Shown here: piece by piece, positions 1-64,000 of the stretch | How positions within the stretch are numbered: the first letter of the stretch is position 1 | Layout: each line of letters begins with the position of its first letter | Origin: Dimorphilus gyrociliatus | Taxonomy: Eukaryota > Animalia > Annelida | DNA length: 64,000 nucleotides | Assembly (NCBI GenBank): GCA_904063045.1 | Contig: CAJFCJ010000002.1 | Span: forward strand, 372,001 to 436,000 | Direction: 5' to 3' | The notes under the pieces: model-generated | Told to the model about the DNA's origin: nothing | The model's input: the letters and a program-made list of their open reading frames with translations, nothing else | Database searches by the model: none | Made by a program: the position numbers and the translations under genes

Positions 1-1882
1 ATTATTAAAAAAGGAACAATGATAATCCAAAATGTGATTTCCGCTCAGCTGAATTCCATTCGAAATACTGGGTCTGCCTACTTTCGTCTCCCCTACTTTT
101 AAATAATACAAAAGGCATTCAGACATAAAGGGGTCCTCATTTAAATTAACTAAGTGAGGTGTCTTTTTTGGAGAGAAAACGCCTACAGTTTCTCCACTTT
201 GAACAGATGCTAAACCCATCTCTGATAGTACAGCTTCTCTTTCTTTCTTTATTGTATCAGCTTTTTGTAACTTCTCTTCCCAAGTTTCGTTTAATTCAGC
301 CATTAATTTTTCAGACATTTGCAATCGTTCTATGGCATCTTCACCATTATCAACCGTCACAGACGCTGTACGCCCCTTCGTCGTTGTTGGTAGGCCTGTG
401 ACTGAAAAAGAATGGGAAAATAGATTTACGTGACATGGGGATTTATTTTAAGGAAATTGTAAGCCTACCACGGTCAACTTGTATTCCTTCAGCTTTCAAT
501 AAATCTTTTAGCCTTTGAACCTCCTCTTTCAGTTCGCGAATTAATTTTGCATTAGGATCTTCATTAACTACCGCCTTGCACACAATTTGCTTCGCCCTAT
601 CAGCATAGCGCAGAGTAGAGAGAGTTTCGTCAAAATTTATATCCGCTGGGGATATGGCAGCGATCATTGCTGTTTTCGAATTTCCTCCAAGATTTTCTCG
701 TAGCAGCCAAGTTAGAACAGAATCTCTATATGGAATATAATCACCTTTCCTTTTCTTTTTTTGACCAGAAGATAGCTCAGCAAGTGCTGATATTACTTTG
801 CCCAAAGTTGTCAGACTCTTATTGATATTTGCTCCCTCTTTTAACCTAGTGCCTTGAGCACCCGTGCTCTCGGCTCTCTCAGAACCGGCTAGATCAACTA
901 AACTAATTTTACTAACTTTTTCACCAGTCATACCCGACTGCTGATCGTATCTTGATTGTGTTAGAATGAGGGTGAAAACAGCATGCGAGCGAGAACTAGT
1001 CTCATTCATATTCGTTGCAGCAACAGTTCTTGACTTGTTTCCTTCATCGATTAAATTATTTACATCTCCAAAGGATGTCACGACAATCTTTGACAAATCT
1101 TCAACATATGGACCCAACAATGGATGCTCTCTAACACGTAGATTTTGCTTGTTCTTTGGATTTAATAAGTCTCTCACTCTTTCGCAATATATTTCCATAT
1201 AGCTAACTTCCACATTATATTTGACATCCTTGTCACTTTCAGACGTTAACCTCATAAAAAGATCCTCGCACAGTTGAGGTATTATTCCCTTTTCCCCTTC
1301 CTTATCTTTGCCCATCATTGTATAACTTTTGCCTATAGGGTATTTAAGTATATGTGTATATATAGATATAGATATAGACATATTTGTAATATTTGACAGC
1401 TTTTAAAAAGTCATTATCTCTTACCAGCTCCTGTTTGCCCATAGGCAAATATGCAAACGTTGTAACCCTCAAAAGCGTGTTGCAGCATTTCAACACCAAT
1501 ATCTTCGTAGACACGTTTTTGCGTTGAAAAGTTTGGGTCATTCGCCTAAAAAAAAAACAACGTAAATGTGAGTGGGCGGCTTAAACAATTCGCTCGTTAG
1601 AAAGAAAAAAAAACGCTTACACATCCATGTGACCAATAGGAATAATCAAATGTAAATGTTTTTGTTCCTTCATGTCCAATACGCAAATCTTCTATAGCTA
1701 TTATCAAAAACAGATACAATGAATTAAGAACAACTCTTTAATGATATATTATCTTAATAATAAATCAAAGTCATTAGTTTACCTGTAATCTTATCTTGCA
1801 TTTGTATGATACATCGGCTCTTCTTTAGAAGCTCTCGACTGTTAAAAGGGCGAACCCTCACCGCTACTTTGACAGATGACAT
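1..1882 (-). CDS. KIF1A: Kinesin-3 motor KIF1A/unc-104, 5' part (runs off the window start)
   Basis: Spliced translation begins [14 protein letters not shown] at 1882. It contains the P-loop [24 protein letters not shown], the K-loop [15 protein letters not shown], and downstream [10 protein letters not shown]...FHA start in the exon at about 400-1. Confidence 0.95.
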
Positions 1883-2394
1883 GACACAACGTGCTCTGGA
1901 AATTTTATTGAAGATAAAAAGAAAATAATGATAAATTGTGAATAATAAAGAGTCTTAAAATATTTATCATAATATAATATTAATGTACATTTTAAATAAT
2001 CTTGTCTTAATAGTTTAAAGGCAAGTTTATCATTGTACGTCGTTATACTAGACCGACATATGTTGAGTACGAAAGGACTAATTTATTGATCATCAAAAAG
2101 GTAGTTTGCTTTCCCTGCCTATATAAACAGAACTAAAGCTTTGAAATCTGAAACCAATAGATTATGTCCTAGAAATCTATACAAATTACATATGCCAAAT
2201 GAGTAACGCTAGAGAAAAAACTGAAAAAACATTGACACATACTTTTAACGATTTCTTCAAATAAGGACTAAATCAAAATTGCATAAAATCTTCCTATACG
2301 CCTATTTGAAGAAATAAAGCTAACTTTTATCCAAAAATTGTTCAACGAAGAGCATCATCTGTCACAAAAGCGCGCCATTTTGATTTCAATATTT

Positions 2395-2404
2395 TGCGCA
2401 TGCG
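2395..2404 (+). promoter_or_regulatory. NRF1/EWG-type motif TGCGCATGCG in the divergent KIF1A/MCEE promoter
   Basis: Exact palindromic motif between two head-to-head genes. The same 10-mer recurs at 34829-34838 and 40590-40599. Confidence 0.5.
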
Positions 2405-2721
2405 TGGTAAACGAGAATTTCTATTTTATAGGAAGAGTGTCAACTAGTACTAAAGTCAGAAACGTCTTATGGCGACATCTATAGCTAATTTGCATTTTAA
2501 TCATGAAAAATCAGAAATGGGACAATATATCAACTTCTTTGATTGAACACACAAAGGAGATTTAGTCTAAGTAGGAAACATGAGCGAGGGACGTATTTTA
2601 TCATTTAACGTGGTAGCGTAAACTTATGCAAAAGAGGGCGTTGGAGTCGAGAAATTCGCCCTTACACTTGTTTTTAACCTTGGCGGTCTTGAGTTTGCGT
2701 AACAAATCTACAAAAAAAAAA

Positions 2722-3551
2722 ATGTTTCGATTTGTAAGAAATACATTTAATATAACCCGAACTATGGTACGTTTGTCTTATATATTCTTGATTATTACAT
2801 ATGTAAATATCGTAAATCCAATCAATATAAGGACATTTTCATATTATTGTCTCTTATCCCAGGAAATGTAAATGGTTGACCTCGTATCAACTTTACTGTA
2901 TTCCGAGAAATAATAAATAAAATATTTTTTTAGGCAAGAAGTCTTAGTGCGGAAGTAAAAACTGGTAAGATGAGAGTATGGGAACTGGGAAAATTAAATC
3001 ATGTTGCCATAGCTGTACCAAATTTACAAAAAGCTTCCAATTTTTACAAAGATGTTCTTGGAGCAACAGTCAGCGAACCAGTTGTAAGTAATGACTACTA
3101 AGCTTTATTTTCGTACTCTTCCTTTTGTTTATTTATTCACTATAAATCATTTAATAAGCCTCAAAAAGAACACGGAGTCTACACGGTCTTCATTCAATTG
3201 GGAGATTCTAAAATTGAGGTAGACACCCTCTTTATTCACTAACCCTGAATTGTCATAATGATTAGAAATTGAATACAACTATAAATATTAGTATAAACAT
3301 CTCTTTCACAGCTACTACATCCTTTGGGAGAGAATAGCCCTATAGCTAATTTCTTAGAAAAGAACAAATCTGGAGGTATGCATCATATTTGTCTCGAAGT
3401 AACTGATATTAAAGAAGCCATCGAAACTGTCAGAGAAAATAATGTAAGGACGCTAGGCAAAGAACCTAGAATTGGCGCTCACGGAAAGCCAGTAATTTTT
3501 CTCCATCCCAAAGATTGTGATGGAGTATTAGTCGAATTGGAGGAGTCTTAA
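2722..3551 (+). CDS. MCEE: Methylmalonyl-CoA epimerase, mitochondrial (4 exons)
   Basis: Exons give MFRFVRNTFNITRTM / ...LGKLNHVAIAVP...SEPV / PQKEHGVYTVF...KIE / LLHPLGENSPIANFL...GGMHHICLEV...GVLVELEES*, with the VOC-fold metal ligands. Confidence 0.95.
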
Positions 3552-3909
3552 TTATCATTTCAATCTAATTGTGTCTTGTCCAACTTTGTTTATACTCAAG
3601 TTGTTTTCTTAAACCTGTTATAAGAAAGCTATATAATTTTCGAATATTTAGATTTAATTGAACCTTACAAAAAAATTAATTCATTTCTTATAAATCAGCT
3701 AATAATAGTGTTTTCTCATTGAAATAAAAATGAATTTTCATTTGTCTTGAATATAAGTTATAGAGTTTATTATCTTGTTTTTCTAATTTTGCTTTTGAGT
3801 ACTTTCGTTTGCGAAATTTAAAATTCTAGATGGCGTTAGTCGTCTTCGCCGACCTTGGCATTTGTTCGGGTAATCTTTGGTAGTAAATTCCCTTTTTTCA
3901 CTTGTTCAA

Positions 3910-5322
3910 ATGGATATTAAGGAGATACTGTTAGATATATGCGGTTTAACGGATCAACTCGATAGCGCTGGTGGAGCTGTCCTTGCTTATACAAAAATCA
4001 CGAAGCTATTGAAAGAGCCCAGTAACCAATTTCTGCTGCACGTTGCTTCCAACTCCTTAACCAAATTATTACTTCAGCCGAATACTGCTTTACTCAATTT
4101 TGATGAACGAGTTCAGGAAATAATAGATATTGTACTGAATACGAATTCGGAAGATAACGAAATCGCTGTATTAAAAGCTTTAGACGGGTCACTAAAAAAA
4201 CAGATGGTTTCGTCCGAAATTCTTCTTAAACAGAAAAAAATAAATTCTATTATTATCTCAAATTCTTCAGCCTTAACAAGAAAGTACGAATCTAATAAAT
4301 TAAGTAGTTACTTCTTTCTAATTTTGTTGAAAACTACTCTATCCTTCTCTAAAAAGAATGATATGAATTGCACAGAATTAGTAGCTAATTTATATATACT
4401 ACTTAATCGTATTAATTCCCCGAATTTACAGTTGAAATGTTTAAGTATCCTTGAAAAGTATATGATCAGTTCAGCAGGAAATTCAGGATTTGAACAGGCA
4501 TTTAAAACTTTAAAAGGGATTTTACCATTATTAAAAAATTCAGCAAGAGAAGAAGATGTTTGCGGAAATTGTCTAACTCATGCAGACTGTAAAAATAATT
4601 GCAATTTACTAAGTAAGAGATCTGTTAGAAAAGCAATAATTCTGCTCATCTTTTACATTGTGTCGTCAAGACATCGTGGCATTTTTCTAGATCTTACTAC
4701 GTCATTAATTGACCAACTATGCAGAGTTATCGAACAAAATGATAAAATATTAACCTATTTCTTAGAGGATGATTCTCATCTTGTACAATTACTTTTATAT
4801 TCTCTTGATTGTTTTGAATTTCAGAAGAAAATTATTGAATCCAGTCAACTCAATCCTTTCAATTTGTTTGCATTTTTTTTAAATAGTACAGAATATGATC
4901 ATACAGTCATTTTGGATTTATTAATGTCGCCAGAAACTGAATTCTTAACCTACTTTGTCCGCATTTTGAAACTAATAATAAAAGAAAGAAGAAATTTCCT
5001 CGTCTACTTTGGGTATACGGCGAATACAAGTTTTAAAACGGCTCTGCAAGGTTTACAAACTTACGACTCGAGTGAAGAAGAAGATGACTCGCTTTTGCTC
5101 TCATCTCCAGGCCTAAGCGATACTTGTAAGCCTTGTTTGGAAGAATCTGAAACTTTCAAGGTTGAATTTAATACAAAGAATACTGGATTAAATGAACATT
5201 TGGATCAAATATTCTCATGTCTAATAAGATTACGGCTATCAATTGAGAGGTTGTGCGATAAGCAGCTATTCCCCTACGATGCCAAACCCCTAATCAATTT
5301 ATTATATAAGTGCGATGTGTGA
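3910..5322 (+). CDS. LINS1: Protein Lines homolog (intronless)
   Basis: The C-terminal Lines_C-like motifs DHTVILDLLMSPETEFLTYFVRILK and CLIRLRLSIERLCDKQLFPYDAKPLINLL match the Lines family. First ATG at 3910 within ORF 3877-5322. Confidence 0.85.
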   Translation: MDIKEILLDICGLTDQLDSAGGAVLAYTKITKLLKEPSNQFLLHVASNSLTKLLLQPNTALLNFDERVQEIIDIVLNTNSEDNEIAVLKALDGSLKKQMVSSEILLKQKKINSIIISNSSALTRKYESNKLSSYFFLILLKTTLSFSKKNDMNCTELVANLYILLNRINSPNLQLKCLSILEKYMISSAGNSGFEQAFKTLKGILPLLKNSAREEDVCGNCLTHADCKNNCNLLSKRSVRKAIILLIFYIVSSRHRGIFLDLTTSLIDQLCRVIEQNDKILTYFLEDDSHLVQLLLYSLDCFEFQKKIIESSQLNPFNLFAFFLNSTEYDHTVILDLLMSPETEFLTYFVRILKLIIKERRNFLVYFGYTANTSFKTALQGLQTYDSSEEEDDSLLLSSPGLSDTCKPCLEESETFKVEFNTKNTGLNEHLDQIFSCLIRLRLSIERLCDKQLFPYDAKPLINLLYKCDV

Positions 5323-8300
5323 ATAATAAAATCGTACAAAGTAAATTTATTTTAAAGAAAATTTATAATCTTTTTATAGTCCTTTCAAGTTATTTAGTCT
5401 ACAAAGTAATTTATCAATAATCTATGTATTATAGATTCTTGTCATGCCTAGTACTCGTACGGCGACAGGCAATATGATACAAAACTTGAATTAGTGGCGA
5501 AATAATTCAATTATTCAACATAAAAATTTTCGGTAAATGATAATTTAAATAGCAAAACTAAATATTTGACAACAACAACAACAACAACATCCAGACACGT
5601 TTTCAAGTAAAAAAAGACACTTTCTTGAACGCTTTTAAACATTTTTTAAAACCAGTTTTTTATTTATTCACTTCTTTTCGGCTTAAATATGTAATTTAAG
5701 AAGTTTAATATTCAGTTCATTTTGTTGTATGATATTTATTGTTTATTTTAATTACAAGCTTTGAAACATCATCTTTCTAATTACACTTATGATAATTTGT
5801 TGCATCATCATCTATAGATGTGATGACCTATTTATAGGAAGGTACTAAGTCCAGCTTGTAAAAAAAGAGATCCCTCTATCGCTATTGTCTCTTTTTTCAT
5901 TCACTTCATTAAGAGTTGAGAACTAGAGGAGGCAAAAGGGATTTACGACTAAATCATGAATATTTATGATAACAATTATAGAGAAATTGATAGTAATTTG
6001 ATCATTGCATAGTTTTTTTAACTTTCCAAGGACTAATTTTAGATTGATATTCATTGCATTTCTATTAGTCTGAATTAGAATGCTGAACGAAAAAGATAAC
6101 TAACAAATATTAGGCAGAAAGGAAAAGAAATGAATACTTTTTCTTTTGGAATACGTATATATTTAGTTGCCATCCCCAGGTGCAATGTTCAAGAACAATG
6201 AATAAAATATACAGAATCATCAGTATTTTTAAAGTTTTTACGGAAAGCAATTAAGCATCAGCGACTTTTTGTCACCTGAGATAATAATACACATTTTTTT
6301 AAAAATAGAATACTGCATAAGCAATAAAATTGCAGTAGAAATAACAGTATTCAGTTCAATAAAGCAGTGTAAAAGTATTAAGGAAATAGAAAGAAATTAC
6401 TTGCACAAGTATTTACATATTTTAGTCGTTATTATGCAAAAAAAGGAAAGGCATTATATGTAAAACAAATACTAATATTATCCACAGAAAGGATTTGTTT
6501 AGCAAACAATACAAAGAAGAGATAACGAAATATATATAATATAAATATTATAAATAGGGTAAACAGGTTTATATGCGAAGAATTATTTGTCAAAAAGAGA
6601 AAGATAGAAAGAAAGAGGGAAAGAAGAAAATAAATATTTTATTTTCTTTCTCCATCCTTTCGTTTTTCCCTATTTTACTTTTTTCGAATAAGAAAAACCT
6701 TTTTAAGGTTTCCAAAAAGAGAGTAGTAAAGAAATTAATGAAGCACGTATCCACAGCAATATAACTGGAATGTTCTTGTGGAATAAAATAGTAATTCAAC
6801 TTGGAAATGGAATATTAAGGTTTTAATCAGGCTATTTCCACATCTGTACTTTATATTAGTATACACTGTATCCATAGTGTAGTAATTTAAGTAATATATT
6901 AACTGAATAGATAGATGTTGATATTGAAATCTTTTTCACAAATCTATTAGGAGAAATGGTGTTTATTTAGATTCCAACTGCAAAAAAAAAGCTACATTTG
7001 CAAAGTAAAAGGATATAAAGCCAAAACAAAAAATTATAAATGATAGTAGGGGGTAAAATTTTCGTTTTTGTATTCTGGTTTAGTATTCATTACTAAGAAG
7101 ATCGAAGGGAGCTTTTAAGTCAATTTGAAGTTTTTTCCTGCCTAAAAAGAACAAAAAAAGAAACTGTATAAATTCGGAACTTTTATTTCCCCTATAGATT
7201 ATCTACATTTCCTATATTCATTATTTTCTAAAAAAAAAACTCATAAGGATAAACAAAAACTGAGTGGAATGAGATACTAAATTGGTATTTTAAGGACAAA
7301 ATGACATTTTCTAAAGAGATTTTATAATAATCTAGCTGTCAGAGGTTATGTTTAACATTTTTTGTATAAGAATAAATAATATTAAATACGAAACTAGTAT
7401 TGTTACATTTGGTTCTTGGATGGATGAAATTCATATTTCTGATATTGAATAAAATATCTAATGTTGGTCTTAAGTTAAATTGGCCAGGAAAAGGTCTTTT
7501 TATGCGATATTCTTCAGTTTCTCCCAAATGACACTAGTCTGACATCTCCAATATAGGTTAAGTATAATTTGATATTTTTGTTGATGATTACTGTCTTTAA
7601 GTAATTATTCATTTAGTCTAAAAAATTATTTTTAAATAGATAGTTAATATCCGACATTTAAGCTTGAACTAAACAAAATAAGTTGAATATTTTCAAATTC
7701 ATTTTAATTTTACAAAGGAAATTATTGTTATAAATGAAATTTCGTTGAATGATTAAAAAACATACAGATAGGGATGGAAAGACACTAAAATATGTTACAT
7801 CCTTTATTTATAGTTGATCACATTCCATAAAATCATTAGGGAAATGTTCTATAATTTTTCCTAAAGGTTTTATATTACTGTTTTGCCTATTTCTTGTACT
7901 TTCTTCAAATAAGTATTACAGTAGAATTATTAAATACAATTGCTAAGAAACTATCGAAGACTATATAGGTATTATAAATAAATTAGGTAAATATCAAAGT
8001 ATATATAGATAGATAATATAAATGTATCTAATTTTAATATGAATCGTTTTAAATAAACAAGAAAGACTATTATTGTCTGATGAAATGATATTGTTAATTA
8101 AACTTGTTAATTAAAGTATTTAAAGGGCATTTAATCGTATTATCGTCATTACCATATATTGTATGCTTTATGCAAAGAATTATCTACAGTCGTTTGTTGG
8201 ATAAACACTTGATAATTGACGTGAATGACGGATTTCGTATATTCTTTATCAATACAAATTGATATTAATTCTGATTTATGGCAGTCAAATACTTATTCTT

Positions 8301-8480
8301 ATTATTTTACGTATGTGTGTGTATGTCACCATATTTAGTTTTTAATCTTAATCAAACACGATTTCGTGTAAGCATCTAATATTTCAATTGAATTAACTAT
8401 AAATGCCACTTCGAACCGTTAGGGGGCGGCAGCACTTAAACTATGTAAAGTTTGCAATAGACATGCATTAGCCAACCGAA

Positions 8481-11400
8481 ATGTGGAAGGGAAACAACAC
8501 CCCAGTTAGGAATAAGAGTAAGTATTTCTCTCTAAAATAATTTTAAAATTGGACAACTTTTTGGTATTAAAGAAAATTTAACACATTAATTTTTGTTTAG
8601 GAGAACAAACAAATGTCAAAGGTAAACAGCCGTCGCCTACAAGAACACCGAGGAATTCTATATTTGCTAACTTTGAAACGGTACAACTTAATCCTGAAGA
8701 AAGACTTTTACTGCATGGATCCAGAACTGGTGACACTGCACTATTAAACCATATAATAGGAACTTCGCACAAGCAATGTATCAATTTTAATTGCGTTGAC
8801 TTTATGGGAAGGAATGCCCTCCATTTGGCCGTTGACTCTGAAAATTTTGAAGCTGTTGACTTACTGTTGGATAAAGTCAATTCGGAATGTATACAGGAAG
8901 GCCTTTTACACGCAATTAATAAATCTGATTTACATATGGTTAGAGCGATAGTTGATCATTCAGCTTATCAAGCATCGGAAGGAGCCAAATACGCTAAAAA
9001 GAGAGATGCATTCTTTCGTACAGAGGAAACCTACCAATTTCCCCCAGATATTTCTCCTTTGATATTGGCAGCTCATAAAAATGATCCTGAAATTATTCAA
9101 ATCTTTTTGTCCCGTGGTCATACTATTGACAGACCTCATGCTATCCAGTGCAAATGCGATGATTGTATTGTTAAACAGAATACAGACAGCCTAAAGAGAT
9201 CTAGATCTCGGTTGAATGCATATAAAGCCTTAGCCAGTCCAGCTTATCTGGCTCTATCTACCATAGATCCTTTTACAGGCACTTTTGAATTAAGGCAAGA
9301 AATGATGAAAGTCGCTCAAGTGGAGAAAGAATTTCGGGTGAGAATCTAAAACATGGTTTGCTATAATATGCTTACCTTTCTTTAAGTTATACAGAAAGAA
9401 TATCTAAGTTTGGTAGATCAATGTATGATTTTTGCGTGTGAATTAATGGATCTCTGCCGTGGTACTCAGGAAGTTCAAACTGTTCTAGCGGAGGATAGTA
9501 GAGGAACGGGAGATCCTCTAACTCGTTTGAGATTGGCAATACATTATGGCGAAAAGAGGTTTGTGGCTCACCCAAATTGCCAGCAGCATCTTACCGGCAT
9601 TTGGTATGGAAAGGAAATGGGTTTCTTGCAAACTTTATCTAGAACTAAGAAATTTTTCCTCTGCTTATTAGCTTTGCCTTTGCTTCCTTTCCTATGCCTG
9701 ATATATGTGATAAATCCTTTCATCTACGTGAGTCTGTCCATGAAGTGTCCCGTTGCTAAATTTATAACACATACGACTTCACATTTTATTTTCCTCTTCC
9801 TCCTAACGGTAGCAACATTCGGTTGGGAGGAAAATATGTACATTCATCCGCCAGCTGAAGATTGGCGGATGATTAAAAATCGTTTGAGGCCCTTTAAAGC
9901 CGTTGCAACGACGGTTCAACTATTAATAATAGCTTATGTTTTAGGTTGGTTTTTTAATACCTTTAAGATACAACTAGTTATTTACAGTATTTTTCGTACG
10001 TCAACCTTTTTACTTTTTTATTCACTAAAAGGAATGCTGTGGAAGGGATGCAAACAAATTTATCGAGCTGGTTTCGTTGAACATTTTCGCCAGTTTTATA
10101 ATTTCATGGATTTTTCTCTAATCACACTATACTTGGCTTCATATACTCTTAAATATGTTGCCTGGAGAAGAGTGGAGCAATCAGACAAAGCTCTAAATGC
10201 AACCTTTAGAGTTGAAAAGGCTTTGGGAGAAGGTAATAGAACTGAAGTAGAAAAATTGCTTAGAGAAATAGATAACTCTCCTAGAACTGAATCTTACTTT
10301 CTTAAAGCTTGTAAGTTTCTTAAATAGAAAACAAAGTCATTTCAGTTAATCAAGTAAACTTACAGCTCGTTTTGATTGGTCTCCAAGTGATCCAGAAATT
10401 ATATCGGACATCCTCTTTGCCGTTGCCAACGTTCTCTCATTTGCAAGAACAACTTATATTATGCCGTCTCACGAACTACTTGGCCCATTACAGATCTCGT
10501 TGGGAAGAATGTGCGGAGACATTGCCCGCTTTGTCGTGCTATTTCTACTGGTCCTTTTCGCCTTTATGGTTGGACTTACAAACATGTATAAATATTATGG
10601 TACACAAATTAACGCTGAGAGTAGAACAGCAGCATCGGAATCCTTTAAAGGACTGCCGGAAACTGTTCATACGTTGATATTTGCTATCTTTGGACTCATA
10701 CCCCTAGAGCAGTTGAGGATAAATCAGCCAAGTTCAAAGAATGTTCCCAGTTAGTTTACTATTTGACAGGGAAAAAGTATATATTAAGTGTATATAGTAT
10801 ATTAATAAAGTGTCTCTGCCTTTCAGAAACATTGTTGCCAAATTGGAATGTCAGTACTTTCCTAGTTGACAGAGTAGGCTTTATTATGTTTGCTATTTAT
10901 ATGGTAGTTGTCTCCATAGTACTGGTTAACATTTTAATAGCAATGATGAGTCACTCTTTCGAAGCAATCCAGGGTGACAATGATGTGGAATGGAAATTTG
11001 CCCGTACGAAATTATGGCTCAGCTATATCGACGAAAGCTCTACATTACCAGTTCCATTCAACGTTCTACCTACATTAAAAACCATAAAAATGTTTGTAAA
11101 ATTTGTCAAAAGTATATTTAAAAAGGATGACGAAGATATGGACGTAAAAAGTTATGATTTTACGAGAAGGAGGGAGCATATAAGCTTACCCGATATGGCT
11201 TTAACTCAATTAGTATTACCGTTTAAGAAAACAACTTATTCGGAAATTATACAAAGATTAATTAGACGCTATCTTTTCAAATTAGAAAGAGAAAGACTTG
11301 AGAAGTTGGAACTAGGTAGGTTTTTATTCTAGTAAAAATAGCAATTTAAATTAAAGTGTAGTTTCTTTTTTTATTGATATTTAAAAAAAAAACAAAACAT

Positions 11401-11777
11401 TTCATATTAATTTTCCTCCTAACTAAGGAGCCGATCGTATAAACGTTCGAACAGAAGTTGAAGAGTATCCGGTAGAGGTTGACAACGACACAGACTACGC
11501 TACCTACCACGACCCTACTACCTTACGTCCACCGATGATAAGCGTGCCAGAGAGGTCTGATTTGTACAACAGTCAAGAACAAAAGCTTCACAGAAAAGTC
11601 ACCATCAAGAGGAGTAAGAGCAGTTCAACGGGTGAAAATAGTCAGAAAATCTTGGATTCTCATCTTCAAGAGTTCCGTCTGAGAGGTGAAGAGTTATCAA
11701 GGATTGAATCAGTAATAGTTAAGCATAACGAAAAACTTGATAACATTGTGACGAAATTAGGTAAATTAGATTGCTAA
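8481..11777 (+). CDS. Canonical TRP (TRPC/TRP-TRPL-like) cation channel, multi-exon
   Basis: N-terminal ankyrin repeats (DFMGRNALHLAV), the HAIQCKCDDC Zn motif, FVAHPNCQQ, LGPLQISLGRM, the TRP box EWKFARTKLW and LPVPFNVLP. The start exon 8481-8517 splices in frame to 8601. Confidence 0.95.
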
Positions 11778-12563
11778 GAGCCGAAATCTCTGAATAGAAG
11801 ATTATTCTAGTATATTATAAAGAAAGAGATATGACAGATAAAATCTCACAAATCAATTCGAAGTTGATTTATGCCCAGTCACACTGCTTAATATCATCAT
11901 TTTTAGAAAATAAAAAGATTACTAACGAAATAAATGACAAAGTTTCAATTTATAAATTCTAATATATCTATGTTCTACTTCTTATAGGCTAAAATAAAGA
12001 AGGTTTATGCTTAAACTTTATATGAAAATTGTTTGCTTTTACCAAGCACAGAAGGACCAATCCAGATTTTGTAGGACACGGAAAAGACATAAATATATAT
12101 AGTATATATTACTCTTTTTCTTTTTGTTTAAGTAGATACATCAATCCATTATGAAATTAGCGTCCGATTATCATCTGAAGTTTAAATATTCGTATTCTTA
12201 GAAATACGAAATATATTAATCACTATAAATGTTTTTTTTTCCCCATTCTTTGTTCGTCAATACTGTATTTATATGATAACTCAATTAAATATTTACAAAA
12301 CTTTGATAGAATGGAATTGAGTGACTGCATCCACGCTAAATCTCCACTCCCTTTGATTAATCAATTTTTTTAATTTAATTGTTATGCTGGTGTTACTATA
12401 ATTTACGAACCATATTATTGGATAATCAAAGCTTGATTAGCATGGATACTAAATCTAATTAAATTTCGGATGTTCTCTTTAGAATTGAAATTATTCATAA
12501 GAAGATATAAGCAATTTCTTTTTTCACTCCTATCTTTTGTTTTTCGAACTAATTGGCTTGGTA

Positions 12564-12577
12564 TCGCCATCTACAGG
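12564..12577 (-). promoter_or_regulatory. CTCF-like motif CCTGTAGATGGCGA between the convergent TRPC and Cys-loop receptor genes
   Basis: Close match to the CTCF consensus CCNSYAGRKGGCRS; one of 11 exact YAGRTGGCR copies in the window. Confidence 0.6.
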
Positions 12578-12785
12578 AAAGGGACCAATCTATGTTTTAG
12601 TTAACATGAAACAAATGAAAGAAACTAATAAAACACAATATAATATAAAGAATTTTTTCATTTTAAATTTTAATAAACCATTGGTGTTTTTTTTGCAGTT
12701 AAGAATTGAGTTATTAATAATACAAAAATTTCATATAATTTTGATATAAATGACAAGTTCAAGTTTAAATAAATCTTTTCTTCAG

Positions 12786-14261
12786 TTAATTAGTAAATGG
12801 TAAAATTGCAAACATTACTAAAGTAATAATTGTAATACTCAAAGTGAATATAATAATACAAAATCTATCAAAAATTGCAGCTATTTTCCTCCAATCGCTA
12901 CTCCTGGAAGATGATGGATCCTTATTGACTTCAAAAACTGTTTTGTTACCATATTTCATGCCAACAAATCTTCCCATAATCTTAAATACGAAATATTTTA
13001 GTTTTGGAGGTACTCTTGAATTCTTATAATGTAGTTTTACAATTAGGACTGTACAGACAAGAGATATACTCATCACAACCATAATAATTATTATATATAA
13101 GGCAATAATAGGTGCCTCATCGGAATTTCTCGGTAAAATATCATTTAATACCAAGAGAAATACCGTAAAACTCAACATTACAGTCATACACATGCTAATT
13201 CTCTCTCCTCCTTCACTAGGTATAAGAAAGCTAATAATAGAAATGAATGACAAGAGAATGCATGGTAAAACAACAATTATAACAAAATACAACGGTTTTC
13301 TTTTTATTTTCAATGTTACTTTTAAAGAGCAATAATCGTATTCATCGAAACCTGATCTTCTAGTTTTTACAACGTCTGTATCTTCTAAATTCCATTCGGA
13401 GTTTTCGTTATAATTTTCTAAATTGACTTTACTATGATTTGCAAATAATTCAACTTCACTACAAGTTCTTGTCCAAACAGTAACAATTATTTCACAAGTT
13501 TGCCTATCGAATGGGAATTTTCTCATATTCAATGAACAAGATGTTGTAAATCTTCCACCTGGAGAGTAAAGAACCTCACCAGTATAAAATACTTCGGCTT
13601 GAAAATATTTTGTAAATTGTTCATTATAAAATTCAAGGGCGTTATTCTCTTGAACTAAATCTGGTAACCAAACATTTTTAGCCGGTAGTACAATTCTTTG
13701 AATTCCGCTAAAATTATCTGGATTCCACTCTAAATTGATATCTTTCCATATCTATAAGAAAAGAAAAAGAACCAATATATTTTTTATTGGATATCAAATT
13801 CCTATAAAAATTCGAAAACCAATAACAATTTATGTTTAGGCCTATGTTTTTCTCTTTTAAAAATCCTTAATAAAAAGTAAAAAAAAAACGTAGCTATTCT
13901 TAAATTTGTCCTCGTTTAGTATTTTCTTATAAAATAATTATGATTACATTATTAAAAATAATATTTATGCTATCTCTATTTTGATGTATAGGTAAAATAT
14001 TGTAGCACAAACCATAGCTTGCCAAGCGAAGACGCTAAGCTTTTGATCTCTTTCATCAACATTCTGTATTTCAATCAGTTTTAAATCGTACATCACTTCA
14101 ACTGTTTCGCTGAGATTATTCGTAGGTCTTGCCCTTTTTTCGTACCCAAGCATTAAATATCTTATTAAGTCTGTTTCAGTATGATTTGTTCTGGTTGAGC
14201 AGTCGCAGATGATGGCAAAGGCGCCGATGAAAAGTAAATATCTCAGTATACTCTTAAACAT
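12786..14261 (-). CDS. nAChR-like Cys-loop ligand-gated cation channel subunit, non-alpha type (2 exons: 14261-14013, 13751-12786; 404 aa)
   Basis: Signal peptide, loop A WLPD, Cys-loop CSLNMRKFPFDRQTC (C-X13-C), four TM helices, and GER before M2. No vicinal Cys in loop C. Confidence 0.93.
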
Positions 14262-14677
14262 AACGAATTGTCAAAAAACATCAATTTGCGAACTTTAGGC
14301 AGCTTATCCGACTAAATGAGTGAAAAAAAAGAGAGTATCAGAGCAGCCCAGGCCTTATCTATGCAGATACTCATTTAACTAGCCATATAAACTGTATTGA
14401 AACCGAAATTATATCTCAACAAACCTTTTAAATGACTTTAAAAATACGTCATACATGAACAAAATGAACACTCATCTGAATTCAGAAAAGAGAAGCGGTA
14501 CACGAACTAACATCAATATTGAACTCTGAGCTTTTATTCTCATTACAATTCCTAAAATTTTTACCAATACTACTTTTTCATACTCCTATATGAATAGGTT
14601 GTATTGCACCCTCAATACAATAGATGCTAATATAGAACTGTCTATTTTTTGTGTTCTGTGCATTAGTAGACGTAAAG

Positions 14678-14680
<3 letters not shown>

Positions 14681-14726
<46 letters not shown>
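14681..14726 (+). repeat. (GA)23 microsatellite
   Basis: Perfect GA run. It produces three spurious ORFs in the track. Confidence 0.97.
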
Positions 14727-14729
<3 letters not shown>

Positions 14730-14919
14730 GTGTTTTGTGTATATTAATATCATAATAACACAATTTGCGAACAATTATATCTATAGATAAGTGTTAACTT
14801 GTTTATCAACATATCTTTCCTATTCAAACGGAAGAACGAATCAATTTACGTGTCAATAGTACTTTAAACACGAATCTCACATTAAAATAGATATCTAAAG
14901 TATTTGCTTATATACAGCA

Positions 14920-14923
<4 letters not shown>

Positions 14924-14962
<39 letters not shown>
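14924..14962 (+). repeat. (TA)n microsatellite, about 19 units
   Basis: Perfect TA run. Confidence 0.95.
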
Positions 14963-14966
<4 letters not shown>

Positions 14967-15745
14967 TATATAATGTAAAGATCTAACATGCATGTTATTT
15001 TTTCCGAAAAATACAGTAATTTAATGGAAAAATAGCTGCGGTGGCAATTTTAAAAATAATGCAATTTTGAAATTATATATAATTATTAAGTTGCTTCTTT
15101 TTATTTTAACCTAAAAATATTTCATCTTTCATTTCAAATGACGATTATTTTTATATTAAACTCTCAGACAGCCCATATTGAAAGTTGGCATTTTAGTAAC
15201 CAACTCTGTATTCTTCATCTTAAAAGTCATTTATATATCATTACTGTGTACAAACATTTCCAGAATCACATTTTCAAAGAGACTTGTTTTAATATATCTT
15301 TCAAAAGTACACTAAACTCGTAATATCAAAGATAAGGAAGAAATTCTTTAGATAGTTTTTTGCTACCTCTTTAAAAATATATATGATACGTAAAGTTGTG
15401 TTAATTAACTCATTATTTCCTTTAATCATGTATGAACAGCTGTTTGTGTCAAGGCCTTTCCATACAGTCCGGAAACCCTTAGCAATATAGACTGAACTTT
15501 TAAAATTACATAAAACTTTTCCTAATCTTTGTCCATAAGTCTTTTTTCTCATAATTCGAATCGTTAAGGCATTGAACTTTACATGCTTTCTTTATCATTT
15601 ATAAAATATTTGACTTATTCCTAACACTTGAGCTACATGATACGAATAGCTAAACAAAAATATTTGCTATAACCATAAGACTGATTAATTCATCTTAGAA
15701 TTGACGAGTTTCCAACGATTCTTATTAAACACACCAATAAAACTG

Positions 15746-15780
15746 ATAGATGGCGTCCTTTCAAAATCGCCATCTATAGG
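15746..15780. promoter_or_regulatory. Inverted pair of CTCF-like motifs upstream of RUNX
   Basis: ATAGATGGCG (15746-15755) and CGCCATCTAT (15768-15777) form a perfect 10-bp inverted repeat with a 12-bp spacer. Confidence 0.6.
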
Positions 15781-16589
15781 TGACGTTTGCGTTCGATATA
15801 TAATCCTTTGGTTGAAAAAAATCAACAAGTGGAAAGAATTATTTTAGATATATGTTTACTTTAAATCTGCTTTCAATCGGAAATTCATAAAAAACGAACC
15901 TAAGAAGTTCACATAGACCAACATCTATTAATAGATTGTTTTAACGTTTGTACAATATTAGCAAAATCTTATCACGTTTCATTCCGCTGTACTTTGGAAT
16001 TCTTAAAAATTATAAGCTAAAATGATAGTAATCTGTTTTAATATAGACGTATTAAGCCCGGAAGCTATCCAATAATTGGGTTAATAGTCACGTCGAGTAA
16101 AATATTAATCATTCATAAAAAATTCAGAATGAAATTTTATGCTTGAATGAAATATTGGAAGAGCGTACTACAGAACTTGTCAATAAACTTTTACAAATAT
16201 TAACAATGAATATTGTATTTTAGACAAAAACTTTATTTCCGATTGAATCATACTCCCACACAAGGCTAAAGCGAATCGATATTACTAGATGACTAATAAC
16301 TGAATACAAACTGCGCCACCTAGCGGTACTCCACCACCTCATTTCATTGCGGTTTACTACTGCAGCTGCAGCGGTTTTTGTGGCGCGTCGATTTTTTTCT
16401 GACGAAGAAAATAATATATCTACAGACAAATTTCAACTTATATTAGCAGTTATATGTCTAATGAAGATTACAGTTATTTGTCTATATATTATTAAGATAT
16501 ATAAATAATATATAGATACTTTTATTAAATAATAAGAGTATCAATAACATTTATATACTTGGTTACAATTATTATTTTTTTCTTGCTGA

Positions 16590-18195
<1,606 letters not shown>

Positions 18196-20327
18196 ACAAT
18201 CTATCATTTTAAAAGGAAATTTCTATTACCTTTTTTTCTTTTTTTTTAAATCCAATTAGTTAATTAACTAAACAAAGAGATCGAAAGGCTACAGCCACAT
18301 CAATAAATGTACGGAAGTTCTGTTCTGTCCTTTATCATTCGTCGCTATTGAAAGAGATTTTCCCGCGCGTTGACAAAGCAATATGGTATTCAGATATATA
18401 TACCTTATATAATAGAACCCTGCATTTATATATATGAATATATCGTATATACAGTAAATGTATACGAATAAACATTAAGATTTGCAAGAGGAAGATCACT
18501 AAGTAATACGAAAATAGTACGAAAATAATTAACCCAAACTCTATGTTTGTAGTATCCAGCCAACTCGTCTTCAAGCACTTTAGAGCTTTCATATACCCTT
18601 TTTTCTTCAACTTATTAATCTCTTTAGGCAAAGCAATATAAGGATTTTAATTTAGTTCTAAAAAACGGTTAAAATATGGCGCTCAATATATAAATATATT
18701 GTTTCTCTGCTTGTCAAGGCACGTGCGGGATAAAATTCTTTATTATATAGCCTGGTTCCTGAGTGAAACTCCCCTCATCCTCGTTTGCAAACAAAGGGAT
18801 TAGTATAGTTATGGAATTGGAATTTAGCGTAGGCGGACAAAATTTTCCATCTGTATACAAACTAGAAAGCGTCACCCTAACCGTTACGCGACCTAACTAG
18901 CCGGTGCACTTCTTTGTTTTCGCCTCACGAATCTAATTAGGACACGCTAAACGCCGGTTAGGTGGTCTGCCGCCGAACAGCGTCGCTTAACTAAGACGCT
19001 GGCGTCTAATACCAGACTATTTTCTCAAATAACACCTGCCGTTCTTTGTTCCTTACATATTTCTTTCTTCCCATGCGTTTTTTTTTACTTAAATATCACC
19101 AATCCCTAAAAAAAAGCCTGTTTTTTTCAAATTCAACGTTTACAGCTATATAAATAAGTATAAAAATGAATTTGTTAAAGAAAATACGACTATAGCTAAA
19201 AATACGTGAGGAATTTCATTCACAAAATCACCTTACAAAAATATGTTTTTATTTGGCCAATGTAATTGTACACTAAAGCTGGTTTATTGAGAGTAAACTA
19301 GTTCTTCTATATAGTTCTTTTAAGTCTGTCGATCGATTTTTTTCAATTATATAAACAAAGAGACTGCACGCTTTCCTCTTCAGTATAACTTTTGGTTAAA
19401 TTGAATGTACTATACATAAGGACATCGAAGACAGTAAACAACTTATCTGTCAAAAATTTGGCTACTAATCGAAGGATTATCGTTTTATGTCAATATCCGG
19501 TGCGGTGTAAAGATGTTGCGCCATCTACCGATCTCTTAAAATATCGATTGGCGAAAGTTGATGGAACCAGTCGCCCCGTACTCTTAATACAAGAGATAGT
19601 CCCCAATTTATATTCATCTTTCGTAAATATTCTTTACAGTCTTAGAATTGCAGCACAAAAAATTTTACTTGGATCAATTCCCACTCCATTTCAAATGCTA
19701 TATATAGGCAAAATCTAAATTTTGTAAAGTCAACATTTTTGTATATATAGAACTTAACCTAGTTTTTGATAAGTATTAAAATGTTTAATAAACAAGTTAT
19801 AAAATTCACTTGTTAAAACATTGAGCAATATTTACTACTACAGGTGGTAAAAATAAATCAGTGGAATCGACAATAGATGGCAGCATCTACAGCTAGGTTT
19901 AATTTGGGTATACTAGTCAATATATAAGGGCGTATAAGGTAAATTCAATAAAAGAAAGGAAAAAAAGAGTTGTATCGAATTCTTTCATACATAAGTTTTC
20001 TTATTAAGCCTATAAAAATCTAGTACTAATTGTTCATATCAATTTGCATTCTTTAAAACTTCAATATAAACGAATATCGATAAGATAATTGATAACCAAT
20101 TTACATTTTTATAGAATAGAGATTGCACAAATTAGGTCGGAAAGGAACAGATGAGAACCTTTTATCTCCTTTTTTCCTCCAACATAAGCAACAAACCAAG
20201 TAATTTGCTTCGACGTTAGAAATGAAGAAAACAAGCGGGGATGTTTTAGAGATCAATAAAAGAATACATAGATCGTTTCATTTACGTAATAAATTTAATC
20301 TCTTATCTTTAAAGGTTTTTTTTCTAC

Positions 20328-20387
20328 AGAGAGAGAGTTAGAGAGAGAAAGCGAGAGAGAGAGAGAGAGGGGGGGAGGGTAGAGAGA
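20328..20387 (+). repeat. Imperfect GA/G-rich purine tract
   Basis: AGAGAGAGAGTTAGAGAGAGAAAGCGAGAGAGAGAGAGAGAGGGGGGGAGGGT... Confidence 0.75.
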
Positions 20388-22328
20388 AAACAATCAAGTT
20401 ATATCCAACTTTTGATTTAATAATGACTATTTTAAGAAGAAAATATACAAGAAAGCAATAATATTCCTCAAAGGAGCGAAAATTTAATCAAAAAGTGATT
20501 GTTGTTGTTTAACTTGACACCTTGAACAACTTCAATTAGATTGTTTTTAATTAATATTTTACCCTGGCGGTTTATATCAATTGCGAAGTCTTTAAATTAA
20601 CTACAAATTTTAAATATAAAGTTAGAAAATCACTATATATACTGTATATTTTTAATCATTAGGGGGTAGAGAAGATGCGAAAACTCATCCGAATTTTTGC
20701 ACTTAGTATAGACATTCACAGTATTATCTACTCATACTTGATAAGTCGCGTATATTAATAGAATATCATCATTATAAGAAAGTAAACCAAAGGTTAATGG
20801 AGAAATTACATTCCGATGGGAGAAATTTAATTATTTCCTTTTGTTTCCATTCAACAGACAAATAGCAAGCTCCTAGGGGATCTTTAATGAAAACAAATAA
20901 AGAAAAAAAGAGGAACCTAACACTCTAAATGTTCGCATTGTTTTTGTATCGTGTTTAAGCAAATAGGTGGTATAATCATTCTGTTAGTTTATAATTGTGT
21001 AATGGATTTAGAGTGTGGAATTCTCATTTTCTTATTCAAAAAACTCATTTACTATCTCCTTTCTCAATATTAAAAGTAGAAAACTATCCAATGAAAAATG
21101 ACAATTTGGCTAATATATTACATTTTTGAAGGAGGTATATTTGACTTTACGAAGAAAAATAAATATTAATTCAGGTATGATTGATAGATCTGAATTATTT
21201 TGTGAGAAAACGATAATGGATATTTCATAAAGATTATTTATTTAAACCGATTTTGGAGAGCTACTCGTAAAGATCCTCGGTTCATAATCTTTATTAGAAT
21301 CCGATTTCCTTCAGATTCTTTCAGAATTGATTTTAGCTGTTGAACTCTTAGAGGGAAGGTCATTTAGCGGAAAGGAAGTAGAAACTACTAAAAAAAAGAA
21401 AGAATGACGTTTTCTGGCACATACTTCACATTTTGGAAATTAAATTGTCTTATGAATGGGTTAATAATGTCCATCTAACCAAATTTATACTATTCCATGT
21501 TGGCTAAGCTGGTGGTAAAAGTGGATAGTAAGGACGTAGCTATCCAACAAGACTGGAAATTGACATGCGAACTAACTAACGAGTTTTATTTGTTTCCCGT
21601 TCGATATATTCCTCTTCAAATAGTTATTCGATAGCTGATATAACGATACATTTGGTTGCGTGAATTTGTGCAGAATAGATAATTAATCCATGTTTATTTC
21701 TTAAATGATAGAGAACGATTTAAGCCTAGTTTTTGCATAGGAAAACCATTTAGGCAGTCTGATGCATATTTGTGGAGTAGTCTCAATCCTTTTAACCTCT
21801 GATAAAAAATAAAGGATGGAAGTGAAAATTCTGTACATAGCTCACTCAAAATTATTTGATTTTAAGTCACGAGTGCTAAAGTTTTACTTTATTTTGATTG
21901 GATGACTATTAATGAATATCCTATTAAGCTTCTTTATGAGGTATAATGTTATAAAAATCGTATTAATCGATAATAAAAATGAAAGCGTTGTCTATATGTA
22001 TAGATATTTTCATACACAATATTTTCTTAAAAGGAGAGACTTAAGCTAATAGCTCATGGCTCTTCTCTTTCTTATTCTTTCGTACTAATAGTATATTTGT
22101 GCTTCATTGTGTAAATTTATGACAGTAGACAAATCCCAAAAAGACCATTACATATGATACGGAATAAGAAGGGAAATAGTTTTTTAACACCTTACTGAAT
22201 ATTTAAACCTTGAACAGAAACCTGAATTTGGTTCGGCATCTTCAGTATGAGAGCATTAGCCCCTGTCTATATAAATAAATTTTAGAGGGCGTTACTGCTG
22301 CTCGATTTTTGCAGTGGTAGTGGGAAAG

Positions 22329-23381
22329 ATGAGCGATAGACGAGAAGAAATCCAGCTAGCCGATTGGGAAGAAAGATTATGGCTAGTAGCAAAAGTGATT
22401 ATAACATTAGCCGTAGTCTCTACTAATATTTGTCTTCTGATATCTTTGCCGATTGACAAGCGACTAAGAAACTCTGCATCAAGTCTACTCATCTTTAATA
22501 TGTCCTTCGTCGACTTGCTTATTGCTTCCTTCTACCTGACTTTCCTAATAGGTGGAGATATAGGACAAGCTTCTAATTGGTTACCCAACCGATGGAGAAC
22601 TAAACTTTGGTTAACAACATCTTCATTACTTTTATCTATGTCCATCATCACTTCATTAATCGTTAACATCGAAAGATTGATAGTTGTCATCAAACCATCA
22701 TTATCGAACAGAAGTAAAACGTTTGTCAACGTGCTCATGCTAACATTAGCCTGGATAGCATATGCTATCGGAACATTTACTTATTATTCCAACTGTGCGG
22801 AGCAAGCATCTTTGAAAGATTGGAAGAAATTAGTTATGAACGTTGCGGTGTGCGGTTGCGGTATAAAGGCCATTGTTCAATCGCTTGTTATTTTTTTCCT
22901 GCCATCGTCAGTTTCGCTAATTCTAAATATCATTATATATTGCAAGTCCCGGGCCACATATCGTCCCGTGAGACCATCAGCCGAAGAAGAAGAAGATCAA
23001 GAAGTTCCAAGGACTGCTATGACTTTTAGTCCCCTTGTAAAATGTCTTGCTCATAGCCTTTTTATTGTCCTATATCTACCTTTTTTCGTTGCTGCAATTT
23101 GTCGCCAGAGGTCAGTTCCATTAAGTTCACACATAACCTATGCCGTTCAGTGGTTTGCTGCAGTTAATTGCGCAGTAAACCCATTTATCTGGTTATTGGA
23201 TGACGATGTTCGAAAGTCTTATATCCGAGTCGTGAGGACAATTTTTTGCGAAAAGAAAAATAAGCCTATTGAGGGACGAAGTGAAAGCCTGGTCGTTCTA
23301 CAAGATGTTAGATCAGAGGATTCGATGAGAGATTTGGGAGACGCGCTAGCAAGCATGGCGGATGTGGCAGCTATACTATAA
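22329..23381 (+). CDS. Orphan class A (rhodopsin-like) GPCR, intronless
   Basis: Seven hydrophobic segments; TM1 N (VSTNICL), TM2 NMSFVDLL, TM3 end IERL, TM4 W, TM5 FFLPS, TM7 NCAVNPFIW. Confidence 0.85.
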   Translation: MSDRREEIQLADWEERLWLVAKVIITLAVVSTNICLLISLPIDKRLRNSASSLLIFNMSFVDLLIASFYLTFLIGGDIGQASNWLPNRWRTKLWLTTSSLLLSMSIITSLIVNIERLIVVIKPSLSNRSKTFVNVLMLTLAWIAYAIGTFTYYSNCAEQASLKDWKKLVMNVAVCGCGIKAIVQSLVIFFLPSSVSLILNIIIYCKSRATYRPVRPSAEEEEDQEVPRTAMTFSPLVKCLAHSLFIVLYLPFFVAAICRQRSVPLSSHITYAVQWFAAVNCAVNPFIWLLDDDVRKSYIRVVRTIFCEKKNKPIEGRSESLVVLQDVRSEDSMRDLGDALASMADVAAIL

Positions 23382-23523
23382 AAACCATGTTCAACATTAG
23401 TTGCGAATAGACCAACATAAAGTAACGTTTGATCGATCGCAATAAAAGGGCTCAATTAAGGGGATTTTTTATTTATACGTAGCCGAGTAAAAATTGTCCT
23501 TTAGCAGTTTTCTTATTTAAAGT

Positions 23524-25853
23524 TCACGTGAGGAGCATACGAGTTGGATTATGCAGCAATATAGCTTTATTTGGACGTCCAGCAATCATATAAATCGCTT
23601 GATCTTTCACAAACTCTTCCCACGTAACGATTCTGTGAATTGAAATTGAGTTAGAACTGTTCGCTTCTTTTTTAAGTTTTCCAGCTAATTATCAATTTAT
23701 AAGCGTTAAGTATAGATTTCTATTACTATTGACAAAATTTTTTCAGGGTATATTCTATAAGTCTTTTCTTATAATTGGTTAATGTGAATCCAGTAAAGTA
23801 AACTTTTGTGACAATTTGTGCAAATGATTCGTCTGCTATACCTTTTAAATTGTACGTTTAGTAGACCAGGACTATTGCTGCAATCCCTAAAAGAAACCGT
23901 AAAAGTCATCTACCTATCGCTTCTACTTAGTTGAAGAAGGAATAAGAGCTATTATACGGCGCCATCTATTGTACTCACCCGTCCCTATCAAAATCAGCTT
24001 GCATGAAAACGTTAGCGCTATTGCCAGCTCTTTCAGCCGCTATTCCTGCTCCTGGGTAGTTGGGTCTCGTCATACCATTCTCACTAGTCTTCTTTATCCT
24101 TTTTCTGTTTACTCATTTGTTTTAATGAATATATTGTATAGGCCCACAAAAAATCCTTACTCTAAACAAGCCAAACGACTTCTCTCCAACTCGTCAAGCC
24201 AGGATTTATAGGCACGATGAGCCTCTAATTCGGTTATTACTCCGTTCCTGTCGACATCGAATTTTTGGAAGAGACGTCTGAGTTTCTCCACTTCTCGAAC
24301 CGTTAATAATAAAACCACTTCTTTCTGTATCATAATAGTTTCATTAACAATTTCGATATGACACTATCAAAAGGATAGTATTTTACGAAAGGATTATAAT
24401 ACAATATAGCCCAGAGGGCCTTTTCTTATCTCTTCTTTCTTACTTTTGTTCTTCTGTTCAAGTAGGATAATGATTCATGTTTAATAAATTCCCAGTAATC
24501 AATAGATCCAGAATTATCTAAATCCATAAATCTGAAATTATACATATTCATTTCAACTTCGAATTCAGGCATTTCACTTCCTTCCTCTCTTCTATACAAA
24601 GATTTCTTGAATTCAATATACTCTTCTAAAGAGATGGAAGCGTCTAAAATAATTACAATTCTTATAATATTCTTCAACTTAAAATCGAATAGCAGATGCA
24701 AAAATGCATGTGTTATAACTGTTATGACAGTTTCTTCTATTAAAACTAATAATCATCAGGTGTCAAATGTTGTTTATAAACATCAGACAAGAGTTCTTTT
24801 ATAAGTAAACATACCTCTATTTTTGTCTAATTCCTCAAATTCATCACACATTGTACTCATTTCTTGAGGTGATAGCAAGTCGTGAATGTTATCCTAAATA
24901 TAATTAAGGTAACAATTAAAATCAATAGGTAGCTAAATATTTGTAAGTATGTTAGAGTAGCCATTGGCCTTAATCGTAAATGAAAAGTACAATTTACAAA
25001 ATGAAGCGTCTAAAGATATTTTAAAAAAATCTACAAATGAATGCTGTTGGTAATTGATAAATAACGTCAATAGCAAGGCAATTGGATTATTTACATTAAA
25101 TGATTGCTTATCAAATATATACACGTACACAATCCGGGCAACTCCATCCGATATCTGTGTTAGAATTTTTAACAAATTCGTCGAAGACCTTCTGATTTTC
25201 CAAACATTTTTTGTGGAAAGTTCTACCGCAAATTCGACAGGAATGGCAAGAACTAAGAGCGAGCTTGTTACAAATAGTGCAATTACTATCCTGTAGGCAA
25301 TTAGAAAAAGCAACTTGTCATATTTTTTTAACTATCAATAATCTCTATTTAAGTATTATACATTTACTAATGTTCCCCTTTGACTCTTCATCAGATTTTC
25401 GTGTTCTAGTTCAGAGTCTTTACAAACAGATTTTGGCGATTTATTTTCATATAAATCTGGCTGAAAATTGAATAATATTTAGCGTAATAAACTTATTATG
25501 GAAGTGACAATAATATTTTATGAGGAATGATAGGCTATAAGTGTATCAGATAATCGATTTATACTTACGAATCTACTGAACGCCTGCTCCGATACAGTGC
25601 TATTCTCTATCTCTTTCCATGATAGCTCCTTCTCTTCTTTGCTACATCATTTCGATTTATATTTATAAAATTCACACAATATTTATGGAACTAACCTTCG
25701 TCTGATAAATTCCCTCATCTCGTCCCTTGACATTGTCGGATAGGCCTGATCGACTTTTCCTTTTAAATATGTTAGTACTTGAACTTTCTTCCATACTCTC
25801 TTGGCCTTCAAATTTTCCTCCTCGTTCTCTTTCTTACTCGCTCCAGAACCCAT
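23524..25853 (-). CDS. PHF24: PHF24/GINIP orthologue: N-myristoylation motif + PHD finger + 4 EF-hands (at least 9 exons)
   Basis: Starts MGSGAS. The PHD exon 25290-25129 reads CTIC...CRICGRTFHKKC...GWSCPDC. It continues [30 protein letters not shown] and C-terminal VTWEEFVKDQAIYMIAGRPN. These parallel vertebrate PHF24 ([54 protein letters not shown]), as recalled from memory. Confidence 0.88.
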
Positions 25854-26859
25854 ATTTTTGTTGTCTAGATTCAAAATGAATCAACGAACTAACATAGAAT
25901 ACAGCAGAGCGTACTTTCATATATACATACCTTTAAACCCTTCACAATTGAGTATTTATTCAATCGTCTTCAATAGATCAGTTAGCCTGTTGTATTTAGA
26001 CTACGTAGTCTTCCATTTCAATCTTTTAACTAACAAAAAGAGAAAATCATTATGGTAACGTGTATAATTAACGTAATCGGAGAATAACCTGGAACTTTCA
26101 TTTCCCGCCGCCTTACGTCACGGGGACTATTTTGTAAAACGAACAACCACTTAATTGTTCTTTAATTAAAAAAAACGGCTTAAGATTTGTGTGTTAGGCC
26201 TAATTGAATCTAATAATAAAATAATGTAGAATATTGGCTAGAGCGTAGGCATCAATAAACAGAAGAAGATAGCGCTTATCTGTAGACAAACGAAATTCAC
26301 TCACGTCGAAATGTTGAATGTTATCAGTGAATTGTCAACTTTATGACTGGTATGTAAAGAGAGGCTTGTCCTCATTCAATATCTGATTTTTTGGCTATAA
26401 AAATGCCTAACTTTCAACACTTTGGATCAGAAATCAGTTTTGGTAAGTCTAATGGATTGATACTGCGATGTTACTGAGAATCAGAACAATGTTATTACAC
26501 GAATAGATGACCGTAAATTCTAATAATTGCTCTTATCAACACATTTCTTACATGGAATATATTCTTTTCTCGATTCTATAATAATAAAAATAAGAGAGGT
26601 TGCAATGGGTGTCGTGTATAGTAGCGTAACACCAAGTCAGGTGGTATTATGCTGTTATTCACGAAATCTAATTGCGATAGTCATCGACAAAAACGTCAGG
26701 TGGCGTCGGTATCGTTGGACGCCCCGTCGAAAAGCTATATATTCCGAAGCATGTTGTAGACGCCCCTAATAAAAACTTCGACGTCTCATTAAACTCAAAG
26801 TAAGTATATATGCTAGAGAATTAATATAATATTTAATGCTTGTTATCCTTGATTAGACA

Positions 26860-27250
26860 ATGAGCCTTAGTGGAGCTATAGCGTCTTCAAGCCATCGGGG
26901 AAGTTATTCGGCTCCACCTAGGAGATTTAGTACACCTACGAAGAAAAATAGCCTCTGTGAAGCTTCAAAGGTACCAGAAAAGAATACGAAAAGGTATAAA
27001 TTAATCGCTAAAAGCTTCTAAATTAGTTTATTCAATGTGACTAAAGACAATAGAGCTATTCTCAAGGGCATCTTTTATTGCTCATTGTAGGCCTACCATT
27101 CGTCGTATCAAAGGCTCGACGCTAATCCAAACTAGAAATGTCGGGTCTAGCTGGTAATTAAGAAATTAAACCGAGGAGCCAGCGTAATTTCATTAACAGC
27201 TATATTTAGGTCGATATCTTCTCTAGGTATATATATTGGCCACGTATAAA
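26860..27250 (+). CDS. Putative small basic Ser-rich orphan protein (about 80-90 aa, 3+ coding exons)
   Basis: 5' UTR intron GTAAGT 26800-26856, ATG 26860, in-frame splices 26993/27091 and 27153/27210: MSLSGAIASSSHRGSYSAPPRRFSTPTKKNSLCEASKVPEKNTKRPTIRRIKGSTLIQTRNVGSSWSISSLG... The 3' end is ambiguous. Confidence 0.4.
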
Positions 27251-28033
27251 TATACTTAGGAAACGTTTCGAGTGCAAACGTAAGGAAACATCAATCATAT
27301 GAAACTTAGACAATCGTCTGTTACAACAAACTACGATCATAGTCATTCGTTAACAAGTTTTATTTATGTTAAGCTGAATTGTCACATTCTATTTTCGAGT
27401 TGAGTTTTCTATTTTATATATGAAAGTTCATTGCTTTTCTGGTAAACAGTAACGCCACCGAAAAAGATAAGCCTAAAAAGACGTCCAAGACGACTTGCAT
27501 CCTTCTCTTAACCAGTGCAGCTTTCGCATTAAGTACGCTTTTTTCGTAAAGTCAGGAAAAAGACGTTTGACGAAATGTAAAAAGACGTTTTAGTTCGCTT
27601 TAGTCGTCGTTTTATTAGTAGACGTGTGTTGCTGTAGATAAATGAGATATTCGACGTTGACTATATCATCAGAAAGTTGGTCATAATGTATAAAAAAAGT
27701 AGGTCAAGTGATAAATATACTAAATACAAAAATCAGACCTTTTTTTTGCCATTTACAACGGGAGCGTCTAGCGTGGAAGAGTAGTGCAAGTTGAATATCT
27801 ATTTATCCACGGTGTTATTGAGATCAATGCAAAATTCGTACAACATATGAATATATCTCTATGTATGTACGTATGAATATATGAAAATATTTACATATTA
27901 ATACAAAGAGATATATTTATCGAATGTTATGAACGTATAAAAAAAATAAATAGAAGTGTACGCCAATTTAATTCATGTATTTTAAACATTTCTTTTTTTA
28001 TCAATTAGATCATATTGACAAATTTTAGTGTTG

Positions 28034-30173
28034 TTATAATCTATGAACTGCATGTTGCATATCTTCTCGACGCACGCCTTTAGATTGTTCTACTATGCTT
28101 AGACATTTTGATAGCGTCTGAAACGAAAAACACGTTTTAATGGAGAACCCTTAGAAAAACTCCTAATATACCTTTCTGGTTTGTTGCGGTAGAATTATAC
28201 CGTCATCCCAGCATCTACTAGTAGAGTAGAGGGCCGATGATGTTCGTTCCAGTGTCTCCTTTTCGTCAACATTAGACAATCTGCTGGGATTTTCTATAGC
28301 TACTCGAGCATTTGGCCACAAGAAGAGAAAATCTGGTTCGAAACTTCTCCCACCCTGGAAAAAAAAACCTTTTTCGATTTGTTTTGTTATGATGAATAGA
28401 TGTTTCATTTTTTAGCCAATAATGAAGTGATGTGATTATTTTAAATCTAGAGTAACCCTTCTTTTAGTTTTGACTTGTAATATAGAATTTTACCGTTAAA
28501 TAATTGTGAACTCCAAAAGAGTCGCCAATGATCACAGTGATTTTTGTCGATTTTGAGCACGCGACGGCTGACATTAATTGGGCATGAGCCTTAATATCTT
28601 CTGCTTCTAAAAAGTTATAAAGAGATAAAACACTCGTTTACAAAGAAAAATATGGTTTACGAACCAAAAAAAGTGTCTTCCTTAGGTGTATTTTGTATGA
28701 AAACAACAGGAATACTCCTTTGATCGCATAACTGAACAAAATGAGCTCCTTTAGTACCTTCTTCATAGCCTACTTTACCATTATTTGCAACGATTCCAAT
28801 TAAACGCCTGATAAAAAAAAATAATTGAAAGTTGTTATTTTGATGAGTCTATGTATTCTATCTACCCTTCTAAATGACCAAATCCTGTAATAAGCTCTTT
28901 CCCATATAAAGCTTTAAATTCATGAAACCTAGAACCATCTAATAATCTTGCTAACACTTGTCTAGAATCTATTTGGTTATCTTTTGAAATCAAGCCAAGT
29001 AATTCGTCAGGTCCATAGAGTGGCACATCGTACATCTTCGGATCGTCAACTTCCTTCATATTGAAAGTAAGTGCCACTTCCCTCGCCGTAGACAATCCTT
29101 CTTCTTCGTCTTTACAAAAGTAATCAGTTACGCCACTTTTTGAGCAATGTAGTGTTGCTCCTCCCAGTTGTTCGGGTGTAACTATTTCCCCTAAAGCTGC
29201 TTTAACTAGTGGTGGACCCCCAAGGAAAATTGTCCCCGTTTTGTCTATGATAGCAGCTTCCTGACACATTGAAGGAATATAAGCCGCACCGGCTGTGCAA
29301 CTACCGCAAACAACAGCCATCTGTAATACACATATTTATAGAATAACTTATTAGAATTTAGATTAAGCACCTGAGGTATCCCTAATGATGAGATAATTGC
29401 TTCATTAAAAAATGATCGTCCTCCCGTGTTCTTATCGGGAAATATTTCGGCCTTGTATTTGGAAAATTTATAAATTGCTGTACATTAAGTTGAAATTAAA
29501 GAAACCTGCAGAGGGAGAAAAGCACCACCGCTATCCACCAAATAGATGCATGGAATGTTGTGCCGCATGACTATATCATGAGCTCTCAATTGCTTTTTTA
29601 AGGATATGGGATATATTGTTCCTGCTTTAACTGTGGCATCTTGCCCAATAACCATACAATATATACCATTTACCTTACCAATAGCTAATTAAAAAGTTAG
29701 GCATTAAACTGCAAAACATTCATATATATCCGTCGTAATTTACCTGTAACTGTGCCTGCTCTAGGTACATCACCATATTCCATTTGGAGTCCCGCGACTG
29801 GTGATAGTTCCAAAATTTCATCGTAACTATCAAATAATATGTGTAACCTTTGATCAATAAGAAGTTTTCTTTGCTTTAAATGTCGCGACTTGGCTTTATC
29901 ACTTCCACCAGCCAAGGATACTTTCAATGCTTCATTATACTTAGAATTCACAGACTCGTTGTAGGAGTAATTAGTCTTAAACTCTACCGAATTCGTGTCA
30001 ATATCGCTTTTAATAACCTTAAAATGACTTCTCCTTTCAGCTGATAATGAACTAGAGTACCGAGTCCCAGAAATTGATATCACCTCCGGAACTTTTCTAA
30101 TGAAGGGTCCAAGCTTGCAATCATATAATCTGAAATAATCCCTAAAAATAATTCCCCTACTTAGTTTTAGCAT
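28034..30173 (-). CDS. Methylcrotonoyl-CoA carboxylase beta-like carboxyltransferase (divergent MCCC2 paralogue), multi-exon
   Basis: Mitochondrial-type leader, [56 protein letters not shown] and WDDGIILP. The C-terminal CT motifs are degenerate. Confidence 0.88.
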
Positions 30174-30501
30174 TTTCAATAAATTTCCTTTTATATCAAG
30201 CCATAAATCGCACACTTTTAAAATTATTAACTTTGTACTGTAGATATCTGTCTGCTACCTTTATTTAGCTAGGTTAGCTGTTCCATGGTTTTTAAAACTT
30301 TGTTATGAACGGGAGTATTGAACCCTTTCCTAGGCTTATATTACAAGGCTGGTATCCGGTTACGCACAAAGTATGATAAAGCGGCCCTTTTATTAGAACA
30401 TAGAACCACACTAACGCCTTGTTTACACCACCATATTCAAAAACAGGAACGTTTTAATTTCAATTTAATAAGAGTTTAGTAGTTAACTGGAGATAAACAC
30501 T

Positions 30502-32929
30502 ATGAAGGATTATGCAGGGAAGATATTTCTGGCGGAGAATGTTGAGATTAGCCTAGTAGATACAATCGTAAATAGATTTAAAGAGAAAGCTGTGAACATA
30601 GATGACGAACAAAAAGACGAAATACTTGGTGGGAAAAACGGTAAGTTGTTTTGGATAATTTGTCAAGCTACTTTAGTTGTTTATTTTATTTCAGACGAGC
30701 GATCTACTTTATTTATTGTTTTATCTGACTCTTATAATTGTGGACAAACTATTACATCGTATTATACATCATTATTCAGACATTTTAGTTCAAATTCAAA
30801 ATCAAACAGAACATTACTTTCACATGACGACCAGCTTGTTGTTTTACAACTTTGCTTATTCGAAAGCCAAAAAGAGGTATGTCTGCTTCTTTTCGAAGTA
30901 TAAAATTTATTCGTTTTAATATAAAATCTGTAGGAAAACAAAGAGAGTGAAATCAGCTTCAATGAACTGAAAGACTTACATGAGCAATTTTTATCAAAGA
31001 AGTTATACGAAAGAGATGTTGGAAGTCTGTCAAACGTTCTAGTCGAAAAATATACAAAATATCTTCAGCGTTGCAATATGTTCGATGCAATAGATTTATA
31101 TAAATCAGTTAAAGAGCTCCTCAATTCTAGTCCAGTTAATTTATATTTAAAAGAAAAGTGTTTTTTTTTTATTGGTAAACCTTCAAATTGTGTGGAAGTA
31201 AATATCCTTTATTCATTTCAAGATGTTAATTATTTACTAACTTGTTTTATTGCATTTCAGCTTGAAATGTTGAAGGAATTAATGAAGCTACTTAAATGTT
31301 TTAATTTATCTGTGGAAGTTCCTCTAAATGCTAGTTTTTGCGAAGAAGCATTGAGCGAAATTAATATTATTACTTCAAGATGTAAGACCGATGCAATTAA
31401 TTTTACAAATGATTCAACGTCACAAAATTCGCTTTCTAATTCTGAGGTTAATTTTTTACTTGAAACATACATGCTTTATACATATATCCATATATTTATG
31501 AAAGATATATATAAATATATTAACTCTCTGTATGCTTCTCTATTATAGCTTTATACTGAAGAAGCCTTGATGGCATATCTAGAATTGACAGTAAACACAA
31601 GAAACGAGTTGGCTTTAGCAAGAGCAATCAATGTTCCAGAGAGGGAATTTGATCAAAAAGCGTTTACTGTTCTCAAGCATCGTTCGGAAGAAATGAGCCT
31701 CTATCAGGTTTGTTTTATATAAAACCCACAATTTTTCACCACTTATTTCCTGTCATTTTAGACTGCCGTTTCGTACGTAATGAAAACTCGTCTCGGTGGT
31801 AAAAGCTACGCACCTGATGAAAATGATCCCCTATCGCATTATTTGAAAGCTTTAGGAGATTTTACAGATTTTATTCATAAATTGCATTCGATTGTGGAGG
31901 ATGAAAAGAACAGCAGGTAATAAACTCATATTATATCTTTACTTTTCATTTAGTCCCAAAACCAATATCAGAAAAGCTATAAAGTCAGTGGTCAACGCGA
32001 TTAAGAAAGCCATATTGAAATGTAAAGATTGTAAAGTTAAGAAAGATAAGGTTGCATCCACCTGTGAGCGTACTATAGCGAAAATTGAGAGAGTTGACAT
32101 TAGCAATTCAAATAAAAAGGAATTGGTAAATAAACTTAATATTTTAAAGAAAGATAACAAGTTTGTATTTATTCTCTTTGTTTTCTTCAGGAAACTTGTA
32201 ATTACGAAGGGGTTGAAGCTATGACGATAATTCAAAGAATCTTGGACGACTATGCAAGTCGATGCAGTTCATCTCTAAAGAAAATTATACAGGGAGAATC
32301 AAGTAGAAAAACGCCACTGCCAATGTGCAGTGTAATTTATAAATTCCAGTAAGACTGATAGAAAAAGCATTAAATGTATAAATTATAAACTGAAAAATTT
32401 GTTCTTAAGATCTCCCGAGGAAAAAGAGAGTGAAAGCGTAGATGAAAAACTCGCGACAGTCACGGAAGTTAAAGAATCTCCTATTAAATTTCAGAAGAGT
32501 AAATGTAAATCATTTCTGGATTGGGCATTACCTGATTCTTTAGACTTGAAAAATGTTCCAAAACCAATAACACCTCCAAAAAAGTAAATTTTCAATGAAA
32601 TTTTTGTTATACATTATTTTCACTTATGTTTTTCTTTATTTAGGAAAATCGTTCAGAAAGATCAAAACAAGGCACAAAAGAAATCTGTTCACGTAAACTT
32701 AAATTCTCTTTATACAAACGACTTAGAAGCGGATAAGGAGAATTTGGAACCAAACTCATCACCTTGCGCAAAAAAGCCGAAAAAGAAAACAGCTAAAAGA
32801 AACATTGCCAATTCATTAAATGCGACCGACAACAAAAAGAAAAAGGATCAAAAAGTAATTAAGCGCAAACCTCTTCAACAGATCTCTGGACAGCTCCAGT
32901 TAACGTCATTTTTTAATATGAGAAATTAA
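30502..32929 (+). CDS. PARPBP: PCNA-interacting partner PARI, multi-exon
   Basis: ALMAYLELTVNTRNELALARAINVPEREFDQKAFTVLKH and SYVMKTRLGGKSYAP match PARI. The C-terminal PIP box is QLQLTSFF. Confidence 0.9.
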
Positions 32930-33153
32930 TACTTTTTTTACTATTTTTTGTTTTTTAAAAGTTTTTCGTTTTTTTTAATACTATTGCAACAGTTTGAACA
33001 AGTTTTTAAGAAATAAAACTGCAACTATACTTGATCATTAAGTTAAATAAATTTTTGTGTCTTTTTCTCTTTAGAACTCTTTCCCGCCATAAACAACATT
33101 CAGCCTTGAACTTTAATCATAGAGTAAGATTAACACACAAGTGAAGAAATTTT

Positions 33154-33162
33154 AAAATGGCG
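33154..33162 (+). promoter_or_regulatory. YY1-type motif AAAATGGCG upstream of COMMD4
   Basis: Exact YY1 core about 140 bp before the ATG. The same motif overlaps the ATG at 45307-45315. Confidence 0.45.
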
Positions 33163-33297
33163 TCAAATAAGAACTGATAGCAGATGCAATACTTTTTTTA
33201 AAACAAAAATGTCAGCCTCCATTCTGTAGACCGAAATAAAATTTTGGGCGTTAATTTCCTCTAATTTTTTGCAAAATACATTTCTCCTTGATTAAAA

Positions 33298-34655
33298 ATG
33301 GTAATAAAATTCGCTGTGTAATCAGTTTTTAAGTAATATTAATTGCAGCGTTTTAAATTTTGCGGAGATTTGGATTGTCCAGATTGGGTTCTGGCAGAAA
33401 TCTCAACCCTCTCTAGATTAGTGAGTTATATTAGTTTAATTAAATGATGCCTTTATTGTTTATACAATTTATTTAGAGTTCAATAAAAGTTAAACTTCTC
33501 TGTGCTCAAATTGTTAATGATCTACTTGGTGGAGCAATCGATGTAAGTTTTGTCATTAAACTAGATTTCTTCCAAAAACAACATTGGTCAATGCGAGCTT
33601 ATATCGTAATGTAGAAACAATTCTCTCTCAGTAGAGGAAACACTCTCGAGCACTTATATATTTCAATAATTGATAACTCGGTTTTACTTTTGATTTATCC
33701 CTAAAAGTACTATTTTTTTATTATGCTGAATCGGTTTCTTACGTGTTTCTCGTAATTCTCGATAGCTTTTAAGATAAATCTTTATACGACATATAATCAT
33801 AATTTATTACTTTTCCTCTAAAAGGGTGATTTATTTTGTAACAGTTCGAAAAAGTTGGCAAGCTGACACAAGATGCAAAATTTGGTATTTGGCATTAATT
33901 CTTTATGCTAATTTATAGCATCTGCTTTTTATAAATGTTTATTAACACAATGAAATATTTTACTAGAGGAAGACGATATAAAGGCAACAATAAGCACTGT
34001 AAACTTCATAATAAGCCACGCTGTTCGTTATAACGTTGATACAAAAGTTCTTGTGGATGAATTACAACAGCTTGGTTTACCGAAAGGTTGATTACTTGTA
34101 AAATACTGTTTTCCATCCTTTTCTAATTATTCAAAATCAATTATTAATTTTAATAGAGCATTCAACATCACTTGGAAAGTCGTTTTCAGACAATTTCACT
34201 CGACTTCACGATCATTTTCGAGAAAACTCTTTGAGATGTTAGAAAAATAAGTTTTTTTTTATGAGAACACTTTTATTTTCCTCTCAGGTTCTTAATACTT
34301 ACTTTTCAATATTAGTACCCTACCTGGAGAGAATTGACTGGAGGGCAGACATTTTGCTAGCCAGTAGTAGAACAGAGGTAATTGGGATTATTCTACAAGT
34401 ATTTGTCATATAGTAGTATTTTCTTTAAATATAAACTGTAGGTGATAAACACGCCTTGCCTTCAACTAAACTTGAAATTGAGAGAAAATGGCCGACTGCA
34501 GTCAATTCCAGTTAGTTTGACAGAAGAAAAATTGAACATACTATTGCATGGTTCGTCGACATTTCTTATATTTTATTACAATTCATTTTTATCCATTTGT
34601 TTTATCAGAACTTAAAGAAGCTCAGAAGGTAATTGAAGAATTGGACATTAGTTAG
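33298..34655 (+). CDS. COMMD4: COMM domain-containing protein 4 (first coding exon is ATG only), multi-exon
   Basis: M|[24 protein letters not shown]|SSIKVKLLC..., [13 protein letters not shown]|EH, WRIDWRAD, ending [15 protein letters not shown]. Confidence 0.93.
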
Positions 34656-35013
34656 ATATTTGTTAATAAAAATAAGTAAAGCAAGTTTTTTATAGGAAAA
34701 AATGTCTTTTGTAATAAATTTCCTTAATTTTAAAATTAATAGAACATTGAATTACTTTTATATTTTATTTAGTCTCTGAAAAAAGACAAATTCACAAATC
34801 TTTTTTGCCCTTTAAACAATACAGGTGATGCGCATGCGTATAGCTTCAAATAAATAAGTTTTTAGAAGAACTTTATTAGATAAATTTGACAAGTCGAGTT
34901 ATGATATAAAATAAGCAAAATAATAGATTAATTTAATCGATATTTCACCTAAAGAAAAATATTTTCACGTCTATCCAGTTAGCAGACGACATACTGACAG
35001 CGCCACGCCAACT

Positions 35014-36232
35014 ATGGCATCAGTGAATGTAAAATTAAATCCTTTTGGAATTACCTTAATCATTGGACTCATACTATTACTATTCGTTTACAAATTTGGA
35101 TTTTTTAGTTTTTCCAAACCAGATACAGTAGATATGAGAGAATTAATGTCCGTTTCTATTGATTTGGCCGAAAAAGGGGGTAACAGAATATTAGCTGTAA
35201 AAAATAATGACAAAGAGGCTGTAGTGAAAGGTAAAACAAAGGAAGGAGCTAAGGAATATAAAACGAAAGCTGACCTAAGTTCTCATGAAGTAATTACTGG
35301 TGGTTTCAAAAAAGTTTATGGAGATACATTAACAGTAAGAGCAAAGGAAGGCGGCTCTATTTTATCTCGTTACTAAACCCTTTCTATGATTTTTTTTAGG
35401 TAAAATCAGAGGAAAAATCAGATGTCGACGAGAAGATTCAACCTATTACCTCTTCAATAGACTTGGCTAATAAAGATATATTTCAACAATTATCCGAAAA
35501 CAACATCAGAGTTGCAAAATCAGACATAACAATCTGGGTGGATCCATTGGATGCTACCCAGGAATATACTGAGGGTAATATTTAATCAATTATTTAACGA
35601 TTAAAATTTATAACATATGTTTTTTTTCAAACAGACTTGAACCAATATGTTTCAACAATGATTTGTATAGCTATTAGAGGGGTCCCGGAATTTGGAGTCA
35701 TTCATTTTCCATATGCTACAGAGAACAAAAGGACTTTCTGGGGCTATGCTAAAGGTGGTAAGGTTTCCAGCAATCTCAAGAAAGACGCGCAGCCCAGTAG
35801 TCCTGACTGGAAATTTATCATATCTCGATCGCATTCAGGATCGAAAGTTAAGGAAATCTTAAGTGAAGCATTTGGAAAAGATGTCAAAATAGAAGCTGCT
35901 GGAGGTGCGGGTTATAAAACTATTCAGGTTCTAACAGGTGGTGCAACTGCTTATGTTCATTATACAAAAATAAAGAAATGGGATATTTGTGCTGGTATGT
36001 ACAAATTTAAATCTCAGTTATAAAATTTAACTGTTCACTACATCAATTTCTTTTAGGAAATGCTATTGTGAACGCCATGGGAGGTAAAATGACAACAACA
36101 AAAAATGACAAAATCAACTATTCAGCATCAGGCTCAAATGAAAACAACGAAGGCTTACTTGCGTATTTATCAAAAGGCGATACAATTTTGAGTAAGCTAG
36201 CTGGAAAGGATGTAAATAATGCTAAAAATTGA
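35014..36232 (+). CDS. IMPAD1: Golgi-resident PAP 3'-phosphatase (inositol monophosphatase 3), 4 exons
   Basis: N-terminal TM anchor, KTKADLSSH, VWVDPLDATQEYTEG, GGAGYK and KKWDICAG. Confidence 0.93.
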
Positions 36233-36365
36233 ATTTTATGTTTATGTTTAACAAGCTTGTTCGAAATAACTTGCTGTCTAATTAAAATTTAGGTAATTAA
36301 ATATTTTTACTTGTATTCAAGTTTTTAATAAAACTACACGATTTGAATATAACGAAGATTATTAA

Positions 36366-37328
36366 TTAAACGGGACAAACAGTAACAGTTATTGAATGTC
36401 CTCCATTACTTCTCTTTTTTTTCAGTTTATTCAATAGTTTAGTGATATCTCTTCTAACGTCTACTTTTGTATATCCATAGAGGAGAGGATTTAAAATAGG
36501 ATACAGACAGAAAAAATATATTACTATCTTAACAAAACGATTTCTTCCTAAAATATATATAAATCTTTCAGTTGGATCAATAAAGGCTATGAAGGATGCC
36601 ATATAAAAGAATGGAATCCATAGAATTATTAAAACTACGATTTGAGCTAATAGAGATATGGTTCCTGATAAAATTTTACTTTCCATTTCCTTTCTCTTAA
36701 TGTAAATAATTCTTAGAATAGGAATATATAAACATAAACTAAGAAAAGAGAGTGCAATCAGATGTCCCATGACATACAATTTCAGAAATGGCGATCCTTG
36801 AACAGATAAAAAATTGCAGAACACAAAATTTTCACTTGAGAAGTCTTTTTCTAATGTCCTATTCCATCCCATCAATGGTGTTGCACACACGAATAAGCTA
36901 TGTATAATTATAAAGACAATGGTAAACTTTATTCTTCTTTCCGTTATAATAAGGTTATAATGCAGAGGAAATATTATGGCTATAAATCTGTCGACAGTTG
37001 TCATTAGGATAATCAGAAAGCCTATCAAAAAACATGTAAACAATGGATAGTGCGAATACATACAAGAATAGTAGTTTTTAACAGAGGTAGAGTAATAAAT
37101 GATAACGGGTAGAGCAATTAAAGATGTTAATGCGTCATTACAACTAAGACAGACCAGTCCATAATTATTCACTTTATTATAGATATTCTTGTTTCTTATC
37201 ATTATAATGAACAGAAAAATATTTAATATAAAACCTATCGGAGATATTAGCCCAAAGTATATTCTTGCCTCCACTTTAAAATTCTCCCATTCTCTGAAAT
37301 TACTTTCGAAAAAGTCGCTTTTATTCAT
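36366..37328 (-). CDS. Orphan class A GPCR (adenosine-receptor-like features), intronless
   Basis: Seven TM segments; TM2 LSCND, TM3 DRFIAIIFPLHY, TM4 TPLMGWN, TM6 WIP, TM7 NPLLY. Confidence 0.9.
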   Translation of the reverse strand: MNKSDFFESNFREWENFKVEARIYFGLISPIGFILNIFLFIIMIRNKNIYNKVNNYGLVCLSCNDALTSLIALPVIIYYSTSVKNYYSCMYSHYPLFTCFLIGFLIILMTTVDRFIAIIFPLHYNLIITERRIKFTIVFIIIHSLFVCATPLMGWNRTLEKDFSSENFVFCNFLSVQGSPFLKLYVMGHLIALSFLSLCLYIPILRIIYIKRKEMESKILSGTISLLAQIVVLIILWIPFFYMASFIAFIDPTERFIYILGRNRFVKIVIYFFCLYPILNPLLYGYTKVDVRRDITKLLNKLKKKRSNGGHSITVTVCPV

Positions 37329-38935
37329 ATTCAAACAGGTATAGTTAATTGAAAATTCTTCAGGGATTAGGAACTCAGAAGATGTGTCTCTATAGCAGTA
37401 ATCAACAGTTGCCTAATGTCGCTTTTCTCGCAGAATGATTAGACTCAGATTTCGCTTCTAAAGGAAAAGTTGATCGATAAATTTTAGCAGGTAAATAGAT
37501 AACAGTTACTTCATTAGATCTCATCAATATTGTACAATTTAACGCATCAGTTTAGTTTGCCAAGGGTTTTAGATAATTCTATATCTAGACATAAAAAAGA
37601 ATTCAAAGCTAAAGACTCAAGGATAAAATTTGAAACAAACTTCTAATTTGATAGGTCTTTTGTTTTTCATGCTAAGTATCATTTAGTATCGGATTCCTAG
37701 TGAGTTTTTCAAAGAAGAATTCCACAGGGAAAGAATCTTATTTTGACAAACTGTCAAAAGGAAAAGAAGTGATGCAGTTTTTTCGTCACTTAAGCCTTAA
37801 CTCAAGATAGTGATACAATGTAGGGAATTTACTCCCCAAGGATACATTGTCTTTTAAGCTCTGATAAATATATCGAAATTCATTCTGGTCATATTTTACC
37901 CTTTGACCCTTTTCCATTCGGTCATTTATCCTACTTTTTTTTATTTTACTTTTCAGTAATAAAGGTTTTCTCATTAATTTACATCTTAATAAAAAGCGCT
38001 CAATTCTTGAGTGAGCCATATAAAAGGTAAGATTTTGAGTCATTCTTGGAAAATATTTTAAAGGTTCTTAAAAGGAATTATCAATTCGTAATTAGAATTC
38101 TTTCAATCTAACTCTCTTTTATCTCTACGTGATATACTATATTTTCACAGCAAAACAATTACAATAATAGTCAATTACAGACAAAAATATATATTGGGAA
38201 AAATTTATGAAGTTTGTAAATTGAATTACTTTTATCCCTTTTGATGTTAAGTTTTAGTTTGTTTATAGAGAAATTATGATTTATAAAGATAGATGGAGCC
38301 TTTATCGGATTTTCTTAAAACCTTTAGTGGACATTTTAAAAAATAGCCATGATCTGAGAAGAAATTCAATTTAAAGGAAACCAGACAATATTTTTCTTTG
38401 ATATTGTATTCCAATTGAGTTGAAGACAGATACTATTTCATTTTAGTAATGAAGAAATTTGTACTCTATAACCTTCATAGAGGTCAGTTAGCTTTCAAGA
38501 TATCCTGTTTTAGATTATAATCATCGCATATTTTGACAAGTTTTGGATAGGATGATTTATAGCGTTTACTATTTAGGATTAAATATTTAGATCTTGCTTT
38601 AAACAAGTTTAATTAATATTTCTGAAAAAAATCTTCTTTGCTAGCCTTCTCTGGTTTCTTAAAATATCGTTAAATTATTTTTAAAAAACAGAATTTAACA
38701 ATAGCAAACAATATTTGTAGGTCTATATATAGAATGTTCTAGGAAAGGTTCTTTGTATGCTTTACGCGATTAGGATTATAAAGTAAGAATAAAGATGGAA
38801 AATTCGATTCGATTTGTAGAATAGTAGGCTTAAATTTGAACATTGTTGTAATTATTATTTTTGAAACGAGTTATAAATATGTTATGCTTATAGATTGAAG
38901 GTTTCGCAATTATTCTAGGAACAAATTTTTTAAGT

Positions 38936-39361
38936 ATGTCGAGTACTCTAAGACCAGTAACTGCCGTTCGAGCCCTCAAAAACGAATATGGAATAAAACT
39001 CCAAATCAGCGTTCGAGATGACAACTATTTTGTAGTTTGGTTTTTATTTGGTCTTTTATTTGTTGCTATAATTGTTATCCCCAGTATTAGTCACCTAATA
39101 GACATTTACAAGATAGGGAAACTTAAGAGGTGTAAACAGCTTAGAAAAGAGAGGATGGAGCGGGAAGCCGAAGAAGCTAGGCAATTAACTATTTCAAAAG
39201 ATCAAAGATTCGTTTTGCCACCAAATAATCGAATGGCTTATTATGGGCAAATGACGGCCGTAAATGTTCCACCTCCACGCCGAGGGAGTATCCAACAAAT
39301 GCAGAAAACGCGATTTATGCATGATGAAGCTTCTTTGGAACTCCAAACTCAGACTCCTTAA
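38936..39361 (+). CDS. Uncharacterised single-pass membrane protein (141 aa)
   Basis: ATG-initiated ORF with one strong TM segment (YFVVWFLFGLLFVAIIVIPSI) followed by a basic stop-transfer segment and a cytoplasmic tail. No family recognised. Confidence 0.6.
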   Translation: MSSTLRPVTAVRALKNEYGIKLQISVRDDNYFVVWFLFGLLFVAIIVIPSISHLIDIYKIGKLKRCKQLRKERMEREAEEARQLTISKDQRFVLPPNNRMAYYGQMTAVNVPPPRRGSIQQMQKTRFMHDEASLELQTQTP

Positions 39362-40568
39362 ATTAGATTGCCTGTAGTAGAAAAACGATGTTCGACTCTC
39401 GTAATAAATCAATTGCCTACTATAGTTATCATACTTTTCATTATGACACATCTTATTTTTCGATTTGTATTGATAGTGCTAATATAAATATGTAATACAT
39501 GCAAGTTGGTAAATGTTAGCTTATTTATAAGATGTCATTTACTTTGTGGGAACTCTCTACAAATTGACTGACATTTCTGTCGACTAACGAAAATGTTCCA
39601 AATGGTCGACTTAGTCACTAGTAAAACGTTGTCCTTTATATAGACTAAATCGGTTTCGCCACGAAAACTCGTGGGAAGGAATGGGGCGTCTCATTATTAT
39701 GAGTCCTGTCAAAAGAAAATCGTACTAGATGATGATGTCCAAATTTTATTACATTTGTTCTGATTTTATTGCCTTTTTTGAAATTCTTCGTGAACCTATT
39801 GAAAATCATTGCCCAATAACTTATTTGGCGCTATATTTTATTGAACTTGACAGCGGAAGTGAATAGGACTGATCCTTTGACTTTTCTTATTCAATACTTT
39901 GAAAAGCTGCCATCTACTGGAGACTGATTGTAAAATAAATTGATGGTTATGTGTATTTCCTCTAATCTTGTATTCGATTTGGCTTTTTACCCTTTCTGTA
40001 TCATTTAATACACTTAAAATATCATTGGACATTAGGTTTAGTCCTTTAGATGTAAATCTAAATAACTCTATTTGCGTTAGGAATTTCTCCCCCCTAAATT
40101 GTTTTTAAAATAGTGATTAGTGGGGAGAATAAATGCTTTTTTTTAATTTTATGGGGATTTTTCGCCTGCCTCTTGTATATTTTATTGTGAATAAGCCATT
40201 TTCAGTGAATAAGTACGAATCTGCTTCTATTAGATAATTTTGTGAGTTAGAAAGAAAGCTACTTGAGGGCATTATTAGAGTAAATTGCTGCATTTTTATG
40301 TAAGGAAAGAGTGGGAATGAAGTCATGAAGGAGAGAGAGAAAAATGAACGAAGAAAGAAAGAAAGAGATAGATGGAGTTTGGGATAGAGAGAGAGAGAAA
40401 TAGTGAAAATAATAAAAACGGCTGTTTTGTCGTACTTGGAAAGATATTTACTGTCAGGCTTAATGTAACTAGTAGGAATATAATACTCTTTGACTACTGA
40501 ACATATATTTCAGAGTATCTGTTTCAAGATAGGTCAAGACATAGTTATATATAGTCAATTTTGATTTT

Positions 40569-40612
40569 GTTGCTATGGAGACCAATTGCTGCGCATGCGT
40601 TGCTAGGGCAAA
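40569..40612 (+). promoter_or_regulatory. Tandem RFX X-boxes flanking CCAAT and NRF1 motifs
   Basis: GTTGCTATGGAGAC (40569-40582), TGCGCATGCG (40590-40599) and GTTGCTAGGGCAAA (40599-40612), lying 35-80 bp upstream of the NCS ATG. Confidence 0.6.
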
Positions 40613-40646
40613 AATTTCGAACGCTAGTGTCATTCAGTATTGAGAA

Positions 40647-43600
40647 ATGGGACGGGGCTCTAGTAAACTTTCAGCCGAACAGATAAAGGAATTAACGGAA
40701 ATTACTTATTGTAAGTATACAAAATCGAAAGAGAACAGATTCTAATTTTAGATATTATCCGCTTTTCGTTTAAGTATTACCGTAATGTTTTTTGACAGTT
40801 GATAAGAAAGAAGTACAACAATGGTACGTAAAAAAGAAAACGAATTATAAATATTTGTGTTCCTTCCTATGCTCATTAGACTAATTCTTCTGTGTATCTT
40901 AAATTTTTGTAGTTTATTTTCTTGACCTTTTATGATGGCTTGCTGTTTTTATTATATGTCAGCGGAAATATTTCCGAGTTGGCCAAAAAAAGCTTCACAA
41001 TATTGATTCATCGATCGGGTGGCTCGTCGTCTAAAAAACGCGATAAGAGACGTCTTTCCAAATCGAATTTGTACTAGATATAAACAGTGCAATTCAAAGG
41101 ATTACCCCCTATCTTCGATAAAGAAATAATATTTATTCGAATTAACAATCAAACAACAAAATATGATGAAAATATCTGTTTTTATTTTAAAACATATTTA
41201 TAAATAAAGCAGTAGGATTGAAGTTAAGATCGACTTTTTCCTCGTCAGAGATCTTTATCATTTTCTGAGAAAGTCGCTACTACTCTAGAAAGGCTACTGT
41301 TGTTTTCTCAATTTTGGAGTAAGATTTTAGAGAAATCTATTATCTTAAATTAACGACTATAGATATCTCCGGTTCCTTTTTCCTTTCACATTAATTCTTT
41401 AGTTTTTCGTCTTCTTTATTTTACTGTTGAATGTAGTCACCTCACCTTCTTAATGATCAAACAAAATACAGTTATTATTTAAGAAACTTAATTAGATCAA
41501 AAAAGATAATTTTTTTGAAAGTTTGTCTTGTAATCTTCTGTATTTATGTTATTAATAAATAAAAGATCTCGGGGCAATTTTTAGAATTCGTACTCAAGTT
41601 TTACTAGCATCAATATATTAGTATTTTCGACCTGTAAGCTTAATTGTTCTTTTGCACGGCATTAGAAAATTTTCCTCCATCCAATGTACTGATAGAAGAT
41701 TAAATTATCCTATAAATATTCTTTTATTTAGCCATGAGTAAGGAGAAATTGAACGATGACTCTTCATTTCATCTATTTACTATTATTTACTCCTTTGAGT
41801 GGTATGAGTTCATTTATAGGGGTGACACGTTACGTTGAAGAAAGACTGAAAAGAGTTTCTTTTAGTTAGGAAAGACTGACTTTGAGATAAGATTTGTTAG
41901 GGATACTGAAGAATTGGGATTGATTTCGAGAGTAAACCTCGTGTTTGTCATCTTCTGCTTGTGGTATTATTGACGAAAATGATTGATCCGAACAGAACAC
42001 AAGAAAGAGAAAAACAAATTACCGTTAACCTCTAGTTCTCATTTTGTCTTATTCTCTTCGACTCAACTTACTTGACAGTGTAGAGAATGTTTAATTTTAG
42101 ATAACCCCGTCAAGGGAACAGCAAAGAAAACAGGGTGGAAATCTATATTTAGCTTTCATTAATATTCATAATGCAGAACAAAGTCCCGTTCGTTAATATT
42201 CGGGTGGTTAATTGGAAATTACTTGCATCGAAGATTCGAATTTTGATATGCAAATATTTTTGGTAAATTTTGAAAAAAATTTTCTCTTTCAGGCATAAAG
42301 ACTTCCTGAAAGACTGTCCAAACGGAGCCCTTAGAAGAGATCAATTTGAGGCTATCTATCAACAATTTTTTCCGCACGGTGATCCTTCTAAATTCGCTTT
42401 AGCTGTTTTCAATGTTTTCGATCAAAATAAAGACGGCGTCATCGAATTTAAAGAATTCCTTCACGCCTTAAGCATTACTTCAAGGGGTAATTTAGACGAA
42501 AAGTTAGATTGGGCGTTTAGTTTGTATGATTTGGACGATGATGGCTATATCGATCGGATGGAGATGATAAGTGTGGTGGAAGCAATACATGCAATGGTTG
42601 GATCTTTCCTTCAATTACCCGATGACGAAGATTCGCCTAGGAAGAGGGTCGATAAAATCTTTGACCAAATGGATACGGTAGGGTTTTTAAGTTTTTTTTT
42701 TACTTAAATCACGTTTGGTATAGTATATACGTCACGCTAACCAGACGTTTGAATCATGCTTGAGAGTTTTGAAGTAGCTTTTAAGGAACCAAAGCAAAAA
42801 ATAATTAAGAAAGGAAAAGGAAAAAAAATGGTACCACTGTATATCCCTATATATACATTTTAACATGTTGATTAACACGTGGCTTTCTAATATCTAATAC
42901 AGATTAAAATGACAAAATCTGCTGATAGATATAACTGAATAAATAATGATACATAAATGACAAACTAAAATCATTACAATCTATCATTTCACCCTTCTCG
43001 ATCTTTTCTATTTATGAGAAGAAAAACATTCGGACAGCTAAAATAAATGCCAGCTATCTCATTTGGTTTGCCTAAATCATGTTGATTTACATTTACAAAG
43101 CTCGCAGCTAATAAAATAAGAAATAAACAACAAACTAGAAAGATTTTTTTTGCCAAGTAGTTCTTATGCACGTCAGGAAATGACGAATATAAAAAAAAAG
43201 ATTGACAAACATCGGAAAAACGTCAGCAAAAGTTATAGAGTGAGATATGAATGAAAACAAAAAAAACAAGCCTTTTGATAATTGAACATATAACACTACT
43301 ACTTAAGAGTAACTCCATTGGGATATTTCATTATACTCGGGGTTTGTTAACTGAGCCCAGTGAAAAACAACAATAAACCCAATCAGGATTATGCTTCTTT
43401 CCATATTTATCTTATTTAACATACTAAAGATCAGGGATGAAACTATAAAAGGAGGAAGGAAATATACTCAACGGAAGGCAAAAATTGCCTTGCTGTGGAG
43501 ATAATCCATAGATTACAATCCAATTTCACAAACATGCCAATCTCAATAAAAAAAATCTCATCAGGCTCACTCCGAGTTTGCCCGTAAAATTCTTACAACT

Positions 43601-44832
43601 GAATAGATAAAAAGAAATATCCTTGTAATTGAATAGTCTCTTTCCAAAAGACGTTTTCCTAATCAACTTTCTACAAACGACCTCAAGGGATATAGGTGGG
43701 AAGAATGAATAGCTAGGGAGGAGAAGGATTGTTAGGCTACAAGACCTCGAAAGCAATATTGCAAGAAAAGATTGAAAAGGACGCCATTTTTAAGAAGATT
43801 CTGTATTTTTATACATGAATGCATCCTACTTAAGCAAAATAGACAGGATAATTGTATAAATAGAATAAGCCTAATGCACACCTTGAAGCGGAATACTCTA
43901 AAAATAAGCCTAATGAACCCAAAAGAATAATTTCCACTTTTTATTCATATTAAAGAAAAGGTTTCGTTTAGAGCCTTACGTTTTCTATTATTTCAAGTTG
44001 AAGCCTTTTTATTTTTATATACAAGAAAATAGTAAAAATTACTTAACCTATAGAGGAAACTGGATAGTTGTTAAAAAAAGAGGAAGGCAGGAATGTTTAT
44101 TTTTGAATTTCAGTGTTCTTAAATTTGGATAGAAAGAGTGAAAAATAAAACTTGTATAGTTTACTTATATTCTAATACGAACATAAATTTGAATTGAAAC
44201 TTCGTTATATGATTACAGAGGTCTAAAATAAATGATAATGATAACATGAAAGAATAAGGAAAAGAGGGATGTATTTCATTTAGAAGAAGGATAAAGAAAT
44301 TAGGAAAAGAAAAAAGCATATTGCTTGTAGACCACAGGCTAAATCAGACTCTAACGAAGTTGTACTAAGATTGCATACAACCATTAATAGCAGAAACAAC
44401 CGTCATGTTTGTCTACTAAATACGAAGACACTAAGTTTTTTGTATCACAATTATAGGGAAATATTGAAAGAACTCAGAAACTCAGACAACCATGTAGATT
44501 CATTTTTCTACCCGGTTGGAAACTATGTTTGGTGTACCATTTCCTAAATATAGGATGTTTAGAAAAGAAACGTGCACAAATCTGTGAAAAGTTTACTCTT
44601 ACATTTAGAAAGAAAATTGGATAAGTATTGTTTTTTTTTGACACAGAATAGAGATGGTAAACTAACAAAAGATGAATTCCGAATTGGCTCTAAATGTGAT
44701 TCGTGGATTGTAAACGCTCTTAGTATGCAGCTCTCGCCATATCAACCTGCCCCATCTGCCGGCCAGCTTTTGGCACCAAAGTTACAAGCCGAAGTCGCTA
44801 GACAAACCAAAAAATCAAAGAATCGAAAATAG
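40647..44832 (+). CDS. Neuronal calcium sensor (NCS-1/frequenin family), 4 exons: 40647-40710, 40799-40823, 42293-42677, 44647-44832; 219 aa
   Basis: MGRGSSKL myristoylation start, a 25-nt exon [13 protein letters not shown] in EF1, and EF loops [24 protein letters not shown] and [12 protein letters not shown]. Confidence 0.93.
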
Positions 44833-45309
44833 AGTTCATTTTATATGGATATACAATGTGTATATGAATGCTAAAGTAAATACGCATTGTATACAAAAAG
44901 CTTAACTGATTTGAATACTCGAAAAGTTTTATCTTTTATCATGAATCTCCCCTGCATAAATTATCATGACTGAAATATGCATAAAATAACTTGAAATCTC
45001 GTTTTTCCTCCATGCTAAAAGAAAAATTTATGAGAATACAAGTTATCATAAGTGATCATACGATATATTTATTCAATCGTTGAATTTATGCTAAGTCGAA
45101 ATAAATTGGCTTTTAGTTGAATTTTCCCCATTTTCTAATAAACGTACAATTTTTGATAATTTCATCTCGTTTTTCTTGAACGTATTAGAATTTATAATAT
45201 GAATCTTCTTCTTGATTGATTTTTCGAGTAAAATCTACTTAATTGAGTAATAATTAATAATTTATGAACGCCGTTCAATACAGCGCATAGTCCACATACT
45301 GCATTCAAA

Positions 45310-46175
45310 ATGGCGGAAGAAGAGACGCTTTTGCGACAAAGATATTCACACGATACGGATCCAGATTGGGATCCTAATCTACCCTATGGTGGAAAAGTTT
45401 ACTTGGCTAGGAGGAAGAAACCTGATCCAATATGGGTAAAAATTGTCGAGGTTAATATTTATATACAGAACGTTTATTGAAGGGAAAGAAAATACCATTC
45501 CTTATAATCAATAACCTTTCTATAACGACAATTTCGTTTTACTCATGTACAGGCTGTAGCTTTGATAGGAACCATTGTATTCGCCATATACGCTTATTAT
45601 TACTTTGATCACTTGCACTTTCATGTTACTCATGGGTATGCGCACCTCGGCTATTCAGCGGCTCAACACCAAGTCGGTCAAAGATACTTACATGGAAAGG
45701 GAGTTGAAAAGAATCCTCACAAGGCTATGGAATGGTTTGAGTGAGTATTCTTTCAGCGCGTTTATTAAAATATTATAATATATAGAATATTCTTTTTTTC
45801 GGTTATGAGACTATAAATGAAAATCCTTCGTGTTACAAATGAATGATAGGAAAGCGAGAGCTATATAAAAGTTTATTCGATGAAATTACCTAAACAGAGT
45901 TTTTCCTTTGCAGGAAATCCGCTAAGCAAGGTCACCCACATGCAGCTTACAATGTAGCTGTTGGACATTTACAAGGCATAAGAAGAGATTTATTGAAACC
46001 AGGGTAAATACTTAAAGGGATACTAATATTTTCTCTTCAGGCTGTAATTAGCTTTTTAAATCGTCTCTTTATTAGGGAAGCCCACGAATATATTAAACAT
46101 GCTGCAAGGAATGGGGTTAACGAAGCTAATCGAGCTTTAACCGACGTTTGCGAAAGAGGCGGATGTGAAAATTGA
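45310..46175 (+). CDS. Small Sel1-like-repeat membrane protein (4 exons)
   Basis: MAEEETLL...WVKIVE|AVALIGTIVFAIYAYYY (TM)...AQHQVGQRYLHGKGVEKNPHKAMEWFE|KSAKQGHPHAAYNVAVGHLQG...|EAHEYIKHAARNGVNEA; Sel1-type consensus. Confidence 0.85.
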
Positions 46176-49126
46176 ATCGTACTATACACTTATTCACTTT
46201 TTCGATTTAGCTCTCTAAACCTATTCACAAATTGATCTTTCTCGTTTCTACACAAAGTCACATAAACTATTTAATGAAGTAATTGCTGGTGCCATCTTTG
46301 GGCCTGAATTATCATAACGTCTAAATCCTGCAAACTAACAAGCAAACATTAGAATAGCGAACAATGTAAGAAGAGGCGATGTCAGTATTGCCATCTACAG
46401 TAGTAAATGTTGACCTTGTCAGTTTGAGAACCGTGTATTTCATGTTGTTTGTCTTTTTTGAGTCTTCTTGAAAATCGAAGTCACAAAGTGCTTAAAAAAC
46501 GAATATACAGTTTATATACAAACGAATAAATAACATATTCACAATTATCAATTGATAAAGTGTTATTTTAAATGCTTACGTATAAAAAAAACAGTAAAAT
46601 ATAGTTTATTCGCTTTCTTTAGGATAGATTTACGTAGCAAAGTAAACTATACGAGTACAGATATTTAAGGATTAGTTACTTTTTTGTAATTTTATTCGGT
46701 GATTTAACCAAATGAAAAAAGAGTAAAAAATAAAACCTTTTCTGTTTTGTTCCAATTTGTTCCCCAACGATTTCTTATTTAGTGAAAGACACGTTCTAAA
46801 ACATCAAACAAATTATAAAACATTAATTTATTTGCTAGAATAAATGAGAAATTCAACTTATTTATTAGAATTTCTGTTGTTTTCCAAAAGTGTATTCTTT
46901 TTGTTTCGTTTCTTTAATTATTAACTAATTGCATGTATTTAAACGAATCTTTCATATAGTGATATATTAGTATAGATGTATATAAATATATCAAACTTAA
47001 GGGTCTATATTCAAAAGTCATTAGTCCGCTTTTGTTTATTATATTCAATACTTGGCATGATCATAAGTTTTGATTATAATAGTAAACAAGTCTAAAGAAA
47101 CACATGACAATACTAAAAATTCACATGGTTCCCATGTGGTTTAATATTTCTATATGTCAGTTTTATGAATTTTATTTTTCAAATGGTGCTTTCATTAAGT
47201 TTTTAAATGAATTTCATTGCTTATAAACTTTCAGACCATTTTTTTTCCATAAAATCCTATACGTTTTAAAGAAAAATAGATTTTCTTAAGTCAATACATC
47301 AGAGTAATTATTAAAATACAATTTATATATATGTATATACTGAATATACAGCATAATGTCTATATTACACATACATCATATGACTTTTAATAAATTTAAA
47401 GAAAATTTTCCATCTGCTGTCCGTGAAATTATTAAGCTTTAAAATGATACGCACAGGTGATCAATTTAGCTAAGACATCAAGAATAAAAATTTGTGTTCT
47501 TTGATATAATTATTTACAGTTTGTTTTTTTTCTAGGTATCGTTAATAGGATATTTATACTCGACTGAAGAAAAACTAGGTAGAAGTTTTTTTCTTTTTTT
47601 TTTTCATGCTTTTATCTTTAAGTCCTATATTTTACGATATTTTTTTCTTTTCTTTTAAACTGGATATTTTATATGAGCTGTAAATAATAACTCATTGACG
47701 TTAGATTCGGTATAAGAATCACCACTTGAAAAATGGTATTACTATAAAAAATACAAGTAGAAAATATTCGATTATAGTCAAAGAAAAAAAAACGAACTAG
47801 TTTTTTTAACTCATAAAATAATCTTTGTTTTATTTACTAGAAGGCATAAACTGACAAGCCGTAAATCACAAGAGAAAATAAGAGATTTTGAAAATAAAAG
47901 GTAAATAAGGAAGAGCTTCCTCTGCTTGGTATTTATTGAAAAGTATCAAATATCGATAAAGAGGGGGAGTGAAGAGGCCTAAATAGTTTATAACTAATTT
48001 TACTTTAATACAGTATAAGTATTAAAGCTTTCATTATATATACATATTGTTATACATTTCCATAATCTTTTTTTCGATAGCGTTCTCTCATTCTATACAC
48101 ACTGTACTATTTGTAGTATATTATCTATTTCAACTATTCAGAATCTGCATGTAGACTCAAACCTTTAAAATTTCTTATTATATTCAAAAGTACTTATAAT
48201 TATAATCCCAACAATAAGACAAACAGCTTGTTTTTAAGAGAGATGGTGGAAACCATACAATAGATGCTAAAGCGATGTTTCTTTTACCGCAAAGTTAAAA
48301 TGAGATGTATATATATATTCTTAATTTTGGTATAACTGGTTTTTTTTGCCCTCTAAACATTCTGTCACATTTTGATTTTCTTTTACAATTCGAAAAGAAG
48401 ATAAAAAGAAAATTTAAGAAGATGATTAACTTTGAATACGTTTATATATTTTGTCTTTCTATCACTCTCTTCTTCCCATAATCAACTTAATGATAACAGC
48501 TTGACTAAAGAAATTCGTAAAAATGAAGAAGAAAAAGATTGAGATATATATATATATATATATTCCACTGTATATTAATAAAAATATCGGATAAAGCGTA
48601 AATAGTAATTAGAAAATAAAATTAAGAAAGATAAAGAGGAAACAAAAAATAGTCAGGAGAAAATTTTTCTCAGAATTATGCTTTCATTATTCCTCAAATA
48701 AATCATTTAGCTTAAAAGCTTTGAGGAAGTAAATCTATATCGCTTTATTCTTTTAAAAATTGTATAAAATATATTATCATAAGTATGAAGTGAGCGGAAC
48801 GATTTCTATAATGAATTTTAATGATTCCAAACTTTGTTTGATTTGGTTGCAGATATAACAAAATATATTTATTTACTACGGTACGTGCACTTGAAAACTA
48901 AATATAATAAACGTAATAATTATACGTTATACTTATAAATAGTTTTGATAAAGGAAATTACTACCATATTTATTGGTTGCGTCATAAATTGAAACATCTA
49001 TAAACTAAAGAGTTATGTATATTTAAATAATTTTTCTATTGAACTAAAGATTATTAAGTTAATAAGATACATATCTACGCATTTAGTAGAATGATGACTG
49101 AGAAACGAACATTCTCTTCTTTTATT

Positions 49127-50269
49127 TTAATAGCAAAATCTGCTAAGAATATCCAGTGAACATTGGGTTGGGTCTATACAGCATCTATTTTGTAAAGCTC
49201 CCAGGTGTTCCTTTTTCGCAACTGTCATCATTGGCATTTCCTCAGCAAGAGGAGGTTGAAAGAGTTTACCGCGTTTGACTGTAGATTTAAAAAAGAAATT
49301 AATTAATTTATTAAGTAAACAAGAAATTTAATTCTTTCATATAGACAAAACTCAAGACATATATATATATATATATATATATTCACTTGGTAAATTAAAT
49401 AGCTTTTATTGTCAAACCATCAAGAAAAAAAAGTTGAAATTTAACCAAAAGTTAAGAGAAATGTTATGTGTTTTCATGTTTATCTTCTATTAATTCAAAT
49501 TAATTAGATCCTCTGTAAGTTATAATTATCCTTGCAAAGACCTTGTTTTTCTAGAGAGAGAGAAAGAGAGACAGAGTTTCTATTTTTTTAGATTTATATA
49601 ATTTATTAGCAAATAGTGCTATTTTATGAAGCAGAACATTAATTTTTGTTTAGCTTCTACTATACTATAAATGATATCCAAATACTTAATTTACATGAAT
49701 TTCTAATGAATTCGCAAAAAACATGACGATTTTAAAAAGTCTGAAACGTATTTAACCACTAAGCAGATTTTGAATATGTACAGTATATATATTTATAGCC
49801 ATATAGGCATATTAAATTAATTTTGACTTGTAAAATATCCATTCATCAAATAAAAGGTAATCTTAGATTATAGACCATAGTTAAGTTGTTTAGATAAACA
49901 ATTTATAAAAAGTGTATACAATGTAGATAGTTTGTAAAATATGAAGTTTTCAAATTGTAAAAGTACTGATACAAAAACATATTTAGGATTTGTTTGTTTT
50001 TTTTAGATATTAATTAATATTTATATAATGCTAAAAATTATTCTACTATATAGGAGTAAGACCAATTGAACAAATCATAATTTTACGGGCCAAATACATT
50101 AACAGACATCAAGGAAAATTGACTTACGAAATCCGTCTATGCCTCTTTTTCTCATGGAACAAGCCAAATGATATTGCCTTTGAAAGTTCCTTCCACAATA
50201 ATCAGTTTGGCACGGCGGAAATATTGAAGAATTCAAAAGGAGAAAAAATATTACTGTTAAAGCGATCAT
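49127..50269 (-). CDS. Insulin/relaxin-like prepropeptide (97 aa; exons 50269-50128, 49278-49127)
   Basis: MIALTVIFFLLLNSSIFPPCQT-DYCGRNFQRQYHLACSM-RKR-GIDGFL-KR-GKLFQPPLAEEMPMMTVA-KK-EHLGALQNRCCIDPTQCSLDILSRFCY*. Six-Cys framework with a phase-1 GT-AG intron in the C-peptide. Confidence 0.9.
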
Positions 50270-53200
50270 AGCGACGACAAATCTGGAATGCGCTCTTATT
50301 AACCCCTCCCAGACTCCATCTTGCTTTCGATATAGTAGTTTTATGGTCAGTAAAAAGCTGTTGTTTGTTTTTGTACGACTGTCCTATAAGAGTTGTTATA
50401 AAAAATTAAAATAATGGTAATCATTATATTATTAATTTCTCAACTTAACATTAGGACAAAAAACTAATTTGAACAGTTAGTTTGCATACAAACAGGATTT
50501 TAATATGAAATGAGAGAGTATCGTTCGTGTATTTTATTTCCAAGTTAATTTTTTATTTAAAAAAACAAGTGGCTGTCTTGATTTTAAATCTAATCGAACG
50601 AATAATATTCAAGTTTCAATAATTTAATCAGGATTGCATCAGTTATATCTGTGAATACTTTTAATTTTCTATTTTAGAAGATGAATTTAGTTTAATAATC
50701 ATAATGTATTAGTTAATTGATTTTGCAGATCGACAATTGCTAAATACTCGCTTATAAATTTATCTTCGGAAACTTTATTTGTAGTTTGTATTATGTTCAT
50801 AAAAAAAGTTGAAGTGAAGACGTAACATCATATATATTCTGTAAATGAGCGAATATTCTACTTATAGAAATATATTCATATATACTTTTATAATAATTAT
50901 CTCATACTAAATAAATATTGTCAAAAATATCCGATATCTCTATTAAATTATTTGTAGTTTTCCTAGCAGAAAACTCATGCTACAAGATAAATAAAGTAAT
51001 AAGGGAATGGTCAGTGGGTCAATTGTACGAGTTAGTTTAAAGAAAATCTAGTTGAGAATAGGTGGGCTTCGAATGTTCCAATATCACAAAAAAAAGTTTA
51101 CAGATCTGAAATTAGCATTAGTTTTTGATCTTTGTACCGAATGAAAAACTAATGCTTCGAGGCTGAAGAGAAGAGGAAATATTTCAAACTCTATATTATT
51201 CCTCTATGAGCAATAAATCTATATTTTTTTGCACGAAATCTATTACCGTATTAATATGAAAGTAAAATGACTTAATTTATTCAGTAAACTTTTACAATAT
51301 GGTTGAATTTTTACCAACAGAGCCATCTACTGTATAATAAATAGGCTAATCAGATTTAATTTTTCTTATAATTTATTATCTTAGATATAATATCGTTTTT
51401 TTCTTTTTTTTTAAAAAAAAAAGGTAAAACATGACAAACTATTTCATTCAAAACAAGCTCGAAATCGTCCTTTTTCTGTTTCAATGCATAACTAAAAAAA
51501 AGGGAAAATAAAAAAATTTGGACTGTAAATGAAATCGAGTTTAATTCTTTTTATAGAAATTTACTAATTTATGGCTTGTATTTATTTGGTTTTTATGTGC
51601 ATTATAAATTATGTTGTACAGTTATAGAATATCTCTCAATTGTTATTGGTTTGTAAAGTCTACTTTTGTAGATAGACAAACATGCACACAATATAGAAAT
51701 ATTGTGTGTAGACAATATCATTAATTACTTCCGGAGAATCATTCAATATCTTTGTTGTTCAATAATTTATTGGTTCACAATATAAATAATAAGAAAATGT
51801 TGAGCCTTTAGCTTCTAGACTCGGACCGAAACTAATTTGATTAGTTCATTTCTATTTATGTAGTCATTTTTCTTAATTAAAACAACTGACTTATGTGAAT
51901 AGAAACAATGAACAAAAACTTTGGTACTTTATGTAACAGATGGCGCTAGCGCAACAGATGGACCTACCGTTTACTGTGAGTAACAAGAGAGAAAGTCAAA
52001 TACTATTAGCGGTATTTCTTTTTTTCATTAGAATTTAAAGAAATTAATTGGTATTATTTGTCATGGAAAAGTCAGTATAATTATAAGAAGAAAGTCATCT
52101 TAATGATTTAATTACAAAGGCGTCTGGTATAATATGCCCAATCATATAGTGTACTCTGATTTAATTCCAAGAAATCGACGATAAAGGGAGAATATTCGTA
52201 GAATAAGCACCTAGTTATGATTATATAGAAAACATTTACGATATAGTGCAAAATAAGTAGTTAAAATAGCTTATTTGAAAGGACAAAATATAATTTGATG
52301 TACTCTTGTTATATTTCCGTCGTTGATTGATACAAGCCAAGCTAAAAGGCTTGATTATGGCAAGAAAAATTCCAAATTAAGTCCTATTTACCCCTTAGCC
52401 CATATTTCGGATGACTAAACATTAATTACCTATTCATATTCAAGAATAGAATCTTTCGTAGTCTCCTCATAATAGTCATGACAAATGGAAAGACTAATTT
52501 CTTGTTATCATTTTCAAGCTAGGCTAATAAAATCATGATAATATTTACTAATAGGTAAAAGCATCATATTAGATTTTTTCTTTTTAATTATCATAGCTAC
52601 TATATAAATAACGACGAGAGAGAAAATTTATAAAAAGAGTGTCTCTTTTTATATTTTATCATTTTTCATAAACAACTAGAAGAGAAAATGAATTGACAAA
52701 CGTGCATTTTCTTATAGAAAAAATATTGAAAGAACGTAGAATTTTAAGCATATTCTGATTAATTAAAGAATATATATATATAGATAAATATATATATCAA
52801 TGTGTATTGAATTAAATACGCAAAATTTACATGGTTTACAAGAGAACCTTTACTATTACTTAATGGTATAAGAGAACTAGTCGTATAAATATTCCTTTTT
52901 CTATTAGTCTTTCATTTAGTGTATATTGAATAAATTTGTTTAATTGTTAAAATTTCCTGTTTAAAGAGCAGAAAAACTATAAAGGCAACTTCCAAGATAT
53001 ATATATTTTTTATTAAATCTATGAACAAAACGGCTTGTGGGAAATGAAAGTAAATCTAATTTTTCTCCGTCAACCTTTTGACCCTGACGTCCATTTTACT
53101 ACTTGCAGACAGCTAGACTGTTGACGGCGTTCCTTAATGAAAATATTTTCTATTGATATTTTGACAAAAGCTATGCGTCCAATTGAATTGAATATCTCGC

Positions 53201-53853
53201 AGAGATAAATTCCTAGTTTCACTGTTTTTTGTTGTATCTCCTTAGGGATGAATTAACAAGAAATTCGCACTTTATTTTCATTAAAGCCTAATAATGATTA
53301 AAAAAATATTGCTTTTGGTATTAGCCATGCCTTGAAATTTTATACAATATTTGTAAAGCGTACCTGATACATTTTTCAGCGTCATTTTTCATTCTCCGAA
53401 TAAAAGTTTTTCAATTCAATGAACATATTGTTCGATCTTGTTTCCATTTACAATAACAGACGTTTTTACGGTAAAAAAGAAAATATTTTGTCAAATCATT
53501 TAGACGGAGAGATCACACGTTCCGAAGCGTCTATTTATAGTGAACTTTTACACAATTCACCTGTTTTCCTATTGTTGTGCATCATATGGTTCATTCGTTT
53601 TACATTACAAAATGTTGAAGGATTTCTTTTTCGTAACAAGATCTATTTTAGGATGTTTTAGGGGTCCTTTCTTTGTTGGTCACAATTTTATACAATCATT
53701 CTCAAATTAGTTCTATTATTTCGTGTTATATTTTCATCATTAAAATTTTACAGTCACGATAATTGAAATCTGCTAAAATGCAACTCCATAAAAGTACAGT
53801 TAATTTATTTAATGCACAAGAGATTGATTGTATGTCACCTTTAATATGATGAT

Positions 53854-55120
53854 CTAAACACTTTCGGGTGCGGTTCTAATTAAATTGTCGTCCATATCGT
53901 CATCTTCATACTTACTATACGACGGTGAGGAATCTTCGCTTGCAATTTCACTTTCATAATTAAACGTTTTTATAACATAAAGTACAGATGAGAGCAGCAG
54001 CATAGAACCTTAAAAAATTCAAGCGCAAATTTAAGTAGGCTATTGAAAGTTAATTGCTACTATGAGATTATTTTTTTTTACCCGGAACTGCAATCAGCCA
54101 AGAAAAATGAACTTTTATGAGAGATCCTACTCCCAAGAGTGAGTATAACAATCCCCTTTTCCAATCATCAAAGACTAATATCGTCGTCCAACAATGTGAG
54201 CATCGTCGTTGTTCTCGTCTAGGTAAATTATTGATTATACTATGATTGATACAGCGAAATATAAGAGAATGGAAGGCTTAAAAAATATAATGGAGCATTT
54301 CTCTTTTGAGGGTAAGAAGAAGAAGCAGACAAATTGTATTGGATTTCAATAACCTTTAGATAAAAGAGTAGAAAGTATTGCAAAAGGCGAATATAAATGA
54401 CCTTAGCTACTGATAAACGTCTAGATAAGAGTTCTGCAGTTTGCGGGAGCTTTACGAACCTTAGAAATGATGTGTAACAAAAGTCGATTACAAATAAACT
54501 TTCCAAAAGAGTAACTATTATAGCACAGCATCTGCAAATGAAGAAGTTTTTTTATTATATTAGAATAATCCAGAAAATCAAAAAACAACAATATGTAATA
54601 TTATAAAATTTTTGCTGTAAAAAACTGCTATAGATACATTGGAAATATTGATAGATAATTCAATCAGCTGACAAAGGAATATAATGAGGCAAGTGCGAAC
54701 AAGAGGCGTACAACTTCCTGATCTATTCGAATCTTCGTTCAATAATTGATGGACAGAAAATACTTAGGTATTTTTGCTGAGATATTTCAGTATTTATGAT
54801 AACAATTGAATACGAAATACTTGTTTTGCTAACATTTGAATATGCTAAAATAAATAAAAACTATTTTATTTCTTTCACATAATACCTACAATAAGTAACA
54901 ACCAAGCAGTATGTGGTTCCCATCATCAACTTCTTCAGCTCCAACTCCGTATAATACTGCAATTGAATTGTTGTGTAATATTACATAATATGAGGCAACA
55001 AAGAGTTTATTTTTAAATTCAGATAAGTCACTTACCTATGGCAGTAAATATAGCAAAAACCCTACAGATGTACTTGTAAATATTGCACAATACTGTTTTG
55101 CAAGAACGTTTCGACCGCAT
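53854..55120 (-). CDS. TMEM72: TMEM72-like multipass membrane protein (one internal exon unresolved)
   Basis: Exons MRSKR...YICRVFAIFTAI|VLYGVGAEEVDDGNHILLGCYL, ...WKRGLLYSLLGVGSLIKVHFSWLIAVP|GSMLLLSSVLY...APESV* parallel the TMEM72 pattern (YTCRLLGITTAAVLIGVG; VTIPGSMLII), as recalled from memory. Confidence 0.7.
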
Positions 55121-55181
55121 ATTTAGTCAACGTACAAAAAATGAAGCATCCTTTAGAGTGCAGCCAACTTCTGTTCCTAAT

Positions 55182-55194
55182 CACTAGATGGCGA
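55182..55194 (+). promoter_or_regulatory. CTCF-like motif CACTAGATGGCGA in the divergent TMEM72/Cys-loop receptor promoter
   Basis: Near-perfect match to the CTCF core within a 245-bp head-to-head intergenic gap. Confidence 0.65.
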
Positions 55195-55364
55195 AACGGT
55201 ACTTTTCCGACAGACCGGATAAAAACTATTAATGAAGAATGTATTGTCACATTAAAATGCTGTAGATATATAGCGAAGCGTGGCTTTTTATGATTCAGAC
55301 ATATATTATTTAATAATTAAGAGCATGTTGAACACTGCATTTACCAACATATTTAGAGGTAAAG

Positions 55365-57464
55365 ATGAATAAATATCAAATTATTACCGTTCTCATCTTT
55401 TCAACTATTGCTATATCATATGGATCATACGGTTAACAACTTTGAGTTCAAAATTATTATGAAATTTATTAATATTTTAATGATAGCTTTTGTAAATTTC
55501 TTAGATGAACTTCCTGTCTATAAGTTGAAGAAAAGATTGTTACACGGCCGTGAAAAAAGTTTTCTAACTACGAAAGACAGTTCAAACAAATTAAAAGTGT
55601 CTCTCTTACTCCTAATAGCCAGGATTGATAAGTTGGTAAGCAAAATTTAAAAATAAAATTTCTATTGAAATGAATCACAAATAAATAAACCTAAAAATGC
55701 TAAAGTAATGACATACAAATATTAAAATGTAAACATTTATATACAGTCCGAAAAAGATCAAGAACTCACTTCCTACCTTTGGCTATCATTGGTAAGTCTT
55801 TAAATATTTCTTATACTACAGAGAGAGAGAGAGAGAAATCGCTTTTTCAACGTTTTGAATTTGACAGTCCTGGAAAGACGATACCCTAAAATGGAATCCT
55901 TCTTCGTACGGAAATATAACAACGTTCACTACTACACATGATACTCTTTGGATACCTGAGATGATAATTAGAAATACGTAAGCTGTTATAAATTTAGCGA
56001 AGATTTTAGAATATTTGAACGAATTTGTCATTCATAAATTAGAAAAGAACAACCTATTGATATTGGATTAGAGCAAAAAAGAAGAGTTCGGGTATTTAGC
56101 GACGGTAGTGTCAGTTGGTCGACTGCTATGATAGTCAGAACCCATTGCGATGTAAATAATTTTATTCCATTAGCCAATAGTTACGATATATCACTACTTT
56201 TATATTGGGTTGTGATGTAAAATATTTAGATTTTATTACATTTAAATACCTTTTTGAGTATTGCTTGGAATTTACTACATGCAAGTTTATTGTTTCAAGA
56301 TTGATATGACAAACTTTCCATGGGATGTTCAAGTATGTCACGTAGAATTTTCAACTATGACTTACCAAAAGGATATTCAATATGTGCCCGCTTATAATGA
56401 AGTCAGCAGGCAGGTATGAAGTGCATTTCCTTTGAATTCCTATGTTTTTATTGCTCTAAGCATTAAAATTGACGTTAAATTTTTTGTAGGCATTTAAAAA
56501 GAATCCACAGTGGAATTTAATAAAAACAAAACTTAGAACTTACGACATGTTCATTAAAATAGGTGATCACAACGGGACTGGTACAGTCGCGTATGCAACC
56601 TTTATACTTGCAAGACAATCAAGATACTATACAATGATCATAGTTGTCCCATCTTTCGTAATAATAATTGTAACCGGATTTACTTTGTTGCTGCCGTTTA
56701 AAAGTGGAGAGAAAGTTTCTCTAAATATAACCGTTCTTTTATCCTATACAATGCTATTAATATTAATGTCCAGCATTATGCCCGAAAATTCATTAAACTT
56801 TCCTATCCTGGGTAAGTTTTATTATTTATTATGTAAAGGATAATTATTTGCAAATGGTCTGTCGTAAAGAATTCAAAAGCATGCGTGGTTCGGTAAGCCA
56901 TAAAATAAATATAACACTTATTTTCTTGAATATAATATCATAGAAATAACAAGCTAAAAATATCAATTGTTTTCAACAGCTCTACATTTGGTTCTCAATA
57001 TGATAATGTCGGGGATCATTCTTATTTCTACAGTATGTCATCAACGACTATATTTTACGTCTCCTGATAAACCTCTACCAAAGATGATTGATCCAATAGC
57101 TTTAGTTTATCTATCGCAAATATGGAACTTTGTCACATGTTCAAAAACAAAACCACCCTTGAATAACATGAATTCAAAAGTATCGAGCAGTCTTTCTGTT
57201 ACCGATGCCGTCAACGAATATGAAGAAAATTCGGCACAAGATAAGTCGAAGAATGAAAATGTTGAAGAAGAAGATGCTATACAACTTCATGAGAAGAAAG
57301 TACAGAAAGGAATTAGTATTCTTGAAAATTATTATTTCGTATTTTACATGCTTTTATTCTTTATCTACATAACTGTAGTATTCTCAAATATTGCCCGTTC
57401 ACCTGGTGCACATGGCATCGATGATAAAATACACTTTTCTCCGGCATATGATAAGGAAATTTAA
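55365..57464 (+). CDS. Divergent nAChR-like Cys-loop receptor subunit (about 8 exons)
   Basis: Signal exon MNKYQIITVLIFSTIAISYGSY, SWKDDTLKWNP...WIPE, Cys-loop CD|IDMTNFPWDVQVC, M1 YYTMIIVVP, GEKVSL before M2, and M3/M4. Confidence 0.9.
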
Positions 57465-57877
57465 TTTTCTATCGTTTAATTTCAATGGTGATTATGTAAG
57501 GTTTATCAATATTATGCAAAAACACTTGTTTGAATGTCGTGTGAACTTTTCTTAGCTTTAAATATAACTATTTATATTTATTCACGATGGTTGAATACTT
57601 TTGTGGAAGTTTATTTATAAATGCAAGCTTATTAATCCTAAGTAAACCGAAATTGTCATAAGCCGCCGGTAGAAACTGGTAAACTTTTCGGAAGAAATTC
57701 CTTTCAGGCGCTAAATCGTTCATGAATGCAAAATAAATATAAAATTTTACTCTGTTAATAGTATAGATTCTACAGGGATTGCTTTTTTCTAAAAAGTATT
57801 GAATCGTTCAACAACATTTCCTTCTCCAAACAACTTTCTTACCGTCTAATGTCAATATCTCTCATTATCGTCCGACC

Positions 57878-58240
57878 ATGAGTGCCCTGAGTCGTTACAA
57901 GAATTTTTTGAGAATAATTGAATCGTGGCCACTGGATAAATCAAAAACTAATCGGGATTTGGGAGAATTAATCAGGAAAAAGGTATCAGATGGGTTTAAA
58001 GCGTCAGGAGAATTAAAACATGCCAACGATAGCTCAAACTGTGATTCTCAGTTGGATGCTCTCGAAAGATTAGTTAAGGACGTCCACTTAAAATCTTACC
58101 CAAGATCGAAGAATACTTGCGCAACTGGTTTAACTTTGGAGGAATGTAATATACTTGTTTCAAACGAGGGTGCGCAAGTTCTGAGCGAGAGTGATGTAAC
58201 CTTCATGGACAAGCTCAAGGGAGCATTTAAGAAAAAATAA
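57878..58240 (+). CDS. UQCC2: Ubiquinol-cytochrome c reductase complex assembly factor 2 (intronless)
   Basis: N-terminus SRYKNFLRIIESWPLDKSKTNRDLGELIRKKV matches the UQCC2 signature RYRRFLKLCEEWPVD...RDLG. Confidence 0.92.
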   Translation: MSALSRYKNFLRIIESWPLDKSKTNRDLGELIRKKVSDGFKASGELKHANDSSNCDSQLDALERLVKDVHLKSYPRSKNTCATGLTLEECNILVSNEGAQVLSESDVTFMDKLKGAFKKK

Positions 58241-58980
58241 ACCATCTAAAAAGATTGTATTGGAACTGACGTGTTCTAATTATGTCTTTTTTGTTATTTT
58301 TTATGATTAGATATTCTTTGTGTAAGTAAATTATTTTAAAGTAATCACTTTTTATATCCTTCTTATCTTTTAACTGTTGACCTTGTTCATTCTAGTCCTT
58401 TTTGCGTAATTGTTCTGTACACATAAGAAGAATTGAAAATGCAATATAAAAAAGTAAATTATTCGTAGGCCAACCCCTTCTCTTAGCTCCCTTTTTTTAT
58501 TTCCATAGTAAACTTAGTAACAGGATAAACGCATGCCAACTTTATATAAATAATGAATGGCTACTCATATATCATGTTGAGACAGTTTTGAAGTTGTGTT
58601 GTAATAGTATACGCAATCAGCTTGAATCGGCTCAAATCAGGTGACACGAAAAATTCCGAAGAAGCGTGAAATACCGTCAAAAATTTCCTTAAATTGACCT
58701 AGTAGCTTCTAAAGAGGATTAGGTTTGATAAAAAAAACTTTCATAAAGAGATATAATTCTATCTAGAGTAGATAATTGAACAAATAGTTTTTTTTCCTTT
58801 TTTACCGCTGAATAAGCTTCACATTTTATGCATTTAAAATAAGAGGCGAGGTTGAAGGTTGGAAGAAAAAAAATAACAAGTCTTTGTGGTATGCGCATAT
58901 GTGGTTGATATTTACATTTTACATTTGACGTCATCCTAACAATTCAACTTTTTAAAAGAAAAAACAACAAGGCTTAAGGT

Positions 58981-59544
58981 ATGTCAAAATCGACAACTAT
59001 ACGGGAAGCTTTAGGGAAGTTAGCAGAAAAAACACACGGAAAGAAATTGTCTGATATTACCGATGTATTATTGAACGCTCAATACCCTCCCATTGAAAAA
59101 ATGGATGCAAATCTTTCACAATTGACTGCTTGTTCTAAACTATCCTTATCAACCAATTGTATCGAAAAGATATCAAACTTACACGGTCTACGAAATTTAC
59201 GTATACTTTCTCTGGGTCGTAATCAAATTAAAAGTTTATCTGGAGTTGAGGCTGTAGGAGAAACTTTACAAGAATTGTGGATATCGTATAATTTGATTGA
59301 AAAATTGAAAGGTGTTGGTAATTTGAAAAAACTGCAAGTTCTATATATTAATCACAACCTCGTTAAAGATTTGACTGAAGTTCAAAGGTTAGCCGACGTA
59401 CTCAGCTTAAGGGAGCTAACCATGATAGGAAATCCTATTGAAGAAAAACACTCAAATGAAGGAGATTGGAGAGATTTAATTAGTCAAAAGCTTCACCAAA
59501 TAAAGCAACTAGATAGCATTCCTTTGATTAGGATGGACAATTAA
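58981..59544 (+). CDS. DNAL1: Dynein axonemal light chain 1 (LRR), intronless
   Basis: TTIREAL...[13 protein letters not shown]...[11 protein letters not shown]...LSLGRNQIK...[16 protein letters not shown]...GNPIEEKH. Confidence 0.96.
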
Positions 59545-60664
59545 ATTTTGATTATTCTATATTATTTATATAGTGGACAATATTTGACTATTTCTGAATT
59601 AAAATAGCCTTTTAATCGTTGTAAGAAGAGATTTGAAGTGTTCGTTGTTGCGAGAATAATAAAGGCCAACTTGTTTGCAGTTCATTGAACATACATAGAA
59701 AATAGGGGGAATCAAGCGCTTAACTTATATTGGCTATTACTGCTTGATCTATTTCCATAAAAGAAAGTGCCAAGTCTTGAAAAGGGTGATCTGTAGACCC
59801 TTTCCTATTTTAGTGGTGCAAATTTCCGTCTCCTCTATACTTAATGCTCTTTTTTTGAATACCCTACTTCAAAGCCTTTACATTCAATTAACAATACATA
59901 CTGTAGTTCAATATATATACAACCTAATATGTATGAACCATTGTGCTTCGCACTTAACCGTATCACTTGGTAAATATAATGATCATCATTCAAAATGACA
60001 AGATTTCATTGTGTATGGTTTTTCGGCGACCCTCTTTGTAACGTAATTCTTCCTATAAATAGAAAAAACACGTAACTGAAAACGAAAGGACCCTTCATTT
60101 TCCGACCTTTTTATAAACTTTAATAATATAGACTTTAACAAATTGATTTATTCATACAATTACAACGTCATAAAGATTGTAGCATTCTCTATTCAACATA
60201 ATTTTGACACTGAACAGTACTCAGCTTGACGTCTAGACCGACGTGTACAATTGCAAAAAATAAAGAGAAACTTCGATTCACAAGTGTAAATCGTTGAACG
60301 AAACGTGTTATATAACATGTACAGCTAAGAGAAAAAGCCTTAAAAATTACTCAAGTGGTCAGACTAAGATAAAGAAAACTTTAAATATGTACATATTTAT
60401 TGTAGTTTTCCTTGTGGAAAAATAAATAGTGTAGTCTATCCTGTTTTATTAAGATTTGTGCTAATTAACAACATTGGTGAGCGTCGGATTAAAACAAAAA
60501 TATATCCGTCTGTAACTGTACATAAATGTCATGATATAGAATTTCAAAAGCAAACAAAACTACTATATATGACTAGAGTGAATATACATTGTTTGTACAT
60601 AAGTAATAAAAACGATAATCTATTTGTGGAAGAGTCTGGTAAATATGAATTCACCACAAATAGA

Positions 60665-61297
60665 TTATTTCAAAATCAAGTTGTCTTTAAGAGGAGGGGG
60701 AAGAGGTAACCGGTGCAAGAGTGCTAATCGTTCAGTTCCTAAATGTTTTCGTATCGAAGTGACGGCTAGATATTTGAGAGGTCTAGGTTGGGCTGTTATA
60801 AGAAAAAGTTACAGATTAGTCATAGATAAAGGTAAAGATAAGGATAATAGGTGAACTCACTCTTTAATTCCGTAAGAAATGCTACTTCGCTTTCAGACCT
60901 CGCGTGTTCTGGCATCAAATAATCAAGGGGCGTTTGACCGGCTAGATTTCGAATAGACAAGTCGCTGCCCCGAGCTAAAACTTTCAATACGGAAAGTTGA
61001 CCGTGCTTTGCGGCTAAATGAGCTAATGTATTCCCATGACCGTCTCGAATGTTCGTGTCGGCTCCGTATTTCAATAAGACCTGATAATAATCAATATAAG
61101 GAGGGGGGCGTTTTTAACGAGAGGATGCAAGGGCTAATAATTACCTTTAATGTCCTAACGTATCCGACCCGAGCGGCGTCGTGCCCAGGTGTCAATAAAA
61201 GACATCTCCCATTTCCTATTCCTCGATCTTGAACATTAGGATTCGCACCAGCTTTTAGAAGTTGCTCAGCTACATCGGGGTAGCTCAAATTCATAAC
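60665..61297 (-). CDS. INK4/CDKN2-like ankyrin-repeat protein with C-terminal SOCS box (exons 61297-61145, 61080-60861, 60792-60665; 5' end unresolved)
   Basis: VMNLSYPDVAEQLLKAGANPNVQD...TPGHDAARVGYVRTLK|VLLKYGADTNIRD...LAHLAAKHGQL resembles p18/p19 INK4. The last exon reads TQPRPLKYLAVTSIRKHLGTERLALLHRLPLPPPLKDNLILK*. Confidence 0.8.
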
Positions 61298-63173
61298 CTG
61301 GGAAAAAAGATAACAATAAAATTAATATGTCAGGGATATGATAATTCAATTTAATCCATTTAATGTAATATAAATATTTGAAATTTTTACGTGCATACTT
61401 GTGCTATGCATAAGCACGGCGTCCGTAATTTATTGCCACATTCACACTTCACTTCAAAGACACCGACTTTCTCTGTTCATTTATTGTATGGCTTTGGAAA
61501 TTTAGTGCGATACATACAAATGACTGTTTGTCTCGTTCAAAAAATTCAATTAAGACATATTTATCGACTGAGTTGAATACCTTAGAGATTATAGGACCCG
61601 AATTGATCAAGGAGGCAACGAGGCGAAAACTTTTGTCAATAAGAAAATGATTAAAGTTTACTCTCGCATGCTTATATATAAAAAGGCGTAATTCAAGCGT
61701 TGGTTTGTTCGTGCGCGCGTTATTTTTTCAATCGTATTTACTTATAAAAGCGTCGCGTTCCTCTTTTTATTAGACTACTTGAGCCAATGAGTACAATGCT
61801 CTGTCAAAGATGCCCCTTGTTGACGACATAATTGAGGAATATTACGTTACAAGAGTGTCTCTATATGTCACCACCACATTCTTTAGCGCACGTACCGACA
61901 AAACTCCCATGCTTATTCAACTTAATACAAGTCAATATTCCATGTTTAATTTTGTTTTATACTATTCAATTTCTATTTGCGGAGTTTTTTCAAGCACGTG
62001 CATATCGTTACTTGATTCTTACATAAAGAATATGTGGATATTGTGTACACATGTTCAATCTTATCAATTCCATCAATAAGCAAACAGGGTCTTATCTTTA
62101 AACATGCTTAGACAATGGAAAGAAGATACACAAAAGACCTGTTTGCACTATGTCGTAAAATGTTTACGACCTATATAGATGCGCGTGTTGGTGTTTGTTT
62201 ATACAACAAATTAACGTGGGTTGCTACGGGTTACCTTTGTACTAGGTGTATCATATATACATCTCCTATGAAGTGCTGAAGTGCATGTCGTATATAAATC
62301 TCTCTGATATCAACCACTTTGAAATAGAATAATTAATTTACATTCACAACACTTAACAAAGGAAACACTCTTTTCTTTTCAGCATCAGCCTTGCGATTCA
62401 TTTCCTTGCGCGCATATAAATAGGTTATTGGTCCATTAGATCTTTGGTTGGTATCTTTCGCCAATGGCGATATCAAGCAGAACACAACAAAATTGACTGC
62501 CACCTTCTCTTGGCTTTTAACGCTTATCTTTTATCTGTCCAAGCTGTCATATTATTAATCATTCCTAGTTTTCTTTATCCTCCAGTTGTTAGAATTATAT
62601 AGTAAATAACAATAAATAAGTTGTAGAGATAAGCCTCATAAAAACCAATTAAACATAGGTCAAACACCTATGGAAACTGTTTACTGAAGGATTAGGGTAG
62701 ATAAGGGGGCTATTGAGGATTTTGCAAGAGTTCTTTATGAATCGAGTATTAAGAACCGAGCTATTATTGGACAATTGGGGTGAAAATTCGGACGGTTGCA
62801 CAGGATTTAGCAATACGTTGTCGTAATACCTATATAAAAGACGAATATACGAGTATGGCCCAAAAAATAAAACGTTAAATCCGGTCAATAACAAAAGTAT
62901 ATAACGTCGTAATAAAACACAAAAGCACTTAAACGTTGACATCTAAAGTAATTATTTACTTTTCAAGCCAATGACTAACATAATATCGCATTACTGAGTA
63001 AAAGTTTTGCCATCATTGGGCCATTGTTTACTCGTTGACATTCAACCATCAACTCGGAATAATGATTTCGTTTCGCTTAGATTTGCACAAGGAGGTTATT
63101 GTATTGATGGAATGTTTAAAGTCTCATAATTATATTCTCTATGTGTTTTATAGTCTATTGAAGATGTACATCT

Positions 63174-63196
63174 CATGCATGCATGCATGCATGCAT
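63174..63196. repeat. (CATG)5 self-complementary tetranucleotide repeat
   Basis: CATGCATGCATGCATGCATGCAT. Confidence 0.9.
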
Positions 63197-63469
63197 ACAC
63201 ACCTATAGGGCATGGTGTCTAACCGCAAGCCATATATTTTCGACACACATAATAATTAGGTGTCAAAGTACTGTCCGTTGAAAACCAGAGATGAGATTTA
63301 TGGGACTAATGTGCAATAAAAAACCACCAATTATTCTGTGCCTTATGATATACTGAATCAAACTGGCAATGCAATTAATAATCAAAGAATCAGCCTCAAG
63401 CCGACTGCTCTCATCAAAGAATACATTGAAGGTCGAAGTAAAAATAAACAATTCTAGCGCCAAAATCAA

Positions 63470-63680
63470 GATTCAACACGCCACACGCTATCTTTGTTTC
63501 CCGCGCGCGCGAATATGCGCCTTCGCCTAAAATGACCAAAAAGTAATTCTACATCATAATAAGCTATTAAAAAATATTTAACAAATTGTCAACATATTTA
63601 AGAAATCCCCACTGCCCTCCCATCAATTCGCTTGTCTACACCTACCAATCATCCCGCATCTCCGCACGCGCTAAGAGTTA
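63470..63680. promoter_or_regulatory. GC/CpG-rich promoter-like island
   Basis: Local GC enrichment, CGCGCGCGCG, CCAAT and CCCGC boxes, and no convincing ORF. The target gene is unresolved. Confidence 0.35.
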
Positions 63681-64000
63681 GTCTGCAGTGTAAATACATA
63701 TGCGTGATGGAATTTTTTAAGAACACGCAGAGGTTTCCTCGGAGGGGATTTGTTCGAGATAAACGGAGTGTAGGGTCGTAAATGATATAGGCCCCAAATT
63801 TTACAACTGACATCTAATTTGAAGACTTTCAATTTGCGAGCTACTAAAAAAAATTTATCCACGCCTGGCTCCTAAAATGCAACGAACGAATCCTAATAAA
63901 AGTGTCAGTTATCCTGAAGTTATAGTAGCTTTTAACAAGTTGACAATAAATGAATTTTATACAATTGAATATTAACGAGCGTTTCCATTTAGAAACAGTA

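What the first reader, a model, noticed from the sequence alone, without database searches (positions are those of the whole stretch)
23524..25853. Invertebrate PHF24/GINIP with four near-canonical EF-hands: a possible Ca2+-gated Galpha-i regulator
Seen in the sequence: an MGSGAS myristoylation start, a PHD finger and four 12-residue loops, DKNRDASISLEE, DLDNSGSIDYWE, DVDRNGVITELE and DFDRDGIVTWEE, all with acidic/polar 1-3-5 ligands and Glu12. Established: vertebrate PHF24/GINIP binds activated Galpha-i in sensory neurons. From recalled sequence, its equivalent segments are degenerate EF-like regions. Inference: the ancestral protein may be a membrane-anchored Ca2+ sensor coupling calcium to Gi/o signalling, a function not described for this family to my knowledge.
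Basis: partly seen in the sequence, partly recalled or inferred. Interest (0 to 1): 0.85.

Follow-up and report, generated by a model that had tools for sequence, protein, structure and literature searches.

The report
Worm PHF24-like protein, four EF-hands
A tiny marine worm (Dimorphilus gyrociliatus) expresses a relative of the vertebrate G-protein regulator GINIP/PHF24 that keeps four intact-looking calcium-binding sites, where sampled vertebrates keep at most one. It lacks the two residues that human GINIP needs to bind its G protein, so it is probably a calcium sensor whose link to G proteins is unproven.

Summary
A nine-coding-exon gene on the minus strand (ATG 25853, stop 23524) is expressed.

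- **Product:** 389 aa. It starts MGSGAS, has a KIAA1045-type PHD finger (Pfam zf-RING_15 above its cut-off) and four EF-hand loops with full ligand sets.
- **Annotation:** public data hold it as the unnamed DgyrCDS1010 of Dimorphilus gyrociliatus.
- **Family:** it belongs to the PHF24/KIAA1045 family.

Across the family, invertebrates keep canonical EF1-3, and annelids also keep EF4. In 116 non-mammalian vertebrate representatives EF1 and EF2 were degenerate in all, and EF4 in all 110 that aligned. EF3 is canonical in 93 of 116, so "all degenerate" is only partly right.

The Ca2+-gated Galpha-i regulator reading is weakened in two ways:
- Human GINIP needs V138 and W139 of PHD loop 1 to bind Galpha-i. 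The worm has Lys and Leu there.
- The literature already notes putative Ca2+ sites in GINIP, and Ca2+ did not change binding by the human protein.

Verdict: a new, well-preserved member of a known family. It is a probable membrane-tethered Ca2+ sensor with an untested partner. Interest is moderate to low.

The parts
25931..26025 (-). 5'UTR exon. Its upstream end is approximate because the transcript contig ends there.
   Evidence: Joint 25864/25931 in the X4 transcript contig. The UTR has an in-frame stop upstream of the ATG.
25696..25864 (-). Exon 1. The ATG is at 25853. It encodes MGSGASK, an N-myristoylation-type start (Gly2, Ser6), followed by a helical N-terminal region.
   Evidence: The MG start is conserved across the family.
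25569..25641 (-). Exon 2
   Evidence: Joints 25641/25696 and 25460/25569.
25362..25460 (-). Exon 3. The transcript shows the donor at 25362, 6 nt beyond the nearest GT.
   Evidence: Joint 25290/25362.
25129..25290 (-). Exon 4, the KIAA1045/PHF24-type PHD finger (aa 114-164 = 25129-25281). Loop 1 is aa 118-127 (25240-25269) and reads NKLALSSCHS.
   Evidence: Pfam zf-RING_15. The best PDB hits are the PHF24 PHD structures 5xht and 1wil. Loop alignment.
24815..24893 (-). Exon 5, encoding the entering helix and the first 4 residues of EF1 (loop aa 187-198 = 24815-24827 plus 24621-24643).
24444..24643 (-). Exon 6, encoding the rest of EF1 and all of EF2 (loop DLDNSGSIDYWE, 24489-24524).
24161..24324 (-). 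Exon 7, encoding EF3 (loop DVDRNGVITELE, 24223-24258). The public annotation starts this exon 39 nt earlier, which adds 13 aa. The transcript contigs do not show that form.
23979..24104 (-). Exon 8, encoding a linker and the first residues of EF4 (loop aa 349-360 = 23979-23995 plus 23614-23632).
23524..23632 (-). Exon 9 coding part, encoding the rest of EF4, the conserved C-terminal RPN motif (23569-23577) and the TGA stop at 23524-23526. The 3'UTR continues downstream.

Best explanation
The locus is the expressed Dimorphilus gyrociliatus gene DgyrCDS1010, a member of the PHF24/KIAA1045 (GINIP) family.

Its 389-aa product is most likely N-myristoylated, and so membrane-associated. It carries a calmodulin-like module of four EF-hands, all with complete Ca2+ ligand sets, behind a family-specific PHD finger.

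The most likely mechanism is that Ca2+ binding to the two EF-hand pairs changes the conformation of the module. That change would alter how the PHD finger and N-terminal region engage a partner at the membrane.

The partner may be an active Galpha-i/o subunit, as in vertebrates, but this is not shown and the sequence argues for caution.

What is shown: the gene structure, expression, family membership, intact EF-hand ligands and a predicted four-EF-hand fold. What is inferred: myristoylation, Ca2+ binding, any Ca2+-dependent switch and the identity of the partner.
For: - A spliced, mismatch-free transcript confirms the gene model.
- Pfam zf-RING_15 and EF-hand models score above their curated cut-offs.
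- The best solved-structure match of the PHD exon is the PHF24 PHD.
- The protein aligns along its full length with proteins named PHF24 or PHF24-like, including the MG start and the RPN tail.
- All four loops have Asp1, Asp/Asn3, Asp/Asn/Ser5, a hydrophobic residue at 8 and Glu12.
- The AlphaFold model gives pLDDT of about 90 over the EF region. It shows four helix-loop-helix units, each with a short strand.
- Foldseek aligns 205-227 columns to calmodulin, calcineurin B and troponin C at probability 1.00.
- Related species show mostly synonymous change in the differences that were listed.
- EF1-3 are canonical in 12-13 of 14 other invertebrate members. EF4 is canonical in both Owenia paralogues. 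Conservation of the ligands therefore looks selected.
Against: - No Ca2+ binding was measured.
- EF1 has Ala instead of Gly or Asn at loop position 6, which may lower its affinity.
- The Galpha-i contact residues V138 and W139 of human GINIP are Lys and Leu here.
- Binding of human GINIP to Galpha-i3 is insensitive to Ca2+.
- The worm protein sits on a long branch and its paralogue assignment is unresolved.
- The structure was predicted for the annotated 402-aa form, which carries a 13-aa insert that the transcript contigs do not show.
Confidence: 0.6

Rival explanations
1. It is a true functional GINIP. It binds active Galpha-i/o through PHD loop 1 and biases GPCR signalling towards Gbeta-gamma, with Ca2+ occupancy of the EF-hands gating that binding.
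For: It belongs to the family and shares the architecture. Its EF-hands are intact. Loop 1 has the same length as in vertebrates (10 residues) and keeps a hydrophobic Leu at the Trp139 position.
Against: In human GINIP, V138A or W139A alone abolishes Galpha-i binding. The worm has Lys and Leu at those positions. The V-W/V-Y motif occurs only in vertebrates, amphioxus and Owenia_410. Ca2+ has no effect on the human interaction.
Confidence: 0.2
2. The EF-hands are structural sites, constitutively loaded with Ca2+ or Mg2+, or Ca2+-independent scaffolding. The protein then acts as a Ca2+-insensitive adaptor, as human GINIP appears to.
For: Human GINIP works in EDTA and is unaffected by Ca2+. EF4 has been lost repeatedly in molluscs, amphioxus and vertebrates without loss of the gene.
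Against: Full ligand sets are conserved at EF1-3 in almost all invertebrate members, and at all four sites in the annelids Dimorphilus and Owenia. That is hard to explain without selection for metal binding.
Confidence: 0.15
3. It is an annotation or assembly artefact, or a pseudogene with chance EF-like motifs.
For: None found. The only discrepancy is a 13-aa difference between the public annotation and the transcript.
Against: There is a mismatch-free spliced transcript. The 389-codon frame is open across nine exons. Domain scores are above the curated cut-offs. Spliced orthologous transcripts occur in related species, with mostly synonymous differences.
Confidence: 0.01

Closest known systems
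Vertebrate PHF24 / GINIP (KIAA1045), the Galpha-i-GTP-binding neuronal regulator
   Same: The MG (myristoylation-type) start, a helical N-terminal region and the KIAA1045-type PHD finger (PF16744). Also four EF-hand-shaped modules in the same order and the conserved C-terminal A-R-P-N motif. Identity is about 26-29% over about 290 aa.
   Different: The worm protein has four canonical EF loops. Sampled vertebrates have at most EF3. PHD loop 1 lacks the E-V-W motif: V138 becomes Lys and W139 becomes Leu. Galpha-i binding is therefore unproven.
Lophotrochozoan 'PHD finger protein 24-like' proteins (Haliotis, Gigantopelta, Aplysia, Lottia, Crassostrea, Owenia_364, Lamellibrachia)
   Same: They fall on the same side of the 97/87 split in the tree. 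They share a divergent PHD loop 1 (Gigantopelta KKLALADGYL against worm NKLALSSCHS), canonical EF1-3 and an MGSGAS-type start.
   Different: Most molluscs have lost EF4, while the worm keeps it. Identity is only about 30-33%, and the worm protein is on a long branch.
Owenia fusiformis 410-aa PHF24 (P0030) and amphioxus PHF24 (P0029)
   Same: Same architecture. P0030 also has an MGSGAS start and four canonical EF loops.
   Different: They keep a vertebrate-like V-Y-T-G loop 1, so they combine the putative Galpha-i-binding motif with intact EF-hands. That makes them better test cases for a Ca2+-gated GINIP than the Dimorphilus protein.
Calmodulin / calcineurin B / troponin C (four-EF-hand Ca2+ sensors)
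   Same: The predicted EF region aligns over about 205-227 columns to these structures at probability 1.00, and loops 2 and 4 match the EF-hand pattern.
   Different: Identity is only about 16-23% and TM-scores are low because the lobes are arranged differently. The EF module is preceded by about 170 aa (N-terminal helices plus the PHD finger), and there is a long linker between EF3 and EF4.

Membership tests
PHF24 / KIAA1045 (GINIP) family | KIAA1045-type PHD/RING finger (Pfam PF16744) above the curated cut-off | tested here: met
   It scores 39.9 bits against a cut-off of 30.8 on P0132. The exon alone scores 29.7 bits. The best PDB matches are 5xht and 1wil, the PHF24 PHD.
PHF24 / KIAA1045 (GINIP) family | Collinear architecture: MG start, PHD finger, four EF-type modules, C-terminal RPN motif | tested here: met
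   Alignments. The invariant columns include the PHD Cys/His residues, G-W-S-C and R..N of the tail.
PHF24 / KIAA1045 (GINIP) family | Mutual retrieval with proteins named PHF24 | tested here: met
   The family profile retrieves DgyrCDS1010 at E 1.3e-96 among PHF24 proteins. The worm model's best local BLAST hits are PHF24-like proteins. The nearest Atlas clusters are 'PHD finger protein 24(-like)'.
PHF24 / KIAA1045 (GINIP) family | Galpha-i contact residues of PHD loop 1 (human V138 and W139) | tested here: not met
   The worm has Lys119 and Leu120. All 116 vertebrate representatives have E-V at the two loop positions counted, and the 20 shown in full read E-V-W. This feature defines the function, not the homology.
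PHF24 / KIAA1045 (GINIP) family | GTP-dependent binding to Galpha-i | not testable with these tools
   It needs a pull-down or BRET assay.
One-to-one orthologue of vertebrate PHF24 | Placement with the Owenia_410/amphioxus/vertebrate group rather than the fast-evolving lophotrochozoan group | tested here: inconclusive
   The ML tree puts it in the lophotrochozoan group (97/87). An AU test does not reject the alternative (p 0.30). I could not check whether Dimorphilus has a second copy.
Canonical Ca2+-binding EF-hand proteins (calmodulin-like four-EF-hand module) | 12-residue loops with ligands at positions 1, 3, 5 and 12 and a hydrophobic residue at 8 | tested here: met
   All four loops meet this. 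Loops 2 and 4 match the PROSITE pattern in full.
Canonical Ca2+-binding EF-hand proteins (calmodulin-like four-EF-hand module) | EF-hand profile scores above cut-off and a paired helix-loop-helix fold | tested here: met
   EF-hand_1 54.1, EF-hand_7 51.5 and EF-hand_6 49.6 bits. The model has four helix-loop-helix units, each with a short strand, at pLDDT of about 90. Foldseek hits calmodulin, calcineurin B and troponin C.
Canonical Ca2+-binding EF-hand proteins (calmodulin-like four-EF-hand module) | Measured Ca2+ binding | not testable with these tools
   It needs ITC, 45Ca overlay or a spectroscopic assay.
NCS/recoverin-type Ca2+-myristoyl switch proteins | N-myristoyl group directly preceding a compact four-EF-hand globule into which it can be sequestered | tested here: inconclusive
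   A Gly2/Ser6 start is present. However, about 170 aa, including a PHD finger, separate it from EF1. The top structural matches are calmodulin, calcineurin B and troponin C rather than NCS proteins.

The most novel reading that the evidence does not exclude
The ancestral bilaterian PHF24/GINIP was a membrane-anchored four-EF-hand Ca2+ sensor that coupled Ca2+ to heterotrimeric G-protein signalling. Vertebrates lost three of the four sites and became Ca2+-independent. Annelid proteins such as this one, and above all Owenia P0030, which also keeps the V-Y loop, would still work as Ca2+-gated Galpha regulators.
Probability: 0.15. Interest if true: 0.7.

Novelty: new member of a known kind. Interest (0 to 1): 0.35.

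Why it matters
GINIP/PHF24 is a recently characterised post-receptor regulator that biases Gi-coupled neurotransmitter signalling and affects pain and seizure susceptibility.

The comparison suggests that the family began as a real four-site EF-hand protein. Vertebrates then kept at most one canonical site (EF3). That fits the reported Ca2+-insensitivity of human GINIP.

The comparison also picks out the members in which a direct Ca2+-to-G-protein link could still be tested: Owenia P0030, amphioxus, and with less confidence this worm protein.

For genome annotation, it gives a name and a corrected exon boundary to an unnamed Dimorphilus gene.

Tried and rejected
1. Searching the 5.8-billion-protein index with the annotated worm protein found only itself, because no exact 5-residue words are shared with relatives. 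Family members came instead from the PHD exon search, a Haliotis query and a family profile.

2. An alignment of one full-length homologue with the window's exon pieces (A2) misplaced the pieces, so I did not use it.

3. The spliced 389-aa protein has no single reference, so I did not type it into any tool. Whole-protein Pfam, Atlas and structure runs used the annotated 402-aa P0132. That form differs only by a 13-aa insert in the EF2-EF3 linker, and the model's confidence dips there.

4. No mammalian PHF24 was among the 120 listed hits, so the human EF regions were not examined. Only the human PHD sequence was seen, in PDB entries.

5. Literature searches pairing GINIP, PHF24 or KIAA1045 with EF-hand or calcium-binding found no paper on Ca2+ regulation of the family, only gene lists and marker mentions. 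The one relevant paper is Luebbers et al., found with the GINIP-only search.

6. An artefact or pseudogene reading was rejected.

7. Earlier notes of this scan hold nothing on PHF24 or GINIP in this genome.

Full report
**Observation**

The region 23524-25853 holds, on the minus strand, a gene with nine coding exons and canonical GT..AG introns.

I laid public contigs on 22200-26600. Run X4 is evidently a transcriptome assembly. Its 3545-nt contig matches the window without a single mismatch and skips exactly the predicted introns.

There were two refinements:
- The donor of exon 3 is at 25362, 6 nt beyond the nearest GT. This adds Val-Asn.
- A 66-nt intron lies in the 5'UTR (25864/25931).

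The ATG at 25853 is the first in-frame ATG after an in-frame stop. The product is 389 aa.

Three further runs from two related organisms carry spliced contigs about 90-95% identical with the same exon structure. Of the ten coding differences listed, eight are synonymous. That points to purifying selection, although most of the differences found were not listed.

**What the protein contains**

- The start, MGSGASK, fits the N-myristoylation rule (Gly2, small residue at 6). I applied that rule from memory.
- Residues 114-164 form a PHD finger. Its best Pfam model is zf-RING_15, the "KIAA1045 RING finger", at 39.9 bits against a cut-off of 30.8 on the whole protein.
- The best solved-structure matches of the PHD exon are the PHF24 PHD entries 5xht and 1wil.
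- The four loops start at residues 187, 231, 280 and 349. All have Asp1, Asp/Asn3, Asp/Asn/Ser5, a hydrophobic residue at 8 and Glu12.
- Loops 2 and 4 match the PROSITE EF-hand pattern in full. Loop 1 has Ala at position 6 and loop 3 has Ala at position 13.
- EF-hand Pfam models score 50-54 bits, about twice their cut-offs.

An AlphaFold model was built with a 30-sequence family alignment. It has mean pLDDT 77, and about 90 over the EF region. It shows four helix-loop-helix units, each with the short strand typical of paired EF-hands.

Foldseek aligns 205-227 columns of the model to calmodulin, calcineurin B and troponin C at probability 1.00.

**Identity of the gene**

A family profile search returned DgyrCDS1010 of Dimorphilus gyrociliatus (P0132, 402 aa). 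It is identical to my model except for 13 extra residues. These come from an acceptor 39 nt upstream of exon 7, which the transcript contigs do not show.

The gene is predicted in public data but carries no name.

**Family membership**

The worm protein aligns end to end with proteins named "PHD finger protein 24(-like)" or "KIAA1045 homolog". These come from Haliotis, Aplysia, Elysia, Gigantopelta, Crassostrea, Mercenaria and Branchiostoma.

It also aligns with unnamed Owenia and Lamellibrachia proteins at 30-34% identity, and with vertebrate PHF24 at 26-29% over about 290 residues.

Shared hallmarks are the MG start, the PHD Cys/His scaffold with G-W-S-C, and a C-terminal A-R-P-N motif. The nearest ESM Atlas clusters are again PHF24(-like). 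Membership of the PHF24/KIAA1045 family is therefore well supported.

**EF-hands across the family**

I scored each loop with a ligand-based rule: D1, D/N/S at 3, D/N/S/T/E/G at 5, a hydrophobic residue at 8, and E/D at 12.

| Loop | 14 other invertebrate members | 116 vertebrate representatives (birds, reptiles, amphibians, fishes) |
|---|---|---|
| EF1 | 13 canonical | 0 canonical (K-I-I-P-E-...) |
| EF2 | 13 canonical | 0 canonical (D-P-D-K-K-G-...-D) |
| EF3 | 12 canonical | 93 canonical (D-Q-D-x-D-G-x-I-x-x-x-E) |
| EF4 | 3 canonical (both Owenia paralogues and one unnamed sequence) | 0 of the 110 that aligned |

No mammal was in the listing.

Pfam agrees with this picture. A bird and a fish PHF24 pass EF-hand cut-offs at EF3, while Xenopus laevis, whose EF3 has decayed, shows no EF-hand hit.

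A four-site ancestor with stepwise loss is the most economical reading.

**The Galpha-i question**

Luebbers et al. (bioRxiv 10.1101/2023.04.20.537566) show that human GINIP binds active Galpha-i through loop 1 of the PHD finger. The V138A and W139A mutations each abolish binding and function.

The PDB sequence of the human PHD fixes the numbering: E137-V138-W139-T-A-E-S143-L-F145-P146. All 116 vertebrate representatives carry E-V at the two loop positions I counted, and the 20 vertebrate sequences shown in full all read E-V-W-T-A. Amphioxus and the 410-aa Owenia protein carry V-Y-T-G.

The Dimorphilus loop has the same length but reads N-K-L-A-L-S-S-C-H-S. This gives Lys and Leu at the two critical positions, and it resembles the loop of the gastropod Gigantopelta (K-K-L-A-L-A-D-G-Y-L). 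Galpha-i binding therefore cannot be inferred from homology.

[quoted passage not shown] It reports that neither myristoylation nor 200 uM Ca2+ or EDTA changes binding of human GINIP to Galpha-i3. The Ca2+ idea has thus been raised and tested, with a negative result, for the human protein. Nothing was found for invertebrate members.

**Phylogeny**

A maximum-likelihood tree of 27 sequences has a well-supported split (97/87):
- One side holds the worm protein, the molluscs, Owenia_364 and Lamellibrachia.
- The other side holds Owenia_410, amphioxus and the vertebrates.

All protostome sequences group together at 93/80. Because Owenia has a copy on each side, this suggests a lophotrochozoan duplication into a slow, vertebrate-like copy and a fast-evolving copy, with the Dimorphilus gene of the fast kind.

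However, the worm protein sits on a long branch. An AU test does not reject placing it with the slow group (p 0.30). The paralogue assignment stays open, and I could not check whether Dimorphilus has a second copy.

**Most likely mechanism**

The protein is probably tethered to membranes by an N-terminal myristate. It probably binds Ca2+ at up to four sites in a calmodulin-like module.

Ca2+-driven opening of the EF-hand pairs would be expected to change how the adjacent PHD finger and N-terminal helices meet a partner. The partner could be a Galpha-i/o subunit, but the loss of the V-W motif makes a different or modified interface at least as likely.

The rival readings, scored in the Rival explanations section, are these:
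- a true Ca2+-gated GINIP;
- a Ca2+-insensitive adaptor with structural EF-hands;
- an artefact, which is excluded.

**Novelty and verdict**

The gene and its family are already in the databases, and EF-hand domains are annotated automatically on them. What is new is modest:
- a transcript-verified model and a name for the Dimorphilus gene;
- the family-wide pattern of EF-hand retention and loss;

This is a new member of a known kind, of moderate to low interest.

Noticed in passing
window 22314-23381 (+): An intronless 355-aa ORF encodes a rhodopsin-family GPCR (7tm_1, 55.5 bits). Its best solved relatives are aminergic receptors (beta-1 adrenergic, 47 bits). It converges on the 3' end of the PHF24-like gene. 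The X4 contig runs from the PHF24-like gene straight through it, so the 3' ends probably overlap or the assembler merged two transcripts. I did not test whether this adjacency of a GPCR and a GINIP relative is conserved elsewhere.
   Followed up: partly
window 24325-24363 (-): The public annotation (DgyrCDS1010, 402 aa) uses an acceptor 39 nt upstream of exon 7, which adds CHIEIVNETIMIQ to the EF2-EF3 linker. The transcript contigs of this species and its relatives show only the short form. This is either a mis-annotation or a minor isoform.
   Followed up: partly
window 26413-26600: A separate, more deeply covered transcript contig of run X4 (2795 nt, word depth about 490) begins just upstream of the PHF24-like gene, so a highly expressed neighbouring gene lies there. 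I did not examine it.
   Followed up: no
P0030 and P0026 (Owenia fusiformis, same 62-Mb contig): Owenia has two PHF24-family genes on one chromosome-scale contig. One is vertebrate-like (V-Y loop, 410 aa) and one is divergent (364 aa). Both have four canonical EF loops.
   Followed up: partly
5'UTR exon, about window 25931-26025 (-): A short upstream ORF (ATG GAA GAC TAC GTA GTC TAA) lies in the 5'UTR of the transcript.
   Followed up: no

Follow-up and report, generated by a model that had tools for sequence, protein, structure and literature searches.

Relaxin-type signalling has been traced back to the bilaterian ancestor, and very few peptides support its presence in Spiralia. One annelid relaxin-type peptide is named in PMC11863921, the relaxin-like peptide (RLP) of Owenia fusiformis, CAC9481874.1, which is placed there in the relaxin/Dilp8 type. 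Genes of this type have a lone phase-1 intron and a B chain directly behind the leader, and a conserved phase-1 intron interrupting the C-peptide is a criterion for the insulin superfamily as a whole (PMC11863921). The starfish relaxin-like gonad-stimulating peptide 2 (RGP2) is a ligand of RXFP/LGR3, and vertebrate relaxin-2 (RLN2) is the ligand of RXFP1. For the miniature annelid Dimorphilus gyrociliatus five insulin-like peptides have been published, among them ILP1–3, which are of the MIP type, and ILP4, a clear Dilp7-type gene. The precursor described here is missing from that list. It is encoded on the minus strand of the window, that is, the whole stretch of 64,000 nucleotides of D. gyrociliatus DNA that was analysed, and its features are the following.

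50270..50319, minus strand: minimum 5'UTR; the contig of runs X1 and X2 extends to 50319
50269..50128, minus strand: exon 1, 142 nt, made up of 47 codons and 1 nt and followed by a GTAAGT donor
50204..50269, minus strand: start codon and predicted signal peptide, residues 1–22 including Cys20 (from hydrophobicity and the -3/-1 rule)
50153..50203, minus strand: predicted B chain, residues 23–39, 17 aa, C25-G-X10-C37
50144..50152, minus strand: putative convertase site R40-K41-R42 at the end of the B chain (sequence reading)
49279..50127, minus strand: intron, 849 nt, GT..AG, phase 1, within the C-peptide
49278..49127, minus strand: exon 2, 152 nt, preceded by a pyrimidine tract and a CAG acceptor
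49217..49278, minus strand: remaining C-peptide region, with the end of the Leu48 codon, the K49-R50 site and residues 51–68
49211..49216, minus strand: dibasic site K69-K70 before the A chain (sequence reading)
49130..49210, minus strand: predicted A chain, residues 71–97, 27 aa, C80-C81-X5-C87-X8-C96, then Tyr97
49127..49129, minus strand: TAA stop codon (sequence reading)
48652..49126, minus strand: 3'UTR of about 475 nt; the window-identical contig of run X3 runs to 48652

This two-exon gene is transcribed and spliced as had been predicted from the letters of the DNA. The two exons (142 and 152 nt) add up to 97 codons and the TAA, and the intron lies between the first and the second base of codon 48, six residues past the RKR site; the split codon C|TC gives Leu48. 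The junction evidence consists of transcript contigs from three runs and two organisms, and in the contigs of runs X1, X2 and X3 exactly 849 nt, with the plus-strand ends CT..AC, are skipped from 49278 to 50128, which is the very junction that the preliminary description had proposed to look for in RNA. A missing spliced transcript had been named there as an argument against the gene, and the transcript contigs were found to contain one. The contigs cover the exons and not their flanks and are therefore RNA-derived assemblies. The contig of X3 matches the window at 100% identity and that of the second organism at about 93%, and the k-mer depth of the spliced contig is high in both organisms. 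The 5'UTR contains an upstream ORF of 6 codons, out of frame, which starts at 50319. On re-reading, all statements that had been made about the sequence of the two-exon model and the 97-residue precursor are correct, and the layout, with a leader, a B chain, RKR, KR and KK sites and a CC-X5-C-X8-C spacing in the A chain, is confirmed.

The leader has Kyte-Doolittle 9-mer means of 2.4–3.2 over residues 1–13, with a hydrophobic core at residues 2–12 and a polar region next. A signal peptide of 22 residues is plausible, with the cleavage site suggested by the fit of Thr22 and Cys20 to the -1/-3 rule. The seventh cysteine of the precursor, C20, is located inside or just past the leader, and a cut before Cys20 would leave seven cysteines. 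The predicted B chain shows the C-X11-C spacing of the superfamily with a Gly after the first Cys (C25-G26-X10-C37), R27 and R31 are in the relaxin R-x3-R register, and the second Cys is preceded by Ala (L35-A36-C37), a trait noted for RGP2, Dilp8 and Owenia RLP. The order B-C-A, which belongs to the family layout, is present with basic sites on both boundaries (RKR and KK) and an internal KR. The predicted A chain, CC-X5-C-X8-C terminating in FCY, departs from the literal signature CC-X3-C-X8-C of the family (PROSITE PS00262 type), and its second half fits with C-S-x3-L-x3-C. The pattern CC-X(3-5)-C-X8-C has a single match in the six frames of the window, at this A chain, where 0.075 matches per simulated window are expected by chance, and 0.01 with a stricter PROSITE-like second half. 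Accepted members also deviate from the signature, namely the Dilp7 type with X4 or X5, Dilp8 with C-X5-C and RGP2 with C-X10-C, and it is therefore no strict requirement for the superfamily. Sea urchin and crinoid Dilp7-type precursors are printed with CC-X5-C (PMC11863921 supplement), and the spacing is thus less novel than the preliminary description had implied.

With two coding exons and a leader that runs straight into the B chain, the locus has the gene structure of the relaxin/Dilp8 type. Insulin-type genes also have a lone phase-1 intron, so the structure excludes only the Dilp7 type, of which the phase-2 intron, the spacer with a W-rich motif, the W-E-E behind the third Cys of the A chain and the C-terminal extension with an eighth Cys are all lacking when the precursor is set beside D. 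gyrociliatus ILP4 and Owenia ILP7. The extra cysteine pair found in the MIP-type ILP1–3 is absent as well.

The predicted B chain specifically resembles the Owenia relaxin-like peptide, as shown by pairwise chain comparisons with six comparators, on which the classification is based and in which Smith-Waterman scores of the B chain were set against shuffles with Cys and Gly fixed (20,000 for Owenia RLP). Owenia RLP is the best and most specific match, with a Smith-Waterman score of 47 that is reached by 0 of 20,000 shuffles (p <= 5e-5), a pairwise BLASTP score of 25.8 bits and the pattern YCGRN...AC.M in common. The next match is starfish RGP2, with p = 0.0006 to 0.008. The predicted A chain does not separate the relaxin type from the insulin type, since it has 10 identities to human relaxin-2 over 22 aligned positions (p = 0.001) and scores equally well with the insulin/MIP-type paralogue ILP1 (p = 0.0016), with which it has C-S-L after the third Cys in common; its similarity to the A chain of Owenia RLP is not significant (p = 0.31). 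BLASTP gives no alignment between this A chain and that of relaxin-2, owing to the short length of the peptide and the gaps needed to align it, and Smith-Waterman scores with shuffles were used instead. The relaxin-like reading of the preliminary description thus holds for the B chain, with its matches to Owenia RLP and RGP2 and its CGR-x3-R register, and is not decided by the A chain.

With moderate confidence, the locus can be read as a functional, transcribed gene of two exons that encodes a secreted prohormone; this would belong to the insulin/relaxin superfamily, and within it most likely to the relaxin/Dilp8 (starfish RGP-like) type. It is also possible, with a lower probability, that the gene is a divergent, lineage-specific paralogue of the insulin/MIP type, the product of which would use an insulin-receptor tyrosine kinase or be a partly unprocessed IGF-like peptide, the relaxin features of the B chain being convergent. 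The B chain argues against such a paralogue, since with Cys and Gly fixed it resembles ILP1, ILP4 and ILP5 marginally or not at all (p = 0.05, 0.04 and 0.79 respectively), unlike Owenia RLP (see above), but the equal A-chain score of ILP1 would be expected from it, and the relaxin/Dilp8 clade is blurred by long branches and by convergence in taxa without LGR3 (PMC11863921). The absent cysteine pair, the very short N-terminus of the B chain and the basic site right after AC-S-M fit RGP2 and RLP and not MIP, whereas the lone phase-1 intron in the C-peptide is common to the whole superfamily and agrees with both types, and an insulin receptor is expressed in D. gyrociliatus (PMC13602260).

Searches were also made with the exons one by one. 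A check against insulin-family HMMs had been suggested and was run for each exon alone, where no Pfam family was found at E <= 1, the family profile (PF00049) spanning both chains. A word-indexed protein search with the 56-residue ORF of exon 1 (length window up to 98 aa) gave no candidate. A phmmer search with the peptide of exon 2 in 1.84 billion protein representatives had no match, itself included, and the gene product is therefore absent from that collection. For exon 2 there was no usable match in an ESM Atlas feature search and no match in a PDB sequence search, and tblastn with both exons found no paralogue in the window. The PDB sequence search with exon 1 gave weak C2H2 zinc-finger look-alikes only; the finger pattern (C-X2-4-C-X12-H-X3-5-H) was rejected, with the zinc-binding His absent, a Ser at the first of these positions, per-finger E-values above 10 and the segment located after a secretory leader. 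As the exon-wise searches are empty, the family placement is based on the frame of cysteines, on the conserved intron and on the similarity obtained with fixed cysteines, and on these grounds the precursor very probably belongs to the insulin superfamily.

A secreted cysteine-rich peptide unrelated to insulin, e.g. a lineage-specific signalling or defence peptide with an insulin-like cysteine spacing that arose by chance, would leave both exons without HMM or sequence matches, as seen in these exon-wise searches, but it would not be expected to show significant similarity beyond the cysteines to several family members and in both chains, or an intron with the position and phase of the insulin family. 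We consider it unlikely. The CC-X5-C lies off the family signature, but CC-X5-C-X8-C occurs in the accepted sea urchin and crinoid precursors, and the seven cysteines of the precursor would fit such a peptide. Basic sites exactly on the B/C and C/A boundaries and a second organism with replacements limited to the C-peptide (M64V and A68T) speak against it. Very many windows were scanned, so that a rare motif may arise somewhere by chance.

The gene is under purifying selection, as is seen in this relative with about 93% identity, where neither chain has a replacement and only the C-peptide varies freely. Its listed coding differences are 7, all substitutions, of which 5 are synonymous and 2 are the replacements given above, with up to 9 more near the ends of the relative's contig pieces that could not be placed. 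In the B chain there is one change only, synonymous, at R31, and those in the A chain are also only synonymous, at Q86 and I91. The pN/pS is about 0.10 (Fisher p = 0.004), and substitutions are less frequent in the coding sequence (7/222) than in the UTR (19/211, p = 0.014), both from the listed differences. All 6 indels are located in the 3'UTR, together with the 19 listed substitutions, and none in the coding sequence. Frameshifts or lost cysteines in close relatives had been named as signs against the gene, and the sole relative at hand retains the frame and every cysteine codon. A locus that is transcribed but non-coding or decaying, with a 97-codon frame without function, might be absent from the searched protein collections and the published neuropeptide list and lie in AT-rich, gene-poor surroundings, but with this pN/pS, 5 synonymous against 2 replacement changes, no coding indels against 6 in the adjoining UTR, every cysteine codon unchanged and a spliced contig at high k-mer depth in two organisms it is highly improbable.

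The surroundings are roughly as had been claimed, i.e. a gene-poor stretch bounded by CTCF-like sites. There is no ORF of at least 90 aa between about 42.7 and 56.5 kb of the window, and no recognisable exon ORF between about 46.2 and 55.4 kb. CTCF-like motif matches with at most 2 mismatches are found at 46389, 47408, 51321 and 55181, and the window is enriched for this class of motif, with 18 observed against 3.8 expected. The two nearest matches are given as context only.

47408..47420, minus strand: nearest downstream CTCF-like match, 2 mismatches
51321..51333, minus strand: nearest upstream CTCF-like match, 2 mismatches

For a relaxin/Dilp8-type prohormone the following processing can be proposed. 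In the ER the leader would be cut off, Thr22 being the probable last residue, by which Cys20 is discarded and six cysteines are left. The propeptide would fold with the three disulfides of the family, C25-C81 and C37-C96 between the chains and C80-C87 within the A chain. Prohormone convertases would then cut at RKR(40-42) and KK(69-70), perhaps also at KR(49-50), and a carboxypeptidase would remove the basic residues. The secreted product, a hormone or neuropeptide, would consist of a 17-residue B chain joined to a 27-residue A chain, in which the two added residues of the CC-X5-C ring, with a Pro, may widen the turn between the A-chain helices. The most likely receptor would be a GPCR of the LDLa/LRR type (RXFP/LGR3-like) and not the insulin receptor kinase. 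A more specific proposal, which is tentative and rather doubtful, is that the peptide is a spiralian hormone of the relaxin/Dilp8 type, the second annelid candidate beside that of Owenia, which keeps the receptor-contact register C-G-R-x3-R of vertebrate relaxin in a minimal form of 17+27 residues and acts via an LGR3 orthologue or an orphan receptor of the GRL101 type.

The gene is expressed, conserved and apparently unannotated so far, and would be the sixth of the insulin family beside the published five of D. gyrociliatus and supply the second relaxin-type candidate from an annelid. Short two-exon hormone genes elude gene annotation and BLAST-based neuropeptide surveys, as here. The mature peptide is short enough for synthesis and for assay on LGR-type and insulin receptors, and if the more specific proposal above is true, this very small ligand could be synthesised and used to deorphanise the LDLa/LRR class of GPCRs in Spiralia. 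The gene adds to a well-known family and establishes no new kind of system.

Compared with the known systems, the MIP-type ILP1–3 of the same species have the B-C-A layout, the CG after the first Cys and the C-S-L after the third A-chain Cys in common with the present precursor, but have eight cysteines, the extra pair being found in a C-x-CC of the A chain and upstream in the long N-terminus of the B chain, and a CC-X3-C ring. The Dilp7 type has a likewise enlarged CC-Xn-C ring, X4 in protostome members and in Strongylocentrotus an X5-C-X8-C identical to the one found here, and, also as here, an additional Cys shortly ahead of the first Cys of the B chain, but its genes carry a phase-2 intron, a spacer between signal peptide and B chain, W-E-E and the eighth Cys. 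Relaxin-2 shows C-G-R-x3-R in the same register of the B chain, and A-L-x-N-[KR]-C-C and a terminal L-x-R-F-C in the A chain; the third residue of its R-x3-R-x2-I/V cassette (Cys+9) is a His here, its ring is X3 against X5, and its B chain carries long extensions at both ends. RGP2, with a precursor of about 110–120 aa and the same intron, resembles the present peptide in its short B chain, where there are C-G, an F at Cys+4 and an A-C-S-M that runs directly into x-K-R, and in the nine residues ahead of an A-chain CC that starts CC-I. It lacks R-x3-R, has its extra length in the second interval (CC-X3-C-X10-C) and not in the ring, and is a deuterostome peptide with demonstrated spawning-inducing function and receptor, whereas the present one is known from sequence and transcripts. 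Owenia RLP has an A chain of the CC-X3-C-X8-C form that carries a G-I motif, and a precursor of 247 aa of which about 190 make up the C-peptide, compared to 97 and about 26 here. The position of RKR(40-42) is occupied by KKR in Owenia RLP and by AKR in RGP2. The B chain of Owenia RLP, like that of the present gene, directly follows the signal peptide, with Y-C-G-R-N at the first Cys, basic residues at Cys+2 and Cys+6 and A-C-x-M before the basic site, and both genes have a lone phase-1 intron in the C-peptide.

The gene is located on the minus strand at 49127–50269 and has two exons.

50269..50128, minus strand, exon 1, encoding 47 residues and one base, followed by a GTAAGT donor
49278..49127, minus strand, exon 2, preceded by a pyrimidine tract and CAG

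When the minus strand is read and translated, the exons together give 294 nt, i.e. 97 codons and a TAA stop, with a phase 1 intron that splits the codon of Leu48 (C and TC), and the two-exon model and 97-aa precursor proposed in the preliminary description were thereby reproduced. Only ORFs of 56 and 36 aa are listed at the locus, which explains why a gene with such short exons is missed by the ORF track, as had been suggested. The leader (predicted signal peptide, residues 1–22) is hydrophobic, with 9-mer hydropathy means of 2.4–3.2 across residues 1–13. It is followed by a B chain (residues 23–39) with the core C25-G-X10-C37, basic sites at 40–42 (RKR), 49–50 (KR) and 69–70 (KK), and an A chain (residues 71–97) with the pattern C80-C81-X5-C87-X8-C96 and Tyr97 as the last residue. 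A seventh cysteine, Cys20, is found five residues ahead of C25; cleavage after Thr22, with Cys20 at -3, should be permitted by the -3/-1 rule and would discard it.

Contigs of three sequencing runs (X1, X2 and X3) were compared with positions 47800–51800. The X3 contig (760 nt, k-mer depth 234) is 100% identical to the window and spans 48652–49278 and 50128–50260, while X1 and X2, which are the same sample with an organism code that differs from X3, have one contig each of 586 nt, about 93% identical, spanning 48884–49278 and 50128–50319. All three omit exactly 849 nt, with the ends CT..AC on the plus strand and hence GT..AG on the gene strand, and the predicted 50128/49278 junction, for which RNA-seq had been named beforehand as the check, is thus confirmed. 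No run type is recorded, and the contigs are regarded as transcript assemblies because their coverage keeps to the exons, two thin contigs excepted. This RNA is the decisive evidence that the locus is a gene. The thin contigs, both from X3 (depth 3–4), cover 49446–49604 within the intron and, some 200 nt upstream from the gene, 50473–50638, and may represent unspliced precursor or low-level intergenic transcription. The intron also contains (AT)n and (CT)n microsatellites at 49352–49383 and 49548–49570, and the contig comparison skipped repeats about there. An AATAAA at 49121–49126 (minus strand) adjoins the stop codon, and the contigs continue past it to 48884 (X1/X2) and 48652 (X3), which may reflect alternative polyadenylation or a first signal that is ignored. 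Upstream, an ATG 50 nt ahead of the main start opens an out-of-frame mini-ORF of 6 codons closed by TAA (50299–50319, minus strand). The first base of the contig from the relative, i.e. the X1/X2 organism, coincides with this ATG, and the mini-ORF may therefore sit in the 5' leader.

Among the coding differences listed in the relative, those at P19, R31, A59, Q86 and I91 are synonymous and the replacements are M64V and A68T, both within the C-peptide, leaving the B chain, the A chain and every cysteine codon unaltered. The pN/pS ratio is 0.10 (Fisher p = 0.004), with 7 substitutions per 222 nt coding versus 19 per 211 nt UTR (p = 0.014) and 6/6 indels in the 3'UTR; these counts apply to placed differences, since those closer than about 32 nt to the ends of contig pieces are unlisted and up to 9 near the junction and outer ends are unplaced.

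The precursor would enter the ER and lose its leader, and on folding the disulfides C25-C81 and C37-C96 and an enlarged intrachain ring C80-C87 would form. A convertase would cut at RKR and KK, possibly also at KR, and after trimming of the basic residues the secreted product should be a heterodimer of 17+27 residues. The receptor is most likely an RXFP/LGR3-like GPCR with LDLa and LRR parts, the insulin receptor kinase being the main alternative. The following features surround the gene.

22314–23381, plus strand, class-A (rhodopsin-type) GPCR ORF, apparently intronless, 7tm_1 E = 8e-15
36366–37334, minus strand, class-A (rhodopsin-type) GPCR ORF, apparently intronless, 7tm_1 E = 5e-17
12786–13532 (minus), 56261–57464 (plus) and 58981–59544 (plus), Cys-loop channel exons and LRR-repeat ORF, listed together
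8416–59518, 18 CTCF-like motif matches, e.g. 39908–39920, 16314–16326 and 55181–55193

The GPCR ORF at 36366–37334, taken from its first ATG, has no exact gene product on record. The gene has Cys-loop ligand-gated channel exons to either side and a small LRR-repeat ORF (LRR_4/LRR_8) downstream; no 7TM part was detected with the latter, and nothing thus suggests an LGR receptor adjoining the peptide gene. On one side the nearest recognizable coding ORF is that of a Sel1-like gene, which ends at about 46.2 kb; on the other, Cys-loop channel exons start at about 56.3 kb. The 64-kb window holds no paralogue. Matches to the CTCF-like motif (CCASYAGRKGGCR, ≤2 mismatches, most sharing TAGATGGC[GA]) are found before and after the gene at 47408 and 51321, and others at 46389 and 55181; the motif is enriched in the window, with 18 matches against 3.8 expected, a number reached in 0/100 shuffles.

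The pattern CC-X(3-5)-C-X8-C has a single match in the six frames of the window, namely this A chain, where 0.075 matches are expected by chance in a simulated 64 kb and 0.01 if the second half is to be PROSITE-like. The CC-X5-C spacing, previously described as non-canonical, is real in the translated sequence but has precedents in precursors of the PMC11863921 supplement, a Strongylocentrotus Dilp7-type precursor showing CC-X5-C-X8-C and one from Antedon CC-X5-C-X9-C. Sequences printed in paper supplements have CC-X4-C in Dilp7-type peptides of protostomes, and a second interval of C-X5-C in Dilp8 and C-X10-C in RGP2 (starfish relaxin-like gonad-stimulating peptide 2). A Dilp7-type identity was rejected, as the gene lacks the phase-2 intron, the spacer, the W-E-E motif and the C-terminal extension with an eighth Cys.

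The complete neuropeptide FASTA of the genome paper has five D. gyrociliatus insulin-like peptides (ILP1–3 MIP-type with 8 Cys, ILP4 Dilp7-type, ILP5 with 6 Cys), and the present peptide is not among them. The PMC11863921 survey covers other annelids but not D. gyrociliatus and names one annelid relaxin-type peptide, that of Owenia, and our literature search found no paper connecting Dimorphilus with such a peptide; the gene is apparently an unannotated addition to a known family. Databases were searched with each exon singly. No Pfam family matched either exon, a word-indexed protein search gave no candidate, exon 2 had no PDB sequence match and the ESM Atlas gave nothing usable. Phmmer against 1.84 billion protein representatives found no match, not even the peptide itself, and the gene product is therefore not part of that collection. 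Exon 1 weakly matched the C2H2 zinc fingers of KLF4 and Zif268 in the PDB (summed E = 0.02; per-finger E > 10), and its leader/B-chain segment (50143–50212, minus strand) with C-X4-C-X3-F-X5-L resembles the first half of such a finger, a chance look-alike in which the zinc-binding His residues are missing.

Layout and cysteine frame, gene structure and similarity beyond the cysteines make it very probable that the gene belongs to the insulin superfamily. Genes of the superfamily share a phase-1 intron within the C-peptide, which stands alone in relaxin/Dilp8-type genes, where the B chain directly follows the signal peptide, and is accompanied by a phase-2 intron and a spacer in Dilp7-type genes (PMC11863921). 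The present gene has the relaxin/Dilp8-type arrangement, but a single phase-1 intron is common to insulin-type genes too and rules out the Dilp7 type only. Mature chains from paper supplements were compared by Smith-Waterman scores against shuffles holding Cys and Gly (B chain) or Cys (A chain) fixed.

Similarity of the B and A chains to known peptides
Owenia fusiformis relaxin-like peptide: B chain p ≤ 5e-5 (0/20,000 shuffles), A chain p = 0.31
Starfish RGP2: B chain p = 0.008, A chain p = 0.39
Human relaxin-2: B chain p = 0.02, A chain p = 0.001
D. gyrociliatus ILP1: B chain p = 0.05, A chain p = 0.0016
D. gyrociliatus ILP4: B chain p = 0.04, A chain p = 0.11
D. gyrociliatus ILP5: B chain p = 0.79, A chain p = 0.14

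Judged by these scores, the B chain is relaxin/RGP-like and the A chain uninformative on subtype. The earlier relaxin-like reading is thus favored by the B chain, which is closest to the Owenia peptide (25.8 bits in pairwise BLASTP), but the A chain does not discriminate and the subtype is tentative, a relaxin/Dilp8-type assignment having about an even chance. The Owenia B chain shares YCGRN...AC.M with the present one, and starfish RGP2 has the same ACSM followed by a basic site. Human relaxin-2 aligns to the A chain with 10 identities, among them AL.N[KR]CC and L.RFC. The B-chain cassette of vertebrate relaxins is R-x3-R-x2-I/V; the present B chain has Arg at Cys+2 and Cys+6, in the register of the cassette, with His in the third position; in the Owenia peptide, Cys+2 is R and Cys+6 is K.

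Follow-up and report, generated by a model that had tools for sequence, protein, structure and literature searches.

Structure and expression of the locus

The window, that is, the whole stretch of 64,000 nucleotides analysed here, belongs to GCA_904063045.1, the assembly of Dimorphilus gyrociliatus (PMC10212961). Towards its end it carries, on the minus strand, three of the four exons of a gene that combines an INK4-type ankyrin array with a C-terminal SOCS box. The full spliced product has 332 residues, laid out as an N-terminal extension (about residues 1–120), five ankyrin repeats (about 126–290) and the SOCS box (292–332). All intron borders are GT-AG, and exons 2–4 form a single open frame of 166 residues. 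The remaining exon was located in L001, a sequence from the same assembly that was retrieved via the open reading frame of a neighbouring DNAL1-like gene and whose 15,020-base overlap with the window is identical; positions beyond 64000 are given as window equivalents. RNA-type contigs of four runs from four studies were aligned to 59600–64000: X1, a marine metatranscriptome (95–99% alike), X2, a coral-associated metatranscriptome (99–100% identical), and X3 and X5, whose contigs of 1778 and 1711 nt are about 91–96% alike and come from a sister lineage. The features of the gene are as follows.

60131–60664, minus strand: 3′ UTR, followed from the stop codon to 60443 in the X2 contig (99% identical) and to 60131–60165 in X3 and X5
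60665–60792, minus strand: exon 4, 128 nt including TAA, encoding the SOCS box (residues 292–332)
60677–60718, minus strand: Cul5 box, residues 316–329, with LPLP at 60698–60709
60752–60781, minus strand: BC box PLKYLAVTSI, residues 295–304
60793–60860, minus strand: intron 3, 68 nt, phase 1, GT-AG, spliced out in the X1, X3 and X5 contigs
60820–60822, minus strand: in-frame stop within intron 3
60861–61080, minus strand: exon 3, 220 nt, encoding the second half of ankyrin repeat 3, repeats 4 and 5 and the linker
61081–61144, minus strand: intron 2, 64 nt, phase 0, GT-AG, spliced out in the X3 and X5 contigs
61145–61297, minus strand: exon 2, 51 codons, encoding the INK4-type repeat 2 and the beginning of repeat 3
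61169–61183, minus strand: HDAAR, residues 205–209, in exon 2; the D84 equivalent is D206 of the full protein
61298–64000, minus strand: part of intron 1 inside the window; the whole intron reaches the equivalent of 65024
65025–65522 (window equivalent, outside the window; L001 16045–16542), minus strand: exon 1, 166 codons

The preliminary description had placed the exons at these coordinates and had proposed an in-frame, phase-1 splice from 60861 to 60792, and RNA contigs joining both ends bear this out. The X1 contig joins 60792/60861, that is, exon 3 to the SOCS exon, while exons 4, 3 and 2 are joined in the X3 and X5 contigs, in which exon 3 is thus spliced at both ends. The preliminary description would have been refuted by a transcript that stops in frame at 60820 instead of being spliced to the SOCS exon. 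The X1, X3 and X5 contigs all skip this position; given the 60792/60861 join, the transcript does not end there. These are assembled contigs, not raw reads, and a minor isoform retaining intron 3 and ending at 60820 without the SOCS box would stay compatible with them. For the same reason an artefact was considered, with a SOCS exon derived from another transcript or a splice created by chimeric assembly. This is extremely improbable: the same joins, with canonical GT-AG ends, recur in X1, X3 and X5 from separate studies, the public annotation (P0001) independently joins exons 2–4, and both frame and residues are conserved in two other lineages. The gene is transcribed, and its splicing is that of the list above.

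One X3 contig follows the window from 61281 upwards and carries unrelated sequence below; this break, seen in a single contig without other support, could be a chimera or a rare alternative join.

Exon 1, the N-terminal extension and the public annotation

At the 5′ side of exon 2, all four RNA runs diverge from the window at 61297–61300 and enter a common sequence, reading ...TPNSFGRAPLQ/VMNLSYP in translation. Their loose ends match L001 16045–16068 exactly (window equivalent 65025 onwards), which places exon 1 about 1 kb past the window end. There, L001 16542–16045 holds a 166-codon open frame whose ATG lies two codons 3′ of an in-frame TGA and after which comes a GTAAAT donor. The 5′ exon tentatively put forward before, at 61472–61399, has to be abandoned, as no RNA contig splices it and all four runs go to the L001 exon instead; it lacks an in-frame ATG and falls within a conserved block of the intron. 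Ahead of the INK4-SOCS start codon lies a three-codon upstream ORF (ATGCCACAGTGA).

The public annotation divides the locus between two genes. DgyrCDS1016 (P0001, 171 residues) joins exons 2–4 to a five-residue first exon, MGVLS, on the minus strand at 61896–61910; no RNA contig supports this mini-exon, which also lacks conservation (33% in alignment). The second model, a 186-residue protein of unknown function (L001 15982–16542), reads exon 1 past its donor into the intron. The GCA_904063045.1 annotation of the INK4-SOCS gene is therefore wrong, and its split into models of 171 and 186 residues has hidden the architecture from database searches. An AlphaFold2 prediction of P0001 without alignment was unusable (mean pLDDT 43).

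Residues 1–118 of the N-terminal extension (L001 16189–16542) are basic (pI of about 11), with many Ser, Arg and Pro residues. They include several Ser/Thr-Pro sites, among which SPSK fits the minimal CDK consensus, and a RELRY sequence with a loose likeness to a cyclin-docking motif. Searches of Pfam and the Atlas found no relative of this extension, of which 105 of the 118 residues are kept in the sister species.

Identity of the ankyrin array

Exon 3 matches the Pfam families Ank_5 (43.8 bits) and Ank (33.8 bits), and exon 2 also matches Ank families. To place these repeats, we relied on the markers that have been established for invertebrate Cdkn2. According to Yuki et al. 2024 (PMC11555623), the gene is present in seven invertebrate phyla including Annelida and is recognized by the Q50/V51 exon junction, by linkage to Faf1 and by conserved residues such as D84, whose acidic equivalent is the partner of R24/R31 in Cdk4/6. 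All three markers are found in D. gyrociliatus. The junction reads ...FGRAPLQ/VMNLSYP in phase 0, with exon 1 ending CAG/GTAAAT and exon 2 starting after the CAG at 61297. FAF1 (685 aa; Pfam FAF1 and UBX) lies head-to-head with the gene in L001, its ATG 455 bp from that of exon 1 on the opposite strand (L001 16543–16997, equivalent to 65523–65977 of the window), and the FAF1–exon 1 order recurs in the sister-species contig L002. The D84 equivalent is contained in HDAAR, which is identical in the sister species. The INK4 character initially assigned to the repeats thus agrees with the Cdkn2 markers of PMC11555623. A Cdkn2/INK4 protein would be expected to consist of only four or five ankyrin repeats, and since this one, at 332 residues, also includes a SOCS box and an N-terminal extension, it is a variant, not a plain, Cdkn2/INK4.

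Homology searches point in the same direction for exon 2. In a phmmer search of exon 2 against the PDB, designed repeat proteins came first, and the best natural matches were p19, p18, p15 and p16, each INK4 paralogue aligning over the whole exon-2 query, beginning at the residue with which its own exon 2 opens. No ASB chain was found among the best 60 PDB matches to exon 2. The corresponding searches with exons 1 and 3 were swamped by designed repeat proteins, these exons being too consensus-like to discriminate. In the Atlas, a structure search with query residues 6–128 ranked the CDK4-inhibitor-D cluster first, and the language-model features of the ankyrin part were led by the ASB15b, ASB11 and ASB1 clusters, with a CDK4-inhibitor cluster at rank 16; these searches do not separate INK4 from ASB.

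The preliminary description would also have been refuted by repeats that group with ASB proteins and lack CDK4/6-contact residues. As to grouping, the evidence is divided, the Atlas features being nearest to ASB and the PDB matches of exon 2 being INK4 proteins without any ASB; as to contact residues, the D84 equivalent is present. The Atlas features, together with ankyrin repeats so consensus-like that pairwise scores are not decisive, might be taken to indicate an ASB-family gene that became INK4-like by convergence and stands beside FAF1 by chance. We regard this as very unlikely, because three independent markers concur, namely the position and phase of the Q/V intron, the head-to-head FAF1 and the match of exon 2 to four INK4 paralogues without ASB, and because false Cdkn2 candidates fail both the junction and the Faf1-linkage tests (Yuki et al. 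2024, PMC11555623).

Two features of the orthologous array depart from the INK4 pattern in addition to the parts at its ends. The loop between repeats 2 and 3, RGIGNGRCLLL, presumably contains an insertion of roughly 7 residues relative to vertebrate INK4. Likewise, what we take to be the GFLDTL motif of vertebrate INK4 reads GYVRTL in the D. gyrociliatus protein. The loop insertion or the GYVRTL change could alter the CDK interface.

The SOCS box

The translation of exon 4 matches the Pfam SOCS_box profile PF07525 at 34.8 bits, above the cutoff of 23.5 (E 1.9e-8), over profile positions 1–36 of 39, so that the SOCS-box pattern first noticed in the sequence also passes the threshold of a profile scan. 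Its BC box, P295-L-K-Y-L-A300-V-T-S-I304, conforms to the consensus (S,T,P)LXXX(C,S,A)XXX-hydrophobic given in PMC3355856. The replacement of the usual BC-box Cys by Ala, remarked on in the preliminary description, is real (A300), and the fit to this consensus makes Ala an allowed residue. The LPLP sequence that had been read as a Cul5 box, L319-P-L-P322, matches LP-hydrophobic-P, the motif needed for Cul5 binding (PMC4812663). It is unaltered in both related lineages. Within the Cul5 box, Asn328 occupies a position at which the longer consensus, as we understand it, has Tyr or Phe.

Among solved structures, the nearest to the SOCS exon are ASB7 and ASB8 chains, at E values of only 0.6 and 2.5. 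When the 41 residues of the SOCS exon were compared exhaustively, by HMMER, with 1.84 billion representative proteins, no relative emerged beyond the gene's own model. The other significant match of this exon, P0002, is a protein of 506 residues that repeats a PLVYLTSTSYRQHV-like unit in tandem, and is most likely translated repeat DNA, not a SOCS-box protein. Given that no other protein in this search carries a closely similar SOCS box, any capture of the SOCS exon is not recent.

Conservation in related lineages

The locus was also recovered from a sister species, in Logan genomic contigs L002–L006, with its order unchanged: FAF1, exon 1, exons 2–4, DNAL1 and UQCC2. Exon DNA is about 81–87% identical between the two species. 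The spliced orthologue has 333 residues and is identical at 306 of the 332 reference positions. The ankyrin repeats have the lowest pN/pS ratio, 0.05, while the N-terminal extension and the linker both give 0.10 and the SOCS box 0.11; in the latter, 15 synonymous changes stand against 5 non-synonymous ones, 37 of the 41 residues are identical and all changes are conservative. Five differences are listed for the SOCS exon of the X3/X5 lineage, four of them synonymous and one a conservative replacement, Ser to Ala. HDAAR and the INK4-type second repeat are strictly conserved in all three lineages. The conservation in the sister species and in the X3/X5 lineage therefore indicates that all three parts of the protein encode a selected product.

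Taken together, we are highly confident that this is the D. gyrociliatus orthologue of Cdkn2/INK4, a four-exon gene for a protein of 332 residues, transcribed and spliced as described and with all of its parts under purifying selection.

Intron 2 of the sister species (L002 10151–10213) has 63 nt and is in frame and stop-free. Prokaryote-style gene callers therefore read through it, and this is the origin of the protein P0003.

Intron 1 and the neighbouring genes

Intron 1 measures 3.7 kb (L001 12318–16044, for window 61298 to the equivalent of 65024), as against 64 and 68 nt for introns 2 and 3. It contains non-coding blocks that are 90–95% identical to the sister species, above the level of the coding exons (81–86%). 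Examples of these blocks are listed below.

61583–61711: conserved block of intron 1
62881–62987: conserved block of intron 1
64124–64472 (window equivalent): conserved block of intron 1
64576–65045 (window equivalent): conserved block of intron 1

Rfam and tRNA scans found no Rfam family or tRNA in intron 1. The conserved blocks probably act as enhancers of INK4 and FAF1 from within the intron.

Judging from the RNA contigs, the 5′ UTR of the INK4-SOCS gene measures about 280 nt. Considering the 455-bp spacing of the two start codons, the INK4-SOCS gene and FAF1 therefore share a very short bidirectional promoter. The stretch equivalent to 65484–65668 is 95% conserved.

On the other side, an intronless gene of 187 codons (58981–59544, plus strand) encodes a leucine-rich-repeat protein like axonemal dynein light chain 1 (DNAL1-like). 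It is arranged tail-to-tail with the INK4-SOCS gene and has the same position in the sister species.

Distribution and origin of the architecture

In the literature searched, we found no report of INK4/Cdkn2 linked to a SOCS box. The invertebrate Cdkn2 survey of Yuki et al. 2024 (PMC11555623) contains no mention of SOCS or ASB, and Dimorphilus is not named in its main text. In word-index protein searches, the whole of P0001 retrieved only itself, P0003 and generic ankyrin proteins, and its residues 6–56 retrieved P0001 and P0003 only. The same type of search gave no match for the stop-free 97-residue stretch around exon 3, within a length range that ends just short of the 171-residue model. 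A scan of metagenome contigs yielded three generic ankyrin loci and no orthologue. The gene at this locus is real, expressed and wrongly annotated, and it is an INK4 orthologue to which an N-terminal extension and a SOCS box are joined.

INK4 proteins are the textbook stoichiometric inhibitors of CDK4/6, acting through binding to the kinase, and major tumour suppressors. The SOCS box might be ancestral to bilaterian Cdkn2, in which case INK4 proteins would have begun as ASB-like Cul5 receptors that degrade CDK4/6, and vertebrates, perhaps among others, would have lost the SOCS exon and kept stoichiometric inhibition. We consider this scenario quite doubtful. Human CDKN2A presumably has a phase-1 intron just before a very short last coding exon, a weak lead for an ancestral SOCS exon. 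The fusion offers a concrete and cheap test of the origin of the INK4 family, which is to look for a downstream SOCS exon in invertebrate Cdkn2 genes.

Predicted function

INK4 proteins bind monomeric CDK4/6 through repeats 2–3, and SOCS-box proteins couple their bound partner with Elongin B/C-Cul5-Rbx2. Joined in one chain, the two activities predict a receptor by which CDK4/6 would be inhibited as well as ubiquitinated. As judged from the sequence, the ankyrin face would bind CDK4/6 as in INK4 proteins, the SOCS box would recruit Elongin B/C, Cul5 and Rbx2, and CDK4/6, or the complex bound to it, would be both inhibited and marked for ubiquitination. We give this inhibit-and-degrade mechanism about an even chance of being correct. 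If true, the protein would be a natural INK4 brake of the 'inhibit and degrade' kind, akin to what engineered CDK4/6 degraders aim at.

The same architecture would also serve a self-limiting inhibitor. Binding to Elongin B/C stabilizes or destabilizes SOCS-box proteins themselves, and p19INK4d undergoes ubiquitination and is short-lived; the SOCS box might accordingly set the half-life of the inhibitor itself, giving a fast-turnover CDK4/6 inhibitor while the kinase is not degraded. The sequence does not separate this possibility from degradation of the kinase. However, a complete SOCS box with a conserved Cul5 box exceeds the needs of a degron, and ASB and SOCS proteins with a SOCS box usually ubiquitinate the bound partner (PMC4812663), so that we think self-turnover alone unlikely, albeit with some real chance.

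Alternatively, the gene may be INK4 by descent and act now as an ASB-type adaptor for substrates other than CDK4/6, which the altered loop between repeats 2 and 3 or the N-terminal extension might recognize. The loop insertion, the GYVRTL change, the conserved extension of 120 residues without relatives and language-model features nearest to ASB clusters are all in keeping with such neofunctionalization. On the other hand, three lineages strictly keep the INK4-type second repeat as well as HDAAR with its D84 equivalent, and Yuki et al. 2024 (PMC11555623) connect the retention of Cdkn2 in annelids with that of the corresponding basic residue of Cdk4/6. A change of substrate is therefore improbable in our view, though it deserves to be kept in mind beside the predicted inhibition and degradation of CDK4/6.

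Comparison with known systems

The predicted mode of action has a parallel in SOCS1 and SOCS3, which inhibit JAK kinases and also degrade them via their SOCS box and the Cul5 ligase, with a kinase-inhibiting domain and a SOCS box recruiting that ligase in one chain (PMC4812663). The likeness is one of analogy only, since SOCS1 and SOCS3 use an SH2 domain and a kinase inhibitory region in place of ankyrin repeats and act on another kinase family.

With the ASB family (ASB1–18), whose members serve Elongin B/C-Cul5-Rbx2 ligases as substrate receptors, the D. gyrociliatus protein shares ankyrin repeats placed directly before a SOCS box at the C terminus that contains a BC box and a Cul5 box of the LP-hydrophobic-P type. 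In one Atlas search its neighbours, by features as well as by structure, are ASB clusters. Its array is of INK4 type by intron position, synteny and the similarity of exon 2.

With Cdkn2/INK4 the protein and its gene have in common five ankyrin repeats of which the second is atypical, a phase-0 intron at the Q50/V51 equivalents, HDAAR with the D84 equivalent and, as in CDKN2C, FAF1 as the head-to-head neighbour. Vertebrate INK4 proteins are about 160–170 residues long, whereas the D. gyrociliatus protein adds a C-terminal SOCS box and a conserved N-terminal extension of about 120 residues, and its gene has two extra introns.
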